64,000 nucleotides of DNA from Methylobrevis albus (lineage in GTDB: Bacteria > Pseudomonadota > Alphaproteobacteria > Rhizobiales > Pleomorphomonadaceae). Shown here one piece after another: positions 1 to 64,000 of the stretch (within the stretch, counting starts at the first letter, position 1; each line of letters begins with the position of its first letter). The stretch spans positions 449,794 through 513,793 of the forward strand of contig NZ_JADZLT010000040.1 of NCBI RefSeq assembly GCF_015904235.1. The letters are read 5' to 3'. The translations under genes were made by a program, and so were the position numbers. The notes below the pieces were generated by a model. The model ran no database searches, was not told the origin of the DNA, and worked only from the letters and a program-made list of their open reading frames with translations.

Positions 1-222
1 CTCCCCTACTCACACGCCGTCGCCCCGAACGCCTCGATTCCCGCGCGGCACCGCAAGGGGTCCGGTTCCCGCGGCCAGCCGTCGCCGATGCCGGGCCGCG
101 AATCCCCCGCCGCGCCATTAGCCGAGGAAACGCCACCACTTAAGGCGGGGCAAGCGGATTCGGCCGCTTTGAGGGCGGCCAGGGCGCTCGTCCCCGACTG
201 GTTTACCGGCCGTCGCGGCGGC

Positions 223-627
223 TCAGGCCGAGGGGCGGCTCACCACATAGCCGGCGCAGCCGAGCAGGGCGGCCGCGACGACGAGGGCGAGGGGCAGCGA
301 GGGATGCGCGCCGAGGAAGAAGACGAGGAAGCCGACGGCCATGCCGGTGCAGGCCATCGCCTTGGCGGCGGGGGGAATCGCGCCGCGCTCGCGCCAGCGC
401 TTCAGCGTCGGCCCGAACAGGCGGTGACCCAGCAGCCAGGCCTCCAGCCGCGGCGAGGAGCGGGCGAAGCAGCCGGCGGCGAGGATGATGAAGATCGTCG
501 TCGGCATCACCGGCAGCAGCGCGCCGACGACGCCGAGCGCCACGAACAGAAAGCCGGCGATCAAGAAGAATATACGCTGCAAGTTGGGCTTCCGTTGCAC
601 CGGCTTCGACGGCAGTCTCCCGATCAT
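223..627 (-). CDS. DUF454/YbaN-family inner membrane protein
   Basis: ORF 223..732 trimmed to the internal ATG at 627 (MIGRLPSKP...). It has two hydrophobic helices and the GxFLxxxG motif typical of YbaN-like proteins. The stop (TGA) is at 223. Confidence 0.6.
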   Translation of the reverse strand: MIGRLPSKPVQRKPNLQRIFFLIAGFLFVALGVVGALLPVMPTTIFIILAAGCFARSSPRLEAWLLGHRLFGPTLKRWRERGAIPPAAKAMACTGMAVGFLVFFLGAHPSLPLALVVAAALLGCAGYVVSRPSA

Positions 628-817
628 CGGGCGCCGTCGCCGGCCGTCAAGGCCAGCCGCGTGCCCGGCACGAATCCTGCTGACGGCCACCCCACGGACC
701 CGGCGGGCAGGGCGACGCGACGACAAAATCATGCGACTGAAATTCAGCTATTTCCAGTCGCAATCCGGTGTACGACGCTAGCGGCCCGCGCGCGCGGCCG
801 CGAGGACAGGACGGACG

Positions 818-1489
818 ATGATCACGAGGCTGCGAACCTACTTCCTGACGGGGCTGATCGTCGCGGGTCCGGCCGGCATCACGCTCTACGTCTCCTGGTC
901 GCTGATCACCTGGATCGACGGCTGGGTAAAGCCCTATCTGCCCCGGGCGTACAACCCGGAGACCTATCTCTCGATCCCGGTGCCGGGCTTCGGACTGTTC
1001 GTCGCGCTGTTCGGCATCACGCTGATCGGCTTCCTCACGGCGAACATCGTCGGGCGCACGCTGATCCACTGGGGCGAGGGGCTGCTCGGGCGCATGCCGA
1101 TCGTGCGCAATCTTTACGGCGGGCTGAAGCAGATCTTCCAGACCGTGCTCTCGAATCGCGGTGAGTCGTTCCAGAAGGTCGGCGTGATCGAGTATCCGCG
1201 CCTCGGGCTCTATTCGCTGGTGTTCGTCTCGGTGCCGGCGCGCGGCGAACTCGCCGCCCGGCTCGCCGACACGACCGGTGACGACGACGAGATGATGGGC
1301 GTGTTCCTGCCGACGACGCCGAACCCGACCTCGGGCTACCTGCTCTATGTCCGGCGCAGCGAGATCATCTACCTCGAGATGAGCGTCGAGGACGCGGCCA
1401 AGCTGATCATCTCGGCCGGTCTCGTCACCCCCGACATGCTGTCGAACGATCCGGACCAGCCGAAGCCGCTGCACGCGCCCGCCGCCTGA
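818..1489 (+). CDS. DUF502 family membrane protein
   Basis: 223-aa ORF with an N-terminal transmembrane segment. It carries the conserved GWVKPYLP and GVIEYP motifs characteristic of DUF502. It is divergent from the ybaN-like gene. Confidence 0.75.
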   Translation: MITRLRTYFLTGLIVAGPAGITLYVSWSLITWIDGWVKPYLPRAYNPETYLSIPVPGFGLFVALFGITLIGFLTANIVGRTLIHWGEGLLGRMPIVRNLYGGLKQIFQTVLSNRGESFQKVGVIEYPRLGLYSLVFVSVPARGELAARLADTTGDDDEMMGVFLPTTPNPTSGYLLYVRRSEIIYLEMSVEDAAKLIISAGLVTPDMLSNDPDQPKPLHAPAA

Positions 1490-1509
1490 GGCCCGCCCGT
1501 GCGCAGGGC

Positions 1510-3630
1510 TCAGCCGGCGCGCAGCAGCCGCACCGCCTCGTCGCGGCCGAAGAGGTAGAGCAGCGCGCGCAGCGCCGTTCCGCGCGGGCTGGCAAGCTCC
1601 GGATCGCGCGCGAGCACCAGCGCCGCGTCGTCGCGGGCGATCTCGATCAGCTCGCCGTGCAACTCGGGACGGACGATGCGGTAGCCCGGCATGCCGCTCT
1701 GGCGCGTGCCGAGCACCTCGCCGCCGCCGCGCAGCTCGAGGTCCTTCTCGGCGATGACGAAGCCGTCCTCGGTCTCGCGCATCACCTCGAGCCGCGCCTT
1801 GGCGGTCTCGCCGAGCGGCGCCTTGAAGAGCAGCAGGCAGCGCGAGGCCTTGTCGCCGCGTCCGACCCGGCCGCGCAGCTGGTGCAGCTGGGCGAGGCCG
1901 AAGCGCTCGGCGTGCTCGATCACCATGATCGTCGCGTCCGGCACGTCGACGCCGACCTCGATCACCGTGGTCGAGACGAGGACACGGCTTTCGCCGGCCT
2001 GGAAGCGGCGCATGGCGGCGTCCTTCTCGGCCGGCTTCATGCGGCCGTGCACGAGGTCGACGACGGGGCCGAAGGTGCGCGTCAGGTCGCCGTGGCGCTC
2101 GGCGGCGGCGGCGAGGTCCGAGACCTCGCTCTCCTCGACCAGCGGGCAGACCCAGTAGACCTTGGCGCCTTCGTCGCGCACCACGGCACCGATGCGATCC
2201 ACCACCTCGCCGATCCGGTCGAGGCTGATCGAGACGGTGGTGATGGGTTTGCGCCCGGCCGGCTTCTCGTCGAGGCGCGAGACGTCCATGTCGCCGAAAT
2301 AGCTCAGCAGCAGGGTGCGCGGGATCGGCGTCGCCGTCATCACGAGCAGGTCGGTGCCGGCGCCCTTCGACGACAGCGCGAGGCGCTGGTGCACGCCGAA
2401 GCGGTGCTGCTCGTCGACGACGGCGAGGCCGAGGTCGCGGAAGGCGATGTCGGACTGGAAGATCGCGTGGGTGCCGACGACGATGTCGACGCTGCCGTCG
2501 GCGATCTCGGCGACGAGCCGGTCGCGCTCGCGGCCGCGGTCGCGCCCGGTAAGCACGGCGAGGCGGATGCCGGCCGCCTCGCAGAGGGGGCCGAGCGAGC
2601 GGGCATGCTGGCGGGCGAGCAGCTCGGTGGGAGCCATGATCGCCGCCTGCGCGCCCGATTCGACCACGGCGGCGGCGGCGAACAGCGCCACCATCGTCTT
2701 GCCGGAGCCGACGTCGCCCTGCACGAGGCGGATCATCCGGCTGGGCTCGGCGAGGTCGGCGAGCACCTCGGTGATCGCCCGTTCCTGCGAGCCGGTGAGG
2801 GCAAAGGGGAGGGCGCTGCGCAGCTTCGCCGCCATGGCGCCGGTCGCGACCCGGCGCTTGCCCGCCGCGCGGCGCAGCGAGGCGCGGACCATCGCAAGGG
2901 CGAGCTGGCCGGCGAGCAACTCGTCATAGGCGAGCCGCAGCCACGCCGGGCCGGTCGGCAGCGCGTCGACCGTGTCGGTCGGCTGGTGCACATCGCGCAT
3001 CGCCTCGGCGAACGGCGGCCAGCGCCGCTCGGCGAGGAAGGCGGGGTCGAGCCAGTCGGGCAGCACGGGCAGGCGGGCGAGCGCCGCGTCGGCGAGCTTC
3101 TGCAGCAGCTTGCCGGAAATGCCCTCGGTGAGCGGATAGACCGCCTCGACCAGCGGCAGCTTCTCGAAATCGGCTTCGGCGACGACGTGGTCGGGGTGCG
3201 GCATCTGCGGCGCGCCGTTGAACCACTCGACGGTGCCGCTGATCCAGCGCGTCTCGCCGACCGGGAACAGGCGCTCGATCCAGCCGGCCTCGGCGTGGAA
3301 ATAGACCAGCGCCATCTCGCCGGACTCGTCGTGCACATAGACCCGGTGCGGCTGGCGCCGGCCGCCGGGGCCGGTGCCGCCCGGCTTGTGCCGGTCGACG
3401 CGGACGAGCAGCGTCGAGATCGCGCCCTCGGGCGCGCGGGCGATCAGCGCCTTGCGGCGGCGGTCGACGGTGCCGGACGGCAGATGGAACAGGAGATCGG
3501 CGACCACCGCGTCGCGCGCGGTCTCGCCCGGCGGCCCGACGAGGCGCGCGAGTTTCGGCGCGGTGCGCGGCCCGACCCCGGGGAGGTCGGCGAGCGGCTG
3601 GAACAGGGGATTGAGGATCTCGGGACGCAT
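1510..3630 (-). CDS. recG: ATP-dependent DNA helicase RecG
   Basis: ORF 1510..3738 carries the Walker A motif GDVGSGKT and DEQHRFG, plus helicase C-terminal motifs and the RecG wedge region. The start was moved to the ATG at 3630 (MRPEILNPLF), the typical RecG N-terminus. Confidence 0.9.
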   Translation of the reverse strand: MRPEILNPLFQPLADLPGVGPRTAPKLARLVGPPGETARDAVVADLLFHLPSGTVDRRRKALIARAPEGAISTLLVRVDRHKPGGTGPGGRRQPHRVYVHDESGEMALVYFHAEAGWIERLFPVGETRWISGTVEWFNGAPQMPHPDHVVAEADFEKLPLVEAVYPLTEGISGKLLQKLADAALARLPVLPDWLDPAFLAERRWPPFAEAMRDVHQPTDTVDALPTGPAWLRLAYDELLAGQLALAMVRASLRRAAGKRRVATGAMAAKLRSALPFALTGSQERAITEVLADLAEPSRMIRLVQGDVGSGKTMVALFAAAAVVESGAQAAIMAPTELLARQHARSLGPLCEAAGIRLAVLTGRDRGRERDRLVAEIADGSVDIVVGTHAIFQSDIAFRDLGLAVVDEQHRFGVHQRLALSSKGAGTDLLVMTATPIPRTLLLSYFGDMDVSRLDEKPAGRKPITTVSISLDRIGEVVDRIGAVVRDEGAKVYWVCPLVEESEVSDLAAAAERHGDLTRTFGPVVDLVHGRMKPAEKDAAMRRFQAGESRVLVSTTVIEVGVDVPDATIMVIEHAERFGLAQLHQLRGRVGRGDKASRCLLLFKAPLGETAKARLEVMRETEDGFVIAEKDLELRGGGEVLGTRQSGMPGYRIVRPELHGELIEIARDDAALVLARDPELASPRGTALRALLYLFGRDEAVRLLRAG

Positions 3631-3740
3631 CACCCGTCCATAGCGCGTCCGGCCCGGGCGATAAATCGGCAAGGCGGCCGGAGGTAAACGACGCCTCTGG
3701 CGAACCGGCGCGGGGCAACGGGAATGGCTGTGTCGCAATT

Positions 3741-6050
3741 TTGCAACAATCTTGCTACCTTGTGCCGCGCAGAGGCCGCGGGTCCGCGCGGCGGACGGGC
3801 GTTTGGCCGGGGAGGCTCCAGCATTTGGTGACGATCGTCGACGAGACGGGACGCCTTCCTGCGGCGCGGCTGGACAATGGCCGCGGCGACGGACGGTTGC
3901 GCCGGCGGCTCGGTCTCGCGGCGGTGGTGCTCGCCTTCATCTCGTCGGTGGCGACCTTCGTGCTGCTCGCCGGCCTCGCGCCGATCGAGCCCAATCCGCG
4001 CATGGTGCAGATCTCGCTCGGCATCAACGCGGTGCTGGTCATCGCGGTGCTGGTGGCGATCGGTGTCGAAGTCAGCAAGCTCTGGCGCGCCTGGCGCGAG
4101 GGGCGTGCGGGCGCGCGGCTGCACCTGCGCATCGTCGCGCTGTTCTCGCTGATCGCCGCGCTGCCGGCAGCGCTCGTCGCCGGGGCCTTCGCGGTGACGC
4201 TGAACCAGGGCTTCGACCGCTGGTTCGAGACGCGAACGCGGCAGATCGTCGACAACGTGCTCACCGTCGCCAGCGCCTACATGCAGGAGCACGCCGGCGT
4301 GCTGCGCGGCGACCTGATCGGCATCGCCACCGCGGTGGACGCGGCAAAGCCGCTCTACGACTTCGAGCCGTCGCGCTTCGAGCAGGGCTTCGAGGCGCAG
4401 TCGTCGCTGCGCGGCGTGCAGGGCGCCTTCCTGCTCGACGCCGACGGCAACATCATCCTGCGCAACCAGCTGCAGCCCGACACCGAGGTGATCATGCCGC
4501 CGGCGCGGGCGATGGCGGAGGCGGCCAAGGGCTCGCCGGTGCTGATCTCGCCCGGCGCGTCCAACCAGGTCGGCGGCGTCCTGAAGCTCAAGGCCTATGA
4601 GGATACCTACCTCTACGTGGTGCGCTCCCTCGACGCCGTGGTGCTCGACAACCTGCGCCTCGCCCGCGAGAGCGCGGTGGAATATCGCCAGCTCGAGGCG
4701 AGCCGCTCCGACGTCCAGACGGTGTTCGGCCTCGTCTTCGCCGGGCTGACGCTGATCATGCTGCTCGGCGCGATCTGGCTCGGGCTCGCCTTCTCCACCG
4801 GCCTCGTCGCGCCGATCCGGCGGCTGATCGGCGCGGCGGGCGAGGTCGCCGGCGGCAACCTGCTGGTCGAGGTGCCGGTCGGCGACCGCAACGACGACCT
4901 CGGCAGCCTCGGGGAGACCTTCAACAAGATGACGTCGCAGCTGCGCAGCCAGCGCGACGACCTGTTGCAGATCACCGATCAGGCCGACCGCCGGCGCCGC
5001 TTCACCGAGGCGGTGCTGTCGGGTGTCACGGCGGCGGTGGTCGGCGTCACCAGCGAGGGGCGGATCTCGATCGCCAACCGCTCGGCGACCGATCTCATCG
5101 GCCTCGACGAGGCCGACCTGATCGGCCGCCGGCTGATCGACGAGGTGCCCGGCGCCGAGCCGCTGCTCTCGGCGGCGATGCGCGACGACAGCCGCATCTT
5201 CCAGGGCACGTTCACCTTCGTCCGCCCCGGCATGGAGCGGGTCGTCTCGGCCCGCGTCGCCAGCGACCGCTCGCCCGATTCGGCGCACGGCTACGTGGTG
5301 ACGCTCGACGACATCTCCGACCTGATCTCGGCGCAGCGCACCTCGGCCTGGGCCGACGTCGCCCGCCGCATCGCGCACGAGATCAAGAATCCGCTGACGC
5401 CGATCCAGCTCTCCGCCGAGCGCATCCGCCGGCGCTACGGCAAGCTGATCGATCCGGACGATCCGGTGTTCAATCGCTGCGTCGACACCATCATCCGCCA
5501 GGTCGGCGACATCGGCCGGATGGTCGACGAGTTCTCCGGCTTCGCCCGGATGCCGAAACCCAGCATGGACCGTCACGATCTCGCCGATTCGATCCGCGAA
5601 TCGGTGTTCCTGCTCGGCGTCGGCCGCCCGGAGATCGACTTCGAGACCGACCTGCCGGCCGAGCCGCTGGCGGGACTGTTCGACAACCGGCTGATGTCGC
5701 AGGCGATCACCAATCTCGTGAAGAACGCCGCCGAGGCGATCGACCAGGTGCCGGTGGAGGAGCGAGACGGCGGCAAGGGCCATGTGCTCGTCGCCGCCCG
5801 GCGCCAGGACGACCAGTTCGTGATCGAGGTCGTCGACGACGGCATCGGCCTGCCGAAGGCGGACCGCCACCGGCTGCTCGAGCCCTATATGACGACGCGC
5901 GAGAAGGGCACCGGGCTCGGCCTCGCCATCGTGCGCAAGATCATCGAGGAGCACGGCGGCCGGGTCGAACTCAACGATGCGCCGGCCGTGGCAACCGGCG
6001 GGCGCGGCGCGATGGTGCGCGTGACGTTCCCGGTCACCGGCGCCGCCTGA
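3741..6050 (+). CDS. ntrY: two-component sensor histidine kinase NtrY
   Basis: Two N-terminal transmembrane helices are followed by HAMP, PAS, HisKA (HEIKNPLTPI) and HATPase (DDGIGLP, GTGLGL) domains. It lies immediately upstream of ntrX. The true start may be the TTG/GTG at about 3825-3828, which follows a GGGGAGG Shine-Dalgarno sequence. Confidence 0.85.
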   Translation: MQQSCYLVPRRGRGSARRTGVWPGRLQHLVTIVDETGRLPAARLDNGRGDGRLRRRLGLAAVVLAFISSVATFVLLAGLAPIEPNPRMVQISLGINAVLVIAVLVAIGVEVSKLWRAWREGRAGARLHLRIVALFSLIAALPAALVAGAFAVTLNQGFDRWFETRTRQIVDNVLTVASAYMQEHAGVLRGDLIGIATAVDAAKPLYDFEPSRFEQGFEAQSSLRGVQGAFLLDADGNIILRNQLQPDTEVIMPPARAMAEAAKGSPVLISPGASNQVGGVLKLKAYEDTYLYVVRSLDAVVLDNLRLARESAVEYRQLEASRSDVQTVFGLVFAGLTLIMLLGAIWLGLAFSTGLVAPIRRLIGAAGEVAGGNLLVEVPVGDRNDDLGSLGETFNKMTSQLRSQRDDLLQITDQADRRRRFTEAVLSGVTAAVVGVTSEGRISIANRSATDLIGLDEADLIGRRLIDEVPGAEPLLSAAMRDDSRIFQGTFTFVRPGMERVVSARVASDRSPDSAHGYVVTLDDISDLISAQRTSAWADVARRIAHEIKNPLTPIQLSAERIRRRYGKLIDPDDPVFNRCVDTIIRQVGDIGRMVDEFSGFARMPKPSMDRHDLADSIRESVFLLGVGRPEIDFETDLPAEPLAGLFDNRLMSQAITNLVKNAAEAIDQVPVEERDGGKGHVLVAARRQDDQFVIEVVDDGIGLPKADRHRLLEPYMTTREKGTGLGLAIVRKIIEEHGGRVELNDAPAVATGGRGAMVRVTFPVTGAA

Positions 6051-6089
6051 CGCCGTCATGGCGTCCGGCCCAGAAAAAGAAGAGAGGCG

Positions 6090-7457
6090 ATGGCTTCGGA
6101 CATTCTCATAGTCGACGACGAGGCGGACATCCGCGAGCTCGTCTCTGGCATCCTCGAGGACGAGGGCCACGGGACGCGCACGGCCGCCGACGCCGACCAG
6201 GCGCTGTCCCTGATCGGGGCGCGGCGCCCCTCGCTGGTCTTCCTCGACATCTGGCTGCAGGGCAGCCGCCTCGACGGCCTCGCGCTGCTCGAGCAGATCA
6301 AGGCCGACCATCCCGACCTGCCGATCGTGATGATCTCCGGCCACGGCAACATCGAGACGGCCGTCGCGGCGATCAAGCGCGGCGCCTACGACTACATCGA
6401 GAAGCCGTTCAAGGCCGACCGGCTGGTGCTGATCGCCGAACGCGCGCTGGAGACCTCGTCGCTGAAGCGGACGCTGCAGGAGCTGAAAGTCCGCTCCGGC
6501 GAGCCCGAGTCGCTCGCCGGCGGCTCGTCGGTGATCAACCAGCTGCGCAACACCATCGAGCGCGTTGCGCCGACCAACAGCCGCATCCTGATCTCCGGCC
6601 CGTCGGGGGCCGGCAAGGAGGTCGTCGCGCGGGCGATTCACGCCCGCTCGCAGCGGGCGCGGGCGCCGTTCATCGCGCTCAACGCCGCGGCGATCACGCC
6701 CGAGGGCATGGAATACGAGCTGTTCGGCGCCGAGCCGGTCGACGGCAATCCGCCGAAGGTCGGCGCGCTGGAGGCGGCGCACGGAGGCACGCTGTTCCTC
6801 GACGAGGTCGGCGACATGCCGCGCGAGACGCAGAGCCGCATCCTGCGCGTGCTGGTCGACCAGAGCTTCGAGCGGCTCGGCGGTACGCGGCGGGTGCAGG
6901 TCGACGTGCGGCTGATCTCGTCGAGCGCGCGCGACCTCGAGCGCGAGATCGCCGAGGGGCGCTTCCGCGAGGACCTGTTCCACCGCCTCAGCGTGGTGCC
7001 GATCCGGGTGCCGGGGCTCTCCGAGCGGCGTGAGGACATCCCGGCGCTGATTGACCATTTCATGCAGCAGATCTCGGTCTCGGCCGGCCTGCCGCCGCGC
7101 AAGATCGGCGACGATGCGATGGCGGTGCTGCAGTCGCACGACTGGCCGGGCAACCTGCGCCAGCTGCGCAACAACGTCGAGCGGCTGATGATCCTCGCCC
7201 GCGGCGACGCCGAGGCGGTGATCACCGCGGACATGCTGCCGTCCGAAGTCGGGGCCATGCTGCCGTCGCTGCCGAGCAGCGCAGGCGGCGAGCACCTGAT
7301 GGCGATGCCGCTGCGCGAGGCGCGCGAGATCTTCGAGCGGGAGTATCTCACCGCCCAGATCAACCGCTTCGGCGGCAACATCTCGCGCACCGCCGAGTTC
7401 GTCGGCATGGAGCGCTCGGCGCTGCACCGCAAGCTGAAGTCGCTCGGCATCGCCTGA
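6090..7457 (+). CDS. ntrX: sigma-54-dependent response regulator NtrX
   Basis: Receiver domain (DDEADIRELV...D) plus AAA+ sigma-54 activator domain (GPSGAGKE, GAFTGA-like) and a C-terminal HTH. An AAGAGAGG Shine-Dalgarno sequence precedes the ATG. Confidence 0.9.
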   Translation: MASDILIVDDEADIRELVSGILEDEGHGTRTAADADQALSLIGARRPSLVFLDIWLQGSRLDGLALLEQIKADHPDLPIVMISGHGNIETAVAAIKRGAYDYIEKPFKADRLVLIAERALETSSLKRTLQELKVRSGEPESLAGGSSVINQLRNTIERVAPTNSRILISGPSGAGKEVVARAIHARSQRARAPFIALNAAAITPEGMEYELFGAEPVDGNPPKVGALEAAHGGTLFLDEVGDMPRETQSRILRVLVDQSFERLGGTRRVQVDVRLISSSARDLEREIAEGRFREDLFHRLSVVPIRVPGLSERREDIPALIDHFMQQISVSAGLPPRKIGDDAMAVLQSHDWPGNLRQLRNNVERLMILARGDAEAVITADMLPSEVGAMLPSLPSSAGGEHLMAMPLREAREIFEREYLTAQINRFGGNISRTAEFVGMERSALHRKLKSLGIA

Positions 7458-7589
7458 GCCGCGCGGCGCGGCGATGACGCAACGCGGTAGCGGACGGCGC
7501 GCCGCGGCCGCGATATAGAGATGATCTCAAAGATGTGCCTCCGCCGTCCGGCGGACGAGCGCCGTCATGCCGAAGGGACGACACAACCG

Positions 7590-8966
7590 ATGCGAGTCGT
7601 GATTTGCGGAGCCGGCCAGGTCGGCTACGGCATCGCCGAGCGCCTGGCCGCCGAGGAGAACGACGTCACCGTCATCGACACGTCGCCGCGGCTGATCACC
7701 GGCATCCGCGAAACGCTCGACGTGCGCGGCATCATCGGCAACGGCGCGCATCCCGATGTCCTCGCGCAGGCGGGCGCCGAGGAAGCCGACATGATCATCG
7801 CCGTCACGCTCTACGACGAGGTGAACATGGTGGCCTGCCAGGTCGCCCACTCGCTGTTCAACGTGCCGACCAAGATCGCGCGCGTCCGCGCCCAGAGCTA
7901 CCTGCAGCCGCACTGGCGCGACCTGTTCTCGCGCGAGCACATGCCGATCGACGTGGTGATCTCGCCCGAGATCGAGGTCGGCGACCTCGTGCTGCGCCGG
8001 CTCGCCTATCCGGCGGCGGTCGACATCGTGAAGTTCGCCGACAACAACGTGCTGGTGCTCGGCCTGCGCTGCGGCGACGACTGCCCGGTGGTCGACACGC
8101 CGCTGCACCAGCTGTCGGAGCTGTTCCCGAACCTCGGCGCGGTGGTCGTCGGCATCGCCCGCGGCACCACCGTGTTCGCGCCGAAGAGTTCGGATTCGAT
8201 GCTGGTCGGCGATCTCGTCTACGTCGCGATGCACCGCGACAGCGTGCGGCGGCTCCTGAAGATCTTCGGCCAGGACGAGCCGGAGGCGACGCGGATCGTG
8301 ATCGCGGGCGGCGGCAACATCGGCGCCTATGTGGCGCGCATGGTGGAGAAGGCGAACCCCGCCGCCAAGGTGAAGGTGATCGAGGCCTCGCGCGAGCGGG
8401 CGGTGCAGATCGCCGACGACCTCGAGCGCGCCGTGGTGCTGCACGGCTCGGCGCTCGACCAGGCGATCCTCTCGGAAGCCGACGTCGAGACCGCCGACAC
8501 GCTGGTCGCGCTCACCAACGAGGACGAGGTCAACATCCTCGCCTGCGTGCTCGGCCGCACGCTGGGCGCACGGCGCACGCTGAGCCTGCTCAACAACGCG
8601 AGCTATCCGACCTTTGCAAAAGCGCTCGGCATCGACGCCTACATCAACCCGCGCGGCGTCACCGTCTCGAAGATCCTGCGCCACGTGCGCCGCGGGCGTA
8701 TCCGCGCCGTGCACACGGTGCAGAACGGCGCCGCCGAGATCATCGAGGCCGAGGCGCTCGACACCTCGCCGCTGGTCGGCAAGCCGCTGCGCGAGCTCAA
8801 CCTGCCGGCGGGCGTACGCATCGGCGCGGTGTTCCGCGCCGGCAAGGTGTTGACGCCCGACGGCGATACGCGGATCGTGGCGCGCGACCGGGTGATCATC
8901 TTCGCGGTTGCCGGCCGGGTGCGGATGGTGGAACAGATGTTCCGCGTCAGCCTCGAGTTCTTCTGA
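7590..8966 (+). CDS. trkA: Trk system potassium uptake protein TrkA
   Basis: Two tandem NAD-binding TrkA-N domains (GAGQVG, GGGNIG) and TrkA-C domains. The start was placed at the internal ATG (MRVVICGAGQVG). Confidence 0.9.
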   Translation: MRVVICGAGQVGYGIAERLAAEENDVTVIDTSPRLITGIRETLDVRGIIGNGAHPDVLAQAGAEEADMIIAVTLYDEVNMVACQVAHSLFNVPTKIARVRAQSYLQPHWRDLFSREHMPIDVVISPEIEVGDLVLRRLAYPAAVDIVKFADNNVLVLGLRCGDDCPVVDTPLHQLSELFPNLGAVVVGIARGTTVFAPKSSDSMLVGDLVYVAMHRDSVRRLLKIFGQDEPEATRIVIAGGGNIGAYVARMVEKANPAAKVKVIEASRERAVQIADDLERAVVLHGSALDQAILSEADVETADTLVALTNEDEVNILACVLGRTLGARRTLSLLNNASYPTFAKALGIDAYINPRGVTVSKILRHVRRGRIRAVHTVQNGAAEIIEAEALDTSPLVGKPLRELNLPAGVRIGAVFRAGKVLTPDGDTRIVARDRVIIFAVAGRVRMVEQMFRVSLEFF

Positions 8967-9163
8967 GCCCGGCGTCGGCCGGATATGCGGAGCGGCAGGC
9001 TCAACATGGCCTGAAACCTGCTTTGCAGGAGGTTCGAACTTTCGAGGGCCCTGAAAGCGAAGCTCACAGGCGCGAATCCGCGCAAATCGACTGCAAAAAA
9101 AGAACCGACATCGGCCCTGCGGCGCAAAATGCCGACGGAGCTGCAAAAAAAAGAGGCAGATGG

Positions 9164-10024
9164 ATGGGCAGGATCGCATTTGTGAACGGACGCTATGTTC
9201 CGCACGCCGCGGCGCAGGTGCACGTCGAGGACCGCGGTTACCAGTTCGCCGACGGGGTCTACGAGGTGTGCGAGGTGCGCGACGGCGCCCTGATCGACGT
9301 GACCCGCCATCTCGACCGGCTGGAGCGCTCGCTCGACGAACTCCGGATCGACCATCCCGGCGAGCGCAGCGCGCTGACGCTGATCATGCGCGAGGTCGTG
9401 CGCCGCAACCGCATCCGCAACGGCATGGTCTACCTGCAGGTGACGCGCGGCGTCGCCCCGCGCGACCACGGCTTCCCCGCCGACGTGCGGCCGTCGGTGG
9501 TGATGACCGCGCGTGCGGCATCGCGGGCAAAGGCCGACGCGCAGGCGGCGGCCGGTATCGCGGTGATCACCGTGCCGGACAACCGCTGGGACCGCGTCGA
9601 CATCAAGTCCACCTCGCTGCTGCCGAACGTGCTCGCCAAGCAGGCGGCGCGCGAGGCCGGTGCCTATGAAGCCTGGTTCGTCGACGGCGATGGCTTCGTC
9701 ACCGAGGGCTCGTCGACCAACGCCTGGATCGTGACGCGCGAAGGAACCTTGGTGACGCGCGCCGCCGAACACGGCATCCTGCGCGGCATCACGCGCGGCG
9801 TCGTCAGCGACGTCGCGGCGACGCGGCAGATCCGCGTCGTCGAGCGGCCGTTCAGCGTCGAGGAGGCGAAGACGGCGCGCGAGGCTTTCATCACCGCAGC
9901 GACCACGATCGTGATGCCGGTGGTGTCGATCGACGGCCATGCGGTCGGCGACGGCAAGCCCGGCCCCGTGGCGCTCGGCCTCCGGGCCGCGTTCCACGAC
10001 GGGGTCGAGCGGCTGTCGGCGTAA
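9164..10024 (+). CDS. dat: D-amino-acid / class IV aminotransferase
   Basis: C-terminal 286 aa of the fused track ORF 7535..10024. The ATG at 9164 is preceded by AAGAGG. It matches the fold-type IV PLP aminotransferase pattern (EVCEVRDG, YLQVTRG, catalytic Lys region). Confidence 0.8.
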   Translation: MGRIAFVNGRYVPHAAAQVHVEDRGYQFADGVYEVCEVRDGALIDVTRHLDRLERSLDELRIDHPGERSALTLIMREVVRRNRIRNGMVYLQVTRGVAPRDHGFPADVRPSVVMTARAASRAKADAQAAAGIAVITVPDNRWDRVDIKSTSLLPNVLAKQAAREAGAYEAWFVDGDGFVTEGSSTNAWIVTREGTLVTRAAEHGILRGITRGVVSDVAATRQIRVVERPFSVEEAKTAREAFITAATTIVMPVVSIDGHAVGDGKPGPVALGLRAAFHDGVERLSA

Positions 10025-10219
10025 GAGCAGTTTCAGCGCGACCGCCCGCCGGGGAACGGGGGCGGTAGCGAGGGGAATCCCGGTGGTTCGGCGGGCGCCA
10101 GGATGCGTCGCCGGGTTTCGGGTTTGGGCCGGCGGAGCGCCGCCGTGGACGGATCCTCCCCCGCCCGCGGCAGCTTGGCCGGATGACACAGGCACAACCA
10201 ACTACAAGGCCAAATACAA

Positions 10220-10465
10220 ATGGCAGAGCGCGCTCAAAATCTCCAGGACACCTTCCTCAACCACGTCCGGAAGAACAAGACCTCGCTGACGATCTTCCTC
10301 GTCAACGGTGTGAAACTTCAGGGCGTCGTCACCTGGTTTGACAACTTCTGTGTATTGCTGCGCCGTGACGGGCACTCCCAGCTCGTCTACAAGCATGCGA
10401 TCTCGACGATCATGCCGGCCCAGCCGGTGCAACTGTTCGAGCCGGGCGACGACAGCGCCGCGTGA
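10220..10465 (+). CDS. hfq: RNA chaperone Hfq
   Basis: 81 aa with the Sm1/Sm2 motifs ([28 protein letters not shown]). It sits in the conserved position upstream of hflX. Confidence 0.97.
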
Positions 10466-10654
10466 CCGCCGTCCGATAGTCTCCCGCTGGTCGGGAGAGC
10501 ATCATGACCGCTGCGTCGGCCGCCTCATCAGCGGCCGGCGCAGCGCATCGACGATGACAGACGGCCCGGCATTTCGCCGGCCGGGTCATTGTGATCGGGC
10601 CGTATCCGGCTTATCTCAGCTCTTTGGAGCTGTGATCCGGAGCAGGCGAAGACC

Positions 10655-12025
10655 TTGGAAGAGCACGACAGGAACGACGACATCGGCATCTCGATGGGCA
10701 AGGCGAAGTCGGTCTCCCGGCTCGCCAAGCGAACCCGTGCGGTCGTCGTCGCGCCGGAAATCGTGCGGCAGCGGCGGGCGGCGGATGCCTCCGACATCGC
10801 CAATCGCTCGGCGGAGGCGAAGCTCGCCGAAGCCGTGGGCCTCGCGCGCGCCATCGATCTCGAGATCGTCGGCCAGATGTCGGTGCGCATCTCGACGCCG
10901 CGGCCGGCGACGCTGATGGGGACCGGCAAGGTCGAGGAGATCCGCGCGGCGGTCGAGGCGGCCGAGGCGACGCTCGTGATCGTCGACCACGCGCTGACCC
11001 CGATCCAGCAGCGCAATCTCGAAAAGGCGCTGAACGCCAAGGTGCTCGACCGCACCGGCCTGATCCTCGAGATCTTCGGCGCCCGCGCGCGCACCCGTGA
11101 GGGCGCGCTGCAGGTCGAGCTCGCCCATCTCAACTACCAGAAGAGCCGGCTGGTGCGCAGCTGGACCCACCTCGAGCGCCAGCGCGGCGGCTTCGGCTTC
11201 CTCGGCGGCCCCGGCGAAACCCAGATCGAGGCCGACCGGCGCCTGCTGCAGGACCGGATCGCCAAGATCGAGGGCGACCTCGACCAGGTGCGCCGCACGC
11301 GCGACCTGCACCGACAGAACCGCAAGAAGGTGCCGCATCCGGTGGTGGCGCTGGTCGGCTACACCAACGCCGGCAAGTCGACGCTGTTCAACCAGTTGAC
11401 CGCCGCCGACGTGCTGGCGCAGGATCTGCTGTTCGCGACGCTCGACCCGACGCTGCGCCGGATCAAGCTGCCGCACGGCACCGAGGTGATCCTCTCCGAC
11501 ACCGTGGGTTTCATCTCCGACCTGCCGACCCACCTCGTCGCGGCCTTCCGGGCGACGCTCGAGGAGGTGATCGAGGCCGACGTGATCCTGCACGTGCGCG
11601 ACGTCTCGCATCCCGACACCGAGGCGCAGTCGGCCGACGTTGCCGAGGTGCTGCGCCTGCTCGAGGTCGAGACCGGCGAGACCGGGCGGATGATCGAGGT
11701 CTGGAACAAGATCGACCTGCTCGACCCCGACCACCGCGCCAAGCTGCTCGACGGCGAGGGCAGCGGCCGGGCGATCCCGGTCTCGGCGCTCACCGGCGAA
11801 GGCGTCGACACGCTGCTCGACATCGTCGAGAACCGCCTCGTCGGCGACCGCCCGGTCTACGACGTGACCCTCGACCCGGCCGACGGCGCCGGCCTCGCCT
11901 GGTTGCACCGCAATGCGGAAGTGCTGTCGCGCGGCGAGGCGAAGGAGGAGGGGATTCCCCTCACGGTGCGGGTGTCGCCGCGGCATCAGGAGCAGTTTCT
12001 GGCACGGTTCAAGCTCGCGGGGTGA
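10655..12025 (+). CDS. hflX: GTPase HflX
   Basis: HflX N-terminal domain plus a G domain ([18 protein letters not shown]). Conserved hfq-hflX synteny. Confidence 0.92.
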
Positions 12026-12044
12026 AATGGAGGAGGGGCTGTTG

Positions 12045-12218
12045 CCCCCTCATCCGCCCTTCGGGCACCTTCTCCCGCGAGGGGAGAAGGGGATTTGCGG
12101 CGAATACTGAATCAAGATTGCGCCGTATCTATTTGAAATCGATGCGGATTTGAGCAAGGCTCCGCCTAATTCCTTCTCCCCTCGCGGGAGAAGGTGGCCG
12201 AAGGCCGGATGAGGGGGC
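12045..12218. repeat. REP/BIME-like palindromic intergenic element (family A, copy 1)
   Basis: Two inverted copies of a 47-bp unit CCCCCTCATCCGCCCTTCGGGCACCTTCTCCCGCGAGGGGAGAAGG, separated by about 80 bp. It lies between the convergent hflX and mazG genes. Each unit contains a 9-bp stem hairpin. Confidence 0.85.
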
Positions 12219-12245
12219 GCGGCCTCTCCTCACTCCAACCCCCGC

Positions 12246-13073
12246 CTACTCCGCCGCCACCTTCGCCTGCTGCCACAGCGCTTCCATCTCGTCGAGGCTC
12301 GCCTCGGCGGGGCTGCGGCCGGCCGCGGCCAGCGCGCGTTCGATGTAGCCGAAACGGCGGACGAACTTCTCGTTGGTGAGGCGCAGGGCCATGTCGGGGT
12401 CGACGTCGAGGTGGCGGGCGAGGTTGGCGAAGGCGAACAGGACGTCGCCGAGTTCGCCGGCGATCGTGGTGCGGTCGCTGCCGGCGTCGATCTCGGCTTC
12501 GAGTTCGTCGAGTTCCTCGCGGATCTTGGCGATCACCAGCTTGGGGTCGCCCCAGTCGAAGCCGACGGTGGCGGCTTTTGCCTGCAGCTTGACGGCGCGG
12601 GGCAGGGCGGACTGGGCGGCGGCGACCTCGCCGAGCAAGCCCGGGCCGGTGTCGTCCGGCAGGCCGCGTTCGGCGCGGCGCGCCCGGCGGGCGGCCTTTT
12701 CGGCAGCCTTGATGCGGTTCCAGGCGCCCTTCGCCATGCCGGCGGAGCGGGCGTCCTCGTCGCCAAAAACGTGCGGATGGCGGCGGATCATCTTTGCGGT
12801 GATCGCCTCGACGACGTCGGCAAAGGCGAAGTTGCCGGCTTCCTCGGCCATGCGGGCGTGGAAGACCACCTGCAGCAGCAGGTCGCCGAGCTCGTCGCGC
12901 AGGTCGTCGAGGTCGCCGCGCGCGATGGCGTCGGCGACTTCGTAGGCTTCCTCGATGGTGTAGGGGGCGATCGACGCGAAGTCCTGTTCGACGTCCCACG
13001 GGCAGCCGTGGTCGGGGTCGCGCAGCGCTGCCATGATGGCGAGAAGATCGTCGATGTCGCGTCCGTGCTGCAT
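12246..13073 (-). CDS. mazG: nucleoside triphosphate pyrophosphohydrolase MazG
   Basis: Tandem MazG domains (EEAYEVADAI, DELGDLLLQVVFHA; second copy ELGDVLFAFANLA). The start was set at MQHGRDIDDLLAIM. Confidence 0.88.
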   Translation of the reverse strand: MQHGRDIDDLLAIMAALRDPDHGCPWDVEQDFASIAPYTIEEAYEVADAIARGDLDDLRDELGDLLLQVVFHARMAEEAGNFAFADVVEAITAKMIRRHPHVFGDEDARSAGMAKGAWNRIKAAEKAARRARRAERGLPDDTGPGLLGEVAAAQSALPRAVKLQAKAATVGFDWGDPKLVIAKIREELDELEAEIDAGSDRTTIAGELGDVLFAFANLARHLDVDPDMALRLTNEKFVRRFGYIERALAAAGRSPAEASLDEMEALWQQAKVAAE

Positions 13074-13196
13074 GGCTCGCCCGTGGTTGAGAACGGGCGG
13101 CACTTGAGCAGAGGGGGCGGCGCAGCGCAACCGCGCCCGCCGCCCCTCGTGGTCTGTCGATCCGGAGGGCGCCGCGTGGCGGCGATCCCTATCCCG

Positions 13197-14183
13197 TCAC
13201 ATCGCGCTCGCCTGGCCTGGCCAGTAGGTGCCGTCGGTGAGTTCGGTCGAGTCGCCGACGAGATCGGCGCCGCCGAGTTCGGCCATCAGCTTGAACACCC
13301 GGCGGGCGTTGTCGATTTCCTGCTCCAGCGACGCGGTCGGGATGCCTTCGCGGAAACGGTCGCGCAGCACGGCGAGTTCGGCGTCGTTGGCCGGGCGCAC
13401 CTGCGGGGTGAGGCGGACCCACTCCTCGTCGGAGGTCTTCATGATCTCCTTAGCCTCGCGCGAGGCGGCGACGAAGCCCTTCATCGCGGCTTCGTGCTCG
13501 GCGGCGAACTTGTCGTGGAAGACGTAGCCGATCGGGGCGTTGTTGCCGCCGGCGCCGAGCGCGGTCGCGGCTTCCTCGCCCGTGATCAGGCGCTTGTAGC
13601 CCTTGGCTTCCAGCTTGGCGCTGAAGTTCCAGAAGCTCAGCACCGCGTCGAGTTCACCCTGCTCGAACTTTTCCGACAGCAGCGGCGGGGCGCCGTACTG
13701 CGGCTCGGCGTCTTTCGCGAGATCGATGCCGAAGTCCTTCTTGGCGACGGCCTGGATCATCAGCCAGTTCTTGTCGAGCGGGCCCCCGGCGACGCCGATC
13801 CGCTTGCCCTTGAGATCGGCGAGCGTCGCCGCGCCGGAATCGGCGGGCACCATCAGCGCGCCGACGGCCGAGGAGAACGGCACGAAGGTGAGGTCGTCGC
13901 CGGAGGCGCGCTGGCGCGTGACCCACAGCCAGTCGCTGACGATCACGTCCATGTCGCCGCCCTGCAGGCCGATCTTGGTCGCCTCGTTGTTGGCGACTTC
14001 GGCGAGCTCCAGCTCGAAGCCGTGCTTGGCGTCGAGGCCGTGCGCCTTGATGACGTCCATCTCCCAGTTCACCGTGCCGAACTTCAGCACGCCGACGCGG
14101 ATCTTGTCGGCGGCGGACGCGGCGCCCGCCGTGAGCAGCACGGCGGCGGCGGCCGCGGCGACGATCAGTTTCCTCGCGATCAT
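13197..14183 (-). CDS. ABC transporter substrate-binding protein (NitT/TauT/NMT1-like), orphan
   Basis: Signal peptide (MIARKLIVAAAAAAVLLTAGAASA) followed by a periplasmic binding fold. No permease or ATPase gene is adjacent. Confidence 0.75.
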   Translation of the reverse strand: MIARKLIVAAAAAAVLLTAGAASAADKIRVGVLKFGTVNWEMDVIKAHGLDAKHGFELELAEVANNEATKIGLQGGDMDVIVSDWLWVTRQRASGDDLTFVPFSSAVGALMVPADSGAATLADLKGKRIGVAGGPLDKNWLMIQAVAKKDFGIDLAKDAEPQYGAPPLLSEKFEQGELDAVLSFWNFSAKLEAKGYKRLITGEEAATALGAGGNNAPIGYVFHDKFAAEHEAAMKGFVAASREAKEIMKTSDEEWVRLTPQVRPANDAELAVLRDRFREGIPTASLEQEIDNARRVFKLMAELGGADLVGDSTELTDGTYWPGQASAM

Positions 14184-14361
14184 GAAACCTTCCTCCCGGC
14201 GCCGGCTGATCGCCGGCGTTCGTTGTTTGTCTTTGATTGGTGCGGCACGCCCCAGCGGTGCCTTTGGGGCCAACGCTAGATCGCGGCGCGCGGACGCGCA
14301 CCTTAACAAAACGTCACGTCCCGTCACCTCCGGCCCCGCCCACTTGGCCGTACCGGCTGGC

Positions 14362-14907
14362 TCAGGGCTTCGGCAGGTCGCAGGCGGTGATCGTCGCCAC
14401 CTTCGTCGCGTAGCGCACGGCCGGATAGCCGTCGAAGAAGTCGGGCACCACGAAGGTGCCGGTCGAATCCGGCGGGATCACGGAGGCCGCCGTCACCGAG
14501 ACGGTGGAGAGGTTGAGATCCTGGGTCGCGACCTCGATGCCGGTCAGCAGCTTGTCGGGGAAGATGTTGCGCACCTCCCAGGTGAAGATGTTGAGCTGCT
14601 GGCGCCACGAGGCGCTGGCGGCGCGCACGGCGCGGAATTCGTCGCGGGTGAGCGGGCGCGGCGTGCAGGCGGCATAGGCCTCGTAGAGCCCGGCCTTGCG
14701 CAACCCGTCGAGCGCCTCCGAGGTGCACATGTCGCGGCAGGCGCGCACGCCGTCGGCCATCTTGAAATGGTCCTGGCTCACCACCGGATCGGCCGCGATG
14801 CAGGCCGAGAAGCAGTCCGCCCTTGCCGCTGCGCCGCTGCCGAGAAGAATACCGACGGCGAGCGCCGCTGCGCCGGCACTCGGCGCCCATGCCATGATCT
14901 TCCGCAT
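14362..14907 (-). CDS. hypothetical Cys-rich secreted protein
   Basis: Start at MRKIMAWAPSAGAAALAV (signal peptide). It contains 6 Cys, has high GC3 and is co-directional with the downstream SBP gene. No recognisable family. Confidence 0.5.
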   Translation of the reverse strand: MRKIMAWAPSAGAAALAVGILLGSGAAARADCFSACIAADPVVSQDHFKMADGVRACRDMCTSEALDGLRKAGLYEAYAACTPRPLTRDEFRAVRAASASWRQQLNIFTWEVRNIFPDKLLTGIEVATQDLNLSTVSVTAASVIPPDSTGTFVVPDFFDGYPAVRYATKVATITACDLPKP

Positions 14908-15128
14908 CGTGATCCTCCCGTGCGGCCGGTCTTCGGCGCGCAAACGTCGCGGCCGGCTGTTGTGGTCGCAACTCACTACGTGCGCGCGGGACAACCGGAC
15001 CATGCGGCGACCCGCCACGCTCCGGCAGCCGTGGCGGAACGGTTGAAATCGCGCGGCCGGGATGTTGTATGGCCTTGTCCATACAGGCCGGCGCCAGCCG
15101 GGCGCGGGGACGAGCGGGGACGCGGACG

Positions 15129-15872
15129 ATGACCTTGGACAGTGGGCTCTCCGAGCAGGCCGGGCCGCTCTACGAAAAGGTGAAGGACTACATCCGCCGC
15201 AACATCGAGGCCGGCCATTGGACCACCGACACGCGGCTGCCGTCCGAAAACGACCTCGTCGCCCAGCTCGGCGTCTCGCGGATGACCGTGCACCGGGCGC
15301 TGCGCGAACTCACCGCCGCCGGCCTGCTCCGGCGTATCCAGGGCGTCGGCACCTTCGTCGCGGTTCCGCGGCCGCAGTCGGCGCTGGTCGAGATCAACGA
15401 CATCGCCGCCGAGATCCGCGCCCGTGGTCACGCGCACCGCTCGAAGGTGCTGCGGCTCGAGACGGTGACGGCCTCGACCGAACTGATGCTCGGCTTCGAG
15501 ATGACCAGCCGGCGGCCGCTCTATCACTCGGTCGTGGTCCACTTCGAGAACGACATGCCGGTGCAGCGCGAGGAGCGCTTCGTCAACCCGGCACTGGTGC
15601 CCGGCTACGCCGCCCAGGATTTCTCGACCCGCACCACCTTCGACTACCTGCAGAGCCAGGCCCCGCTGACCGAAGTCGAGCACGTCATCACCGCCGTGGC
15701 GGCGGACGCGGCGATGGCGGCGGAACTCGCCGTTCCCCCGGGCGACCCCTGCCTGCTGCTGCACCGGCGAACCTGGAGCGGCGCGACGGTGGCGACGGTG
15801 AATCGTCTGACCTATGTGGGCAGCCGCTACGCGCTGGGGAGCCGGTATCTGACGGGGACGCGGGCGGGGTAG
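15129..15872 (+). CDS. hutC: GntR-family transcriptional regulator, HutC subfamily
   Basis: N-terminal wHTH (LPSENDLVAQLGVSRMTVHRALRELTAAGLLRRIQGVGTFVA) closely resembles histidine-utilisation repressors. A C-terminal UTRA effector domain is present. No hut catabolic genes occur in the window. Confidence 0.8.
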   Translation: MTLDSGLSEQAGPLYEKVKDYIRRNIEAGHWTTDTRLPSENDLVAQLGVSRMTVHRALRELTAAGLLRRIQGVGTFVAVPRPQSALVEINDIAAEIRARGHAHRSKVLRLETVTASTELMLGFEMTSRRPLYHSVVVHFENDMPVQREERFVNPALVPGYAAQDFSTRTTFDYLQSQAPLTEVEHVITAVAADAAMAAELAVPPGDPCLLLHRRTWSGATVATVNRLTYVGSRYALGSRYLTGTRAG

Positions 15873-15889
15873 GGCTGGGTGCCGTCTTG

Positions 15890-16960
15890 CCCTTCTCCAC
15901 GGTCGTTATCTCCGCGAATGCGGGGATGTCGGCTGAGAGGGAGCAGGCGAGGGACTGCCCGCGCCCTCGTCTAAACGCCCGCTTCTTGCCGACTGTCAGT
16001 GCCTCCATGGACGTCACCCCCTCCCGGAACGTCATCCCTCCCAAGGACGTCATCCCCGCGAAAGCGGGGATCCAACTGTCGACTGGGGGCGAACTGTCGG
16101 ATCGGTCTGGTGTTGCCGGGGGGCACCGGGGCGGGCGCTATGCCTCTCTGCGTCTCCGCCCTCGCGGAGAGTTGGATCCCCGCTTTCGCGGGGATGACGA
16201 CCGCGAGGCGAGCGAGGAGAGGCGACCGGTGTCCTCCGGCCTCGCCGCGGTCTTGCCGTCGTCCGCCGCCAATGCGGGGATCGAACCGTCCGCCGGGGGA
16301 GAATCATTGAGGGAACTCCTTCCCCTCCACGGCCGTCATCCCCGCGAAAGCGGGGATCCAACTGTCGGCTGGGGGAGAACTGTCGGATCGGTCTGGTGTT
16401 GCCGGGGGGGCGCCGGGCGGCGGGCGCTATGCCTCTCTGCGTCTCCGCCCTCGCGGAGAGTTGGATCCCCGCTTTCGCGGGGATGACGACTGAGAAGCGA
16501 GAGAGGAGGGATGACCGGGCGGCGGGCGCTATGCCTCTCCGCGTCTCCGCCCTCGCGGCGAGTTGGATCCCCGCTTTCGCGGGGATGACGCCCGAGAGGC
16601 GAGAGAGGCGGGACGACCGGCGTCCTCCGGCCTCGCCGCGGTCTTGCCGTCGTCCCCGCCAATGCCGAGATCCAACCGTCCGCCGGGGGAGAATCATTGA
16701 GGCAACTCTTCCCCTCCACGGCCGTCATCCCCGCGAAAGCGGGGATCCAACTGTCGGCTGGGGGAGAACTGTCGCATCGGTCTGGTGTTGCCGGAGGGTT
16801 TCATCGGGCGGCGGGCGCTATGCCTCTCTGCGTCCCGGCCCTCGCGGAGAGTTGGATCCCCGCTTTCGCGGGGATGACGACCGAGAGGCGAGCGAGGCGG
16901 GACGACCGGTGTCCTCCGGCCGCGTCGCGGTCCTGCCGCCCATCCGTCCCAGGCGCCGCT
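15890..16960. repeat. tandem array of MITE/REP-like palindromic elements
   Basis: Three full about 150-bp elements (16049..16198, 16335..16487, 16724..16877) plus a half element (16516..16589). Each is bounded by 29-bp inverted termini GTCATCCCCGCGAAAGCGGGGATCCAACT, and each terminus contains a 10-bp-stem GAAA-tetraloop hairpin. The elements sit within an about 390-bp higher-order tandem duplication. A degenerate copy lies at 15897..15930. Confidence 0.9.
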
Positions 16961-17035
16961 TTCCCGGCATCGCCAAAATCTGCTATGCGGCTTGCGACTT
17001 CGCGTCGCCCGACGAACCGAGAAGAAAGATCGCCG

Positions 17036-17809
17036 ATGACCCCCTCCATTCGCCCGCTCGTGGCCGGAAACTGGAAGATGAATGGACTGGCCGCCTCGGC
17101 CGCCGAGTTCAGGGCGATCCTCGCCGGTTATGACGCGAGCCTCGCGGGCGCCATCGATCTCGCGGTGTTTCCGCCGGCGACGCTGCTCGCCGCCTTTGCC
17201 ACGGCGGCCGCGGAGACGGGGGTGATCGTGGGTGGGCAGGACTGCCATGCGGCGGCCTCGGGCGCCCATACCGGCGATATCTCGGCCGAGATGCTGGCGG
17301 ATGCCGGGGCGGGCGCGGTGATCGTCGGCCATTCGGAGCGGCGCACCGACCACGACGAGACCGACGCCGACGTCTGCGCCAAGGCGCTGGCGGCGCGGCG
17401 GGCGGGGCTCATTGCCGTGATCTGCATCGGCGAGACGCTGGACGAGCGCGACCGCGGCGTGACGCTCGACGTCGTCGGGCGCCAGCTCACCGGCTCGCTT
17501 CCCGTGGGCGCGACGGCGGCGAACGTCGTCGTCGCCTACGAGCCGGTGTGGGCGATCGGCACCGGCCGCACGCCGACGGCCGAGGACGTCGCCACCGTGC
17601 ACGCCTTCATCCGCGACCGGCTGGTGCACCGCTTCGGCGCCGAGGGCGAGGTGATCCGCATCCTCTACGGTGGCTCGGTGAAGCCCGGCAATGCGGCGGA
17701 GCTGATGGCGATTCCCCATGTCGACGGCGCGCTGGTCGGCGGCGCCAGCCTCAAGGCGGCCGACTTCCTCGGCATCGCCGGCGCCTACCGGTCGCTGACC
17801 GCGGCCTGA
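17036..17809 (+). CDS. tpiA: triose-phosphate isomerase
   Basis: [17 protein letters not shown] with catalytic motifs ([17 protein letters not shown]). The ATG at 17036 lies in the same frame as the repeat-derived track ORF 16697..17809. Confidence 0.95.
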
Positions 17810-18171
17810 CGACGGCGCCCGGCGGACGCTGCCGGGGGGATCGTCGCAGTCCCTGCGGACCGTGGCGGAATTCGCCCTCGCAATGCGCGCGGCAAACGCC
17901 CATATCATGAGTTCCGGGCGACGTTCCGCGCCGCCGGGAGACATCTTCGCCTGATCCCCTCCGCCGGTCCCCCTCGCGCCCTGCCTTCCGGCCCTTCGCC
18001 GCCCCGCGAAACGGCAGGAAGCGTTGCGCGGAGCGGGGTGGAAAGCGCGGAGGCGATCGTGTACAACGCCGCCGGTTGTTTTCCTTGCCGTGAGCCGGTT
18101 CATTCCGTCCGGGTGCGCCGGCCGGGCGCTCCCGGCCGGTCGGGCCGGGCTCCAGAGGTTTTTGCTGGTCC

Positions 18172-18687
18172 ATGCAGACGGTCATCCTCGTCATCCACCT
18201 GATGGTGGTCATCGCCCTCGTCGGCGTCGTGCTGCTGCAGCGCTCGGAAGGCGGTGCGCTCGGCATCGGCGGCGGTGGCGGCTTCATGTCGAGCCGCGGC
18301 TCGGCCAACGTGCTGACGCGGGCGACCGCCATCCTCGCGGCGCTGTTCTTCCTCACGTCGATCGCGCTCACCCTGCTGCCGCGCTACATGGGCGGCCCGG
18401 CGTCGATCTTCGACGGCGTGCCCGGTGCGGCGCCGGCCCCCGCGGGCCTGCCGAACCTCTCGGGTGATGGCGAGGGCATCCTGAATCAGCTGCAGCGGCC
18501 GGGCGCCCAGACGCCCGCCGCGCCGGCCCCGGGTGCCCAGGCGCCGGCCAGCGAGGCTCCGGCGACCGAGGCGCCGGCCGCTCCAGCCCCGGCGACCCAG
18601 GCTCCGCCGGCCGCCACCCCCGCGACGCCCGACGTCACGCCGTCCGTGCCGGCCCCGGCCGCCCCGACGACCCCGCCGGCGCCTTGA
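18172..18687 (+). CDS. secG: preprotein translocase subunit SecG
   Basis: Two transmembrane helices with LLQRSEGGALG, followed by a Pro/Ala-rich C-terminal extension. Conserved tpiA-secG-pyrG order. Confidence 0.85.
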   Translation: MQTVILVIHLMVVIALVGVVLLQRSEGGALGIGGGGGFMSSRGSANVLTRATAILAALFFLTSIALTLLPRYMGGPASIFDGVPGAAPAPAGLPNLSGDGEGILNQLQRPGAQTPAAPAPGAQAPASEAPATEAPAAPAPATQAPPAATPATPDVTPSVPAPAAPTTPPAP

Positions 18688-18772
18688 GGCCCACCGGCGC
18701 ATAGCCGACATTCGTCCGGCGCCCCCGCGGCGCCGGGCTTCGCCCAGCGAGTGGTTCTCCGGCCCGACCGGC

Positions 18773-18800
18773 CGGGGAGCGGCTCCCTGTTTTTGTTTGA
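18773..18800 (+). terminator. rho-independent terminator after secG
   Basis: GGGGAGCGGCTCCC hairpin followed by TGTTTTTGTTTG. Confidence 0.7.
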
Positions 18801-18822
18801 GGAGACGGTTCGTCACCGCTGA

Positions 18823-20484
<1,662 letters not shown>

Positions 20485-20511
20485 GGCGGTGATCGGAAAG
20501 CGGGGACAGCG

Positions 20512-21462
20512 ATGGCGGCGGCGATCGACCCGGCGGCGATCAAGGTGATCCTCGGCGAGATCGCCGAGGAGACGCTGGCGCTCCGGCGCGTCGGCAAGGT
20601 CGCGAGCTACATCCCCGAACTCGCCGGCGTCGATCCCGAAGGCTTCGCCGTCAGCGTCGCCTTCCTCGACGGGCGGACCGCCGAGGTTGGCGCCGTGGGC
20701 GAGACCTTCTCGATCCAGAGCATCTCCAAGGTCTTCAACCTGACGCTGGCGCTCGGCAAGATCGGCGACGTGCTGTGGCGCCGCGTCGGGCGCGAACCGT
20801 CGGGCAACGCCTTCAACTCGATCGTCCAGCTCGAGCAAGAGCAGGGCATTCCGCGCAATCCCTTCATCAACGCCGGCGCCATCGTCGTCTCCGACGTCCT
20901 CCTCGCCGGCCACGAGCCGAAGGAGACCATCGCCGAAACTGTGACCTTCCTGCGCTTCCTTGCGGGCGACGAGAGCATCGTCGTCGACAAGGCGGTGGCG
21001 CAGTCGGAGAAGGCGACCGGCAACCGCAACTTCGCGCTCGCGTATTTCCTGAAAGCGCACGGCAATCTGGTCGAGACGCCCGACCGCGTGCTCGGCGTCT
21101 ATTTCCACCAGTGCGCCATCGCGATGAGCTGCCGCCAGCTCGCGCGCGCCTGCCTGTTCCTCGCCGCCGACGGCCGCGACCCGGTCGGCGGCCGGCGCAT
21201 CGTCTCGGCGCAGCGGGCGCGGCGCATCAATGCGTTGATGATGACGTCGGGTATGTACGACGCCTCGGGCGACTTCGCCTATCGCATCGGCCTGCCGGCA
21301 AAGAGCGGCGTCGGCGGCGGCATCGTCGCGGTGGTGCCGGGCGTCGGCACGGTCGCGGTGTGGTCGCCGGGGCTCGACGCCACCGGCAACTCGCTGGTCG
21401 GCAGTCTCGTGCTGGAAAAGCTGGTGCAGCGGACGGGCTGGACGGTATTCGGCGGGCGTTGA
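20512..21462 (+). CDS. glsA: glutaminase A
   Basis: Serine-dependent glutaminase motifs ([21 protein letters not shown]). Confidence 0.9.
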
Positions 21463-21477
21463 CCGCGGATCCTCGCC

Positions 21478-22086
21478 TCAGCGCGCGGTGCCGAACGCCA
21501 GCCAGACGGCGATCGGGATCAGCGACAGGGCGAGCAGGCGCTGGACGAGGACGCGGCGCGGCGAGGCGCTGAGCAGGCGCTCGCCGGTGCTGGCGGCAAG
21601 GACCAGGGCGGTGTGCACGGCGGTCGCGACCGTCACATAGGTCGCGCCGAGCAGCGCGAGGCGCAGCACCGGCTGCGGGTCGGCCGGATCGACGAAGCGC
21701 GGCACCACGGTGACGAAGAACAGCACCGACTTCGGGTTCAGCACGTTGGTGACGAAGCCGCGCAGGAAGTGGCGGCCGGCCTTCGCCTCGGGGGCGTCGG
21801 CGCCGCCTGACCCGGCCTCGCGCCAGCCGTCGATCGCGAGGTAGACGAGGAAGGCGATGCCGCCCCAGCGCAGGGTCTCGTAGACGATCGGCGAGGCGGC
21901 GACGAGGTAGCCGAGGCCGAAGGCGGCGGCGACGGCGTGGACCGAAAGGCCGGCCGCGACGCCGGCGACGGTCAGCAGCCCGGCGCGGCGGCCCTTCGCC
22001 AGCGACAGGCTGGTGAGGTAGCCCATGTTGGGGCCGGGCGTCACCTCGACGACGATGCAGAGGACGAGAAACTCCAGCCACGACAT
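21478..22086 (-). CDS. LysE/RhtB-family amino-acid exporter
   Basis: 202-aa C-terminal part of track ORF 21478..23127, from the ATG at 22086 (MSWLEFLVL...). It carries the PGPN motif and six transmembrane segments. Confidence 0.8.
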   Translation of the reverse strand: MSWLEFLVLCIVVEVTPGPNMGYLTSLSLAKGRRAGLLTVAGVAAGLSVHAVAAAFGLGYLVAASPIVYETLRWGGIAFLVYLAIDGWREAGSGGADAPEAKAGRHFLRGFVTNVLNPKSVLFFVTVVPRFVDPADPQPVLRLALLGATYVTVATAVHTALVLAASTGERLLSASPRRVLVQRLLALSLIPIAVWLAFGTAR

Positions 22087-22133
22087 CGCCGGCCCTCCGT
22101 CTTTCGCCCGCCGGCCGGCGCGCGCCGCGGTGG

Positions 22134-22967
22134 TCAGGCCTCGTTGTCCGTCCGCCGGACGAGGTGCTGCGTCAGGTGGCGCTCGATGCGGTCCCACAGC
22201 CGGCGAATCAGCTCGACCATCACGAGGTAGAGCACGGCAGCCCAGAAGTAGGCCTCGAAATCGAAGGTGCGCGAGAAGATGCGGCGGGTTTCGCCCATCA
22301 GGTCGAACACGGTGACGATCGAGGCGATCGCCGAGCCCTTGATCATCAGGATGATCTCGTTGCCGTAGGGGCGCAGCGAGACGATGAAGGCTTGCGGCAG
22401 GACGATCTTCCGCATGGTGACGTAGCGCGACAGGCCGAGGGCGGCGGCGGCCTCGCGCTGGCCGCGGGCGACGTTGCGGATCGAGCCGGCAAGGATTTCC
22501 GCCTGATAGGCCGAGGTGTTGAGCGAGAAGGTGAACACCGCGCAAAAGAAGGCGTCGCGGAAGAACGGCCAGAGGCCGAGCGCCTCGAACTCGGCGCGGA
22601 AGGTGCCGGCGCCGTAGTAGACGAGGAAGGTCTGGGCGAGCAGCGGCGTGCCGCGGAAGAAATACACCCAACCGAAGGCGAGCGCCCCGACCAGCCGGTT
22701 GCTGGAGAGCCGCGCCCAGGTGATCGGCAGCGACAGCAGCGCCCCGAACAGCATCGCGAGGCCGACGAGTTGCAGCGTCGTCGTCAGGCCGTTGAGGTAG
22801 CGCGGCGCGTACTGGACGAGGAAGCCCGAGTCCCAGTCGCCGAAGATGGCCCAGCCGATCACGCCGGCGAGCAGGATCCAGAACCCCATGAAACCGTGGC
22901 CGGCGATGCGGGCGGTGGTCCAGCGGCGGGCGGGCGCCGGCGGCGGGGGCAGGGTGGTGTCGCTCAT
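22134..22967 (-). CDS. hisM: polar amino-acid ABC transporter permease (HisM-type)
   Basis: Permease with the EAA loop (EAAAALGLSRYVTMRKIVLPQA). Confidence 0.85.
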   Translation of the reverse strand: MSDTTLPPPPAPARRWTTARIAGHGFMGFWILLAGVIGWAIFGDWDSGFLVQYAPRYLNGLTTTLQLVGLAMLFGALLSLPITWARLSSNRLVGALAFGWVYFFRGTPLLAQTFLVYYGAGTFRAEFEALGLWPFFRDAFFCAVFTFSLNTSAYQAEILAGSIRNVARGQREAAAALGLSRYVTMRKIVLPQAFIVSLRPYGNEIILMIKGSAIASIVTVFDLMGETRRIFSRTFDFEAYFWAAVLYLVMVELIRRLWDRIERHLTQHLVRRTDNEA

Positions 22968-23674
22968 CGGCTGAAATCCCCGCGCCGCGCCCAGGCCTCG
23001 AGCCGGCCGATGCCGACCGACGAGATGATCGAGAGCACGAGGTAGATCGAGCAGGCGACGGCGAAGAAGAAGAACGCCTCGCGCGTGACGCGGGCGGCGA
23101 CGCCGGTCTCGCGCAGGACGTCGGCAAGGCCGATGACGGAGACGAGCGAGGTTTCCTTCATCAGGATCAGCCAGAGGTTCGAGAGACCCGGCAGGGCGAG
23201 GCGCACGAGCTGCGGCAGGATGACGAGGCGCATCGTCTGCGCCCGCGACAGCCCGAGCGCGCCGGCGCCCTCATACTGGCCCGAGGTGATGCCCTTGAAG
23301 GCCGAGAGGAAGACCTCGCTGGAATAGGACGAGAACACCAGGCTCAGCGCGATCATGCCGGCGACGAAGGAGTTCACCTCGACGGGCGGCAGGCCGAGCG
23401 CAGCGAGGATCGCCTGCAGCAGCATCTGGCCGCCGAAATAGACGAGGAACAGCGTCAGCAGTTCGGGCAGGCCGCGGAACACGGTGGTGTAGATGTTCGC
23501 GGCGGCGCGCAGCGACGGCTCCGGCGAGTTCTTCGCGAGCGCCAGCAGGAAGCCGAGCACGAGGCCGATCGGCAGGGTGGCGAGGGCGAGGCTGACGGTG
23601 ACGAAGGTGCCGGCGAGGATTTCGTCGCCCCAGCCGTCGGGGCCGTAGGAGAGCAGCGACCAGAGTTCGCCCAT
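22964..23674 (-). CDS. hisQ: polar amino-acid ABC transporter permease (HisQ-type)
   Basis: EAA loop (EGAGALGLSRAQTMRLVILPQ). It overlaps hisM by 4 nt. Confidence 0.85.
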   Translation of the reverse strand: MGELWSLLSYGPDGWGDEILAGTFVTVSLALATLPIGLVLGFLLALAKNSPEPSLRAAANIYTTVFRGLPELLTLFLVYFGGQMLLQAILAALGLPPVEVNSFVAGMIALSLVFSSYSSEVFLSAFKGITSGQYEGAGALGLSRAQTMRLVILPQLVRLALPGLSNLWLILMKETSLVSVIGLADVLRETGVAARVTREAFFFFAVACSIYLVLSIISSVGIGRLEAWARRGDFSR

Positions 23675-23807
23675 CGGCTGTCTTTCGAAGGTGGTCGTGG
23701 CCGGAGGGCCGATGCAGCGAAAACGGGCAGGCGCCGGGCCGGATCTCGGGCCGGACGAACCGCGCCGGCCGCGAGGGGCGGCCGGCGCAGCGGGGTCGGG
23801 CGGGCGG

Positions 23808-24587
23808 TCAGCCGCCGTAGACGTCGAACTGGAAGTAGGCGTCGTTGATCGTCTTGTAGGTGCCGTCGGCGCGGATCGCCTCGATCGCGGCGTCGAACTT
23901 TGCCTTCAGCTCGGTCTCGCCCTGGCGGATGGCGATGCCGGCGCCCGGGCCGTTGATCGCCGGGTCGGGCGTCAGCGTGCCGAGGATCTTGCAGCAGGCG
24001 CCTTCCTCGGTCGCCAGCCACTCGCTGAGCACGACGACGTCGTCGATCGCCGCGTCGATGCGGCCGCTGGCGAGGTCGAGCTTGTACTCCTCCGCGGTCG
24101 GATAGAGCTTCAGCGCCGCGTCGGGGAACTTCTCCTCGGCGTAGTTCGAGTGCGTCGTCGACGACTGCGCGCCGAGCTGGAGGCTGCCGAGCTCTTCCGG
24201 CGTGACGCCGGCGAGGGTGGAATCCTTCGGCACGGCGATCGCCGGCGGGGTGTTGTAGTACTTCGAGGTGAAGTCGACCTGCTTGAGGCGCTCCTCGGTG
24301 ATCGACATCGACGCGATGATCGCGTCGAACTTGCCGGCCTGCAGGGCGGGGATCATGCCGTCCCAGTCCTGCACGACGAACTCGCACTCGGCCTGCATCG
24401 CGGTGCAGAGCGCCTTGGCGATGTCGACGTCGAAGCCCTTCAGCTCGCCGGACGCGTCGAGGAAGTTGAAGGGCGGATAGGCGCCTTCGGTGCCGATGCG
24501 GATCTTCGCCGGCTCCTGCGCGGCGGCGCCGCCGACCGCGATGACGGTCACGGCCGCGGCGAGCGCGATACGCTTGAAAAAGCTCAT
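23808..24587 (-). CDS. polar amino-acid (Lys/Arg/Orn/His-type) ABC substrate-binding protein
   Basis: Signal peptide followed by a type-II periplasmic binding fold (IRIGTEGAYPPFNF, YDAIIASMSIT). Confidence 0.88.
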   Translation of the reverse strand: MSFFKRIALAAAVTVIAVGGAAAQEPAKIRIGTEGAYPPFNFLDASGELKGFDVDIAKALCTAMQAECEFVVQDWDGMIPALQAGKFDAIIASMSITEERLKQVDFTSKYYNTPPAIAVPKDSTLAGVTPEELGSLQLGAQSSTTHSNYAEEKFPDAALKLYPTAEEYKLDLASGRIDAAIDDVVVLSEWLATEEGACCKILGTLTPDPAINGPGAGIAIRQGETELKAKFDAAIEAIRADGTYKTINDAYFQFDVYGG

Positions 24588-24855
24588 GTCAGCCCCTGTC
24601 GCATGTCATGCCCGAAGGGGCATGCGGGTGTCCGGTTGGCAGGTTCCGGCGCGGGAGACCGCCGCCAACGTGCCACCCCAGCGGGCGACATCGGGCGGCG
24701 AGCCGTGGCCGGAAGCTGTTCCCTTCGTTTTCGTTCGGGTTCGGTGCGCGGCGTGGAGCGCGTCGTCCCGCTGTCATCATGATACGGCTTGCACCCCGGA
24801 TGCAACAGCGGACGGCAGGATGAATTCCGCGCCAGAACAAGGGCAGGGCGACGCC

Positions 24856-26163
24856 TCAGCCGGGCTCGGAGCGGGGCGAAATCCCGAACTCGGTGAAGGG
24901 GATGAAGTCGACGAGGTCACCGCGCGCGATGTGCGGCACGTCCTCGCCGATCTCGACCAGTCCGTCGGCGGCGCGCAGCCCGCTGATCAGGCCCGAGCCG
25001 TCGCGGCCGTACTTGCCGGCCTGCAGCCGGCCGTCCGGGCCGGTCTCGAGGATGCCGCGCAGGAATTCGCGCCGGCCGGTCTTGCGCGCCGGGGCGTCGA
25101 AGCCGGCGGGCAGCGGAAACCGCGTCGGCGGGCGCCAGGCGGCGCCCGACAGGCGGGCGAGCAGCGGCTGGCCGTAGAGCAGGGCGGTGACGAACACCGC
25201 CACCGGATTGCCGGGCAGGCCGAGGAACAGGCAGCCGCCGATCTGGCCGAGCGCCAGCGGCCGGCCGGGCTTCACCGCGAGATGCCAGAGGTGGCGACGG
25301 CCGAGCGCTGCGACGGCGGCGGCGATGTGGTCGCCCTCGCCGCGGCTGGTGCCCCCGGTCGAAACGATGAGGTCGTGGCTCTGGCTAAGTCCGGCGATGA
25401 CGCGGCGGACGACGGCCTCGTCGTCGGGCAGCACGCCGTGGTCGGCGAGCTCGAGGCCGCTGCCGGCGAGCAGCGCGGTCAGGATCAGGTGGTTCGAATC
25501 ATAGACCTGCCCGGGGCGAATCGGCTCGCCCGGGCGGACGATCTCGTCGCCGGTCGAGACGAGGGCGACGCGCAGCGGCCGCACGACGGTAATCTCGGCG
25601 CGGCCGATGGAGCCGAGCGAGGCGAGGTCCTGCGGCCTGAGGCGCGTGCCGGCGCGAAGCACCAGCGTGCCCGCGGCGACATCCTCGCCGGCGCGGCGGC
25701 GGTTGGCGCCCGGTCGCAGCCCGGCCGGCAGGCGGACGGCGGGGGCGCCGGCGAGCGTCTCCGACATGCAGTGCTCCTGCATGGCGACGGTGTCGGCGCC
25801 GGGCGGCATCGGCGCGCCGGTGAAGATGCGCACCGCCGTTCCCGGCGCGATCGGCGCCTCGCGCGCGGGGCCGGCGGAGATGTGGCCGGAGATGGGGAGA
25901 GCACCGCCGTCGCCGCCCAGATCGGCGGCGCGGAATGCCCAGCCGTCGACGGCGGCGGTGTCGGTCATCGGCACGTCGCGCGGGGCGGCGACGGTTTCGG
26001 CGAGCACGCGCCCGCCGGCCGCGGCGACCGCGACCCGCTCGGTGCCGGTGACCGCGGCGGTGCGGGCGAGAATCAGCGCGACGGCCTCGTCGTGGCGCAG
26101 CGACGGCTCGCCGGTGCGGAAGCAGTCGTCGACGTCGAAGCGGGGCAGGTCCGGGGCGCTCAC
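24856..26163 (-). CDS. moeA: molybdopterin molybdenumtransferase MoeA
   Basis: MoeA N-terminal, linker and MoCF-biosynthesis domains (GGTSRGEGDH, LPGNPV). Confidence 0.9.
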   Translation of the reverse strand: MSAPDLPRFDVDDCFRTGEPSLRHDEAVALILARTAAVTGTERVAVAAAGGRVLAETVAAPRDVPMTDTAAVDGWAFRAADLGGDGGALPISGHISAGPAREAPIAPGTAVRIFTGAPMPPGADTVAMQEHCMSETLAGAPAVRLPAGLRPGANRRRAGEDVAAGTLVLRAGTRLRPQDLASLGSIGRAEITVVRPLRVALVSTGDEIVRPGEPIRPGQVYDSNHLILTALLAGSGLELADHGVLPDDEAVVRRVIAGLSQSHDLIVSTGGTSRGEGDHIAAAVAALGRRHLWHLAVKPGRPLALGQIGGCLFLGLPGNPVAVFVTALLYGQPLLARLSGAAWRPPTRFPLPAGFDAPARKTGRREFLRGILETGPDGRLQAGKYGRDGSGLISGLRAADGLVEIGEDVPHIARGDLVDFIPFTEFGISPRSEPG

Positions 26164-26813
26164 GATGCGGCCTCGCGGCTGGTGGCGAAGCGCTCGGCGG
26201 CGGCGAGATCCTCGGGGCGGTTGATGTTGAAGAACGGGTCGACGGGCTCGGCGCCGATGCGCCCCTCCGGGAACGCCGCCTCGGCGGCGCCGACCTCATC
26301 GGCGAAGGCCAGTACCTTGCGGCGACCGCCTCCGAGGAAGGCGCGGAGTGCCGCGGCGCAGCCGAGCGGCCAGAGGGCGCAGACCGGGTGAACGCCGGTC
26401 GCAGAGCGCGCCAGCACGGCGCGGGCATAGCCCTCACTGGCGGCGACGAGGCGGGCGACGAAATCGGCGGGCAGGAACGGGGTGTCGGCGGCGACGGTGA
26501 CGAGTGCGCGGGGCCGGTCACTCAGGCCCGCGGCATGGTCGAGGCCGGCGAGGATGCCGGCGAGGGGGCCCGGATGATCCGGAACGCCGTCGGCGACGAC
26601 GGCGAGGCCGAGGAAGGCAAAGCGGGCCGGGTCGCCGTTGGCGTTGAGGACGAGGGCGCCGACCTGCGGCGCCAGCCGGTCGGCGACATGGGCGACGAGT
26701 GGGCGGCCGCCGAGCGGCAGCAGCGCCTTGTCGCCGCCGCCCATGCGCTGCGAGCGTCCGCCGGCGAGGATGCAGCCGGCGACCGGGGCGGCGGGCGCCG
26801 CCACCGTCAGCAT
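26160..26813 (-). CDS. mobA: molybdenum cofactor guanylyltransferase MobA
   Basis: 217-aa C-terminal part of track ORF 26160..28235, from the ATG at 26813 (MLTVAAPAAPVAGCILAGGRSQRMGG), the typical MobA N-terminus. It overlaps moeA by 4 nt. Confidence 0.82.
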   Translation of the reverse strand: MLTVAAPAAPVAGCILAGGRSQRMGGGDKALLPLGGRPLVAHVADRLAPQVGALVLNANGDPARFAFLGLAVVADGVPDHPGPLAGILAGLDHAAGLSDRPRALVTVAADTPFLPADFVARLVAASEGYARAVLARSATGVHPVCALWPLGCAAALRAFLGGGRRKVLAFADEVGAAEAAFPEGRIGAEPVDPFFNINRPEDLAAAERFATSREAAS

Positions 26814-26971
26814 GCCGGCGATCCCACAGCCTTGCCCATCGTCGTCTCCCGTCGCGGCCGGCGGTGCGCTGCCGCAGGTGCCAAACGTGGAATCCGGATT
26901 AGGCGCTCCCGGTTCCGATCGCAAGCCGGCGCGGCCGATCGGGCGAGAGGATGGACGGATCGTCGCGGAGG

Positions 26972-27889
26972 TTACGGCGCCGGGTTGGCCGCGGCGCGCA
27001 GATGATCCCGCGCGCGGACGCGTTCGCGGTGCACGGTATAAATTCCGGTGCAGACGACGATGGCGATGCCGATCAGCGTCGGCATGTCGGGGATCTGGCC
27101 CCAGATCAGGAAGCCGGCGACGATCGCCCACAGCACCTGCGCGTAGCGGAACTGCGCCACGGTCGCGACCTCGCCGTTGCGCATCGCCACCACGATCAGC
27201 ACGTAGGCGACGATGACACAGGCGGCCGCGGCGGCGAGCAGCACGAAGTGGTGCATGGTCATCGCCACCATCGGCAAGCCTTGCGCCGTCTCGGCGACCG
27301 CCAGGACGCCGCCGACGATCGTCACCGTCACGATGGTGACCGAAGCGACGAACAGCGTCGGCACGGTGAGCGCCATCCGCCGGGTGAGCAGGTCGCGCAG
27401 CGCCACGGCGAACATCGCGGCGAGCGCGATGACGGCGTAGATGTTGAAGCCCTCCGGACCGGGGCGCACGATCAGCAGGATGCCGGCAAAGCCGACCAGC
27501 ACCGCCGCCCAGCGCCGCCAGCCGACGACCTCCTTCAGGAAGATCGCACCGGCCGCCGTCATCACCAGCGGCACCGCCTGCATGATCGCGGTCGAGTTGG
27601 CGATCGGCATGTTGAAGAGGGCGACGAGGTAGAGCAGCGTCGCCAGCACCTCGCCGAGCGTGCGCCAGGCGAGCAGGGCGGAGACGTGCTGGCGCCAATG
27701 GGTGAAGGCGCCGCTGAGCCCCGCGATGGTCAGCACGACCACGGAGGCGATCAGGCCGCGCACCAGCATGATCTGGCCGAGGCCGAGATCCTCGCTCGCG
27801 AGCTTGGCAAAGGTGTCGTTGGCGATGAATGCGGCGCTCGCGACCAGCATCGCGATGATGCCGCGGAGCGTTTCGCGAAGCGTGGACAT
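26972..27889 (-). CDS. EamA/DMT-family transporter
   Basis: Ten predicted transmembrane helices with tandem EamA domains. Start at MSTLRETLRG. Confidence 0.75.
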   Translation of the reverse strand: MSTLRETLRGIIAMLVASAAFIANDTFAKLASEDLGLGQIMLVRGLIASVVVLTIAGLSGAFTHWRQHVSALLAWRTLGEVLATLLYLVALFNMPIANSTAIMQAVPLVMTAAGAIFLKEVVGWRRWAAVLVGFAGILLIVRPGPEGFNIYAVIALAAMFAVALRDLLTRRMALTVPTLFVASVTIVTVTIVGGVLAVAETAQGLPMVAMTMHHFVLLAAAAACVIVAYVLIVVAMRNGEVATVAQFRYAQVLWAIVAGFLIWGQIPDMPTLIGIAIVVCTGIYTVHRERVRARDHLRAAANPAP

Positions 27890-28051
27890 GGGACCCGGGA
27901 GATCGATCTGCCGCGGAGTGGTCCGGAATCGCCGGACCCGTTGCCGCATCGCGGGCGGGCCGGAGGCCGGTCGGCGACGGCCCTAGATAGACCCGAGGTC
28001 GTTCTTGAGCAAACGATAAAATTTCGGGACAGGCATGACCCAGGGACGGTC

Positions 28052-29095
28052 TCAGCCGCCGGTCACCGACATATGCCGGCCGACCGATGGCGCCTGGCGG
28101 CGGCGGTCGATGACGAAGTCGTGGCCCTTGGGCTTGCGCGAGATCGCCTCCTCGATCGCCCGGCCTAGCGCCTCGTCGCTCTCCGAGGCGCGCAGTGCGG
28201 CGCGGAGATCGGCGGCGTCTTCCTGGCCGAGACACATGTAGAGGGTGCCGGTGCAGGTGACGCGGACGCGGTTGCAGCTTTCGCAGAAATTGTGGGTCAG
28301 CGGCGTGATGAAGCCGAGCCGGCCGCCGGTTTCCTCGACGCGGACGTAGCGGGCCGGGCCGCCGGTCTTGTAGGGGATCTCGGTCAGCGTGAAGCGCTCT
28401 GCGAGGCGGCGGCGGACGAGGTCGAGCGGCAGATACTGGTCGGTGCGGTCGCCCTCGATGTCGCCGAGCGGCATGGTCTCGATCAGGGTGAGGTCGTGGC
28501 CCTCGCCGTGCGCCCAGCGCAGCATCTCCTCGATCTCGTGTTCGTTGAGATTTTTCAGCGCCACGGCGTTGATCTTGACGCCGAGCCCGGCGGCCTTCGC
28601 CGCGGCGACGCCTTCAAGCACCTTGGCGAGATCGCCCCAGCGGGTGATGCGGCGGAATTTTTCCGCGTCGAGCGTGTCGATCGAGACGTTGACCCGGCGC
28701 ACGCCGGCGCTGGCGAGCTCGGCGGCATAGCGGGCGAGCTGCGAGCCGTTGGTGGTCAGCGTCAGCTCGTCGAGCGCGCCGGTCTCGAAGTGGCGCGACA
28801 GGCCGTGGAACAGGCTCATGATGTTCTTGCGCACCAGCGGCTCGCCGCCGGTGATGCGCAGGCGCCGGACGCCGCGCGCGACGAAGGCGCTGCACAGGCG
28901 GTCGAGCTCCTCGAGGGTGAGGATGTCGCGCTTGGGCAGGAAGGTCATGTCTTCCGCCATGCAGTAGACGCAGCGGAAATCGCAGCGGTCCGTGACGGAG
29001 ACGCGCAGGTAGGTGATGGCGCGGGCGAACGGATCGATCAGCGGCGCCGCCTTGCCCGGATCGGCCGTCAGCGGCAGCCTGTCTTCGAAACCCAT
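28052..29095 (-). CDS. moaA: GTP 3',8-cyclase MoaA
   Basis: Radical-SAM CxxxCxxC motif (CDFRCVYC) and the C-terminal MoaA [4Fe-4S] motif ([13 protein letters not shown]). Confidence 0.95.
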
Positions 29096-29285
29096 GCCCT
29101 GCTCCCGATTGCCGCGGCTGTCCGCACGTTGTGGCCGCTGGTCGTTTTCGGAAAGGTAGTGGTTGCCGGGCGCCTTCTCAAGCGATGCCCGCGGCGATGA
29201 CGGAATTGCGATGTGGCGCGACGGGCTTGCCGCCGCGCGCGGCGTGCCCTAGGCCACGGGGACACGGCGAAGACAGGAGCGACGG

Positions 29286-29675
29286 ATGGCTGAGAGCCCG
29301 CACGAGAGCATTCACTGGCCGACGGAGATCCGCCTCGGCAAGGACAAGCGCACGCTGTCCGTCACCTTCGACGACGGCGCCCGCTTCGACCTCGCCGCCG
29401 AATACCTGCGCGTCTGCTCGCCCTCGGCCGAAGTGCAGGGGCACGGGCCGGACCAGAAGCAGACCGTGCCGGGCAAGCGCGACGTTACCATCATCGCCCT
29501 CGAGCCGATCGGCACCTACGCGGTGCGCGTGCGCTTCGACGACATGCACGACACCGGGCTGTTCACCTGGGACTACCTGCACAAGCTCGGCACCGACCGC
29601 GAGCGGCTGTGGCACGCGTATCTGGAAGAACTCGCGACGAAGGGCTTGAGCCGGGATCCGAAGAAGCGGGGGTAG
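29286..29675 (+). CDS. DUF971 family protein
   Basis: 129 aa with the conserved D(F)xD(G)xxxxF/W signature (FDDMHDTGLFTWDYL). Confidence 0.75.
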   Translation: MAESPHESIHWPTEIRLGKDKRTLSVTFDDGARFDLAAEYLRVCSPSAEVQGHGPDQKQTVPGKRDVTIIALEPIGTYAVRVRFDDMHDTGLFTWDYLHKLGTDRERLWHAYLEELATKGLSRDPKKRG

Positions 29676-29685
29676 GGCGTCGGCA

Positions 29686-29826
29686 ATTCCCTTCTCCCCC
29701 TGTGGGAGAAGGTGCCCGAAGGGCGGATGAGGGGTGCAGCGCTTCCGCAACGATGAGGCTCTGCGGCGATGCCGCGCCCCCTCATCCGGCCGCTGCGCGG
29801 CCACCTTCTCCCGCGAGGGGAGAAAG
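29686..29826. repeat. REP/BIME-like palindromic element (family A, copy 2)
   Basis: Inverted pair of the same unit, ...TTCTCCCCCTGTGGGAGAAGGTGCCCGAAGGGCGGATGAGGGG ... CCCCCTCATCCGGCC..CCACCTTCTCCCGCGAGGGGAGAAAG. It lies between the DUF971 gene and gatB. Confidence 0.85.
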
Positions 29827-29835
29827 ATCTGCCCC

Positions 29836-31317
29836 TCACTCGATCCCGAGCTTCGCCTTCACGATCACATTCACCGCCTGCGGGTTGGCCTTGCCGCCGG
29901 TCTGCTTCATGACCTGGCCGACGAACCAGCCGGCCATGGTCGGCTTCGCCTTCGCCTGCTCGACCTTGTCGGGGTTGGCCGCGATCACCGCGTCGACGGC
30001 GGTTTCGATCGCGCCGGTGTCGGTGACCTGGCGCATGCCGCGGCTCTCGACCAGCTCGCGCGGGTCGCCGCCCTCGGTCCAGACGATCTCGAACAGGTCC
30101 TTCGCGATCTTGCCCGAGATGGTCTCGTCGGCGATCAGGTCGACGATGGCGCCGAGCTGGTCGGCGGACATCGGGCTGGCGTCGATCTCCTTGCCTTCCT
30201 TGTTGAGGCGGCCGAAGAACTCGTTGATCACCCAGTTCGCCGCCGCCTTGGCGTCGCGGCCCTTGGCCACCTTCTCGAAGAAGTCGGCCGAGGCGCGCTC
30301 CAGCGTCAGCACCATCGCGTCGTAGGGCGTCACGCCGTAGTCGCGGATGAAGCGGGCCGTCTTGTCGTCGGGGAGTTCCGGCAGGGCGCTCGCGAGGCTG
30401 TCGACGTAGGCCTGGTCGAATTCGAGCGGCAACAGGTCGGGGTCGGGGAAATAGCGGTAGTCGTGCGCCTCTTCCTTCGAGCGCATCGAGCGGGTGACGC
30501 CCTCGCGCGGGTCGAACAGGCGGGTCTCCTGCGCGATCTTGCCGCCGTCCTCGATGATGCCAATTTGGCGGCGCGCCTCGTATTCGATCGCCTGGCCGGC
30601 GAAGCGGATCGAGTTGACGTTCTTGATCTCGCAGCGCGTGCCGAGCTCGGCGCCCGGCCGGCGCACCGAGACGTTGATGTCGGCGCGCATGGAGCCTTCC
30701 TCCATGTTGCCGTCGCAGGTGCCGAGGTAGCGCAGGATGGTGCGCAGCTTGGCGAGATAGGCCTTCGCCTCGTCGGAGCAGCGCAGATCCGGCTTCGAGA
30801 CGATTTCCATCAGCGCGACGCCGGACCGGTTGAGGTCGACGAAGGACATGGTCGGGTGCTGGTCGTGGATCGACTTGCCGGCGTCCTGCTCAAGATGCAG
30901 CCGCTCGACGCCGACCTCGACGGTCTCGCCGTTCGGCATGTCGAGGATGACGGTGCCCTCGCCGACGATCGGCTGCTTGAACTGGCTGATCTGGTAGCCC
31001 TGCGGCAGGTCCGGATAGAAGTAGTTCTTGCGGTCGAAGACGCTGCGAAGGTTGATCTGGGCCTTGAGGCCGAGCCCGGTGCGGATCGCCTGCGCGACGC
31101 ACTCGGCGTTGATCACCGGCAGCATGCCCGGCATCGCCGCGTCGACGAGGCTGACGTGGGCGTTCGGCGCGCCGCCGTATTCGGCGCTCGCCCCGGAGAA
31201 CAGCTTCGACTTCGACGTGACCTGCGCATGCACCTCCATGCCGATGACGACCTCCCAGTCGCCGGTGGCGCCGGAAATCAGCTTCTTCGGATCGGGTTCG
31301 CGATAGGCGAAGGTCAT
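29836..31317 (-). CDS. gatB: Asp-tRNA(Asn)/Glu-tRNA(Gln) amidotransferase subunit B
   Basis: GatB N-terminal catalytic domain plus the GatB/YqeY C-terminal domain. Start at [12 protein letters not shown] ([15 protein letters not shown]). Confidence 0.93.
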
Positions 31318-31429
31318 GGGTCTCGGTCTCGTCGTTGACGGGATGCGTTGCGCCTTCAATGGGCCGGGCAGCGCCGCGCCGTCAAGGGCGAGAACGGGGC
31401 CGGGCCGCCCGTGGGCGGCCCGGCGATGG

Positions 31430-32575
31430 TCAGGTGTCTCGCAGCTGGACGATGTCGTTCATCAGGCCGCTGACGCCGTTGTGGATCGTGAGCCGGTCCA
31501 CCTTCGACGCGATGGTCTCCAGCGCCTCGAGCTCCTTGAGGCGCAGCATGACCGGGTTCTCGGCCATCACCTTCGCCGTGTTGAGCAGCGAACGGGTCGC
31601 GTTCGTCTCCTCACGGCGCCGGATGACGTTGGCCTCGGCCTGCTTCTCGGCCGTGACCACCTGGTTCAGGATGTCGCGCATCTCGCCCGGCAGGATCACG
31701 TCCTTCAGCGAGACGGCGCCGAGCTCGACGCCGACCGCCGCCATCTCCGCGCCGAGGGCGGCGACCGCCTCCGGCTTGAGGCCGGCCTTGGTCTCGAGGA
31801 TGTGGTCCAGCGTCTGCCCGCCGAGCGTCTCGCGGAAGGCGAGCTGCAGGGCGCGGTAGAGCATGTCGCCCGCATCCTTGACGCCGATCGTCGCCTTGAT
31901 CGGGTCGACGATGCGGTAGCCGGCCGTGACGTTGACGCGGATCGTGACGCGGTCGCGGGTCAGGAGTTCCTGGCCGTTGACGTCGAGCACCTGCGGCTTC
32001 AGGTCGACCTGCCGCACCTCGATCGCGGCGTCCGACGCCCAGAAGGCGTGGAAGCCCGGGCCGAGCGTCTCGCGGTAGACGCCGTCGACCATGAGCAGTC
32101 CGATCTTGCCGTCCGGGACCGTGGCGGTCTGGACGGCCGCGATCCGGCCGCTGAGGGCGAGGCGCCGCGCGAGCAGCGGTTCGATCTTCAGCGAAGCGGC
32201 GAGGTCGAAGCGGCGGATCGTCCATGGACCGGCGTCGGTCCACAGCACCAGCCGCGCGTTCGGAGCGAGCGCGACGAGCAGGTCGCTCTCGCGCTCGATC
32301 AGCACGACCTCGCGTTCGCCGGCCTTGACCACCGTCAGGTGACGGGCGGCCACGTCCGGGAGCCGATCGATGAGCGCCTTCTCATAGGTCGAGCGGAAGC
32401 GCGGCTCGGCGAGATTGTGGCGCTCGATGACCAGGGTGCCGCGAAAGTTCGGCATCCTGTGCACGCCCGCACCGTAAATCCCGAGGACCTTGCCCTCGTA
32501 GAGCGCGACGACGCGCTCCGCTTCGCTCACGAGCACCCGCTCGTACCCAAGAAACCTGGTCAACTTGCTCATCAT
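31430..32575 (-). CDS. SPFH/band-7 (stomatin-like) family protein with extended N-terminal domain
   Basis: 381 aa. An about 170-aa N-terminal region is followed by an SPFH domain and a coiled-coil segment ([24 protein letters not shown]). Confidence 0.75.
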
Positions 32576-32876
32576 CGTTCTCCTTCGGCATGGCGCTAGG
32601 TCAAGGCCGATGTCCTTTCACTGGTTGGTCGAGAATCCGGAGAAGCGGAGTCGGTGGCGCCTTCGGATCGTCCGGAGCGGGGATTGCAGCACGGCGGCGG
32701 GCCCGGGACCCCCGAGGGGGCCAAGGCTGACCATCGCGCGGCGCGCCCTTCATGGACGACCGGTCGGCGTCTCCGGCCCGCTCACACTCCGAAGAATGAT
32801 CGCGGGCGGGTCCACTTCTCCGGACCCGTGATGCGAGAGACGTCTTACGAGGACGTTGCCGTTTGCGGCGGCGGTT

Positions 32877-32949
32877 TGGAGGAGGAGTCGAACCTCCGAC
32901 AGCCGGGACCAAAGCCCCGGTGCTCTACCCACTGAGCTATCCGTGGTGG
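32877..32949 (-). tRNA. tRNA-like gene 1 (canonical D, anticodon and T arms; anticodon loop CUUUGGU reads UUG; 5' acceptor strand does not pair), possible pseudo-tRNA
   Basis: The reverse complement reads CCACGGATAGCTCAGTGGGTAGAGCA CCGGGGCTTTGGTCCCGG CTGTC GGAGGTTCGACTCCTCC TCCAAAC C, which is 73 nt. The D-arm and T-arm are canonical. Positions 1-4 (CCAC) cannot pair with 69-72 (AAAC). Confidence 0.45.
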
Positions 32950-33018
32950 ACGACGGGCATCGAACCCCGCAACCTCCCGGTTTCCCGGGGCTCTACCATT
33001 GAGCTACGTCCGAAGCGC
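32944..33018 (-). tRNA. tRNA-like gene 2 (tRNA-Gly-like D-arm; anticodon region collapsed to a GAAA tetraloop; weak T-stem; ends CCACCA), probable pseudo-tRNA
   Basis: The reverse complement reads GGACGTAGCTCAATGGTAGAGC CCCGGGAAACCGGG AGGTTGCGGGGTTCGATGCCCGTCGTCCACCA. It is only about 65 nt before the CCA end. Its 3' CCA overlaps the first three nt of tRNA-like gene 1. Confidence 0.35.
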
Positions 33019-33331
33019 CGTTCCCCGTACCGATGCCCGTACACGAGGCGGCAGGGCCGGATCGTGCGGGAGGCAGACGAAAGCCAACCGTTGGCAAGGG
33101 CCGATGGAGACAGCGGGGCGCGTCATACGCCGCCCGGGCGCCAATCAGCAAGACTTCCGAGTAAAAGTATTCGTGAAAAAATAGACTGTAACCTCAAAGC
33201 AACAGTGAACCGTACGTTACGGTTCCGTCTGGCGCCCCGCCTTCGATATTCGGGGCCGGGATCGCGCTGTCGATCGACATCTGTGCGCAATGACGGACGG
33301 GAGGGCCGCGCCTCCCGTCCTCCGCGCTGCC

Positions 33332-35014
33332 TCAGGCCGCATCGAGGCTGGCGACGAAGCCGCGGACCTCGTCCTGCAGCGCGGTCGCCTGGCCGTTCAG
33401 GGTTTCCGACAGCCCGCGCAGCGTTTGCGAGGCTTCGCCGGTGCTGGTCGCGGCCGCGCTGACGCCGGCGACGTTGTCGCTCACGGCGGCGGCGCCGCCG
33501 GCGGCGCGCTGGGTGTTGAGCGCGATCTCCGACGTCGCGACGCCCTGTTCCTCGACGGCGCCGGCGATCGCGGTCGCATAGTCGCGCACGGTGCCGATGG
33601 CCGCGACGATCCGGCCGATCGAGTCCACCGTCATCGTCGTCGCGCCCTGGATCTCGCCGATCTTGCTGGAGATCTCGTTGGTCGCCCGGGCAGTCTGGGC
33701 GGCGAGCTGCTTGACCTCGGAGGCGACGACCGCAAAGCCCCGGCCGGATTCGCCGGCGCGTGCGGCCTCGATGGTGGCGTTAAGCGCGAGCAGGTTGGTC
33801 TGCTCGGCGATCTCGCGGATGAGCTCGATCACGGAGCCGATCGACGCCGCCGAGTCACTGAGCAACCTGATCTGCTCGCTGGTGGCGCGCGCATCGTCGG
33901 CGGCGACCTGCGAGGCGGCCGCCGACTTCGTCACCTGGTGCGTGATCTCGCGGATCGAGGCGGCGAGTTCCTCGGTGCCGGCGGCGACGACGGCGACGTT
34001 CTGCGAGGCGTCGCCGGCCGCTTCCGACATGCGCGACGCCTTGTCCCGGGTTTCACCGGCGGTCGACGCCAGCACCCCGGCCGCGGCCGAGACCTGCGCG
34101 GAGGAGGCGCCGAACCCCTTGGCGAGTTCCTCCATGCGCGCCACGAAGCGCTGCGCGGCGGTGGAACGGGCGGCGAGGCGCTGCATGTCCGCCCCGCGCC
34201 CGGCCTCGGCCGCGGCGCGCGCGCCCTCGGCGGCGACGAGGCTGTCGCGCATCCGGGCGAGTTCGCGGAACATCGGGCCGGTCTCGTCGCGGCGGTCGGT
34301 CTGCAGCCGGGCGTCGCCGTAGCGGCCCGCCGCGATCAGCGTCACGGCATTGGCGACATCGGTGATCGCGCCGAGGATCGTGCGGCCGGCGAAAAAGGTG
34401 AGGCCGAGCACCAACACCGCGGCGACGCCGGCGGCGGTCACCTGGGTCCACATCGCCGCTCCGGTTTCGTCCTCCAGGGCGACGAGCTGCTGCCCGAGGT
34501 GCCGGTCGCTGCCCGACGACAGCTGCGCCAGCGTCTCGGCGAGCCGCGCGCCCGCGCCGTCGATCACGTCGTCGATCGCCGCATAGTCCGCCTCCGGCGC
34601 GCCGCGTTCGATGAGGGCGGCGAGATCGGTCCGGATGGAGGCGACGAGCGCGGCGATATCGCCGACGAAGCCCGCCGGCAGGGTCACGTCCTCGAGCACG
34701 GCGTCGAGACGGCTCGCGGCCTCGGCGCCGCCGAGCAGGGTCGACTCCGCCGCCGCGATGGTGGCCATGCGCTCCGCCGAGATGCGGCCCTCGGCCTGGT
34801 CGATGATGCTGTCCATGGCGGTGAGGACAAGTTCGGACAGCGACAGCCGCATCGCCGCCACCACCTGCGCGTCGGAGCGCACTGCGTCGACAAGCGCGCT
34901 GCGCTCTTCGACGGCGCCGATGTTGAGAAGAGCGACCCCGATGATTCCGCCGAATGAGACGAGGGCGGTGGCTGCAACCAGAATGAGCCTGGCCCTGATC
35001 GACGAGAAGTTCAT
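33332..35014 (-). CDS. methyl-accepting chemotaxis protein
   Basis: N-terminal transmembrane helix, sensor region, second transmembrane helix, HAMP domain and the conserved MCP signalling domain ([35 protein letters not shown]). Start at [10 protein letters not shown] with a GGAGGA Shine-Dalgarno sequence. Confidence 0.9.
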
Positions 35015-35325
35015 GAGATCCTCCTTTTGTTGTACGGAAGGATCGATGATCATCGTGAATTTTGTCTTAAAAGCCGAAGTATTGCTCTATTGCGGCATAC
35101 ACATGAGCATCGATATTCGGGGAAATCATTGAAAAATCAGAGGTACTTGTGAAAGCAGGAGCATTCGGCTCAACAAGTATGGCTGTATTTCAAAGTGTCG
35201 GCCGGGTGTTCGATGCGACGCCATGAGCGAGGGCGTCCGCGACGCATGTCGTCGGTGCCGGCAGCGGCGGCGCAGGGCCCGACGGCGCGGTCGAGGGCGA
35301 TCGACCGTCCCGCCGTGGCCGTGCC

Positions 35326-35664
35326 TCACCGCCCCTGGATGATCCGTACGGTGTTCGGCGTCATCGATCCCACCATCGCCGAGCGGTAGTCGTCGTAGCT
35401 GAGACGGCCGCTCGACCAGCCGGCGACGAGGCGGGTGCAGATCGTGCGCGGCATGGCGCGGACCGAGACGTTCATGACGCGGGCGGCATCCTGGCGCGCC
35501 TGCAGCGAGCGCCGGGCCTGGTTTGCCGTGCAGTCGGCGATCGCCTGCTGGCGCAGCGGCGGGCTGCCGCGTAGCGCTTCGCGGGTCGCATCGAACTGGG
35601 TCGAACTCATGGCGCAGCCGGCGAGCAGGAGCGCAACGGAAAGCACGGCAGGGAACTTCTGCAT
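35326..35664 (-). CDS. hypothetical lipoprotein
   Basis: Signal peptide with the lipobox LLAGC; 112 aa. No recognisable family. Confidence 0.5.
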   Translation of the reverse strand: MQKFPAVLSVALLLAGCAMSSTQFDATREALRGSPPLRQQAIADCTANQARRSLQARQDAARVMNVSVRAMPRTICTRLVAGWSSGRLSYDDYRSAMVGSMTPNTVRIIQGR

Positions 35665-35707
35665 GATGAGGTCTCCGCTGCGGTCGGCTTGGGTACCGGG
35701 CCGGGAG

Positions 35708-36058
35708 CTACTTCACGGTGATCGTGAAGTCGTCTCCCGGGATGGTGAAGGACTCCCGTCCCTTTGCAGTCGCTGTGAACCGGACCGCGCGGGCTGGCGT
35801 CGGGCCGCCGCAGGATCGGCTTTGCACCGTGCCGACGCCGCCATCGGAGAAGGTGCCGAGCTTCGAGGACGGCAGGTAGCCCGCGATCTGCTTGAAGGAT
35901 CGCGCCGGCGCACCGCAGTCGCTGCGCACGCCCTTGAGCACGATGGTCTGACCAACCTTGGTCGACGGCTTGCTGTTGTAGGGAATCTCGGCCGCGGCCG
36001 CGGCGGCTGCGGTTGCCAGAAAGGCGATGAGAGATAGAGATCCGATCGCGCGATTCAT
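35708..36058 (-). CDS. hypothetical secreted protein
   Basis: Sec signal peptide (MNRAIGSLSLIAFLATAAAAAAA), 116 aa and 4 Cys. Confidence 0.5.
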   Translation of the reverse strand: MNRAIGSLSLIAFLATAAAAAAAEIPYNSKPSTKVGQTIVLKGVRSDCGAPARSFKQIAGYLPSSKLGTFSDGGVGTVQSRSCGGPTPARAVRFTATAKGRESFTIPGDDFTITVK

Positions 36059-36178
36059 GATTGCCCCCGCATCATGATTGCCAATGGCCGCAGCATATCG
36101 GCCATCGCGCTCTCCGGCAACGATCGGGGGCCTGGGGCGGCGCCGATCAAGCCGCCTCTGCCGCCACGATCGGTGAAG

Positions 36179-37654
36179 TCACCACCACTTCGGCGCTTCG
36201 AAGCGGCCGACGGCCTGTTCCACGGCGTGGCCGAGCGAGAACAGCGTCGCCTCGTCGAAGGGGCGGCCGATCAGCTGCAGGCCGAGCGGGAGGCCGTCGG
36301 CGGAGAGGCCGCCGGGCACGGCGAGGCCGGGCAGGCCGGCCATGTTCACCGTCACCGTGAAGATGTCGTTGAGGTACATCTCGACCGGGTCGGCGCCGGC
36401 CATTTCGCCGATGCCGAAGGCGGGCGAGGGGGTGGCGGGGGTCAGGACCGCATCGACACCGGCGGCGAAGCAGGTCTCGAAGTCGTTCTTGATCAGCGTC
36501 CGCACCTTCTGCGCCTTCAGGTAATAGGCGTCGTAATAGCCGGCCGAGAGCACGTAGGTGCCGATCAGGATGCGGCGCTTCACTTCCGCGCCGAAGCCCG
36601 CGGCGCGGGTGTTCTCGTACATGTCGATGATGTCGGTGCCCGGCACGCGCAGGCCGTAGCGCACGCCGTCGTAGCGGGCGAGGTTCGACGACGCCTCCGC
36701 CGGGGCGACGATGTAATAGGCCGGCAGGGCGTATTTCGTGTGCGGCAGCGAGATTTCGACGATCTCGGCGCCGGCGTCCTTCAGGATCGCAATACCCTTC
36801 TGCCAGAGCGCCTCGATCTCGGCCGACATGCCCTCGACGCGATATTCCTTCGGAATGCCGATCCGGAGCCCCTTCACCGAACGGCCGACGGCGGCCTCGT
36901 AGTCCGGCACCGGCAGGTCGACCGAGGTCGTATCCTTCGCATCGACCGACGCCATCGACTTCAGCAGGATCGCCGCGTCGCGCACGTCGCGGGCGATCGG
37001 GCCGGCCTGGTCGAGCGAGGAGGCGAAGGCGACGATGCCCCAGCGCGAGCAGCGGCCGTAGGTCGGCTTGATGCCGACCGTGCCGGTGAACGCGGCGGGC
37101 TGGCGGATCGAGCCGCCGGTATCGGTGGCGGTGGCGCCCGCACAGAGCCGCGCCGCGACCGCGGCCGCCGAGCCGCCGGACGAGCCGCCCGGCACCAGCG
37201 CCATGTTGGAGCCGTTGCGGCGCCAGGGGCTGGTGACGGGGCCGTAGTAGGAACTCTCGTTCGACGAGCCCATGGCGAACTCGTCCATGTTGAGCTTGCC
37301 GAGCATCACCGCGCCGTCGGCCCAGAGGTTCGCCGTCACGGTCGATTCATAGGCCGGCTCGAACTTGTCGAGCACATGGCTCGCCGCCTGGGTATGCACG
37401 CCTTCGGTGGCGAACAGGTCCTTGATGCCGAGGGGAATGCCTTCCAGCGGCCGGGCCTCGCCGCGGCCGAGGCGCTCGTCCGACGCCGCGGCCATCGCCA
37501 GCGCCTTCTCCGGTGTCTCGACCAGATAGGCGTTCAGCGCGCGCGCCGCCTGCATCGCCGCAAGGTAGGCCCCGGTCAGCTCGGTGGCCGAAAACTGCTT
37601 CGCGGCAAGTCCGTCGCGGGCCTCGGCGATGGTGAGGGCGGTGAGGTCGGTCAC
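36179..37654 (-). CDS. gatA: Glu-tRNA(Gln) amidotransferase subunit A
   Basis: Amidase signature ([13 protein letters not shown], Ser-cisSer-Lys triad). The start was assigned to the GTG at 37654 ([15 protein letters not shown]), the typical GatA N-terminus. Confidence 0.92.
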
Positions 37655-37718
37655 GGGCGGCGTCTCTTTATACAGGGGGATCGGCAGGGGCAGGGTGCAG
37701 TCGGCGATGGCGCCGGTG

Positions 37719-38006
37719 CTACTCCACCACCTTCGGGACCATGAAGAAGTCGTCGTCGGTGACGGGCGCATTGCCGACGACCGCCGCGGGATTGCCGCCG
37801 TCGGTGACGACGTCGACGCGCTGCTTCATCGCGGTGGCGACCACGGCGGTCATCGGCTCGACGCTGGACACGTCGACCTCGTCGAGCTGGGCGACGAAGC
37901 CGAGGATGGAATTGAGCTCGCCGGTCATGCGCTCGGCTTCCTCGTCGCTCACCTTGATTCGGGCGAGCCGGGCGACGCGGCGGACGGTGGCCGTATCGAC
38001 GGACAT
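37719..38006 (-). CDS. gatC: Glu-tRNA(Gln) amidotransferase subunit C
   Basis: 95 aa matching GatC ([16 protein letters not shown]...). It lies directly upstream of gatA. Confidence 0.9.
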
Positions 38007-38717
38007 GGGCGGTTCCTCGGGCTGGCGGACGGCTGCTGGACTGGGCCGTGGCTATAGCAGAGCCGCCGCGGCGCCGCCAACGGCGGATTCGCGCGCCGGG
38101 CGCCGCGGTGGCCGACGACTACGGCGGTGTCCATTCCGATCGCTCTCTCCATCGCCGTCGGGCAGGGACTGGGTGCAACGGAATTTGGCGCCGCTGCGCG
38201 GTATCCGCTCGGCGGCGATCACCCGGCAAATTGGCGATGCGCGGGAGAGGGCCGCCCGGCCGGCCGTCTCGACAGGCGATTCGACGAGTCGACTTCACGA
38301 AAGGAGCCGATCATCGGCCCCCGGGAGAGAGGAGGGGCGCCGGCATCGGCGCCGACATCCTCGCCGCACCGTCCTCTCCATGCTTACCGGCGCATGAATC
38401 GCGTCGAAAAAATTCGCTGCAAATTCATCCCGTTAACCATTCGTTCAGCAGTTCGTGCAGGCCTCCCCCGCGGTCGTGACATATCTGCAACATCGATTTC
38501 CAAAAGCCGGGGAGAGGCCTCTCGGACCTGTGATCGTCGTTGAACGCGGAAAGCCGATGCGTATGGTGAAGACACGAGCACGGGGGACCGAGCTCTGAGG
38601 CCGCAGCGCCGATTGTCAGGGGTGGCAATCATCACAAGGCGACGCGGTGTCCCACAAGAGCCGGCCGATCCTCGGGGATCGTTCCAACGGGTGGTCGGCA
38701 GGTTCATTGGTTGATTT

Positions 38718-39779
38718 TTGGAGGTCAGGACTATGAAGCTCAAGAGCATCATGCTCGGCACCGCCGCCAGCCTCGTCATGACGACGGGTGCCTTTGCGGC
38801 TGATGCGCTCACCGACACCGTCGTTCCGACGGCTGTCGACTACGTCAAGGTCTGCGACGCGTTCGGCGCCGGCTTCTTCGTGATCCCGGGCATGGAGACC
38901 TGCCTCAAGATCGGCGGTCGTGTCCGTACCGGCTTCGAGTACCTCGAAGACAACGTCTTCCTCGGCCTCGACGCCAACGGCAACGAGCGTTGGGACGACT
39001 CCTACCGCTGGTTCGCCAACGGCCGTATCGACTTCGATGCGCGCACCGCTTCGGACTTCGGCACCGTCCGTTCGTTCTTCCGCATCGAGTCGGAGCCGGA
39101 TCGTAACGCTGTCATCTCGCAGGCGTTCATCCAGGTCGGCTACCTGACCGCTGGTTACTCGGATGGCGACACCGTCTTCAACGACGACGCCCTCTACGGC
39201 AACTTCTACGACGACGGCTACGGCGCTCCGGGCAACGGCCTGCAGCTGAACGTCGTTGTCGACGACCTCGGCGGCGGCTTCTTCGTCGGCGGCCAGGTCA
39301 TCGCGGCGAACAACGGTTCGGGCCTGCTGACGGTCGACTACCAGAACGACGCCAACGACGTCGCGCTGGTCGGTATCGTCGGCATCGCCGACCAGGCCTG
39401 GGGCAGCGCCTCGCTGTCGGGTCACTACGACAACGCCTCGGAAGGCTTCGTCATCAAGGCGACCGCTGATCTCGTGATCACCGACGGCTTCGGCGCTCGC
39501 CTGACCGCCGGCTACCTCGACAACGGCGCCAACGTCGATGCCTTCATCGTCAGCGGTGCGGTGTCGTACGACGTCACCCCGGACCTCAACCTCTTCGTCG
39601 GCGCCATCTACGGCTTCAACGATGGCGATGATCCCTTCGAGATCAACGGTGGTATCGGCTACACCCTCGCCGAGGGCCTGACCCTCGCCGCGGAAGTTCG
39701 CTACGCGGACGACGCCGGCGACACCCCGAACACCGATGGCAACTTCGACGCCATCGTCGGCCTGATCCGCACGTTCTGA
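38718..39779 (+). CDS. outer-membrane porin (alphaproteobacterial Omp2/RopA family)
   Basis: Signal peptide followed by a beta-barrel that ends in the C-terminal aromatic residue (F). It shows the DYVKVCDAFGAGFF and ETCLKIGG motifs typical of Rhizobiales general porins. A GGAGG Shine-Dalgarno sequence and a 700-bp upstream leader are present. Confidence 0.85.
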   Translation: MEVRTMKLKSIMLGTAASLVMTTGAFAADALTDTVVPTAVDYVKVCDAFGAGFFVIPGMETCLKIGGRVRTGFEYLEDNVFLGLDANGNERWDDSYRWFANGRIDFDARTASDFGTVRSFFRIESEPDRNAVISQAFIQVGYLTAGYSDGDTVFNDDALYGNFYDDGYGAPGNGLQLNVVVDDLGGGFFVGGQVIAANNGSGLLTVDYQNDANDVALVGIVGIADQAWGSASLSGHYDNASEGFVIKATADLVITDGFGARLTAGYLDNGANVDAFIVSGAVSYDVTPDLNLFVGAIYGFNDGDDPFEINGGIGYTLAEGLTLAAEVRYADDAGDTPNTDGNFDAIVGLIRTF

Positions 39780-39804
39780 TCGCTCGCTCCTCGGAGCTTG
39801 CAGG

Positions 39805-39839
39805 AAAGGCCCGGAGCAATCCGGGCCTTTTTCTTTTTG
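39805..39839 (+). terminator. rho-independent terminator after porin gene
   Basis: AAAGGCCCGGAGCAATCCGGGCCTTTTTCTTTTTG. Confidence 0.85.
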
Positions 39840-40052
39840 CGAGACACGGTCGAAACCGGGCGGCCGCGCTGCAGCCCTGACGCTCATTCAGGTTGGGCGA
39901 ACATCGGCGAGGAGGCGGGACCTCGGCGGCCGATCGAAGCGCCGCCGTCGGACGACGCGGACGGTGTGGCTGTGACGTCCGCGCCCCACCGCCCGTCGTG
40001 AGCCGCGTATCCCGCAGAACCGCCCCCGGCGCGCCGGCGCACGGACTGCGTC

Positions 40053-40970
40053 TCAATCCACCCCATTCAGAAAATCTGCGATCCGCGCGATCGTCGCGTC
40101 GTCGCGCAGCAGCGGCGCGTGACCCTGATCCGCGACGACCTGCGTCTCGAGATGCGGCAGAAGCCGCTGCATCTCGGCGAGCGTCGCCTCCGACAGCACA
40201 TCCGACAGCGCGCCGCGCAGCACGAGCAATGGCCGCGGTTCGGGTGCAGAACCGGCAGTCCGGCGCATCTGGCCGAGGGCGAGGAACATCGGCCACAGCG
40301 GGGGCAGGGGTGTTTCGGGCGAGAGACTCGCCAGCGTCGCGAGCAGGGCCGGGTCGAAATCCGCCACCGGGTGCCCACCCTCATCGCGGAACAGCTGCCG
40401 GGTGACCGCGGCGAGCTCGTCGCCTCTGACATTCGGGAACGCGCCACCCTGCAGCTTCAGCATCAGCGCCTCGGCCGCCGGCCATGTCTGCGGCGCGCCG
40501 GCGCCGGTCAGCAGGTCGATGCCGGCGCGAATCCGCAGCAGGCCGGCGACCTCGATCACCGGGCCGATGTCGTTGAGGATAACCGGCCCGATGCCGAGGC
40601 CGCTGGTGGCCGGCGGCAACATGGCGAGCAGCGCCGCAATCAGGCCACCGCGCGAGGTGCCGAGCACGGCGCAGCGGTCAATGCCCGCAGCCAGGAGCCC
40701 CCGCCGCACGTCGTCGGCTTCCACCTGCGGCGTATAGCTCGCGGCATCGGCGTGGCCCGAGCGGCCGCGGCCGCGATAGTCCATCGTGATGACGGCGCGG
40801 GGTGTCTCGGGATGGCCCGCCAGGGCATCGGCGAGCTGGTCGAAATCGCGGCCGTTGCGGGTCAGCCCCGGCAGGCACAGCAGCGGCAGGCGGTCGGCGG
40901 CGCCCTCCGGCTCGAAGATCCGGCCGTAGAGGGCGGTGCAGTCGGCGCCTTGCCAGTGAAGTTCGCGCAT
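40053..40970 (-). CDS. alpha/beta-fold hydrolase
   Basis: Nucleophile elbow GTSRGG with Asp and His candidates. Start at MRELHWQG. The upstream part of the track ORF runs into the REP element and was discarded. Confidence 0.7.
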   Translation of the reverse strand: MRELHWQGADCTALYGRIFEPEGAADRLPLLCLPGLTRNGRDFDQLADALAGHPETPRAVITMDYRGRGRSGHADAASYTPQVEADDVRRGLLAAGIDRCAVLGTSRGGLIAALLAMLPPATSGLGIGPVILNDIGPVIEVAGLLRIRAGIDLLTGAGAPQTWPAAEALMLKLQGGAFPNVRGDELAAVTRQLFRDEGGHPVADFDPALLATLASLSPETPLPPLWPMFLALGQMRRTAGSAPEPRPLLVLRGALSDVLSEATLAEMQRLLPHLETQVVADQGHAPLLRDDATIARIADFLNGVD

Positions 40971-41077
40971 GTGTTCTCCCGAGGGGCTTGCGTCACGGTG
41001 GATGGGGACGCGCGGAGGGGCTTTAAGCCGGCGGGGAGCGACGTGATTCGCGCGGTGCGGGCCTTGGGGAGACGCCG

Positions 41078-41256
41078 CCCCCCTCATCCGCCCTTCGGGC
41101 ACCTTCTCCCGCGAGGGGAGAAGGGAAGTTCGGCAAGACCCTGCTTCTGGCGCCACCGCGGAACCCGGGATCGAGGCGGCCGCGGTTGCTTTCACCGGGC
41201 CCCCGGAACCCCTTCTCCCCTCGCGGGAGAAGGTGCCCGAAGGGCGGATGAGGGGG
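41078..41256. repeat. REP/BIME-like palindromic element (family A, copy 3)
   Basis: Perfect 47-bp inverted arms CCCCCTCATCCGCCCTTCGGGCACCTTCTCCCGCGAGGGGAGAAGGG separated by about 85 bp. It lies between slt and the hydrolase gene. Confidence 0.9.
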
Positions 41257-41289
41257 CGCGACGGCGCCAGCCGGCTCCCATCGCCCGCC

Positions 41290-43308
41290 CTAGTTCACCC
41301 CGCGGCGCAGGTCGTCTTCGATTTCGAGGTCGGCGCCGGTCAGCCGCGTCCGATAGACGGCGAGGTTTTCGGCGACGCGCTGGACGTAGTTGCGCGTCTC
41401 GCCGTAGGGAATCAATTCGATCCAGTCGATCGGGTCGATCGCGCCACTGCGCGGGTCGCCGAAGCGGCGTACCCATTCGCGCACCTTGCCGGGGCCCGCG
41501 TTGTAGGCGGCGAAGCTCATGATGTAGGAGCCGGAGAAGTCGTCGACGAGGTCTTTCAGGTGGGCCGCGCCGAGCGTCGCGTTATAGGCGGGGTCGGTGG
41601 TGAGCCGTGGCCGCGAGTAGGCGACACCGAGCTTGCGGGCGGTCATTTCCGCCGTGCCGGGCATCATCTGCAACAGGCCGAGCGCGCCGGCACTGGAGAC
41701 GGCCGAGGTGTCGAAGGCGCTTTCCTGGCGGGCGATGGCGTAGACCATCGCCGGCTCGACCATCTCGCCGCTGCGGCCCTCGACCGGGATCGAATCCAGC
41801 GGATAGGCGAGGCTCGCCACATCCGGGAACCGCTCCATCGCGATCTTCGCGACCTGCAGGATCGTGCCGGCGCGCTGCTGGCGCTCGAGGAACTCGGCGA
41901 GCAGGGCGACCTGGCCGGGGGTGGCCAGCCGGCGGGCGATCGCCGGAAACAGCAGGTCGGCGTCGCCGGCGCGGCCGAGTTCGGTGAGCAGCAGCGCGGA
42001 CCGCACCATGTCGTCGGCGGCGAAGGCCGCGCGGTCGGCCGGCGTCGGCGCCGGGGCCGCCGGCAGGCCGAGGTCGGCATGGCCGAGGGCGCGGCGCGCC
42101 AACTGGCCGTAGAAGGTGGTGACGTCGCGCGCGGCCGTCTCGTAAAGACGGCGGGCGCCGGCCTCGTCGCCGGCCGCCGCGGCGGCGCGCGCCTGCCAGT
42201 AGGCGGCGCGCGAGCGGCTGATCGGCCGGGTGGAGATCTTTGCGAGCTCGTCGAAATGCCGCCGGGCGATCGCCGGGTCCTTCAGGAAGCGCAGCGCGTA
42301 CCAGCCGGCGTGGAATTCGGCCTCGACCCGGGTGAGGGCGCCGCCGTCCTGCTGCTGCGCCGCGAGTTCATAGGCGAGGGCGGCCTCGCCGGTCTCGTTG
42401 AGATCGCGCGAGACGATGCGGCGCTCGATCCACCATTCGTCGGCGTCGCCGCGGGTGCGGCCGGCGGCGGTGAGGTCGCGCAGCAGTTTCGCCGCCTGGT
42501 CCGCGTGGCCCTGGCGGCGCAGATATTCGACCGTGGTGAAGCCGTAGAGCGGATCGGCGCGCAGGGCGGCCGGCACCTTCTCCAGCTTCTTCGCCGCGCC
42601 GGCCTCGTTGCGCAACACCGCGGCGCGGGCGTCGGCGAGTGCCGTCCAGTCGGCACCGAGACGCTGAGCGACGCTGCGCGCCTGGCTCATCCGGTCGCCG
42701 AACATCATCAGGTGGAAGCGGCCGATCTCGTCGTCGCGGCCGAGCAGGTCGCCGTAATGCTGGAGGAAGGTGGCCTCGTCGGCCGGGGTCAGCTTCTGCG
42801 TGCGCCACCAATGGCCTGCGACACGCGCGGCCGCGGCGCGGTCGTCCATCGCGATATGGGCGGTGATCAGCGTCGAAAGGCCGACGGCGGTTTCGGGCAT
42901 CGTGGCGCCGAAAGCCTTGACGATCTCGGCCGGGGTCGCCCCCTCGCGGGCCAGCGCCGCTTCGGCGCGCCGGCGCATGATCGAGGCCGTCGGCCAGTCG
43001 GGCGCCGCGGCCGCAAAGCGGGTGATGTCGCGCGAAGTGAGGCCGGGCGCGTCGCGGCGGATCAGCATCCACTCGACCAGCCGGCGCTCGACGGGAGGCA
43101 ACGACTCGGCAAGGGTGCGCGCCCGCGCCTTGTCGCGCGCGTCGGCGGCGGAGAGCGCCGCTTCGAGCCGCTCATGCGACTGCGGATGCACGACCATCGC
43201 GGCCGGACCCTGCGCCATCAGCACATCCGCCGCGGCGCGCGCGGCCGGCGCTTCGAGGCCGGCGAGCAGCACGAGGGCGGTCAGGGTGGTCGTGGTCAGT
43301 CTGCGCAT
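41290..43308 (-). CDS. slt: soluble lytic murein transglycosylase (Slt70-like)
   Basis: Signal peptide, superhelical repeat domain and a C-terminal SLT catalytic domain (ESAFDTSAVSSAGALGLLQMMPGTA). Confidence 0.88.
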   Translation of the reverse strand: MRRLTTTTLTALVLLAGLEAPAARAAADVLMAQGPAAMVVHPQSHERLEAALSAADARDKARARTLAESLPPVERRLVEWMLIRRDAPGLTSRDITRFAAAAPDWPTASIMRRRAEAALAREGATPAEIVKAFGATMPETAVGLSTLITAHIAMDDRAAAARVAGHWWRTQKLTPADEATFLQHYGDLLGRDDEIGRFHLMMFGDRMSQARSVAQRLGADWTALADARAAVLRNEAGAAKKLEKVPAALRADPLYGFTTVEYLRRQGHADQAAKLLRDLTAAGRTRGDADEWWIERRIVSRDLNETGEAALAYELAAQQQDGGALTRVEAEFHAGWYALRFLKDPAIARRHFDELAKISTRPISRSRAAYWQARAAAAAGDEAGARRLYETAARDVTTFYGQLARRALGHADLGLPAAPAPTPADRAAFAADDMVRSALLLTELGRAGDADLLFPAIARRLATPGQVALLAEFLERQQRAGTILQVAKIAMERFPDVASLAYPLDSIPVEGRSGEMVEPAMVYAIARQESAFDTSAVSSAGALGLLQMMPGTAEMTARKLGVAYSRPRLTTDPAYNATLGAAHLKDLVDDFSGSYIMSFAAYNAGPGKVREWVRRFGDPRSGAIDPIDWIELIPYGETRNYVQRVAENLAVYRTRLTGADLEIEDDLRRGVN

Positions 43309-43751
43309 CGTGCATTCCTAGACGGTGGACGCATGGTCGCTGCGGCACGGCACATCGCTCTCGCCGACAGTATAACAGGCCGGCGCATCCTGCAGCCCCG
43401 CGCGCGGCCGGCGGCGGAGGCGGCCGCCGTGCCTTCGGCAGCCGTTGCCGCGGCGGCCACATGGCTTCGGAGCCGACAGCACCTTACGGTCCTGCCGCCA
43501 GCCTTATGCGGCACCGATGCGGCGGGAACGCGGCGGGCCACCCCGAAGGGGGCCCGGATCCATAGTGCGCCGGGCGGATTAACGGAAACCTAACCATGGT
43601 CGCCCGCCGACCGGCCGGCCGCGAGAACGCGCCGCGCCGCCGCACGCGCCGGGCCGGGCGGGCGCTTGTTCTCCCAACGCCGTCCGACTATTGTCCCGGC
43701 GAAGTCGAACGGGACGCCGAAAGCCGGCGCCCGATGAGGAACAGGGACGAC

Positions 43752-44627
43752 ATGCTCAAGGGTTCGATGACGGCGCTGGTGACGCCGTTCCGCGATGGCG
43801 CCTTCGACGAGGCGGCATTCGAGGCCTTCGTGGAGTGGCAGATCGCCGAGGGCTCGCACGGGCTGGTGCCGGTGGGCACCACGGGCGAGAGCCCGACGCT
43901 GAGCCATGCCGAGCACAAGCGGGTCGTCGAGGTCTGCATCAAGACCGCTGCCGGCCGGGTGCCGGTGGTGGCCGGCGCCGGCTCGAACAACACCGCGGAA
44001 GCGATCGATCTCGCCGTGTTCGCCGAAGAGGCCGGCGCGGACGCGCTGCTCGTCGTGACGCCCTATTACAACAAGCCGGGGCAGGAGGGTCTTTATCGTC
44101 ATTACAAGGCGATCAACGACGCCGTCGGCATCCCGATCATCATCTACAACATCCCGCCGCGCTCGGTGGTCGACATGTCGGTCGAGACGATGGCGCGGCT
44201 CTACGAGCTGCCGAACATCGTCGGCGTCAAGGACGCGACGGCGAAGCTCGACCGTGTCAGCGCCCAGCGGGCGGCGATGGGGCCGGACTTCATCCAGCTC
44301 TCCGGCGAGGATGGCACCGCGCTCGCCTTCATGGCGCATGGCGGTCATGGCTGCATCTCGGTGACCAGCAACGTCGCGCCGCGGCTGTGCTCGGCGTTCC
44401 AGGAGGCGTGCCTTGCCGGCGACTATGCCGGCGCGCTCGCCATCCAGGACCAGCTGTTCCCGCTGCACCAGGCGATGTTCGTCGAGCCGAACCCGCAAGG
44501 CGCGAAGTTCGGGCTGTCGCTGCTCGGCAAGCTGCGCAACGAACTGCGCCTGCCGCTGGTGCCGCTGTCCGCGCCGACCGAGGCGATCATCCGCGACGCC
44601 ATGGTCCACGCCGGACTGATCAACTGA
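43752..44627 (+). CDS. dapA: 4-hydroxy-tetrahydrodipicolinate synthase
   Basis: [13 protein letters not shown]... with the catalytic Lys region (GVKDATAKL) and GTTGES. It is divergent from slt, as in many alphaproteobacteria. Confidence 0.92.
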
Positions 44628-44676
44628 CTTTAGAAAACGGCCGGCCCGCGGGGCCGCCGATGGAGCCCTGTCCCCG

Positions 44677-45156
44677 ATGGCCCCCCAGAAGCCGACCCTG
44701 ACGGTCAACCGCATCGCGGCCGACAATCGCAAGGCGCGCTTCAACTTCGCGATCGGCGATGCCGTCGAGGCGGGCATCGCCCTGACCGGCACCGAGGTGA
44801 AGTCGCTGCGGCAGGGCCGCAGCAACATCACCGATGCCTACGCGGCCGAGCACAAGGGCGAGCTCTATCTCTACAACGCCTATATCCCCGAGTACCTGCA
44901 GGCGAACCAGTTCAATCACGAGACGCGGCGGCCGCGGAAGCTGCTGCTGCACAAGCGCCAGATCAATCGCCTGATCGGCGCGGTGGACCGCGACGGCATG
45001 ACGATCGTGCCGCTGAAGCTCTACTTCAACGATCGCGGCCGCGCGAAGTGCGAGATCGCCCTCGCCAAGGGCAAGAAGAATCACGACAAGCGCGAGACCG
45101 AGAAGCAGCGCGACTGGAATCGTGAGAAATCCCGGCTGATGAAGGACCGCGGCTGA
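44677..45156 (+). CDS. smpB: SsrA-binding protein SmpB
   Basis: 159 aa matching SmpB ([26 protein letters not shown]). Confidence 0.95.
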
Positions 45157-45693
45157 CCCGCCGCGGCGCGGCAGGCCCGACCTGGGCCGCGGGATCGCAA
45201 GGCCGGTGGCGCCTTCGCGATGGCCGCCGCTTCCCTGCATCTGACGCCATGCGCACCGCCGGGGCCCTGATCCGGCCATGTGTCGCCGGCGTCGACCACC
45301 GATTCTGACCCCATCGACCCTGCCTGTCCGGTTCCATCACGCGGGTCCAACCCCAGATTGCGGCGACATGGTGGCGCGGGCTTGGCCGCGGATGGGCAGA
45401 GCTGCTTTTTTCTGGCCAAGCGTCTGGATTGGGGACGAATAAACGCCGTCGATCACCCGATGTTTCGATCTCGCGATTGATTGATCGACCTGTGAGCGCT
45501 GATCGCAGAAACCTGATAGTTCATTGTTATATAAGACTGTTTCCATTTCGATCGCTAATCGCGGCGCTGGAGCGGCCTATATCAGTCTCATCGGGTCGTG
45601 GACGACACGACGGTGCCGAGGCGCCGGGGTCGCCACCAGACCGACGATTTGGAACTGATTTGTCGTTTACAACGGATAGATGAGGAGACTGTC

Positions 45694-46017
45694 ATGAAGC
45701 TCAAGACTTTCGCGCTCGCCGCCGCCTTTGCCGGCCTTTCGACCGCCGCTTTCGCCGCCGGTGGCTATCACCCGGGCTACTCGACCAGCGAGATCCAGCT
45801 GATGCAGCGTGAGGCTCGTGCCGCCGCTTCCGGCCCTGCGATCGGCACCCGCGGTGCGGGCTTCTACGATCAGGCGGCGCCGCTGACCTCGACGCAGCCC
45901 TATACGCCGGGTTACTCGACCAACGACCTCGCGCAGCGCGAGCGCAGCGCCGGCAGCACGCACACCCTGCCGGCCACGGCGGGCAACCCGGGCACCGCCT
46001 TCGTCAGCGAGCCCTGA
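45694..46017 (+). CDS. hypothetical small secreted protein with duplicated PGYST module
   Basis: A GAGGAG Shine-Dalgarno sequence and a signal peptide (MKLKTFALAAAFAGLSTAAFA). It contains two copies of the module xPGYST(S/N)(E/D)..(Q/A)RE(A/R)xAAxSGP. A strong terminator follows (46043..46071). Confidence 0.6.
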   Translation: MKLKTFALAAAFAGLSTAAFAAGGYHPGYSTSEIQLMQREARAAASGPAIGTRGAGFYDQAAPLTSTQPYTPGYSTNDLAQRERSAGSTHTLPATAGNPGTAFVSEP

Positions 46018-46042
46018 TCGGGCCAGACGCACCGTCTTTCGG

Positions 46043-46071
46043 AAAGGGGCCCGTTCGGGCCCCTTTTCTTG
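46043..46071 (+). terminator. rho-independent terminator
   Basis: AAAGGGGCCCGTTCGGGCCCCTTTTCTTG. Confidence 0.85.
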
Positions 46072-46335
46072 TCGTGGCGAATCGAGCGGCGCGCGGATGC
46101 GGACAGGCTGAAGCTCGGGCAGGGGACTCGAAGAGCGAGGGAAGAGCGCGGGCGCCGGCAAGGTGCGCGCCGTGGCGCAGCCTGAGAAATGGCGAATCCT
46201 AAACGTCGACGTTTGCCAAAGACCCGCGAGCCCTGAACCGGACGGCGGCCGGGGTGCGCCTACGACGAAAGTTGCAGATCACGGTGAGAACAGTTGCGAG
46301 ACGGTCTGCAGCGCTGTTGGGCCGGCGGAGTAAAA

Positions 46336-46380
46336 TCGATTTAAAAAATAAAAAAGCAAGGCCGAAGCCTTGCTTTTCGA
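46336..46380. terminator. bidirectional terminator-like hairpin in AT-rich island
   Basis: AAAAAATAAAAAAGCAAGGCCGAAGCCTTGCTTTTCG. The stem is flanked by an A-run on one side and a T-run on the other. Confidence 0.6.
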
Positions 46381-47002
46381 GTTCCGCGTGTCGTCCCCAT
46401 TCAAGTAATCGAGCGGCGTTTCCTCCCGACCGCCCGGCCACTTCGGCTGCGATTTCCGCGCCAGGGGGCTATCCTCCCAAGACTCAGACCGCGATTTTTG
46501 AGAAGACCGTTCGTGAGACGAAATAGTGGAGACGATTATTGTGTCTCGTTGCTCGTCTTGACGATCTTCATTGTTGTTATGTCGGGACCGTACACCCCGA
46601 CCCCCACCTTGTCATCTCTTTCGGCAATCGATCGCGAAGATTTTTTGCGCACTTTGGCGGCTTCGTGGCACGAAGGTGCGAAAGACACCGCAGCGGGATT
46701 TCCCTTGCCTATCAATGGGGCAAGCCTCGACACGCGCCATCGGTTCTCCGTCGGGCGTGGGCCGTGCCCATCACACCGCCTCGATCGCGGGAGGGCGGGC
46801 CTGGTCCGATCGGCGGCAACACCCAAGTGTGCCGGCCCCCCGGTCGCGGCAGGCTATCCGGACATCGGCTCCGGCGCGCCGGCAAGGGGCGACGAGCGAG
46901 TGGCCGACCGGCGCGCGGGGGCGCCCGGCGCGGGCCTTGTCTTTTCATCGTCGATGCGCTTTCTGTGGCGCCGCGTCCCAGAACACCTTGCGAGGCTTCC
47001 GC

Positions 47003-48322
47003 ATGCGCCTGTCGCGCTATTTCCTGCCGATCCTGAAAGAGACGCCGAAGGAGGCGGAAATCGTGTCGCACCGGCTGATGCTGCGTGCCGGCATGATCCG
47101 CCAGCAGTCCGCGGGCATCTATTCCTGGCTGCCGCTCGGCCTCAAGGTGCTGGAAAAGGTCGGCGCGATCGTGCGCGAGGAGCAGAACCGCGCCGGGGCG
47201 ATCGAGATCCTGATGCCGACGATCCAGGCGGCGGACCTCTGGCGCGAAAGTGGCCGCTACGACGACTATGGCAAGGAAATGCTGCGCATCGTCGACCGCC
47301 ACGAGCGCGACATGCTGTACGGGCCGACCAACGAGGAGATGGTCACCGACATCTTCCGCACCGCGGTGCGCTCCTACCGCGACCTGCCGCTCAATCTCTA
47401 CCACATCCAGTGGAAGTTCCGCGACGAGGTGCGGCCGCGCTTCGGCGTGATGCGTGGGCGCGAGTTCCTGATGAAGGACGCCTACTCCTTCGATCTCGAC
47501 GCCGAAGGCGCGCGGCGCTCCTACAACAAGATGTTCGTCGCCTATCTGCGCACCTTCGCGCGGCTCGGCCTGACCGCGATCCCGATGAAGGCCGATTCCG
47601 GCCCGATCGGCGGCGACATGACGCACGAGTTCATCGTGCTCGCCTCGACCGGCGAGAGCGAAGTCTACTGCGACCGCGACCTGCTCGACATGCCGGTGCC
47701 GGCGGTCGATATCGACTTCGACGGCGATCTCGACCCGGTGGTGAAGTCGTTCACCAGCCGTTACGCGGCGACCGAGGAGATGCACGACGCCGACGTGTTC
47801 GGCGCGCTGCCCGGCGAGCGCCAGGTGACGGCGCGCGGCATCGAGGTCGGCCACATCTTCTATTTCGGCACCAAATACTCCGAGCCGATGGGTGCCAAGG
47901 TGGCGGGACCCGACGGCGCGGAGCGCCCGGTGCACATGGGCTCCTACGGCATCGGCGTCTCGCGTCTCGTCGCGGGCCTGATCGAGGCCAGCCACGACGA
48001 CGCCGGCATCATCTGGCCGGAGTCGGTGGCGCCGTTCGATGTCGGCATCGTCAACCTGAAGCCGGGTGACGCGGCGACCGATGCCGCCTGCGAGGACATC
48101 CTCGCCCGGCTCGAGGCGGCGGGCCGCGACGTACTCTACGACGACACCGAAGGGCGCGCGGGCGCGAAGTTCGCGACCATGGACCTGATCGGCCTGCCCT
48201 GGCAGGTGATCGTCGGGCCGAAGGGCGTCGCCGACGGGACGGTGGAATTGAAGCGCCGCGCGACCGGGGAGCGCCACAGCCTCCCCATCGACCAGGTGCT
48301 GGCCCGGCTTTCCGGGGCCTGA
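47003..48322 (+). CDS. proS: proline--tRNA ligase (short alphaproteobacterial/eukaryote-like type)
   Basis: [34 protein letters not shown] plus class II motifs ([25 protein letters not shown]). The start is the ATG at 47003 within the longer track ORF. Confidence 0.93.
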
Positions 48323-48436
48323 GCCGATCTGGTCCGGGCCGGCCGATCGCGTATAGTCGCCGGGCGGTCCTTCGGAGATTCGCGCCGGCGGGGCAGGCGC
48401 GGCCCGGCGGCAAACTTCACGGCGAGGCAGGCGAAT

Positions 48437-49705
48437 ATGGTGGCGAAGATCGGCGCGGCGTTGATCGCGCCTTTCGAGTGGATGCTGGCGATGCGGTATC
48501 TCCGCTCGCGGCGCAAGGAGGCGTTCATCTCGGTGATCGCCGGCTTCTCCTTCGTCGGCATCATGCTTGGGGTCGCGACGCTGATCATCGTCATGGCCGT
48601 GATGAACGGCTTTCGCGGCCAGCTGCTCGAGAAGATCCTCGGCATCAACGGCCACATGGTCGTGCAGCCGATCGACACGCCGCTCACCGACTATGCCGAA
48701 GTGACCGAGCGGATCGCTGCGATCCGGGGCGTGCGCCTCGCCATGCCGTTCACCGAGGGGCAGGTGCTCGCGTCCGGGCCGTCGGGCGCCTTCGGCACCC
48801 TGGTGCGCGGTGTGATGCGCAATGATCTCGAACGCATGCCGCTGATCGCCGGCACGATCCGCCAGGGCTCCCTCGACGGCTTCGACGAGGGCGAAGGCAT
48901 CGCGATCGGCATCCGGCTCGCCCAGAATCTCGGCATCGCGGCGGGCGACCGGGTCACGCTGGTCAGCCCGAAGGGCAGCGTGACCGCGCTCGGCACCACG
49001 CCGCGGGTCAAGGCCTATGTGGTGGCGGCGATCTTCGAGATCGGCATGTCGGAATATGATTCCACCTTCGTCTTCATGCCCTTCGCCGAGGCGCAGATCT
49101 ATTTCAACACGCCGGAGGTCGCGAGCGCGATCGACGTGTTCGTCGACGATCCGGATCGGGTCGGCGAGATGCGCGACGAGGTCGGAACCGCTGCCGGCCG
49201 ACCCAACGTCATCAGCGACTGGCGCCAGCGCAACGTCACCTTCTTTGCCGCGCTGGAGGTGGAGCGGAACGTGATGTTCCTGATCCTGACGCTGATCGTG
49301 CTGGTCGCGGCGCTCAACATCGTATCGGGCATGACGATGCTGGTGAAGGACAAGGGGCATGACATCGCCATCCTGCGCACCATGGGCGCGTCGCGCGGCT
49401 CGATCCTCCGGATCTTCCTGATCACGGGGGCGAGCATCGGGGTGGTGGGGACCATCGCCGGCTTCTGCCTGGGGCTGCTCGTCTGCCTCAACATCGAATC
49501 GATCCGCCAGTTCATTTCCTGGCTCACCAGCACGGAACTCTTCTCGCCCGAACTCTATTATCTCAGCCGGTTGCCCGCGGACGTGAACGTCGGCGAGACG
49601 CTGAGCATCCTCGCCATGGCGATGGCGCTGTCCTTCCTTGCGACGCTCTACCCCGCCTGGCGCGCCGCGAAGCTCGATCCCGTCGAAGCGCTGAGGTACG
49701 AATGA
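48437..49705 (+). CDS. lolC: lipoprotein-releasing ABC transporter permease LolC/LolE
   Basis: FtsX-like permease with four transmembrane helices and a large periplasmic loop. It overlaps lolD by 4 nt. An alternative start is [11 protein letters not shown] (48482). Confidence 0.88.
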
Positions 49706-50406
49706 GCGACGCAGCCCAGCCCGCCCCCGGCGCCGTCCTCCGACTTGCCGGCGTCACCCGCGCCTATGACGAGGGCAGCGGCAAGCTGCACATTCTCACC
49801 GGTGCGGACTTCGTGCTGCAGCCTGGCGAGATCGTCGGCCTCGTGGCGCCGTCGGGCGTCGGCAAGTCGACGCTGCTGCAGATCGCCGGCCTGCTCGAGA
49901 AGCCCGACAGCGGCGACGTGCTGATCCACGGTGCCTCCTGCGGGGCGCTCGACGACACCGGGCGCACGAAGATGCGCCGGACGACGATCGGCTTCGTCTA
50001 CCAGTTCCACCACCTGCTGCCCGAGTTCACCGCGGTCGAGAACCTCGTCGTGCCGCAGATGATCAACGGGCTCGGCCGACGCGACGCGCGGCAGCGGTCG
50101 ATGGAACTGCTCTCCTATCTGAAGCTCGACCACCGCGCCGACCATCTGCCGTCGCAGCTCTCGGGCGGCGAGCGCCAGCGCGTCGCCATTGCCCGCGCCG
50201 TCGCCAACGCGCCGCGCATCCTGCTCGCCGACGAGCCGACCGGCAATCTCGACCCGAAGACGTCGCGCTACGTCTACGATGCGCTGCTGGCGCTGGTGCG
50301 CGGCACCGGCCTCGCCGCCGTGATCGCCACCCACAACATGGACCTCGCCGGCCGCATGGACCGCCGCATCACCCTGATCGACGGCAAGGTCGTCGAACTC
50401 GACTGA
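49702..50406 (+). CDS. lolD: lipoprotein-releasing ABC transporter ATP-binding protein LolD
   Basis: Walker A motif (APSGVGKST), ABC signature (LSGGERQR) and Walker B motif ([11 protein letters not shown]). Confidence 0.93.
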
Positions 50407-50431
50407 GGCGGCGCCCGACGTCGCAGTCGCC

Positions 50432-50713
50432 TCAGGCGCCGCCGACGACGACGGCGAGCATCGTCGCAAAGGCGGTGAGCGCGCCGAGGGCCGCGACATC
50501 CCGGACCATCAGCGAACGCACCAGGTGGTGCCAGAGCACGCGCGGCAGCGGCTCGACGAAATCGGCGACCATCAACGCCTTGCCGCCGCCCGAGTAGGAG
50601 GTCGGCCGGCCGGCGAGAAACCGGCGGAACCCGAAGGACCAGCGATCGCGGCGGCGCTGCGGCCGGGCGGCGACGGCGAGGGAGAAGAAGCGGACATCGG
50701 TGGTGCTCGGCAT
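50432..50713 (-). CDS. candidate unannotated small membrane protein (SOS-regulated?)
   Basis: 93-aa ORF with very high GC3 and a C-terminal hydrophobic helix (VAALGALTAFATMLAVVVGGA). A GGAG Shine-Dalgarno sequence lies 7 nt upstream of the ATG, and a LexA box lies 38 nt upstream. Confidence 0.4.
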   Translation of the reverse strand: MPSTTDVRFFSLAVAARPQRRRDRWSFGFRRFLAGRPTSYSGGGKALMVADFVEPLPRVLWHHLVRSLMVRDVAALGALTAFATMLAVVVGGA

Positions 50714-50740
50714 CGTTTTGCTCCATCAAGTTCCTTGTAT

Positions 50741-50765
50741 GTTCTCATCTGTTCTGATAATGTTC
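50741..50765. promoter_or_regulatory. LexA (SOS) box, alphaproteobacterial type GTTC-N7-GTTC
   Basis: GTTCtcatctGTTCtgataatGTTC, with a perfect GTTC-N7-GTTC at 50751..50765 and an extra half-site 6 nt upstream. It sits in a local AT-rich island between the small ORF (minus strand) and dnaE (plus strand). Confidence 0.65.
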
Positions 50766-50917
50766 CTTCTGTCAAGGGGCGTTGTGTGTCAGACGGTGCC
50801 GGGATCAGGCGCAGCCAGGGACGCGATCGGAACGGGCGGCGCCGGGGCGTCGCGGCTGTCCACAGCGCATGTCGGTGACGACGGCGCTCGTCGTTGAGTG
50901 GGAGCGGCGGGGGCGGC

Positions 50918-53900
50918 ATGGTCGACGGACCGGCGCCGCGTTTGACGATCGAGGCAGGTGGCGGCGGGATCCGGGCGCGCCGGACAGGGGAGGGTGGTTT
51001 GGCCGAGCTCGAATTCGTGCATCTTCGCGTCCACTCGGCCTACTCGCTGCTCGAGGGCGCGCTGCCGCTCGGCAAGATCGTCAATCTCGCGAAAGCCGAC
51101 CGGCAGCCGGCCGTCGCGGTGACGGACAGCGGCAACCTCTTCAGCGCGCTGGAGTTTTCCGAGAAGGCGGCGGGGGCGGGACTGCAGCCGATCATCGGCT
51201 GCGCGGTCGCCGTCGATTTCGCCGACGAGCCGGTCGATCCGCGCCGCATCAATGCCGAGCCGCCGCTGCACACGCTGTTGCTGATCGCCGCGAGCACGGC
51301 GGGCTTCGACAATCTCGTCACGCTGGTCAGCAAGTCGTTCATGGAGACCGATCCGGGCGCGCGGCCGCACGTCGCGCTGACGACGGTCGAGCAGCTGTCG
51401 GCGGGGATCATCGCGCTGACGGGCGGGGCGTCCGGGCCGCTCGACCGGGCGATCGCAGCCGGCAATCCGGCGCTGGCCGAGGCGCGGCTGGGGCGCCTGG
51501 CGGCGGTGTTCGGCGACCGGCTCTACATCGAGGTGCAGCGCCACGGCACCGAGGCGGAGCGGATGATCGAGCCGCATCTGCTCGACCTCGCCTATGGTCA
51601 CCGCCTGCCGCTGGTCGCCACCAACGAGTGCTTCTTCCCGGCCCGCGGCGACTTCGAGGCACACGATGCGCTGATCGCGATCGCCGACGGGCGCGTGCTC
51701 GCCGAGGACGACCGCCGGCGGCTGACGCCGGAGCACTACTTCAAGAGCCGCGCGGAGATGGTCGCGGCCTTCGAGGACCTGCCGGAGGCGATCGCCAACA
51801 CCGTCGAGATCGCGCGGCGCTGCGCCTTCCGGCCGAAGAAGCGCAAGCCGATCCTGCCGCGCTTTGCCGGCGGCGACGTCGACGACGTGGTCGAGGCCGA
51901 GCGCGTCGAGGCGGCGGAACTCGCGCGCCAGGCCGAGGCGGGGCTCGACGCCCGCCTCGCGGCGCACGGCCCGGCGCCCGGCTGCACGGTGGCGGACTAT
52001 CGCGAGCGGCTCGCCTTCGAGCTCGACGTCATCAGCGGCATGAAGTTTCCCGGCTACTTCCTGATCGTCGCGGACTTCATCAAGTGGTCGAAGGCGCAGG
52101 GCATTCCGGTCGGGCCGGGGCGCGGCTCGGGCGCGGGCTCGCTCGTCGCCTACTCGCTCACCATCACCGACCTCGACCCGATGCGTTTCGCGCTGCTGTT
52201 CGAGCGGTTCCTCAACCCCGAGCGCGTGTCGATGCCCGACTTCGACATCGACTTCTGCCAGGACCGGCGCGACGAGGTGATCCGCTACGTCCAGGGCAAG
52301 TACGGCCGCGAGCAGGTGGCGCAGATCATCACCTTCGGCACGCTGCAGGCGCGCGCCGTGCTGCGCGACGTCGGCCGCGTGCTGCAGATGCCCTATGGCC
52401 AGGTCGACCGTCTGTGCAAGCTGGTGCCGCAGAACCCGGCCAATCCGGTGACGCTCGCCCAGGCGATCGAGGGCGAACCGCGGCTGCAGCAGGCGCGCGA
52501 CGAGGAGGAGGTCGTCGGGCGGCTGCTCGACATGGCGCTGAAGCTCGAGGGGCTCTACCGCCATGCCTCGACGCATGCGGCGGGCATCGTGATCGGCGAC
52601 CGGCCGCTCGACCAGCTGGTGCCGCTCTACCGCGATCCGCGCTCGGACATGCCGGTCACCCAGTACAACATGAAGTGGGTGGAGAGCGCCGGGCTGGTGA
52701 AGTTCGACTTCCTCGGCCTGAAGACGCTGACCGTGCTGCAGAAGGCGCTGGAACTGATCGCGCGGCGCGGCATCACGATCGACCTCTCGGCGCTGCCGTT
52801 CGACGATCCGCCCACCTACAAGCTGCTGCAGCGCGGCGAGACCGTCGGCGTGTTCCAGCTCGAAAGCATGGGCATGCGGAAGGCGATCGCCGACATCAAG
52901 CCCGACCGCTTCGAGGACATCATCGCGCTGGTGGCGCTGTACCGGCCGGGTCCGATGGCGAACATCCCGGTCTATGGCGCGCGCAAGCACGGGCACGAGG
53001 TGCCCGACTACATCCACCCGTTGCTGGAGCCGGTGCTGAAGGAGACCTACGGCATCATCGTCTACCAGGAACAGGTGATGCAGATCGCGCAGATCCTGTC
53101 GGGCTACTCGCTCGGCGAGGCCGACATGCTGCGCCGCGCCATGGGCAAGAAGATCAAGTCGGAGATGGACGCGCAGCGGGCGCGTTTCGTCGAGGGCGCG
53201 GGGTCGTCGGGGATCGACGGGCCGCAGGCGGACGCGATCTTCGACCTGCTCGCGAAGTTCGCCGACTACGGCTTCAACAAGTCGCACGCCGCAGCCTATG
53301 CGCTCGTCGCCTACCAGACGGCCTATCTGAAGGCGAACCACCCGGTCGAGTTTCTCGCCGCGTCGATGACGCTCGACATGGCGAACACCGACAAGCTGAA
53401 CGACTTCCGCCGCGAAGCGATGCGGCTCGATATCGAGGTGATGCCGCCGTCGGTGAACCGGTCGGCGGCCGAGTTCGAGGTCGACGAGGGCAAGATCCTC
53501 TATGCGCTGGCGGCCGTGAAGGGTGTCGGGCGCGCGGCGGTGGAGCATCTCGTCGAGGTGCGCGGCGGGAAGCCGTTCCGCGACCTCGGCGATTTCGCGG
53601 CGCGGATCAACCCGAAGGCACTCAACAAGCGGATGATGGAGAGCCTCGTCGCGGCGGGCGCCTTCGACGCGATGGAGGCAAACCGCGCCCGGATGTTCCA
53701 GGGCATCGAGGCGGTGCTTGGGGCGGCGGCACACCGGACGGAGCGGGAGGCGAGCGGGCAGAACGAGCTGTTCGGCGGCGCGGCCGAGGTCGAGCCGATC
53801 CGGCTGCCGCAGGCGTCGTGGCTGCCGGAAGAGCGGCTGCAGCGCGAGCACCAGGCGATCGGCTTCTACCTCTCCGCCCATCCGCTCGACGCCTATGCGC

Positions 53901-54445
53901 CGTTGCTCGACCGGCTCAGGGTGCAGACCTGGGCGAAGTTCTCCGAGGGCGTCCGGCGCGGCGCCTCGGCCGGGCGGCTGGCGGGCACGGTGGTGTCGCG
54001 GCAGGAACGGCGCACCAAGACAGGCAACAAGATGGGCATCATCGTGCTCTCCGACCCGACCGGCCAGTACGAGGCGGTGATCTTCTCCGAAGGGCTCGGC
54101 CAGTTTCGCGACCTGCTCGAGCCCGGACGGTCGCTGATTCTCGAGGTCGGCGCCGACAACCGGCCGGAGGGGATCAGCGTGCGCATCAACAAGGTCGATC
54201 CGCTCGACGAGGCGGCCGGCAAGCTGCGCAACGGGCTTCGGGTGTTCCTGCGCAGCCGCGACCCGATCGAGAGCCTGCGCCGCCATCTCGACCCGACCGG
54301 AGAGGGCGACGTCTCGCTGATCGTGATGATGGAGGAGACCAAGCGCGAGGTGGAGGTGAAGCTCCCCGGGCGCTACCGGGTCTCGCCGCAGCTCGTCGGC
54401 GCGCTGAAGGCGATTCCCGGCGTGGTCGACGCCGAGCTCGCCTGA
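50918..54445 (+). CDS. dnaE: DNA polymerase III subunit alpha
   Basis: PHP domain (FVHLRVHSAYSLLEGA), polymerase core (GRGSGAGSLVAYSL, PDFDIDF), HhH and OB-fold domains. The start is uncertain: candidates are the ATG at 50918 or a TTG at 50999 preceded by GGGGAGGG. Confidence 0.93.
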   Translation: MVDGPAPRLTIEAGGGGIRARRTGEGGLAELEFVHLRVHSAYSLLEGALPLGKIVNLAKADRQPAVAVTDSGNLFSALEFSEKAAGAGLQPIIGCAVAVDFADEPVDPRRINAEPPLHTLLLIAASTAGFDNLVTLVSKSFMETDPGARPHVALTTVEQLSAGIIALTGGASGPLDRAIAAGNPALAEARLGRLAAVFGDRLYIEVQRHGTEAERMIEPHLLDLAYGHRLPLVATNECFFPARGDFEAHDALIAIADGRVLAEDDRRRLTPEHYFKSRAEMVAAFEDLPEAIANTVEIARRCAFRPKKRKPILPRFAGGDVDDVVEAERVEAAELARQAEAGLDARLAAHGPAPGCTVADYRERLAFELDVISGMKFPGYFLIVADFIKWSKAQGIPVGPGRGSGAGSLVAYSLTITDLDPMRFALLFERFLNPERVSMPDFDIDFCQDRRDEVIRYVQGKYGREQVAQIITFGTLQARAVLRDVGRVLQMPYGQVDRLCKLVPQNPANPVTLAQAIEGEPRLQQARDEEEVVGRLLDMALKLEGLYRHASTHAAGIVIGDRPLDQLVPLYRDPRSDMPVTQYNMKWVESAGLVKFDFLGLKTLTVLQKALELIARRGITIDLSALPFDDPPTYKLLQRGETVGVFQLESMGMRKAIADIKPDRFEDIIALVALYRPGPMANIPVYGARKHGHEVPDYIHPLLEPVLKETYGIIVYQEQVMQIAQILSGYSLGEADMLRRAMGKKIKSEMDAQRARFVEGAGSSGIDGPQADAIFDLLAKFADYGFNKSHAAAYALVAYQTAYLKANHPVEFLAASMTLDMANTDKLNDFRREAMRLDIEVMPPSVNRSAAEFEVDEGKILYALAAVKGVGRAAVEHLVEVRGGKPFRDLGDFAARINPKALNKRMMESLVAAGAFDAMEANRARMFQGIEAVLGAAAHRTEREASGQNELFGGAAEVEPIRLPQASWLPEERLQREHQAIGFYLSAHPLDAYAPLLDRLRVQTWAKFSEGVRRGASAGRLAGTVVSRQERRTKTGNKMGIIVLSDPTGQYEAVIFSEGLGQFRDLLEPGRSLILEVGADNRPEGISVRINKVDPLDEAAGKLRNGLRVFLRSRDPIESLRRHLDPTGEGDVSLIVMMEETKREVEVKLPGRYRVSPQLVGALKAIPGVVDAELA

Positions 54446-54690
54446 CGGGGCCGCCGGCGGCAGGCCGGGGCGGCCGCTCGACCGAATAGGCGCGGTTCCG
54501 GCCCGGATCGGCCGGGAAATCCCGTGTTTCCGCAGGCTGGGCGGGGTTGCCAAGGCCGGGGGCTATCGACTATATCACCGCCATCTCACACGCGGGGCCG
54601 CGGGTGCGCATCGTCGCATCCATCCGGTGCCGGGACCAGTCGGTCCCATCCCCCCGCGGAGGTTAAACCGGAAAAAAGGACTGTTCTTCA

Positions 54691-55494
54691 ATGGCTCTTC
54701 CTGAATTCACGATGCGCCAGCTGCTCGAGGCGGGTGTCCACTTCGGCCACCAGACCCACCGCTGGAACCCGAAGATGGCGTCTTACATCTTCGGCGCGCG
54801 CAACAATATCCACATTCTCGACCTCGCGCAGACGGTGCCGGCGATGTACCGCGCGCTGAAGGCCGTGAGCGACACCGTCGCCCAGGGCGGCCGCGTGCTC
54901 GTCGTCGGCACCAAGCGCCAGGCGCAGGAGCCGGTCGCGGACGCTGCCCGCAAGTCGGCGCAGTATTTCGTCAACGCCCGCTGGCTCGGCGGCATGCTGA
55001 CCAACTGGAAGACCATCTCGATCTCGATCCAGCGCCTGCGCAAGCTCGATACGATGCTCGCCGGCGAGCAGGCCAACCGCCTCACCAAGAAGGAGCGGCT
55101 GAACCTGCAGCGCGAGCGCGACAAGCTCGAGCGCGCGCTCGGCGGCATCAAGGACATGGGCGGCGTGCCGGACCTGCTGTTCGTGATCGACACCAACAAG
55201 GAAGCGATCGCGATCCAGGAAGCGCGCCGGCTCAACATCCCGGTCGCCGCGATTGTCGATTCGAACTGTGATCCGGACGGCATCAGCTACCCGGTTCCGG
55301 GCAACGACGACGCCGGCCGCGCGATCGCGCTCTACTGCGAGCTGATCGCCCGCGCCGCCATCGACGGCATCTCGCGTGGCCAGGGCGCGCTCGGCGTCGA
55401 CCTCGGCGAAGCCGACGAGATGATCGAGCCGGCTCTCGACGAGGTTCCGGCCGAGGCCGCCCAGGCCGAGGACGCCGCCGCCGCGACGGCGTGA
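54691..55494 (+). CDS. rpsB: 30S ribosomal protein S2
   Basis: [29 protein letters not shown], with a GGAGG Shine-Dalgarno sequence. Confidence 0.97.
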
Positions 55495-55666
55495 CGGGTC
55501 GCCGCCGGCACCCCGCCAGCTGGCGGGGGTGCCGGAGCGGCACCGCAGGATCTGAATTTTTCAACGGCCATCGGGCCGTGCCGCCGTGGCCGTCATTCGA
55601 GCGTCGCAGACTTGGCGGCGTGATGGCGACCGCCCGCGAACGGACCGACAAAGGATTGGGACGAGA

Positions 55667-56593
55667 ATGAGTATCTCGGCTGCACAGGTTAAGGAACTGC
55701 GCGAGAAGACCGGCGCGGGCATGATGGACTGCAAGTCGGCTCTGATCGAGACGAACGGCGACATCGAGGCGGCGATCGACTGGCTGCGCACCAAGGGTCT
55801 CGCCAAGGCCGCCAAGAAGGCCGGCCGCGTCGCGGCCGAGGGGCTCGTCGGCGTCGCGACCGACGGCACCAAGGCGTCGGTGGTCGAGGTCAACTCCGAG
55901 ACCGACTTCGTCGCGCGCAACGATGCGTTCCAGACGCTGGTGCGCAACGTCGCCGCCGTGGCGGTCGCCACCGACGGCGAGACCGATGCGGTCGCCGCGG
56001 CGACCTACCCGGGCAAGTCGCACTCGGTCGATGCCGAGATCAAGGAACTGATCGCGACCATCGGCGAGAACATGACGCTGCGCCGGACGAAGACGCTGTC
56101 GGTTTCGGCCGGTGTCGTCGCGCCCTACGTGCATGCGGCGATCACCGACGGCCTCGGCAAGATCGGCGTGCTGGTTGCGCTGGAATCGACCGGCAAGACC
56201 GACGAGCTGCTGAAGCTCGGCCGCCAGATCGCGATGCACGTCGCGGCGACCAGCCCGCTCGCCCTGACCCCGGACGAGATCGACCCGGCGGTGATCGAGC
56301 GCGAGCGCGCGATCTTCGCCGAGCAGGCGCGCGAGAGCGGCAAGCCGGAGAGCATCATCGAGAAGATGGTCGAGGGCCGTATCCGCAAGTTCTTTGAGGA
56401 GGTGTCGCTGCTGAAGCAGCCCTTCGTGATCGACCCGGACAAGACCGTCGAGCAGGCCGTCAAGGCGGCCGAGTCGACCGTCGGCGCGCCGATCACCGTC
56501 ACGGCCTTCGTCCGCTTCAACCTCGGTGAAGGCATCGAGAAGGAAGAGACGGATTTCGCGGCGGAAGTCGCGGCCGTCAGCGGCAAGGCCTGA
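55667..56593 (+). CDS. tsf: elongation factor Ts
   Basis: [26 protein letters not shown] (UBA-like N-terminus). It is followed by a terminator at 56628..56663. Confidence 0.96.
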
Positions 56594-56627
56594 TCGACCA
56601 CGACGCCTTGCGGCGAGAATTTCGGGA

Positions 56628-56663
56628 CGGGCGCCGGCGCTGAGCCGGCGCCCGTTTCGTTTG
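56628..56663 (+). terminator. rho-independent terminator after tsf
   Basis: GGGCGCCGGCGCTGAGCCGGCGCCCGTTTCGTTTG. Confidence 0.8.
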
Positions 56664-56745
56664 CGGCGTTGTACGGCCGGGGGCGAGCGACTATACCGCC
56701 GGGTCAGTCGCCGCCCGCACCCGCGGCCAGAAACAGGAGCTCCGA

Positions 56746-56988
56746 GTGTCCGACGCATTGCCCGATCGCCTGTCGATCGACCCCGCCAGCCCCTTTCACG
56801 ACGCCGCCCTGCTGGAGCGCGGCATCGGCATCCTGTTCAACGGCGTCGAGAAGACCAACGTCGAGGAATACTGCGTCAGCGAAGGCTGGATCCGCGTTGC
56901 GGCCGGCACCGCGCGGGATCGCCGCGGCAACCAGATGACCCTGAAGCTCAAGGGCCGGATCGAGCCGTTCCTGCGCGACGAGGCCTGA
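56746..56988 (+). CDS. DUF3297 family protein
   Basis: 80 aa with a GTG start preceded by AGGAG. It shows the conserved PDRLSIDPxSPF, NGVEKTNVEEY and GWIRV motifs. Confidence 0.7.
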   Translation: MSDALPDRLSIDPASPFHDAALLERGIGILFNGVEKTNVEEYCVSEGWIRVAAGTARDRRGNQMTLKLKGRIEPFLRDEA

Positions 56989-57013
56989 CGGCCGCGCGGC
57001 CGCGGCCGCGCCG

Positions 57014-58474
57014 TCACTGCACGCGCGGGTCCGTCCGCTCGTCGAGCGCGACGGGGACCGCGGTGGGGCTTTCGTCCGCGGCGCACGCCTCAGATGCCTG
57101 CACCAGGCCTGCGCCGAAGACATCGTCGCGTCCCGGGGCTCCGAGATCGCGGGCTTCCGCGGTGAGCTCGGCGAGCACGTCTGCCGGCGCGAGGTCCGGC
57201 TCCGCCGCAAGGAGACGGGCCGCCGCCGCGGTGACGAACGGCGCGGCGAACGAGGTGCCCGAGCGCGGCCGGACGCCGCTGATCGAGGCGGCGGTCGGGA
57301 TGTCGACGCCGGGCGCCGCGATGTCGACCTGCGGCCCCTGCAGCGCGCGGCGATAGATCCGCCCGCGGCGATCGACCGCCGTCACCCCGATCACCCCTTC
57401 ATAGGCCGCGGGATAGAGCGGCTTGGCGCGCGGCCCGGCGTTGCCGACCGCGGCGACCAGCGTGACGCGCCTGTCGACGCTGCGGCGCACGACGTCGGCG
57501 AGCAGGCTGTTGGGCGGGCCGGCGAGGCTGAGGTTGACGACCTGTGCGCCGCCCCGGATGACGTGCTCGATGGCGCGGACGACGCTGTAGGCATCGGCCC
57601 GCTCGTCGCCGCCCCGGCCGGTCTCGAACGGGTCGGCGGCGACGATGCGGGCGTCGGGCAGCAGGCCGGGGACGCGGCTATCCGCGGCGCCGAGCAGGAT
57701 CGCCACCACGGCCGTGCCGTGCTTGCGCTCCGACGCGCTCGCCGCGTCGCCGCGCAGGGTGGCGAGGTCGACCCGGCCGCTGGCCAGCACGTCGTGCTCG
57801 GTGTTGATGCCGGTGTCGACGACGCCGATCGTCACCTCGACGCGGCAGGCGCCGGTGCGCGGCGGCACCTGCCAGGCGATGCTCTCCCAGACGCCGCAGA
57901 TCTGCGCGCTGCAGGCGTCGCCGGCCTCCGGCCGGTAATAGTGGTTGAAATCGACTTCGGCGTCCGGGGCGAGGGCGACGATGCGCTGCCGCGCGGCCTC
58001 GAGGTCGACGCCGGCGGGTAGGCGGAGCCGGGCGATGGTGCCGCGCTCGGGGAGGTCGTCCTCGGCGACGACGACGTAGCCGTCGGCGCTGAGGGCCGAG
58101 AGCCCCGCGGGCGCAAGGCCGATGGCGACGATCTCGCCCGGCACGCGGTCGGGGCGCGGGACGGCCGCCGCGCGCTGGGTCCGGCGCGGCCGCTGCGGCT
58201 CGTCGCGCCGCAGCCAGCGCAGCAGGCCGATCGGGCGATCATCCGGCCGGGCCGACGAGCCGCTCCCGGTCCGGCCACCGCCCCGGCTCGACCGGCTGCC
58301 ACCGTCATCATCGTCGTCATCATCATCATCGTCGTCATCGTCGGCGAGCGCTTCGGCGGCGATGAGGCGGAGGCGCGGGTCTTCGCCCTCGATGGTGAGA
58401 GAGACCGGCGCGGCGACGAGGCTGGCGGCGAGCGTGGCCCGGAGCAGGGCGGCGGGAAGGCGGGGCGAAGCCAT
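57014..58474 (-). CDS. S8-family (subtilisin-like) serine peptidase, secreted, with poly-Asp tract
   Basis: Signal peptide and the catalytic triad motifs (VGVVDTGI, HGTAVV, GTSFAAP). It contains a 13-residue uninterrupted Asp run encoded by (GAY)13 at 58305..58343. Confidence 0.85.
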   Translation of the reverse strand: MASPRLPAALLRATLAASLVAAPVSLTIEGEDPRLRLIAAEALADDDDDDDDDDDDDGGSRSSRGGGRTGSGSSARPDDRPIGLLRWLRRDEPQRPRRTQRAAAVPRPDRVPGEIVAIGLAPAGLSALSADGYVVVAEDDLPERGTIARLRLPAGVDLEAARQRIVALAPDAEVDFNHYYRPEAGDACSAQICGVWESIAWQVPPRTGACRVEVTIGVVDTGINTEHDVLASGRVDLATLRGDAASASERKHGTAVVAILLGAADSRVPGLLPDARIVAADPFETGRGGDERADAYSVVRAIEHVIRGGAQVVNLSLAGPPNSLLADVVRRSVDRRVTLVAAVGNAGPRAKPLYPAAYEGVIGVTAVDRRGRIYRRALQGPQVDIAAPGVDIPTAASISGVRPRSGTSFAAPFVTAAAARLLAAEPDLAPADVLAELTAEARDLGAPGRDDVFGAGLVQASEACAADESPTAVPVALDERTDPRVQ

Positions 58475-58597
58475 GGCGCGGCTACCTCATTGCGGTTGAT
58501 CGGCGCGGCATGGTCGGCGCGTGCACGGCGCTGACCGGTCGGATATAGGATCGACGCGCGGGGCGGCCAGCTATTCCTTTCCGCTCTATTTCTTTTG

Positions 58598-58646
58598 CGG
58601 CAATCCCGCGCCGCGCGTTTCGTGCGCGGCGCGGGATTGCCGCAGG
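58598..58646. promoter_or_regulatory. 20-bp perfect inverted repeat in divergent promoter region
   Basis: GCGGCAATCCCGCGCCGCGCG-tttcgtg-CGCGGCGCGGGATTGCCGC, lying between the S8 peptidase and ECF sigma genes. Confidence 0.6.
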
Positions 58647-58702
58647 ATTATTGCAGAGGTCGTGGAATAGATGCCGCGGCCGGACGTCATGGAGAGAACG
58701 GC

Positions 58703-59206
58703 ATGGCATCCGACATCGGCCCGCGGCTCGTCGACCTGCTGCCGCGGCTGCGGCGCTTTGCGATCGCGCTGTGCAGGTCGCGCGAAACGGCGGACGACCT
58801 GGTGCAGGACGCCTGCGCCCGGGCGCTGGCGGCCGAGGAGCCGATGACGGCGGACATGAACGTCGAGGCCTGGATGTTCAGGATCCTCCGCAACCTTTGG
58901 TACGATCGCCTGCGCCGCTCGAAGGTGCGCGGCGAGGAAATCGAGATCGGCGACCGCGACGACCTGCCCGGGCTCGCCGCCGAGCCGGAGGCGGAACGGC
59001 GGTTGGTGCTGCAGCGGGTGGCGCTGGCGATCGACGCGCTGCCCGACGAGCAGCGCGAGATCGTGCTGCTCGTCTGTGTCGAGGAGACGAGCTACCGCGA
59101 CGCGGCCGAGGTTCTCGGCCTGCCGCTCGGCACCGTGATGAGCCGGCTCGCCCGGGCCCGCCGCAAGCTGGCGGAGGCGACGGGGCTCGATCCGGCGGAC
59201 CTGTGA
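58703..59206 (+). CDS. ECF (sigma-70 family group 4) sigma factor
   Basis: 167 aa with region 2 (DLVQDACARAL, FRILRN) and region 4 (SYRDAAEVLGLPLGTVMSRLARAR). A GGAGAGAA Shine-Dalgarno sequence is present. Confidence 0.88.
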   Translation: MASDIGPRLVDLLPRLRRFAIALCRSRETADDLVQDACARALAAEEPMTADMNVEAWMFRILRNLWYDRLRRSKVRGEEIEIGDRDDLPGLAAEPEAERRLVLQRVALAIDALPDEQREIVLLVCVEETSYRDAAEVLGLPLGTVMSRLARARRKLAEATGLDPADL

Positions 59207-59255
59207 CGACGGCGAACCTATTGCGACGAACGGCCCGGACGCACCGGGCGCGAGG

Positions 59256-60041
59256 ATGACGACGATGCGCTACGACGACGAGACGCTGACCGCCTTTGCC
59301 GATGGCCGCCTCGATCCGGCGACCGCGGCGGAGATCGAACGCGCGCTCGAGACCGACGCGGCGCTGGCCGAGCACGTCGCAGCCCTGATGGAGAGCGGCG
59401 ACGCGGTGAAGGCGCTCTATGCGCCGCTGGCCGACGAGCCGGTGCCGCCGGCCCTCGCGGCGCGCGTCGCCGACATGATCGCGGCCGCCGAGGCGCGGGA
59501 GGCGGCCGGCGCCGGGGTCGTGGCGGTCCGGCCGCGCCGCCGTGCGCCCGCCGGGGGCTTCTGGCCGATGGCTGCGGCCGCGGCGGTTGCGGCGATCATC
59601 GCCGGGCCGGCGGGCTATCTGTTGTCGGGCCCCGGCGCGGCACCGGGGCCGGGATCGTCCATGGCGGCCCTCGCGATCGGCGCGCCGCTGCCGACGGAGC
59701 TCGCCGGGCTGCTCGGGAGCGTGCCCGCGGGCGAGGAGCGCCAGGTCGGAGATGGCCGCCTGCGCCTGATCGCCTCCTTCCGCGATGCCGGCGGCGCGCT
59801 CTGCCGCGAGTTCGAGCTCGACGAGCGCAGCGCCGTCGTCGCCGTCGCCTGCCGCGCCGCGGCCGAGGACTGGCAGATCACGTTCGCGGTCAACACGCCG
59901 ATCGCCGAGGAGGGCTTTGCACCGGCCTCCTCGCTGGCGTCGCTCGACGCCTATCTCGAGGCGATCTCGGCCGAGCCGCCGATGGCGCCGGACGAGGAGC
60001 GCGCGGCACTCGCCGCCGGACCGGCGGTCCCTGCGCCTTGA
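59256..60041 (+). CDS. anti-sigma factor (single-pass membrane)
   Basis: N-terminal anti-sigma domain (LTAFADGRLDP), central transmembrane helix (WPMAAAAAVAAIIAGPAGYLL) and a periplasmic C-terminal domain. The start may be the ATG at 59265. Confidence 0.75.
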   Translation: MTTMRYDDETLTAFADGRLDPATAAEIERALETDAALAEHVAALMESGDAVKALYAPLADEPVPPALAARVADMIAAAEAREAAGAGVVAVRPRRRAPAGGFWPMAAAAAVAAIIAGPAGYLLSGPGAAPGPGSSMAALAIGAPLPTELAGLLGSVPAGEERQVGDGRLRLIASFRDAGGALCREFELDERSAVVAVACRAAAEDWQITFAVNTPIAEEGFAPASSLASLDAYLEAISAEPPMAPDEERAALAAGPAVPAP

Positions 60042-60127
60042 TGTCGATCATTCGGCCCGGCGGACAGATCGGCTAAGCCGGGCGCACCACGCCGCCTTGC
60101 GGGCGCGGCGCTGCCTCGGGATCGGTC

Positions 60128-60706
60128 ATGGACAATCCGCTGCTTTTCCTCCTCGCGGTGATCACGCTGCTGGCGACACCCGGCCCGACCAATACGCTGC
60201 TCGCGGCGGCCGGGGCCGCCGGCGGCGTACGGCGATCGTTGCGGCTGCTGCCGGCGGAGGCGGCCGGCTATCTGATCGCCATCCTCATCGTCGGGCTGGT
60301 GCTCGGGCCGCTGCTGGCCCGGCTGCCGTGGGTCGCGGATGCGCTGCGGATTGTCGTCGGCCTCTACCTCTTGCACCTCGCGCTCCGCCTCTGGCGCAGC
60401 TTCGGCGCCGGGGGCGAGGCGAGAGCGGTCGTCGGGCCGGCCGAGGTGTTCCTCGCGACGCTCGCAAACCCGAAGTCGATCGTTTTCGGCCTCGGCATCG
60501 TGCCGTTCGGTTCGCCGAGCGTCGCGGCCTACCTCGCCGCCTTCACCCTCGTCGTGCACCTCGTTGGCCTCGGCTGGCTGGTGATCGGGGCCGGGGCTGG
60601 CCGGGCGGCGCGGGCGGCCGGCCGGGCGGCGCTGGTGCCGCGCTGCGGCGCCGTGTTGATCGCCGTGCTCGGCGGCGGCATCGTGGCTGCGCCGCTGCTC
60701 GGATAG
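60128..60706 (+). CDS. LysE/RhtB-family exporter
   Basis: 192 aa with six transmembrane helices and the ATPGPTN motif. Confidence 0.75.
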   Translation: MDNPLLFLLAVITLLATPGPTNTLLAAAGAAGGVRRSLRLLPAEAAGYLIAILIVGLVLGPLLARLPWVADALRIVVGLYLLHLALRLWRSFGAGGEARAVVGPAEVFLATLANPKSIVFGLGIVPFGSPSVAAYLAAFTLVVHLVGLGWLVIGAGAGRAARAAGRAALVPRCGAVLIAVLGGGIVAAPLLG

Positions 60707-60945
60707 GCCGTCCTTCGCCGCGAGCGGCCGGCCGCAAAAAAAAAGCCGAAAAAAGTTAGGCCTCCGGGAATAGGGCGGATCCTGCCGCGTCTTTCCTCAT
60801 GACCCTGCCGATGGCGGCCAGATGGCCGCTCCGCCAGGGGGGCAACAAGCAATGTCCGCGATCGACCTGGTCGCCGGTGCCGCATGACGCGGTTCCGGAA
60901 CGAGATCTGACGGCTCGATGCGGCTCTTTTCGCGGAGACACGACA

Positions 60946-61509
60946 ATGAAGACGCTTCTTTCGGCAGCGGTTGCAGCAGCGGCGATGATGACGGTGATGG
61001 GCGCGGCGCCCGCGATGGCGGACGAGCGGATCTGCCGCGGCACGCTCGGTGGCGGCACGGTGGACGACGTCAAGGTGCCGGCGGGCGCGACCTGCCGCAT
61101 GGACGGCACCCGCGTGAAGGGCAACATCAAGGTGGAGCGCGGCGCCACGCTGGTCGCGACCCGCGTCGTCGTGATCGGCAACGTCCAGGCCGAGGGTCAC
61201 AAGGCCGTGACGATCCAGCGCGGCGCCCGCATCGGCGGCGACGTGCAGACCAAGCAGGGCGGCGCCACCTCGGTGTCGGCCAGCGTGATCGACGGCAACA
61301 TCCAGCTCGAGCAGAACCGCACCGGCGCGCAGCGGGTGATCGACAACCGCGTCAACGGCGACGTGCAGGCGTTCTCGAACCGCGGCGGCGTGCGCATCGT
61401 CGACAACCGCATCGATGGCAACCTGCAGTGCAAGTCGAACTCGCCGGCGCCGACGGGCGGCAACAACACGGTGCAGGGCAACAAGGAAGACCAGTGCCGC
61501 CGGCTCTGA
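60946..61509 (+). CDS. hypothetical secreted repeat (beta-helix-like) protein
   Basis: Signal peptide (MKTLLSAAVAAAAMMTVMGAAPAMA). It has an about 20-aa periodic G(N/D)(I/V)Q repeat, two Cys pairs near the termini and a GGAGA Shine-Dalgarno sequence. Confidence 0.6.
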   Translation: MKTLLSAAVAAAAMMTVMGAAPAMADERICRGTLGGGTVDDVKVPAGATCRMDGTRVKGNIKVERGATLVATRVVVIGNVQAEGHKAVTIQRGARIGGDVQTKQGGATSVSASVIDGNIQLEQNRTGAQRVIDNRVNGDVQAFSNRGGVRIVDNRIDGNLQCKSNSPAPTGGNNTVQGNKEDQCRRL

Positions 61510-61957
61510 GCCGCGACTGACCGCCGGCGCCGCCATCAAGGCGCCGGCAGATTTCTCGTCGACCGACGCCCCGAGCCGCCGCGCCGTTGATCCGGTGCGG
61601 CGGCTTGTTGTCGTTCGCGGCCCGGCCGGCGTGCGGGGGAGGGCGGGGCGAGTCATCGGCCGAGCCGCCGCCGGACAACCCGCGCAGCCATGCCCATTTC
61701 CTCCACCAAAGCCGTGCGCCCGTGCTCAACAAGGCGCTTCACAAATCGGCTCCGACGTGTTCGACTCAAAGCCTGTCGCGGCGGGCTGTTTTCGGCGAAA
61801 CCGATGCCTATATCCGCTGGGTGCGCCGGCGGGAGCCGATCACGGCGGCGCCGCGCTCGCCCCCGAGTTCTTTGCGTCTTCAACCCGTTTCAGGCCGACG
61901 GGCGACGGAGGGAAAGGACGGGGCGGCAGATCAGGCTGGGGATCGACGGGCGCGTAG

Positions 61958-62287
61958 ATGAGCAAAGATATCCGTCGCGACGGCGACGACGAGAACAACA
62001 GCGACGTCGTGACCAAGACTCGGTCGAAGACGAAACGACCGAGCATGTACCGCGTCCTGCTGCTCAACGACGACTACACCCCAATGGAGTTCGTCATCCA
62101 TGTCGTCGAGCGCTTCTTCAACAAGGGCCGGGAGGAAGCCACCCGGATCATGCTGCACGTCCACAACCACGGTGTCGGAGAGTGCGGTGTCTTTACCTAC
62201 GAGGTGGCCGAGACCAAGGTGACGCAGGTCATGGACTTCGCGCGCCGGCATCAGCACCCTCTGCAATGTGTCATGGAAAAGAAGTGA
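61958..62287 (+). CDS. clpS: ATP-dependent Clp protease adaptor ClpS
   Basis: [25 protein letters not shown], the ClpS core. Confidence 0.95.
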
Positions 62288-62296
62288 GGTCCGCCC

Positions 62297-64000
62297 GTGC
62301 CTTCATTTTCCCGTAGCCTCGAAAAGGCCCTGCACCAGGCGCTCGCTCACGCCAACGAGCGCCGGCAGGAATATGCAACCCTCGAACACCTGCTGCTGGC
62401 GCTGATCGACGATCAGGACGCGGCGGCCGTGATGCGGGCCTGCAACGTCGATCTCGACATCCTGCGCCGCAACCTGCTCGAGTACATCGATACCGAGCTC
62501 GACAACCTCGTCACCGAGATCGGTGAGGAATCGAAACCGACGGCCGGCTTCCAGCGCGTGATCCAGCGGGCGGTGATCCACGTGCAGTCGTCGGGCCGCG
62601 ACGAGGTGACGGGCGCAAACGTGCTGGTCGCGATCTTCGCCGAACGCGAGAGCCATGCGGCCTATTTCCTGCAGGAGCAGGACATGACCCGCTACGACGC
62701 GGTCAACTACATCTCCCACGGGATCGCCAAGCGAGCCGGAATGTCCGACTCGCGGCCCGCCCGCGGCGTCGACGAAGAGGCGGCCACCGTGGACGGAAAC
62801 GAGAACGCGAAGAAGAAGACCGACGCCCTCGAGGCGTATTGCGTCAACCTCAACGAGAAGGCCGAGAAGGGCAAGATCGATCCGCTGATCGGCCGCGAGA
62901 CCGAGATCAACCGGACGATCCAGGTGCTCTGCCGCCGTTCGAAGAACAATCCGCTCTATGTCGGCGACCCCGGCGTCGGCAAGACGGCGATCGCCGAAGG
63001 CCTCGCCAAGCGCATCGTCGACGGCGACGTGCCGGAAGTGCTGCTCGGCTCGACGATCTTCTCGCTCGACATGGGCGCGCTGCTCGCCGGCACGCGCTAC
63101 CGCGGCGATTTCGAGGAGCGGCTGAAGCAGGTCGTCAAGGAGATCGAGAACTATCCCGGCGCGGTGATGTTCATCGACGAGATCCACACGGTGATCGGCG
63201 CGGGCGCCACCTCGGGCGGCGCGATGGACGCCTCCAACCTGCTGAAGCCGGCGCTAGCGTCGGGCACGATCCGCTGCATCGGCTCGACCACCTACAAGGA
63301 ATACCGGCAGTTCTTCGAGAAGGACCGGGCGCTGGTGCGCCGGTTCCAGAAGATCGACGTCAACGAGCCGACGGTTCCGGACGCGATCGAGATCCTCAAG
63401 GGCCTCAAGCCCTATTTCGAGGACTATCACCGCGTGAAGTACACCAACGACGCAATCAAGGCGGCGGTGGAGCTGTCGGCGCGCTACATCAACGATCGCA
63501 AGCTGCCCGACAAGGCGATCGACGTGATCGACGAGAGCGGCGCCTCGCAGATGCTGTTGCCCGAGAACCGGCGTCGCAAGACGATCGGCGTGAAGGAGAT
63601 CGAGAACACCATCGCCACCATGGCGCGGATCCCGCCGAAGTCGGTGTCGAAGGACGATGCCGAGGTGCTCGAGAACATCGAGACCAACCTGCAGCGCGTG
63701 GTCTACGGCCAGAACGCGGCGATCAGTGCGCTGTCCTCGGCGATCAAGCTCGCCCGGGCGGGCCTGCGCGAGCCGGAGAAGCCGATCGGCAACTACCTGT
63801 TCTCCGGCCCGACCGGCGTCGGCAAGACCGAGGTCGCGCGCCAGCTCGCCTCGCTGCTCGGCGTGCAGCTGATCCGCTTCGACATGTCGGAGTACATGGA
63901 GCGGCACACGGTCAGCCGGCTGATCGGCGCACCGCCCGGCTATGTCGGCTTCGATCAGGGCGGCCTGCTCACCGACGGCGTCGACCAGCATCCGCACTGC
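62297..64000 (+). CDS. clpA: ATP-dependent Clp protease ATP-binding subunit ClpA (partial, continues beyond window)
   Basis: Not in the ORF track because no stop occurs before the window end. It has a GTG start preceded by GTGAGG. The N-domain ([29 protein letters not shown]), D1 Walker A ([15 protein letters not shown]) and D2 Walker A ([11 protein letters not shown]) are present. Confidence 0.9.

Follow-up and report, generated by a model that had tools for sequence, protein, structure and literature searches.

In Methylobrevis albus, the 1.1-kb spacer that separates hutC from tpiA consists of a cluster of hairpin repeats that has been duplicated locally. Its units are probably CGTC-1-type REPs, that is, members of the dRS3/NTS or Ssn-related motif (SRM) family that is tied to the nuclease Ssn, here grown into a cluster by tandem duplication. 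The repeat unit is not new, the family having been described in 2013 and its protein partner given in 2025, and the cluster is a genuine but ordinary example of a very widespread bacterial hairpin repeat.

Within the window, by which we mean the whole 64-kb stretch of DNA that was analysed, the spacer and its flanks are organized as listed below, with the intact units entered under their probable family name.

15069–15872, + strand: hutC, GntR-family histidine-utilisation repressor, upstream flank (TIGR02018 of NCBIfam, 293 bits against a cut-off of 220)
15897–16130, no strand: oldest copy of the ~390-bp block, gapped, and decayed over 15897–16047 (alignment score 153, against 4.7 ± 3.5 for shuffled sequence)
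15908–15927, − strand: decayed hairpin ATCTCCGCGAATGCGGGGAT inside the oldest block copy
16002–16057, + strand: 18-nt tandem repeat in 3.1 copies, in which 5′ flank is joined to the opening bases of the hairpin 5′ arm (..GGACGTCATCC..) (Tandem Repeats Finder)
16048–16077, + strand: intact CGTC-1 REP/Ssn-related motif, left end of dimer 1 (29-mer from 16049)
16049–16198: dimer 1, head-out, 150 bp
16130–16909, no strand: higher-order repeat, 2.0 tandem copies of a 391-bp unit that are 92% identical (Tandem Repeats Finder)
16170–16199, − strand: intact CGTC-1 REP, right end of dimer 1
16257–16287, + strand: decayed copy CGTCGTCCGCCGCCAATGCGGGGATCGAACC
16334–16363, + strand: intact CGTC-1 REP, left end of dimer 2 (29-mer from 16335)
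16335–16487: dimer 2, head-out, 153 bp
16413–16620: nested 102-bp repeat in two copies (Tandem Repeats Finder)
16459–16488, − strand: intact CGTC-1 REP, right end of dimer 2
16561–16590, − strand: intact solo CGTC-1 REP (right end), product of the 102-bp sub-duplication
16648–16677, + strand: decayed copy CGTCGTCCCCGCCAATGCCGAGATCCAACC
16723–16752, + strand: intact CGTC-1 REP, left end of dimer 3 (29-mer from 16724)
16724–16878: dimer 3, head-out, 155 bp
16850–16879, − strand: intact CGTC-1 REP, right end of dimer 3
17036–17809, + strand: tpiA, downstream flank, start ATG at 17036 (TIGR00419, 173 bits against a cut-off of 130.6)

The two flanking genes are those named in an earlier note on this DNA, and the tpiA product matches the 257-aa TpiA of M. 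albus with 100% identity and coverage; a longer tpiA ORF beginning at 16697 is an artefact of the array. ORFs carrying the peptides that the note had called spurious do lie in the array, and a literature search for their peptide strings found no paper. The note had also placed the array where hut catabolic genes would be expected, a suggestion that found no support: the annotated ORFs of the window include no hutU/H/I/G, and in the sister species M. pamukkalensis it is ppiD, not hutC, that adjoins tpiA on its upstream side, in a synteny that differs from that of M. albus and with no hairpins at the locus.

Seven intact and three decayed hairpins make up the spacer, three pairs of the intact units being arranged as head-out dimers of 150–155 bp and one further intact unit standing alone. 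The exact 29-mer GTCATCCCCGCGAAAGCGGGGATCCAACT occurs seven times, always between hutC and tpiA (0 expected in shuffles), and has no exact copy in the rest of the 64-kb window. Each unit consists of an 8-bp stem (ATCCCCGC/GCGGGGAT) closed by a GAAA loop, with a minimum-energy fold of −9.8 kcal/mol as DNA (z = −4.75); in addition, the whole 153-nt dimer 2 folds as one long hairpin (−58 kcal/mol, z = −8.7). The three full units of ~150 bp, the half unit and the 29-bp ends described in the earlier note are thus all present, but its stem of 10 bp is two pairs too long and its count of three full elements and one half omits the decayed copies at 15908–15927, 16257–16287 and 16648–16677.

CGTC-1 repeats are defined by a CGTC (or TGTC) tag, an 8-bp AT-started stem, a 4-nt loop, a CCA tail and a predominance of HH dimers (Di Nocera, De Gregorio and Rocco, BMC Genomics 2013, PMC3733652). 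All of these are found in the window: the CGTC head is unpaired, and 7/7 intact copies read CGTCATCC... on their own strand; the first pairs of the stem are A-T and T-A, followed by a 4-nt loop; the tail is CCA, as ...GGGGAT-CCA-ACT in 7/7 intact copies; and the three dimers are of the HH type, with the tags outside. The published CGTC-1 repeats (PMC3733652) resemble those of the window also in their alpha-proteobacterial host, in their extragenic position between co-directional genes and in forming clusters of dimers that are reiterated along with flanking DNA. Such clusters are, however, described there as rare for CGTC repeats outside Neisseria and Wolbachia, whereas the copies in the window all belong to one cluster. 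No associated enzyme was reported for them in PMC3733652. The family goes by the names dRS3/NTS in Neisseria, RPE-6 in Rickettsia and, more broadly, SRM. It had gone unrecognised in the earlier note.

The units also agree with the NTS/SRM motif of Ssn (Chenal, Nat Commun 2025, PMC11893778). The oriented hairpin of the window matches the NTS consensus CGTCATTCCCGCGMAVGCGGGAATCYRG at 25/28 positions, two of the three mismatches forming a compensatory stem pair, and it departs from the published SRM search pattern at the last position only (A in the window, where C, G or T is required). The GTC before the palindrome is reported as critical for cleavage and the C right after it for binding (PMC11893778), and both are present in 7/7 copies. 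On the other hand, the stem is ATCCCC/GGGGAT in the window and ATTCCC/GGGAAT in NTS, the tail is CCAA rather than CYRG, and the window contains no ssn gene. Because an altered stem sequence abolishes cutting by Neisseria Ssn (PMC11893778), an ATCCCC-type stem would need a cognate Ssn of its own.

The dRS3/NIME elements of Neisseria have the same 20-bp palindrome pattern, ATYCCC-N8-GGGRAT, and occur in many copies in intergenic arrays, separated by segments of 50–150 bp that are themselves repeated. They differ from the window in genus and stem variant, and neither a filamentous prophage nor an IS110-type integrase that uses such sites was seen in the window. RPE-6 of Rickettsia belongs to the same CGTC-1 family according to Di Nocera (PMC3733652), but RPEs often lie inside genes, unlike the extragenic cluster described here.

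The repeat is not confined to this locus; it was uniqueness to the locus that the earlier note had named as fatal to its reading of a dispersed family. The exact 26-mer core occurs in at least 120 genome stretches from many phyla, with GC contents from 32% to 73%; the hosts include Parcubacteria, Omnitrophota, Planctomycetota, Gemmatimonadota, Bacteroidota, Rickettsia (with the exact 26-mer in Rickettsia tamurae, L055) and many alpha-, beta- and gamma-proteobacteria. Flanks and spacers of the 26-mer are unconserved between genomes, and an inverted partner forming a head-out dimer lies no more than 80 nt downstream in 83–91 of 123 contexts in other genomes. Among viral contigs the 26-mer was found in only eight stretches, none of which carries Ssn or RAYT, and phages are not an obvious carrier.

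Ssn is a GIY-YIG nuclease of ~95 aa that binds NTS/SRM on single-stranded DNA and cuts just upstream (PMC11893778). In the same study, the Ssn proteins of four species cleaved single-stranded DNA beside their own motif, and 71% of ssn homologs had an SRM nearby. Among the 120 listed 26-mer loci, Ssn homologs adjoin the motif in four (L096, L110, L120 and L084), a small count; the homologs measure 91–104 aa where complete, the three complete ORFs contain the Pfam GIY-YIG domain, and hairpins of the relaxed SRM pattern lie within ~180 nt of each ssn gene. At L096, L110 and L120 the gene is bracketed on both sides, as hairpin(+)-ssn-hairpin(−), head-out as in the dimers of the window, and all four loci carry the exact 26-mer of the window. 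At L084, three tandem head-out dimers precede ssn in an array that resembles the M. albus one. A tblastn search of the 64-kb window with two Ssn seeds (E up to 10) found no Ssn gene of the single-domain, cd10448-type GIY-YIG kind.

Published biochemistry on homologous motifs provides a working model of the units. Wherever DNA becomes single-stranded, during replication, repair or uptake and transfer, each unit would fold into its hairpin; the folded unit would be bound sequence-specifically by a small single-domain GIY-YIG nuclease of the Ssn type, which would nick the single strand near the CGTC head, a few nucleotides to its 5′ side. Recombination of incoming motif-bearing DNA is lowered by Ssn in Neisseria (PMC11893778). 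Because gene-less head-out dimers and hairpin-ssn-hairpin units have the same architecture, the dimers may best be read as non-autonomous relatives of the latter. A head-out dimer would offer Ssn one cut per strand, so that simple single-strand excision of the IS200/IS605 type does not follow.

The same dimers could be described as REPINs, elements that are not autonomous and depend for their copying on a REP-associated tyrosine transposase (RAYT) of the IS200/IS605-like kind, and this is what Bertels and Rainey proposed for the same repeat family in Neisseria (ATTCCCGCGCAGGCGGGAATC), which they called a REPIN and assigned to Group 2 RAYT (10.1101/2021.07.10.451892). Two inverted REPs with a spacer of ~90 nt constitute a REPIN architecture, and the folding of an entire dimer as a single long hairpin (−58 kcal/mol, z = −8.7) agrees with it. 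The REPINs and BIMEs of E. coli and Pseudomonas likewise consist of inverted pairs of extragenic palindromes that form one long hairpin and cluster in alternating orientation. Their presumed partner is a domesticated nuclease, present in single copy and acting on single-stranded hairpins, as is proposed for the window. What makes a RAYT an improbable partner here is the identity of the tag and of the neighbouring genes. RAYT-associated REPs have a GTAG head and an HUH/tyrosine transposase, whereas the units of the window have a CGTC head and belong to a GIY-YIG-associated family; no CGTC repeat was found flanking any tyrosine transposase gene by Di Nocera (PMC3733652); and when the 120 listed loci and the window were searched with two seeds, one of them E. 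coli RayT, the window yielded no RAYT and the loci a single one, at L053, which is 3 kb away from the motif and is accompanied on one flank by GTAG-tagged palindromes of its own. What the motif does bracket is the ssn gene.

An alternative that is about as doubtful would place the function at the RNA level: hairpins in the 3′ part of the hutC transcript would confer stability on the mRNA or bring about termination, a role suggested for the REPs of E. coli, and the DNA-nuclease account would be irrelevant to this locus. The hairpins are stable, and a position downstream of a gene and between co-directional genes is typical of REPs (PMC3733652). Intrinsic termination, which the earlier note had entertained, is contradicted by the sequence, as no hairpin is followed by a T-run and terminator-like sites number 0 against 0.8 expected; no intrinsic terminators or promoters were found in the array, and no Rfam family reaches threshold. 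The only Rfam hits, at E up to 1, are plant and animal microRNA models far below threshold, which are artefacts of the long hairpins. A structural RNA role alone would leave the 26-nt identity across phyla, at GC contents from 32% to 73%, unexplained, and Ssn does not bind the RNA form of its motif, recognizing sequence as well as structure (PMC11893778). Moreover, ten copies in both orientations far exceed what a 3′ end needs. On the main reading, whatever the hairpins do to the 3′ end of hutC at the RNA level would be incidental.

The cluster grew by successive tandem duplication of a block of ~390 bp and of a 102-bp sub-block. The higher-order repeat that the earlier note had reported was recovered with a period of 391 bp in 2.0 copies, and its degenerate copy at 15897 as a gapped, older copy with a score of 153. 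The duplicated ~390-bp block already held a dimer plus flanking DNA, and because the three 150-bp elements have flanking DNA in common, they are copies from block duplication, not independent insertions. When the 391-bp units are aligned, hairpin columns contain 0/87 differences against 31/306 elsewhere (Fisher p = 3e-4); the identity of intact hairpins amid diverging surroundings indicates sequence constraint or homogenisation. By blastn against the 120 loci sharing the 26-mer, the array has no similarity beyond the hairpins and ~25 nt on either side, and both spacer and block are lineage-specific.

The common flanks also bear on the reading of the array as classical MITEs, in which the 150-bp units would be internally deleted insertion sequences with 29-bp TIRs, mobilized in trans by a DDE transposase. 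Perfect 29-bp inverted termini around units of uniform size do suggest such elements, and the earlier note had drawn the comparison with both MITEs and BIMEs; of this, a REP/BIME-like cluster produced by local amplification stands, whereas the supposed TIRs are two oriented REP hairpins placed head-out. Target-site duplications are absent (the flanks read ..AAGGAC|...|GACCGC.. and ..ACGGCC|...|GACTGA..), and the DNA common to the three units makes them products of duplication. Spacers between the same ends in other genomes are unrelated and measure 13–90 nt, and in the fetched loci no exact 26-mer pair lies head-out around more than a dimer spacer. A parent element bearing a transposase, which the note had proposed to look for, was not found: the annotated ORFs of the window include no transposase, and ssn, coding for the 91–104-aa GIY-YIG nuclease, was the only gene found enclosed by head-out hairpins at the fetched loci. 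The MITE reading is accordingly very improbable. Equally hard to credit is an assembly artefact, in which a simpler repeat would have been wrongly expanded or collapsed. Repeats of 390 bp are difficult for short reads, but the 391-bp units differ at 31/306 positions outside the hairpins, with much greater divergence in the third copy, so that the copies are distinguishable and no trivial duplication error, and a comparable tandem dimer array exists in the unrelated genome L084. A CRISPR array, which the earlier note had already rejected, is incompatible with the alternating orientation, the repeated spacers, the uneven spacing and the lack of cas genes among the annotated ORFs of the window.

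A further feature of the cluster concerns the DNA immediately upstream of the hairpins. The 18-nt repeat at 16002–16057 directly precedes the first intact hairpin, and similar tandem repeats of the 5′ arm, consisting of GTCATCCCCGCG plus 7–11 nt with a period of 18–22 nt, lie immediately upstream of intact hairpins in about ten unrelated lineages, other phyla included. No earlier description of such half-site repeats was found in the literature. They might conceivably be footprints of Ssn-type cutting followed by cellular repair or copying at the sites, a tentative proposal that we regard as a good deal less likely than the family assignment itself.

In summary, Methylobrevis albus joins the carriers of the CGTC/Ssn-related repeat family. 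For annotation, the 1.1 kb should be masked as a repeat, being the source of several long false ORFs and of a spurious lengthening of tpiA at its 5′ end. On the partner enzyme of the family, two published claims are at odds, RAYT being named in one and Ssn in the other, and the small sample gathered here favours Ssn. That the hairpins have remained unchanged while their neighbours drift argues that something in the M. albus cell still reads their sequence. Should the half-site repeats prove to be footprints of cutting, they would record in sequence, for the first time, the way in which CGTC repeats multiply. Such footprints would also favour treating hairpin-ssn-hairpin as a mobile unit that is autonomous and has a new type of mechanism, driven by a GIY-YIG nuclease on single-stranded DNA, of which the head-out dimers would be miniature derivatives.

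The hairpin array that the earlier note placed between hutC and tpiA is real: the 29-mer GTCATCCCCGCGAAAGCGGGGATCCAACT occurs in seven mismatch-free copies, where dinucleotide-preserving shuffles of the window give an expectation of zero, and there is no further copy beyond the array anywhere in the 64 kb. Pairing of the copies yields three head-out units of 150, 153 and 155 bp (two inverted hairpins with their CGTC heads outside), plus one solo right end. The stem, previously put at 10 bp, measures 8 bp and carries a GAAA loop; three further, decayed copies had been overlooked.

Features of the hutC-tpiA region (window coordinates; TRF, Tandem Repeats Finder)
15069-15872: hutC, TIGR02018 above equivalog cut-off
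15897-16130: third copy of the ~391-bp block, older and gapped
15908-15927, 16257-16287, 16648-16677: decayed hairpin copies
16002-16057: 18-bp repeat, 3.1 copies (TRF)
16049+, 16170-, 16335+, 16459-, 16561-, 16724+, 16850-: exact 29-mer copies
16130-16909: 391-bp period, 2.0 copies, 92% identical (TRF)
16413-16620: nested 102-bp duplication (TRF)
16050-16697-, 16396-17133+, 16801-17049-: three artefactual ORFs, 82-245 aa
Other flank of the array: tpiA, product 100% identical to Methylobrevis albus (Hyphomicrobiales) TpiA

The array ORFs are, as had been claimed, translation artefacts of the repeats, and the longest ORF across tpiA (16697-17809) begins 339 nt too early, within the array.

Because flanking sequence is common to all three dimers on both sides, these are not three insertions; the cluster originated by duplication, in line with the REP/BIME-like local amplification proposed before. 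Between the two 391-bp units (16130-16909), the intact hairpins, three per unit, differ at 0 of 87 columns, whereas the remaining columns differ at 31 of 306 (Fisher one-sided p = 3e-4) and decayed hairpin copies within the same block are more diverged; either selection for recognition or conversion is therefore maintaining the intact sequence.

The unit is a textbook case of the known 'CGTC-tagged' REPs, a repeat family defined by Di Nocera et al. 2013 (PMC3733652). In their CGTC-1 family a CGTC head precedes an 8-bp stem that opens with AT, the loop is 4 nt long and the tail is CCA; this family occurs mostly as head-out (HH) dimers and mostly in alpha-proteobacteria, is the same as the Neisseria repeat dRS3 and the Rickettsia element RPE-6, and had no associated transposase found by those authors. 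All of these sequence features are present in the array unit, which also matches the oriented form of Chenal et al. 2025 (PMC11893778), the NTS (CGTCATTCCCGCGMAVGCGGGAATCYRG), at 25 of 28 positions, with two of the differences making up a compensatory stem pair, and fits the published search pattern of their broader form, the Ssn-related motif (SRM), at all positions except the last. With the family's protein partner already reported in 2025, novelty is low.

When one genome per species was scanned, the exact 26-nt core turned up in at least 120 stretches. Hosts among the matches listed include Parcubacteria/Patescibacteria, Omnitrophota, Hydrogenedentota, Planctomycetota, Bacteroidota/Ignavibacteria and Gemmatimonadota, as well as Rickettsia (32% GC), Magnetococcales, delta-proteobacteria and many alpha-, beta- and gamma-proteobacteria, with no conservation beyond the hairpin across these listed loci. 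An inverted second hairpin follows within 80 nt downstream in 83-91 of 123 contexts among the matches listed; these dimers are head-out like those of M. albus, but differ in their unrelated 13-90 nt spacers. The exact 26-mer is rare in viral contigs (IMG/VR, 2.9 million contigs: 8 stretches, a single one holding four copies), and none of these 8 stretches contains an Ssn or RAYT gene.

As to the partner enzyme, the literature is in conflict: Bertels and Rainey (10.1101/2021.07.10.451892) read the Neisseria member as a REPIN that a Group 2 RAYT (REP-associated tyrosine transposase) copies, whereas Chenal et al. (PMC11893778) assign the same family to Ssn, with the motif lying near 71% of ssn homologs. 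Both genes were searched in the same 120 loci (among the at least 120 matches), for RAYT with E. coli RayT and then a second-round seed. In this small sample there is one RAYT only (L053, 2627-3181), 3 kb from the CGTC-1 dimer and flanked on one side by GTAG-tagged palindromes of its own (..CTGTAGCCGCGGTCGTTGACCGCGG..), so the two repeat superfamilies occur together there, each with a separate partner. By raw count in the same small sample, ssn homologs adjoin the exact 26-mer in four loci: three bracket the gene as hairpin(+)-ssn-hairpin(-) in units of 361-530 bp (L096, 4416-4776, the smallest at 361 bp; L120, 1465-1955; L110, 2993-3522), and in L084 ssn is preceded by three head-out dimers in tandem, much like the M. 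albus array. The sample agrees with Di Nocera et al., for whom CGTC repeats never flank RAYTs, and with Chenal et al. The MITE/transposase framing of the earlier note does not hold. The nearest thing to its 'full-length parent' is hairpin-ssn-hairpin, which encodes a nuclease and no transposase. In the compact units ssn can point either way with respect to the hairpins, and the flanking hairpins of L096 and L120 form a heterodimer of one ATCCCC and one ATTCCC stem.

The 18-nt repeat (16002-16057) lies immediately upstream of the first intact hairpin and reiterates the flank together with the beginning of the 5' arm. Other phyla show the same arrangement, with one to five units of GTCATCCCCGCG plus 7-11 nt at a period of 18-22 nt; these half-sites lie upstream of an intact CGTC-1 hairpin, on its own strand and on the side of the reported Ssn cut. 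When the 80 nt upstream of 123 contexts were scanned with the 11-nt 5' arm GTCATCCCCGC (≤2 mismatches), orphan copies appeared in 16 of 123 among the matches listed, compared with 3-5 for control arm/side combinations; about ten of the 16 are clear, while the rest may have matched by chance. The repeats are very clear in L084 (7250-7310, 7400-7470, 7560-7680) and also occur in L108 (~1330-1375), L034 (~7820-7865), L055 (~1185-1235), L001, L016, L031 and L061; Chenal et al. (PMC11893778) make no mention of them.

The annotated window ORFs are core chromosome genes (recG, ntrY/X, trkA, hflX, mazG, pyrG, glutaminase, gatCAB, a class-II aminoacyl-tRNA synthetase, smpB, dapA, dnaE, rpsB, tsf, clpS), with secG and pyrG downstream of tpiA, and include no transposase, integrase, cas, Ssn or RAYT. 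Nor do they include hutU/H/I/G, so that hutC is an orphan regulator here and the remark tying the array to an expected hut-gene position is not borne out; hutC neighbors an uncharacterised 218-aa ORF (14362-15018, no family match) and an SsuA-like binding protein. At the M. pamukkalensis tpiA locus (L123), the opposite strand upstream reads ppiD-trpD-trpC-moaC-moeA, and a plain 266-bp spacer without hairpins (5735-6001) separates ppiD from tpiA. M. albus has hutC instead, with no ppiD, trpD, trpC or moaC within the 64-kb window; the array, in the hutC-tpiA interval 15873-17035, therefore lies at a synteny break between the two species.

No array hairpin is followed by a T-run and the array matches no Rfam family, so that the suggested terminator function, like a small-RNA reading, is at best a side effect. 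SsnA, a ~94-aa single-domain GIY-YIG protein, binds the NTS only as single-stranded DNA and in one orientation only, cutting a few nucleotides upstream of the motif, and Ssn homologs from four species behave in the same way on their own motifs (PMC11893778). By analogy with these homologs, Ssn would recognize the folded single strand of the array units and cut 5' of the CGTC head; a head-out dimer provides one Ssn site per strand, and therefore IS200/IS605-style single-strand excision does not directly follow. In published experiments on the Ssn system of Neisseria, incoming motif-bearing DNA recombines less; in M. albus, we infer by the same analogy that a cognate Ssn exists and would act on the array sites.

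Follow-up and report, generated by a model that had tools for sequence, protein, structure and literature searches.

The closest described counterpart of the locus analysed here is the sidA-dnaE locus of Caulobacter. In that organism ccna_02004, annotated as 'Cell division inhibitor SidA', adjoins ccna_02003 (dnaE), and both are among the SOS genes (PMC12700426). The published length of SidA is 29 aa, and the protein acts on FtsW (PMC4211646). Two LexA boxes, GTTCACAAGATGTTC and TTTCTTGTTTTGTTC, lie 49 and 15 nt from the sidA coding sequence, and the sidA transcription unit measures 3557 nt (PMC12700426), a length that matches sidA plus dnaE. After 40 min in mitomycin C the log2 induction was 3.42 for sidA and 1.18 for dnaE, and in a lexA sidA double deletion dnaE showed a log2 fold change of 1.45 (PMC12700426). 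The original prediction for the present locus had cited SidA and DidA of Caulobacter together as SOS-induced. This holds for SidA (PMC12700426) but not for DidA, which is SOS-independent (PMC4211646), being activated by DriD and having no LexA box (PMC7617703).

Methylobrevis albus belongs to the Pleomorphomonadaceae, within the Hyphomicrobiales. The DNA analysed is a 64 kb stretch of its genome, called the window throughout, and the region of interest is the gap between lolD and dnaE. This region is probably a LexA-repressed SOS promoter driving a small tail-anchored inner-membrane, SidA-like division inhibitor, that is, the M. albus version of the sidA module. The features on which this reading is built are as follows.

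49702-50406, plus strand: lolD, convergent with the small gene.
50407-50443, no strand assigned: GC-rich hairpin (inverted repeat I16, 92% complementary), overlapping the stop codon of the small gene.
50432-50713, minus strand: long-form SidA-like gene, 93 aa, identified from codon GC, synonymous-only changes and homologues.
50435-50497, minus strand: predicted C-terminal transmembrane helix VAALGALTAFATMLAVVVGGA, codons 73-93.
50721-50724, minus strand: Shine-Dalgarno sequence GGAG, 7 nt before the ATG.
50730-50744, minus strand: proximal LexA box GTTCCTTGTATGTTC (gene strand: GAACATACAAGGAAC), exact GTTC-N7-GTTC.
50751-50765, minus strand: distal LexA box GTTCTGATAATGTTC (gene strand: GAACATTATCAGAAC), exact GTTC-N7-GTTC.
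50770-50775, minus strand: -35 hexamer TTGACA, 4 nt upstream of the distal box.
50857-50864, plus strand: DnaA-box-like element TGTCCACA, between the SOS promoter and dnaE.
50999-54445, plus strand: dnaE, encoding the replicative DNA polymerase III alpha subunit; it adjoins the module but does not belong to it.

The GTTC tetramers at 50730, 50741, 50751 and 50762 in the lolD-dnaE gap make up two perfect boxes. The original prediction had correctly read the exact box at 50751-50765 and the further GTTC at 50741, both directly visible; the fourth GTTC, at 50730, and with it the second perfect box at 50730-50744, had been overlooked. The local AT-rich island that it described is also present, GC being 0.49 at 50700-50799 and about 0.70 around it. 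These two boxes are the only exact GTTC-N7-GTTC matches in the window, and both belong to a single intergenic promoter, on the same strand and 21 nt apart. When the 64 kb were shuffled, 1.65 exact boxes were expected and at least two were found in 57 of 100 shuffles; sites with one mismatch occur in the window at the frequency given by chance. Neither a single match nor a total of two would thus be surprising in 64 kb; it is the paired placement that is unusual.

A LexA weight matrix was constructed from 32 Caulobacter boxes in the LexA ChIP-seq supplement (PMC12700426), which themselves score 14.9-26.9 bits. With this matrix, applied to both strands of the window, the distal box ranks first at 21.7 bits and the proximal box second at 20.0 bits, the next-best position reaching 13.9 bits. 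Both boxes fall inside the range of the Caulobacter training set. The direct repeat, the range of the scores and the conservation of the site are those of the LexA regulon at the level of sequence, and LexA binding is predicted.

Read on the gene strand, the promoter and leader run CCCC TTGACA GAAG GAACATTATCAGAAC AGATGA GAACATACAAGGAAC TTGAT GGAG CAAAACG ATG. The TTGACA hexamer had been missed in the original prediction. The distal box sits directly downstream of it, in the promoter spacer and 37 nt from the ATG; the proximal box ends 16 nt before the ATG, and so lies near the transcription start or within the 5' leader. The spacing of GGAG and start codon is as originally claimed and can be read directly, and the same layout of Shine-Dalgarno sequence and ATG follows the box in related loci, nearly all of which have TTGAC(A/G) 3-6 nt before the box. 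A scan of both strands with consensus promoter sequences gave no canonical sigma-70 pair, and a -10 hexamer was not found by eye either.

Translation of 50432-50713 confirmed the predicted minus-strand ORF of 93 aa. Its GC content by codon position is 0.70/0.55/0.92, the last value agreeing with the originally claimed GC3 of about 90% and comparable to the GC3 of 0.91-0.94 in lolD, dnaE and lolC. The ORF had been described as unannotated, which is incorrect: NCBI has an entry of the same sequence, 'hypothetical protein [Methylobrevis albus]'. Pfam and NCBIfam gave no matches to the 93-aa protein or to six short homologues even at E = 10, and a word-index protein search with the 93-aa sequence returned only the sequence itself. 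An exhaustive phmmer search recovered 7 proteins and a profile search 37, all labelled hypothetical and none named SidA.

Evidence that the frame is coding comes from two short contigs derived from independent read sets (L081 and L082), which are collinear with the window at ~90% DNA identity and whose genes are arranged alike. In the ORF, L081 has 17 and L082 15 differences from the window, all of them synonymous; 31 of the 32 fall at third codon positions, and the 93-aa protein is identical in all three sequences. Since the differences are synonymous only and the protein is unchanged, the ORF is coding; the pattern is that of strong purifying selection across the whole frame, including the N-terminal part. 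The promoter is retained in the same contigs: TTGACA, all four GAAC half-sites and the Shine-Dalgarno sequence are kept, the distal box is identical to that of the window, and the proximal box changes only in its spacer. The DnaA-box-like element is kept as well. Upstream of the -35 hexamer the sequences have diverged, 41-42 of the 110 nt compared being different.

The ORF was also found by tblastn in the four closest dnaE loci (L001-L004: Methylobrevis pamukkalensis, an uncultured relative, Chthonobacter and Pleomorphomonas), with E values from 2e-14 to 4e-7. In all four it lies on the dnaE strand just upstream of dnaE and is preceded by LexA boxes. ORF and box, for which the original prediction had proposed a check of joint conservation, are indeed both present in these four relatives.

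The protein consists of an arginine-rich N-terminal part, a conserved V-x-D-F motif (VADF in M. albus and mostly VRDF in the homologues), a conserved VRDVAAL motif and the predicted C-terminal membrane helix. Residues 1-69 carry a net charge of +8. The protein has one hydrophobic stretch, at residues ~72-92, where the 19-residue Kyte-Doolittle mean peaks at 2.18. An AlphaFold2 model calculated from a 13-sequence alignment contains one long helix, residues 56-92, with pLDDT values of 85-96 for residues 61-90; residues 1-40 have pLDDT below 50 and no confident N-terminal structure. The hydrophobic stretch falls within this predicted helix, in agreement with the single C-terminal hydrophobic helix of the original prediction, and the C-terminal helix is the most conserved part of the family. 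By the positive-inside rule, we infer a tail-anchored topology in which the N-terminus would face the cytoplasm.

The flanking genes are those originally named. DnaE matches NCBIfam model NF004226 at 1488.6 bits, above its cutoff, and its Pfam domains agree; the lolCE permease gene adjoining lolD also passes its NCBIfam cutoff. For lolD the best NCBIfam match is TIGR02211, LolD, at 241.6 bits, below the curated cutoff of 307.75. The dnaE start is probably the TTG at 50999, which is preceded by GGAGGG, placing the small ORF 285 nt and the boxes 234 nt from it. On the other side, where lolD and the small gene run toward each other, the hairpin stands between their 3' ends. A 71-nt fold containing it has an energy of -39.8 kcal/mol (z = -2.7) and no T-run, and it could serve as a bidirectional terminator.

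The orientation of the small gene is one of two features particular to this lineage, the other being the N-terminal extension of the protein. In blastn comparisons dnaE is collinear with the window in L001-L004, and so is lolD in L001 and L002, where lolD adjoins; in all four the match to the small gene is reversed. Promoter and gene together are inverted relative to dnaE in M. albus and in the two collinear contigs, and are co-directional with dnaE in the other 25 box-bearing loci. Because the co-directional order is found in every other lineage, the inverted order is the derived one. A search for repeats marking the ends of the inversion gave only short, GC-rich, chance-like inverted pairs and did not define the breakpoints. 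The DnaA-box-like element probably belongs to dnaE's own control region and would have been left in place when the module was inverted. Of 78 loci, 46 have its TCCACA/TGTGGA core in the 320 nt preceding dnaE, the expectation being 0.13 per 330 nt.

The module is found in many alphaproteobacteria. In a set of 80 dnaE loci, one genome per species, 25 have a matrix-positive LexA box no more than 700 nt upstream of dnaE, and on the dnaE strand its sequence is GAAC-N7-GAAC in every case. In 23 of them, drawn from several orders and read in detail, the order is TTGAC(A/G), 3-6 nt, GAAC-N7-GAAC, Shine-Dalgarno sequence, ATG, a small single-helix ORF and then dnaE. The short forms of the protein have 32 aa in Bauldia, 43-47 in the Parvibaculaceae, 35-37 in Sneathiella-like loci, 30 in Hyphobacterium and 34 in Polycladidibacter. 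Many of them carry, where the helix starts, a (K/R/Q)-D-(V/I)-A-A-L motif aligned with VRDVAAL in the M. albus protein. Long forms of 86-113 aa are found in the Pleomorphomonadaceae and close relatives, with the core 'PTVRDFVVPAPVRLA...VRDVAALGA..LF.TML', and carry ~60 extra conserved N-terminal residues. The short homologues are all labelled hypothetical, and the six tested match no Pfam or NCBIfam model. In the literature searched, no described class-wide sidA family was found and SidA is described only for Caulobacter, though parts of this spread may be published.

Metagenome contigs were searched for both sidA boxes on one strand, which gave 12 loci. In 10 of these, the boxes are followed by 15 nt including GGAGG and then by a 29-codon ORF or a close variant, the published length of SidA; of the other two loci, one is cut short and the script did not resolve the second. 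Nine of the 10 have a dnaE-like reading frame downstream, the contig of the tenth (L088) ending too soon, and in one locus (L092) dnaE starts 36 nt after a 29-aa ORF. The boxes themselves resemble those of the wider family. The reverse complement of the proximal Caulobacter box, GAACAAAACAAGAAA, is nearly equal to GAACAAAACAAGAAC, which is conserved in other orders, and the middle (third) box of the Caulobacter-type loci, GAACAAAACCGGAAT, resembles the proximal box GAACAAAAC(G/A)GGAAT of L001 and L002. The two-box arrangement of M. albus agrees with that of Caulobacter, the boxes standing 37 and 16 nt from the start of the gene versus 49 and 15 nt.

Kinship of the proteins was assessed by comparing profile scores with those of 5000 composition-preserving shuffles. 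Taken by itself, a resemblance of short hydrophobic helices is weak evidence. With Caulobacter left out of the family profile, SidA reaches 11.3 bits, as do 3 of 5000 shuffles; the M. albus C-terminus reaches 13.1 bits with the short-form profile, as do 2 of 5000. When SidA is compared only with the long-form C-termini, it scores 0.8 bits and 2089 of 5000 shuffles do as well, so that no direct similarity is detectable. Homology of the M. albus protein to SidA is supported by the intermediates, the position and the promoter, and not by direct similarity.

From these data a working model of the locus can be proposed, in which LexA binding, induction, membrane topology, division inhibition and its target are all predictions. 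In undamaged cells, LexA dimers would occupy both direct repeats, one in the promoter spacer and the other around the transcription start, and block transcription. Upon damage, RecA-stimulated self-cleavage of LexA would free the promoter. The 93-residue protein would then be made, with the C-terminal helix embedded in the inner membrane and the positively charged N-terminal region on the cytoplasmic side. By analogy to SidA, it might hold back late divisome proteins of the FtsW/FtsI/FtsN group until repair is done. The inversion adds one difference. With the module reversed, the read-through route to dnaE is removed in M. albus, and the SOS read-through into dnaE suggested by the Caulobacter data should be lost.

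It was considered whether the boxes serve dnaE instead, as the original prediction had allowed as a fallback. The boxes would then repress dnaE, alone or with the small gene, through a rightward promoter overlapping them. A plus-strand GATAAT at 50756-50761, inside the distal box, does resemble a -10 hexamer, but it has no acceptable -35 partner at a spacing of 16-18 nt, neither strand gave a hit in the promoter scan, and the conserved TTGACA is oriented toward the small ORF. The boxes are also far from the dnaE start (234 nt), and the conserved DnaA-box-like element in between suggests a separate control region for dnaE. Caulobacter dnaE is mildly SOS-induced, with the log2 values of 1.18 (mitomycin C) and 1.45 (lexA sidA double deletion) given above (PMC12700426). 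This induction, however, is explained by read-through of the sidA unit, a route that the inversion removes in M. albus. One locus (L044), with a strong box 79 nt upstream of dnaE and no small ORF between them, does favour control of dnaE. Across the inversion, in contrast, box orientation follows the small ORF and not dnaE. As the orientation and distance of the boxes are fixed to the small ORF in every lineage and are flipped relative to dnaE in M. albus, the boxes belong to the small gene, and repression of dnaE through them is distinctly unlikely.

Somewhat less improbable, but still rather unlikely, is that the SOS-induced product is a membrane toxin or another membrane effector comparable to TisB or DinQ of E. 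coli; it would slow growth through depolarisation of the membrane and not bind the divisome. A small LexA-controlled membrane protein with a single helix fits the outline of TisB and DinQ (PMC3567139), and the extra cytoplasmic region of the long form, absent from SidA, may indicate a different activity. Against this, the gene has the position and promoter arrangement of sidA, the product of which acts on FtsW, and, in contrast to typical type I toxin loci, it is single-copy and keeps its place beside dnaE in several orders. Further, no known antisense RNA family reached significance in an Rfam scan of 50300-51100, a weak test that would miss novel antisense RNAs. Finally, a chance motif pair next to a spurious ORF in GC-rich DNA is barely conceivable. 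Chance gives an expectation of one or two exact GTTC-N7-GTTC matches per 64 kb, and long non-coding open frames are common in this window. The boxes, however, lie side by side and outscore every other site in the window, and box, -35 hexamer and ORF are co-conserved across genera. The identical protein in two relatives, with 15-17 synonymous-only differences, effectively refutes a chance origin. The LexA-controlled small membrane protein of SidA type put forward in the original prediction is instead the reading that the comparative evidence supports, through the co-conservation of box and ORF, the position of the module upstream of dnaE, the sidA layout and purifying selection.

A broader history of this SidA-like gene can be sketched tentatively, and it is possible but doubtful as a whole. 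The locus may derive from an ancient, class-wide SOS module tied to dnaE, not peculiar to Caulobacter and marked by a conserved (K/R/Q)-(D/E)-x-x-A-L motif ahead of the membrane helix. The conserved cytoplasmic extension acquired in the Pleomorphomonadaceae would bring in a new partner or another level of control, such as regulated proteolysis or binding to cytoplasmic components of the divisome or replisome, and the inversion in M. albus would have freed dnaE from SOS read-through.

The analysis adds to the known system a long-form variant that family models do not recognise, the spread of the module over several orders, and an inversion that separates it from dnaE. It provides a rule of motif and position for finding SOS division inhibitors across the alphaproteobacteria, and the module accounts for LexA boxes for which dnaE might otherwise be taken as the target. 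The long form is a natural variant with which to ask which parts of the inhibitor contact the divisome. The pair of M. albus (inverted) and M. pamukkalensis (co-directional) offers a natural test of the importance of dnaE read-through.

In comparison with known systems, the candidate is nearest to SidA (CCNA_02004), with which it shares the place next to dnaE, two promoter boxes with the proximal one 15-16 nt from the start, GAAC-N7-GAAC on the coding strand, and a single helix. In contrast to the 29 aa of SidA, the M. albus protein has 93 aa and bears the extension with the V-x-D-F and VRDVAAL motifs; as it has three times the length, its target or regulation may differ. Whereas sidA is co-directional with dnaE and forms one unit with it, the M. 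albus gene is divergent and there is no sidA-dnaE transcription unit. The unnamed short homologues of Bauldia, Parvibaculaceae, Sneathiella, Hyphobacterium and Polycladidibacter have the same promoter, place upstream of dnaE and motif as the M. albus gene, but are without the N-terminal extension and co-directional with dnaE, where the M. albus gene is extended and inverted. DidA of Caulobacter is a small membrane division inhibitor induced by damage, as is proposed for the candidate, but one independent of SOS. TisB and DinQ, type I toxins of E. coli, have the predicted outline of the candidate, being LexA-controlled small hydrophobic peptides with a single helix. They are, however, paired with antisense RNAs, of which the Rfam scan gave no sign here, depolarise or perturb the membrane, and are not linked to dnaE. 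The logic proposed for the candidate, in which LexA represses a small single-pass membrane protein that holds up division once DNA is damaged, is also that of YneA (Bacillus), SosA (Staphylococcus), DivS (Corynebacterium) and ChiZ (Mycobacterium), although these are unrelated in sequence, differ in topology, with extracellular domains such as LysM in YneA, and are not dnaE-linked. SOS-controlled small membrane division inhibitors and the sidA-dnaE locus are already known, and the present finding is an extension of that known mechanism, not a new kind of system.

DnaA-box-like elements (TTTTCCACA, TTATCCACA or TGTGGATA) are present in 46 of 78 loci from the one-genome-per-species set of dnaE loci (L001–L080), at ≤320 nt upstream of dnaE, against a chance expectation of 0.13 per 330 nt. 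Some of these loci carry two to three copies. The window has an element of this kind:

window 50857–50864, DnaA-box-like element TGTCCACA, upstream of dnaE

The frequency of the element suggests that control of dnaE by DnaA is widespread among alphaproteobacteria. At one locus, from a Rhodospirillaceae MAG (L044, 2900–2940), two DnaA boxes adjoin a strong LexA box, GTTCCCGTTATGTTC, which scores 21.6 bits and lies 79 nt upstream of dnaE. Since no small ORF intervenes between this box and dnaE, LexA may act directly on dnaE in some lineages. The dnaE loci L061 and L014 are noted alongside L044.

Inverted repeats were observed at the 3′ end of the small gene both in the window and in the related locus L002:

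window 50407–50443, GC-rich hairpin with a 12-bp stem, between the convergent 3′ ends of lolD and the small gene
L002 2775–2820, long perfect palindrome TTGTCCACAGGCGGCGA...TCGCCGCCTGTGGACAA, immediately 3′ of the small ORF stop codon

The window hairpin overlaps the stop codon of the small gene and lacks a T-run; the 71-nt fold containing it has a free energy of −39.8 kcal/mol (z = −2.7). Because the L002 palindrome holds two inverted DnaA-box-like cores, it could act as a terminator hairpin, as paired DnaA sites, or in both roles.

The two contigs collinear with the window (L081 and L082; Logan assemblies SRR33394790 and SRR28892711) are only ~90% identical to it in DNA, yet encode an identical 93-aa protein. 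They probably represent another Methylobrevis strain or species with the same inverted arrangement as the window.

Additional LexA boxes or box-like repeats occur in other loci. In the Sneathiella-type loci L043, L046 and L064, a second box, GTTCTCTTTTTGTT[C/T], lies ~22–24 nt upstream of the main box and abuts or overlaps the −35 hexamer. Its orientation is opposite to that of the main box, so that the two point away from each other. In the Caulobacter-type metagenome loci (L083–L094), the two published LexA boxes of sidA flank a third repeat of box-like sequence, which reads GAACAAAACCGGAAT or GAACGAAAAGGGAAT, for example:

L092 7987–8035, three tandem LexA-type sites (the two published boxes and the middle repeat) within 49 nt

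This middle repeat of the Caulobacter-type loci is similar to the proximal LexA box of M. pamukkalensis (L001) and of L002.
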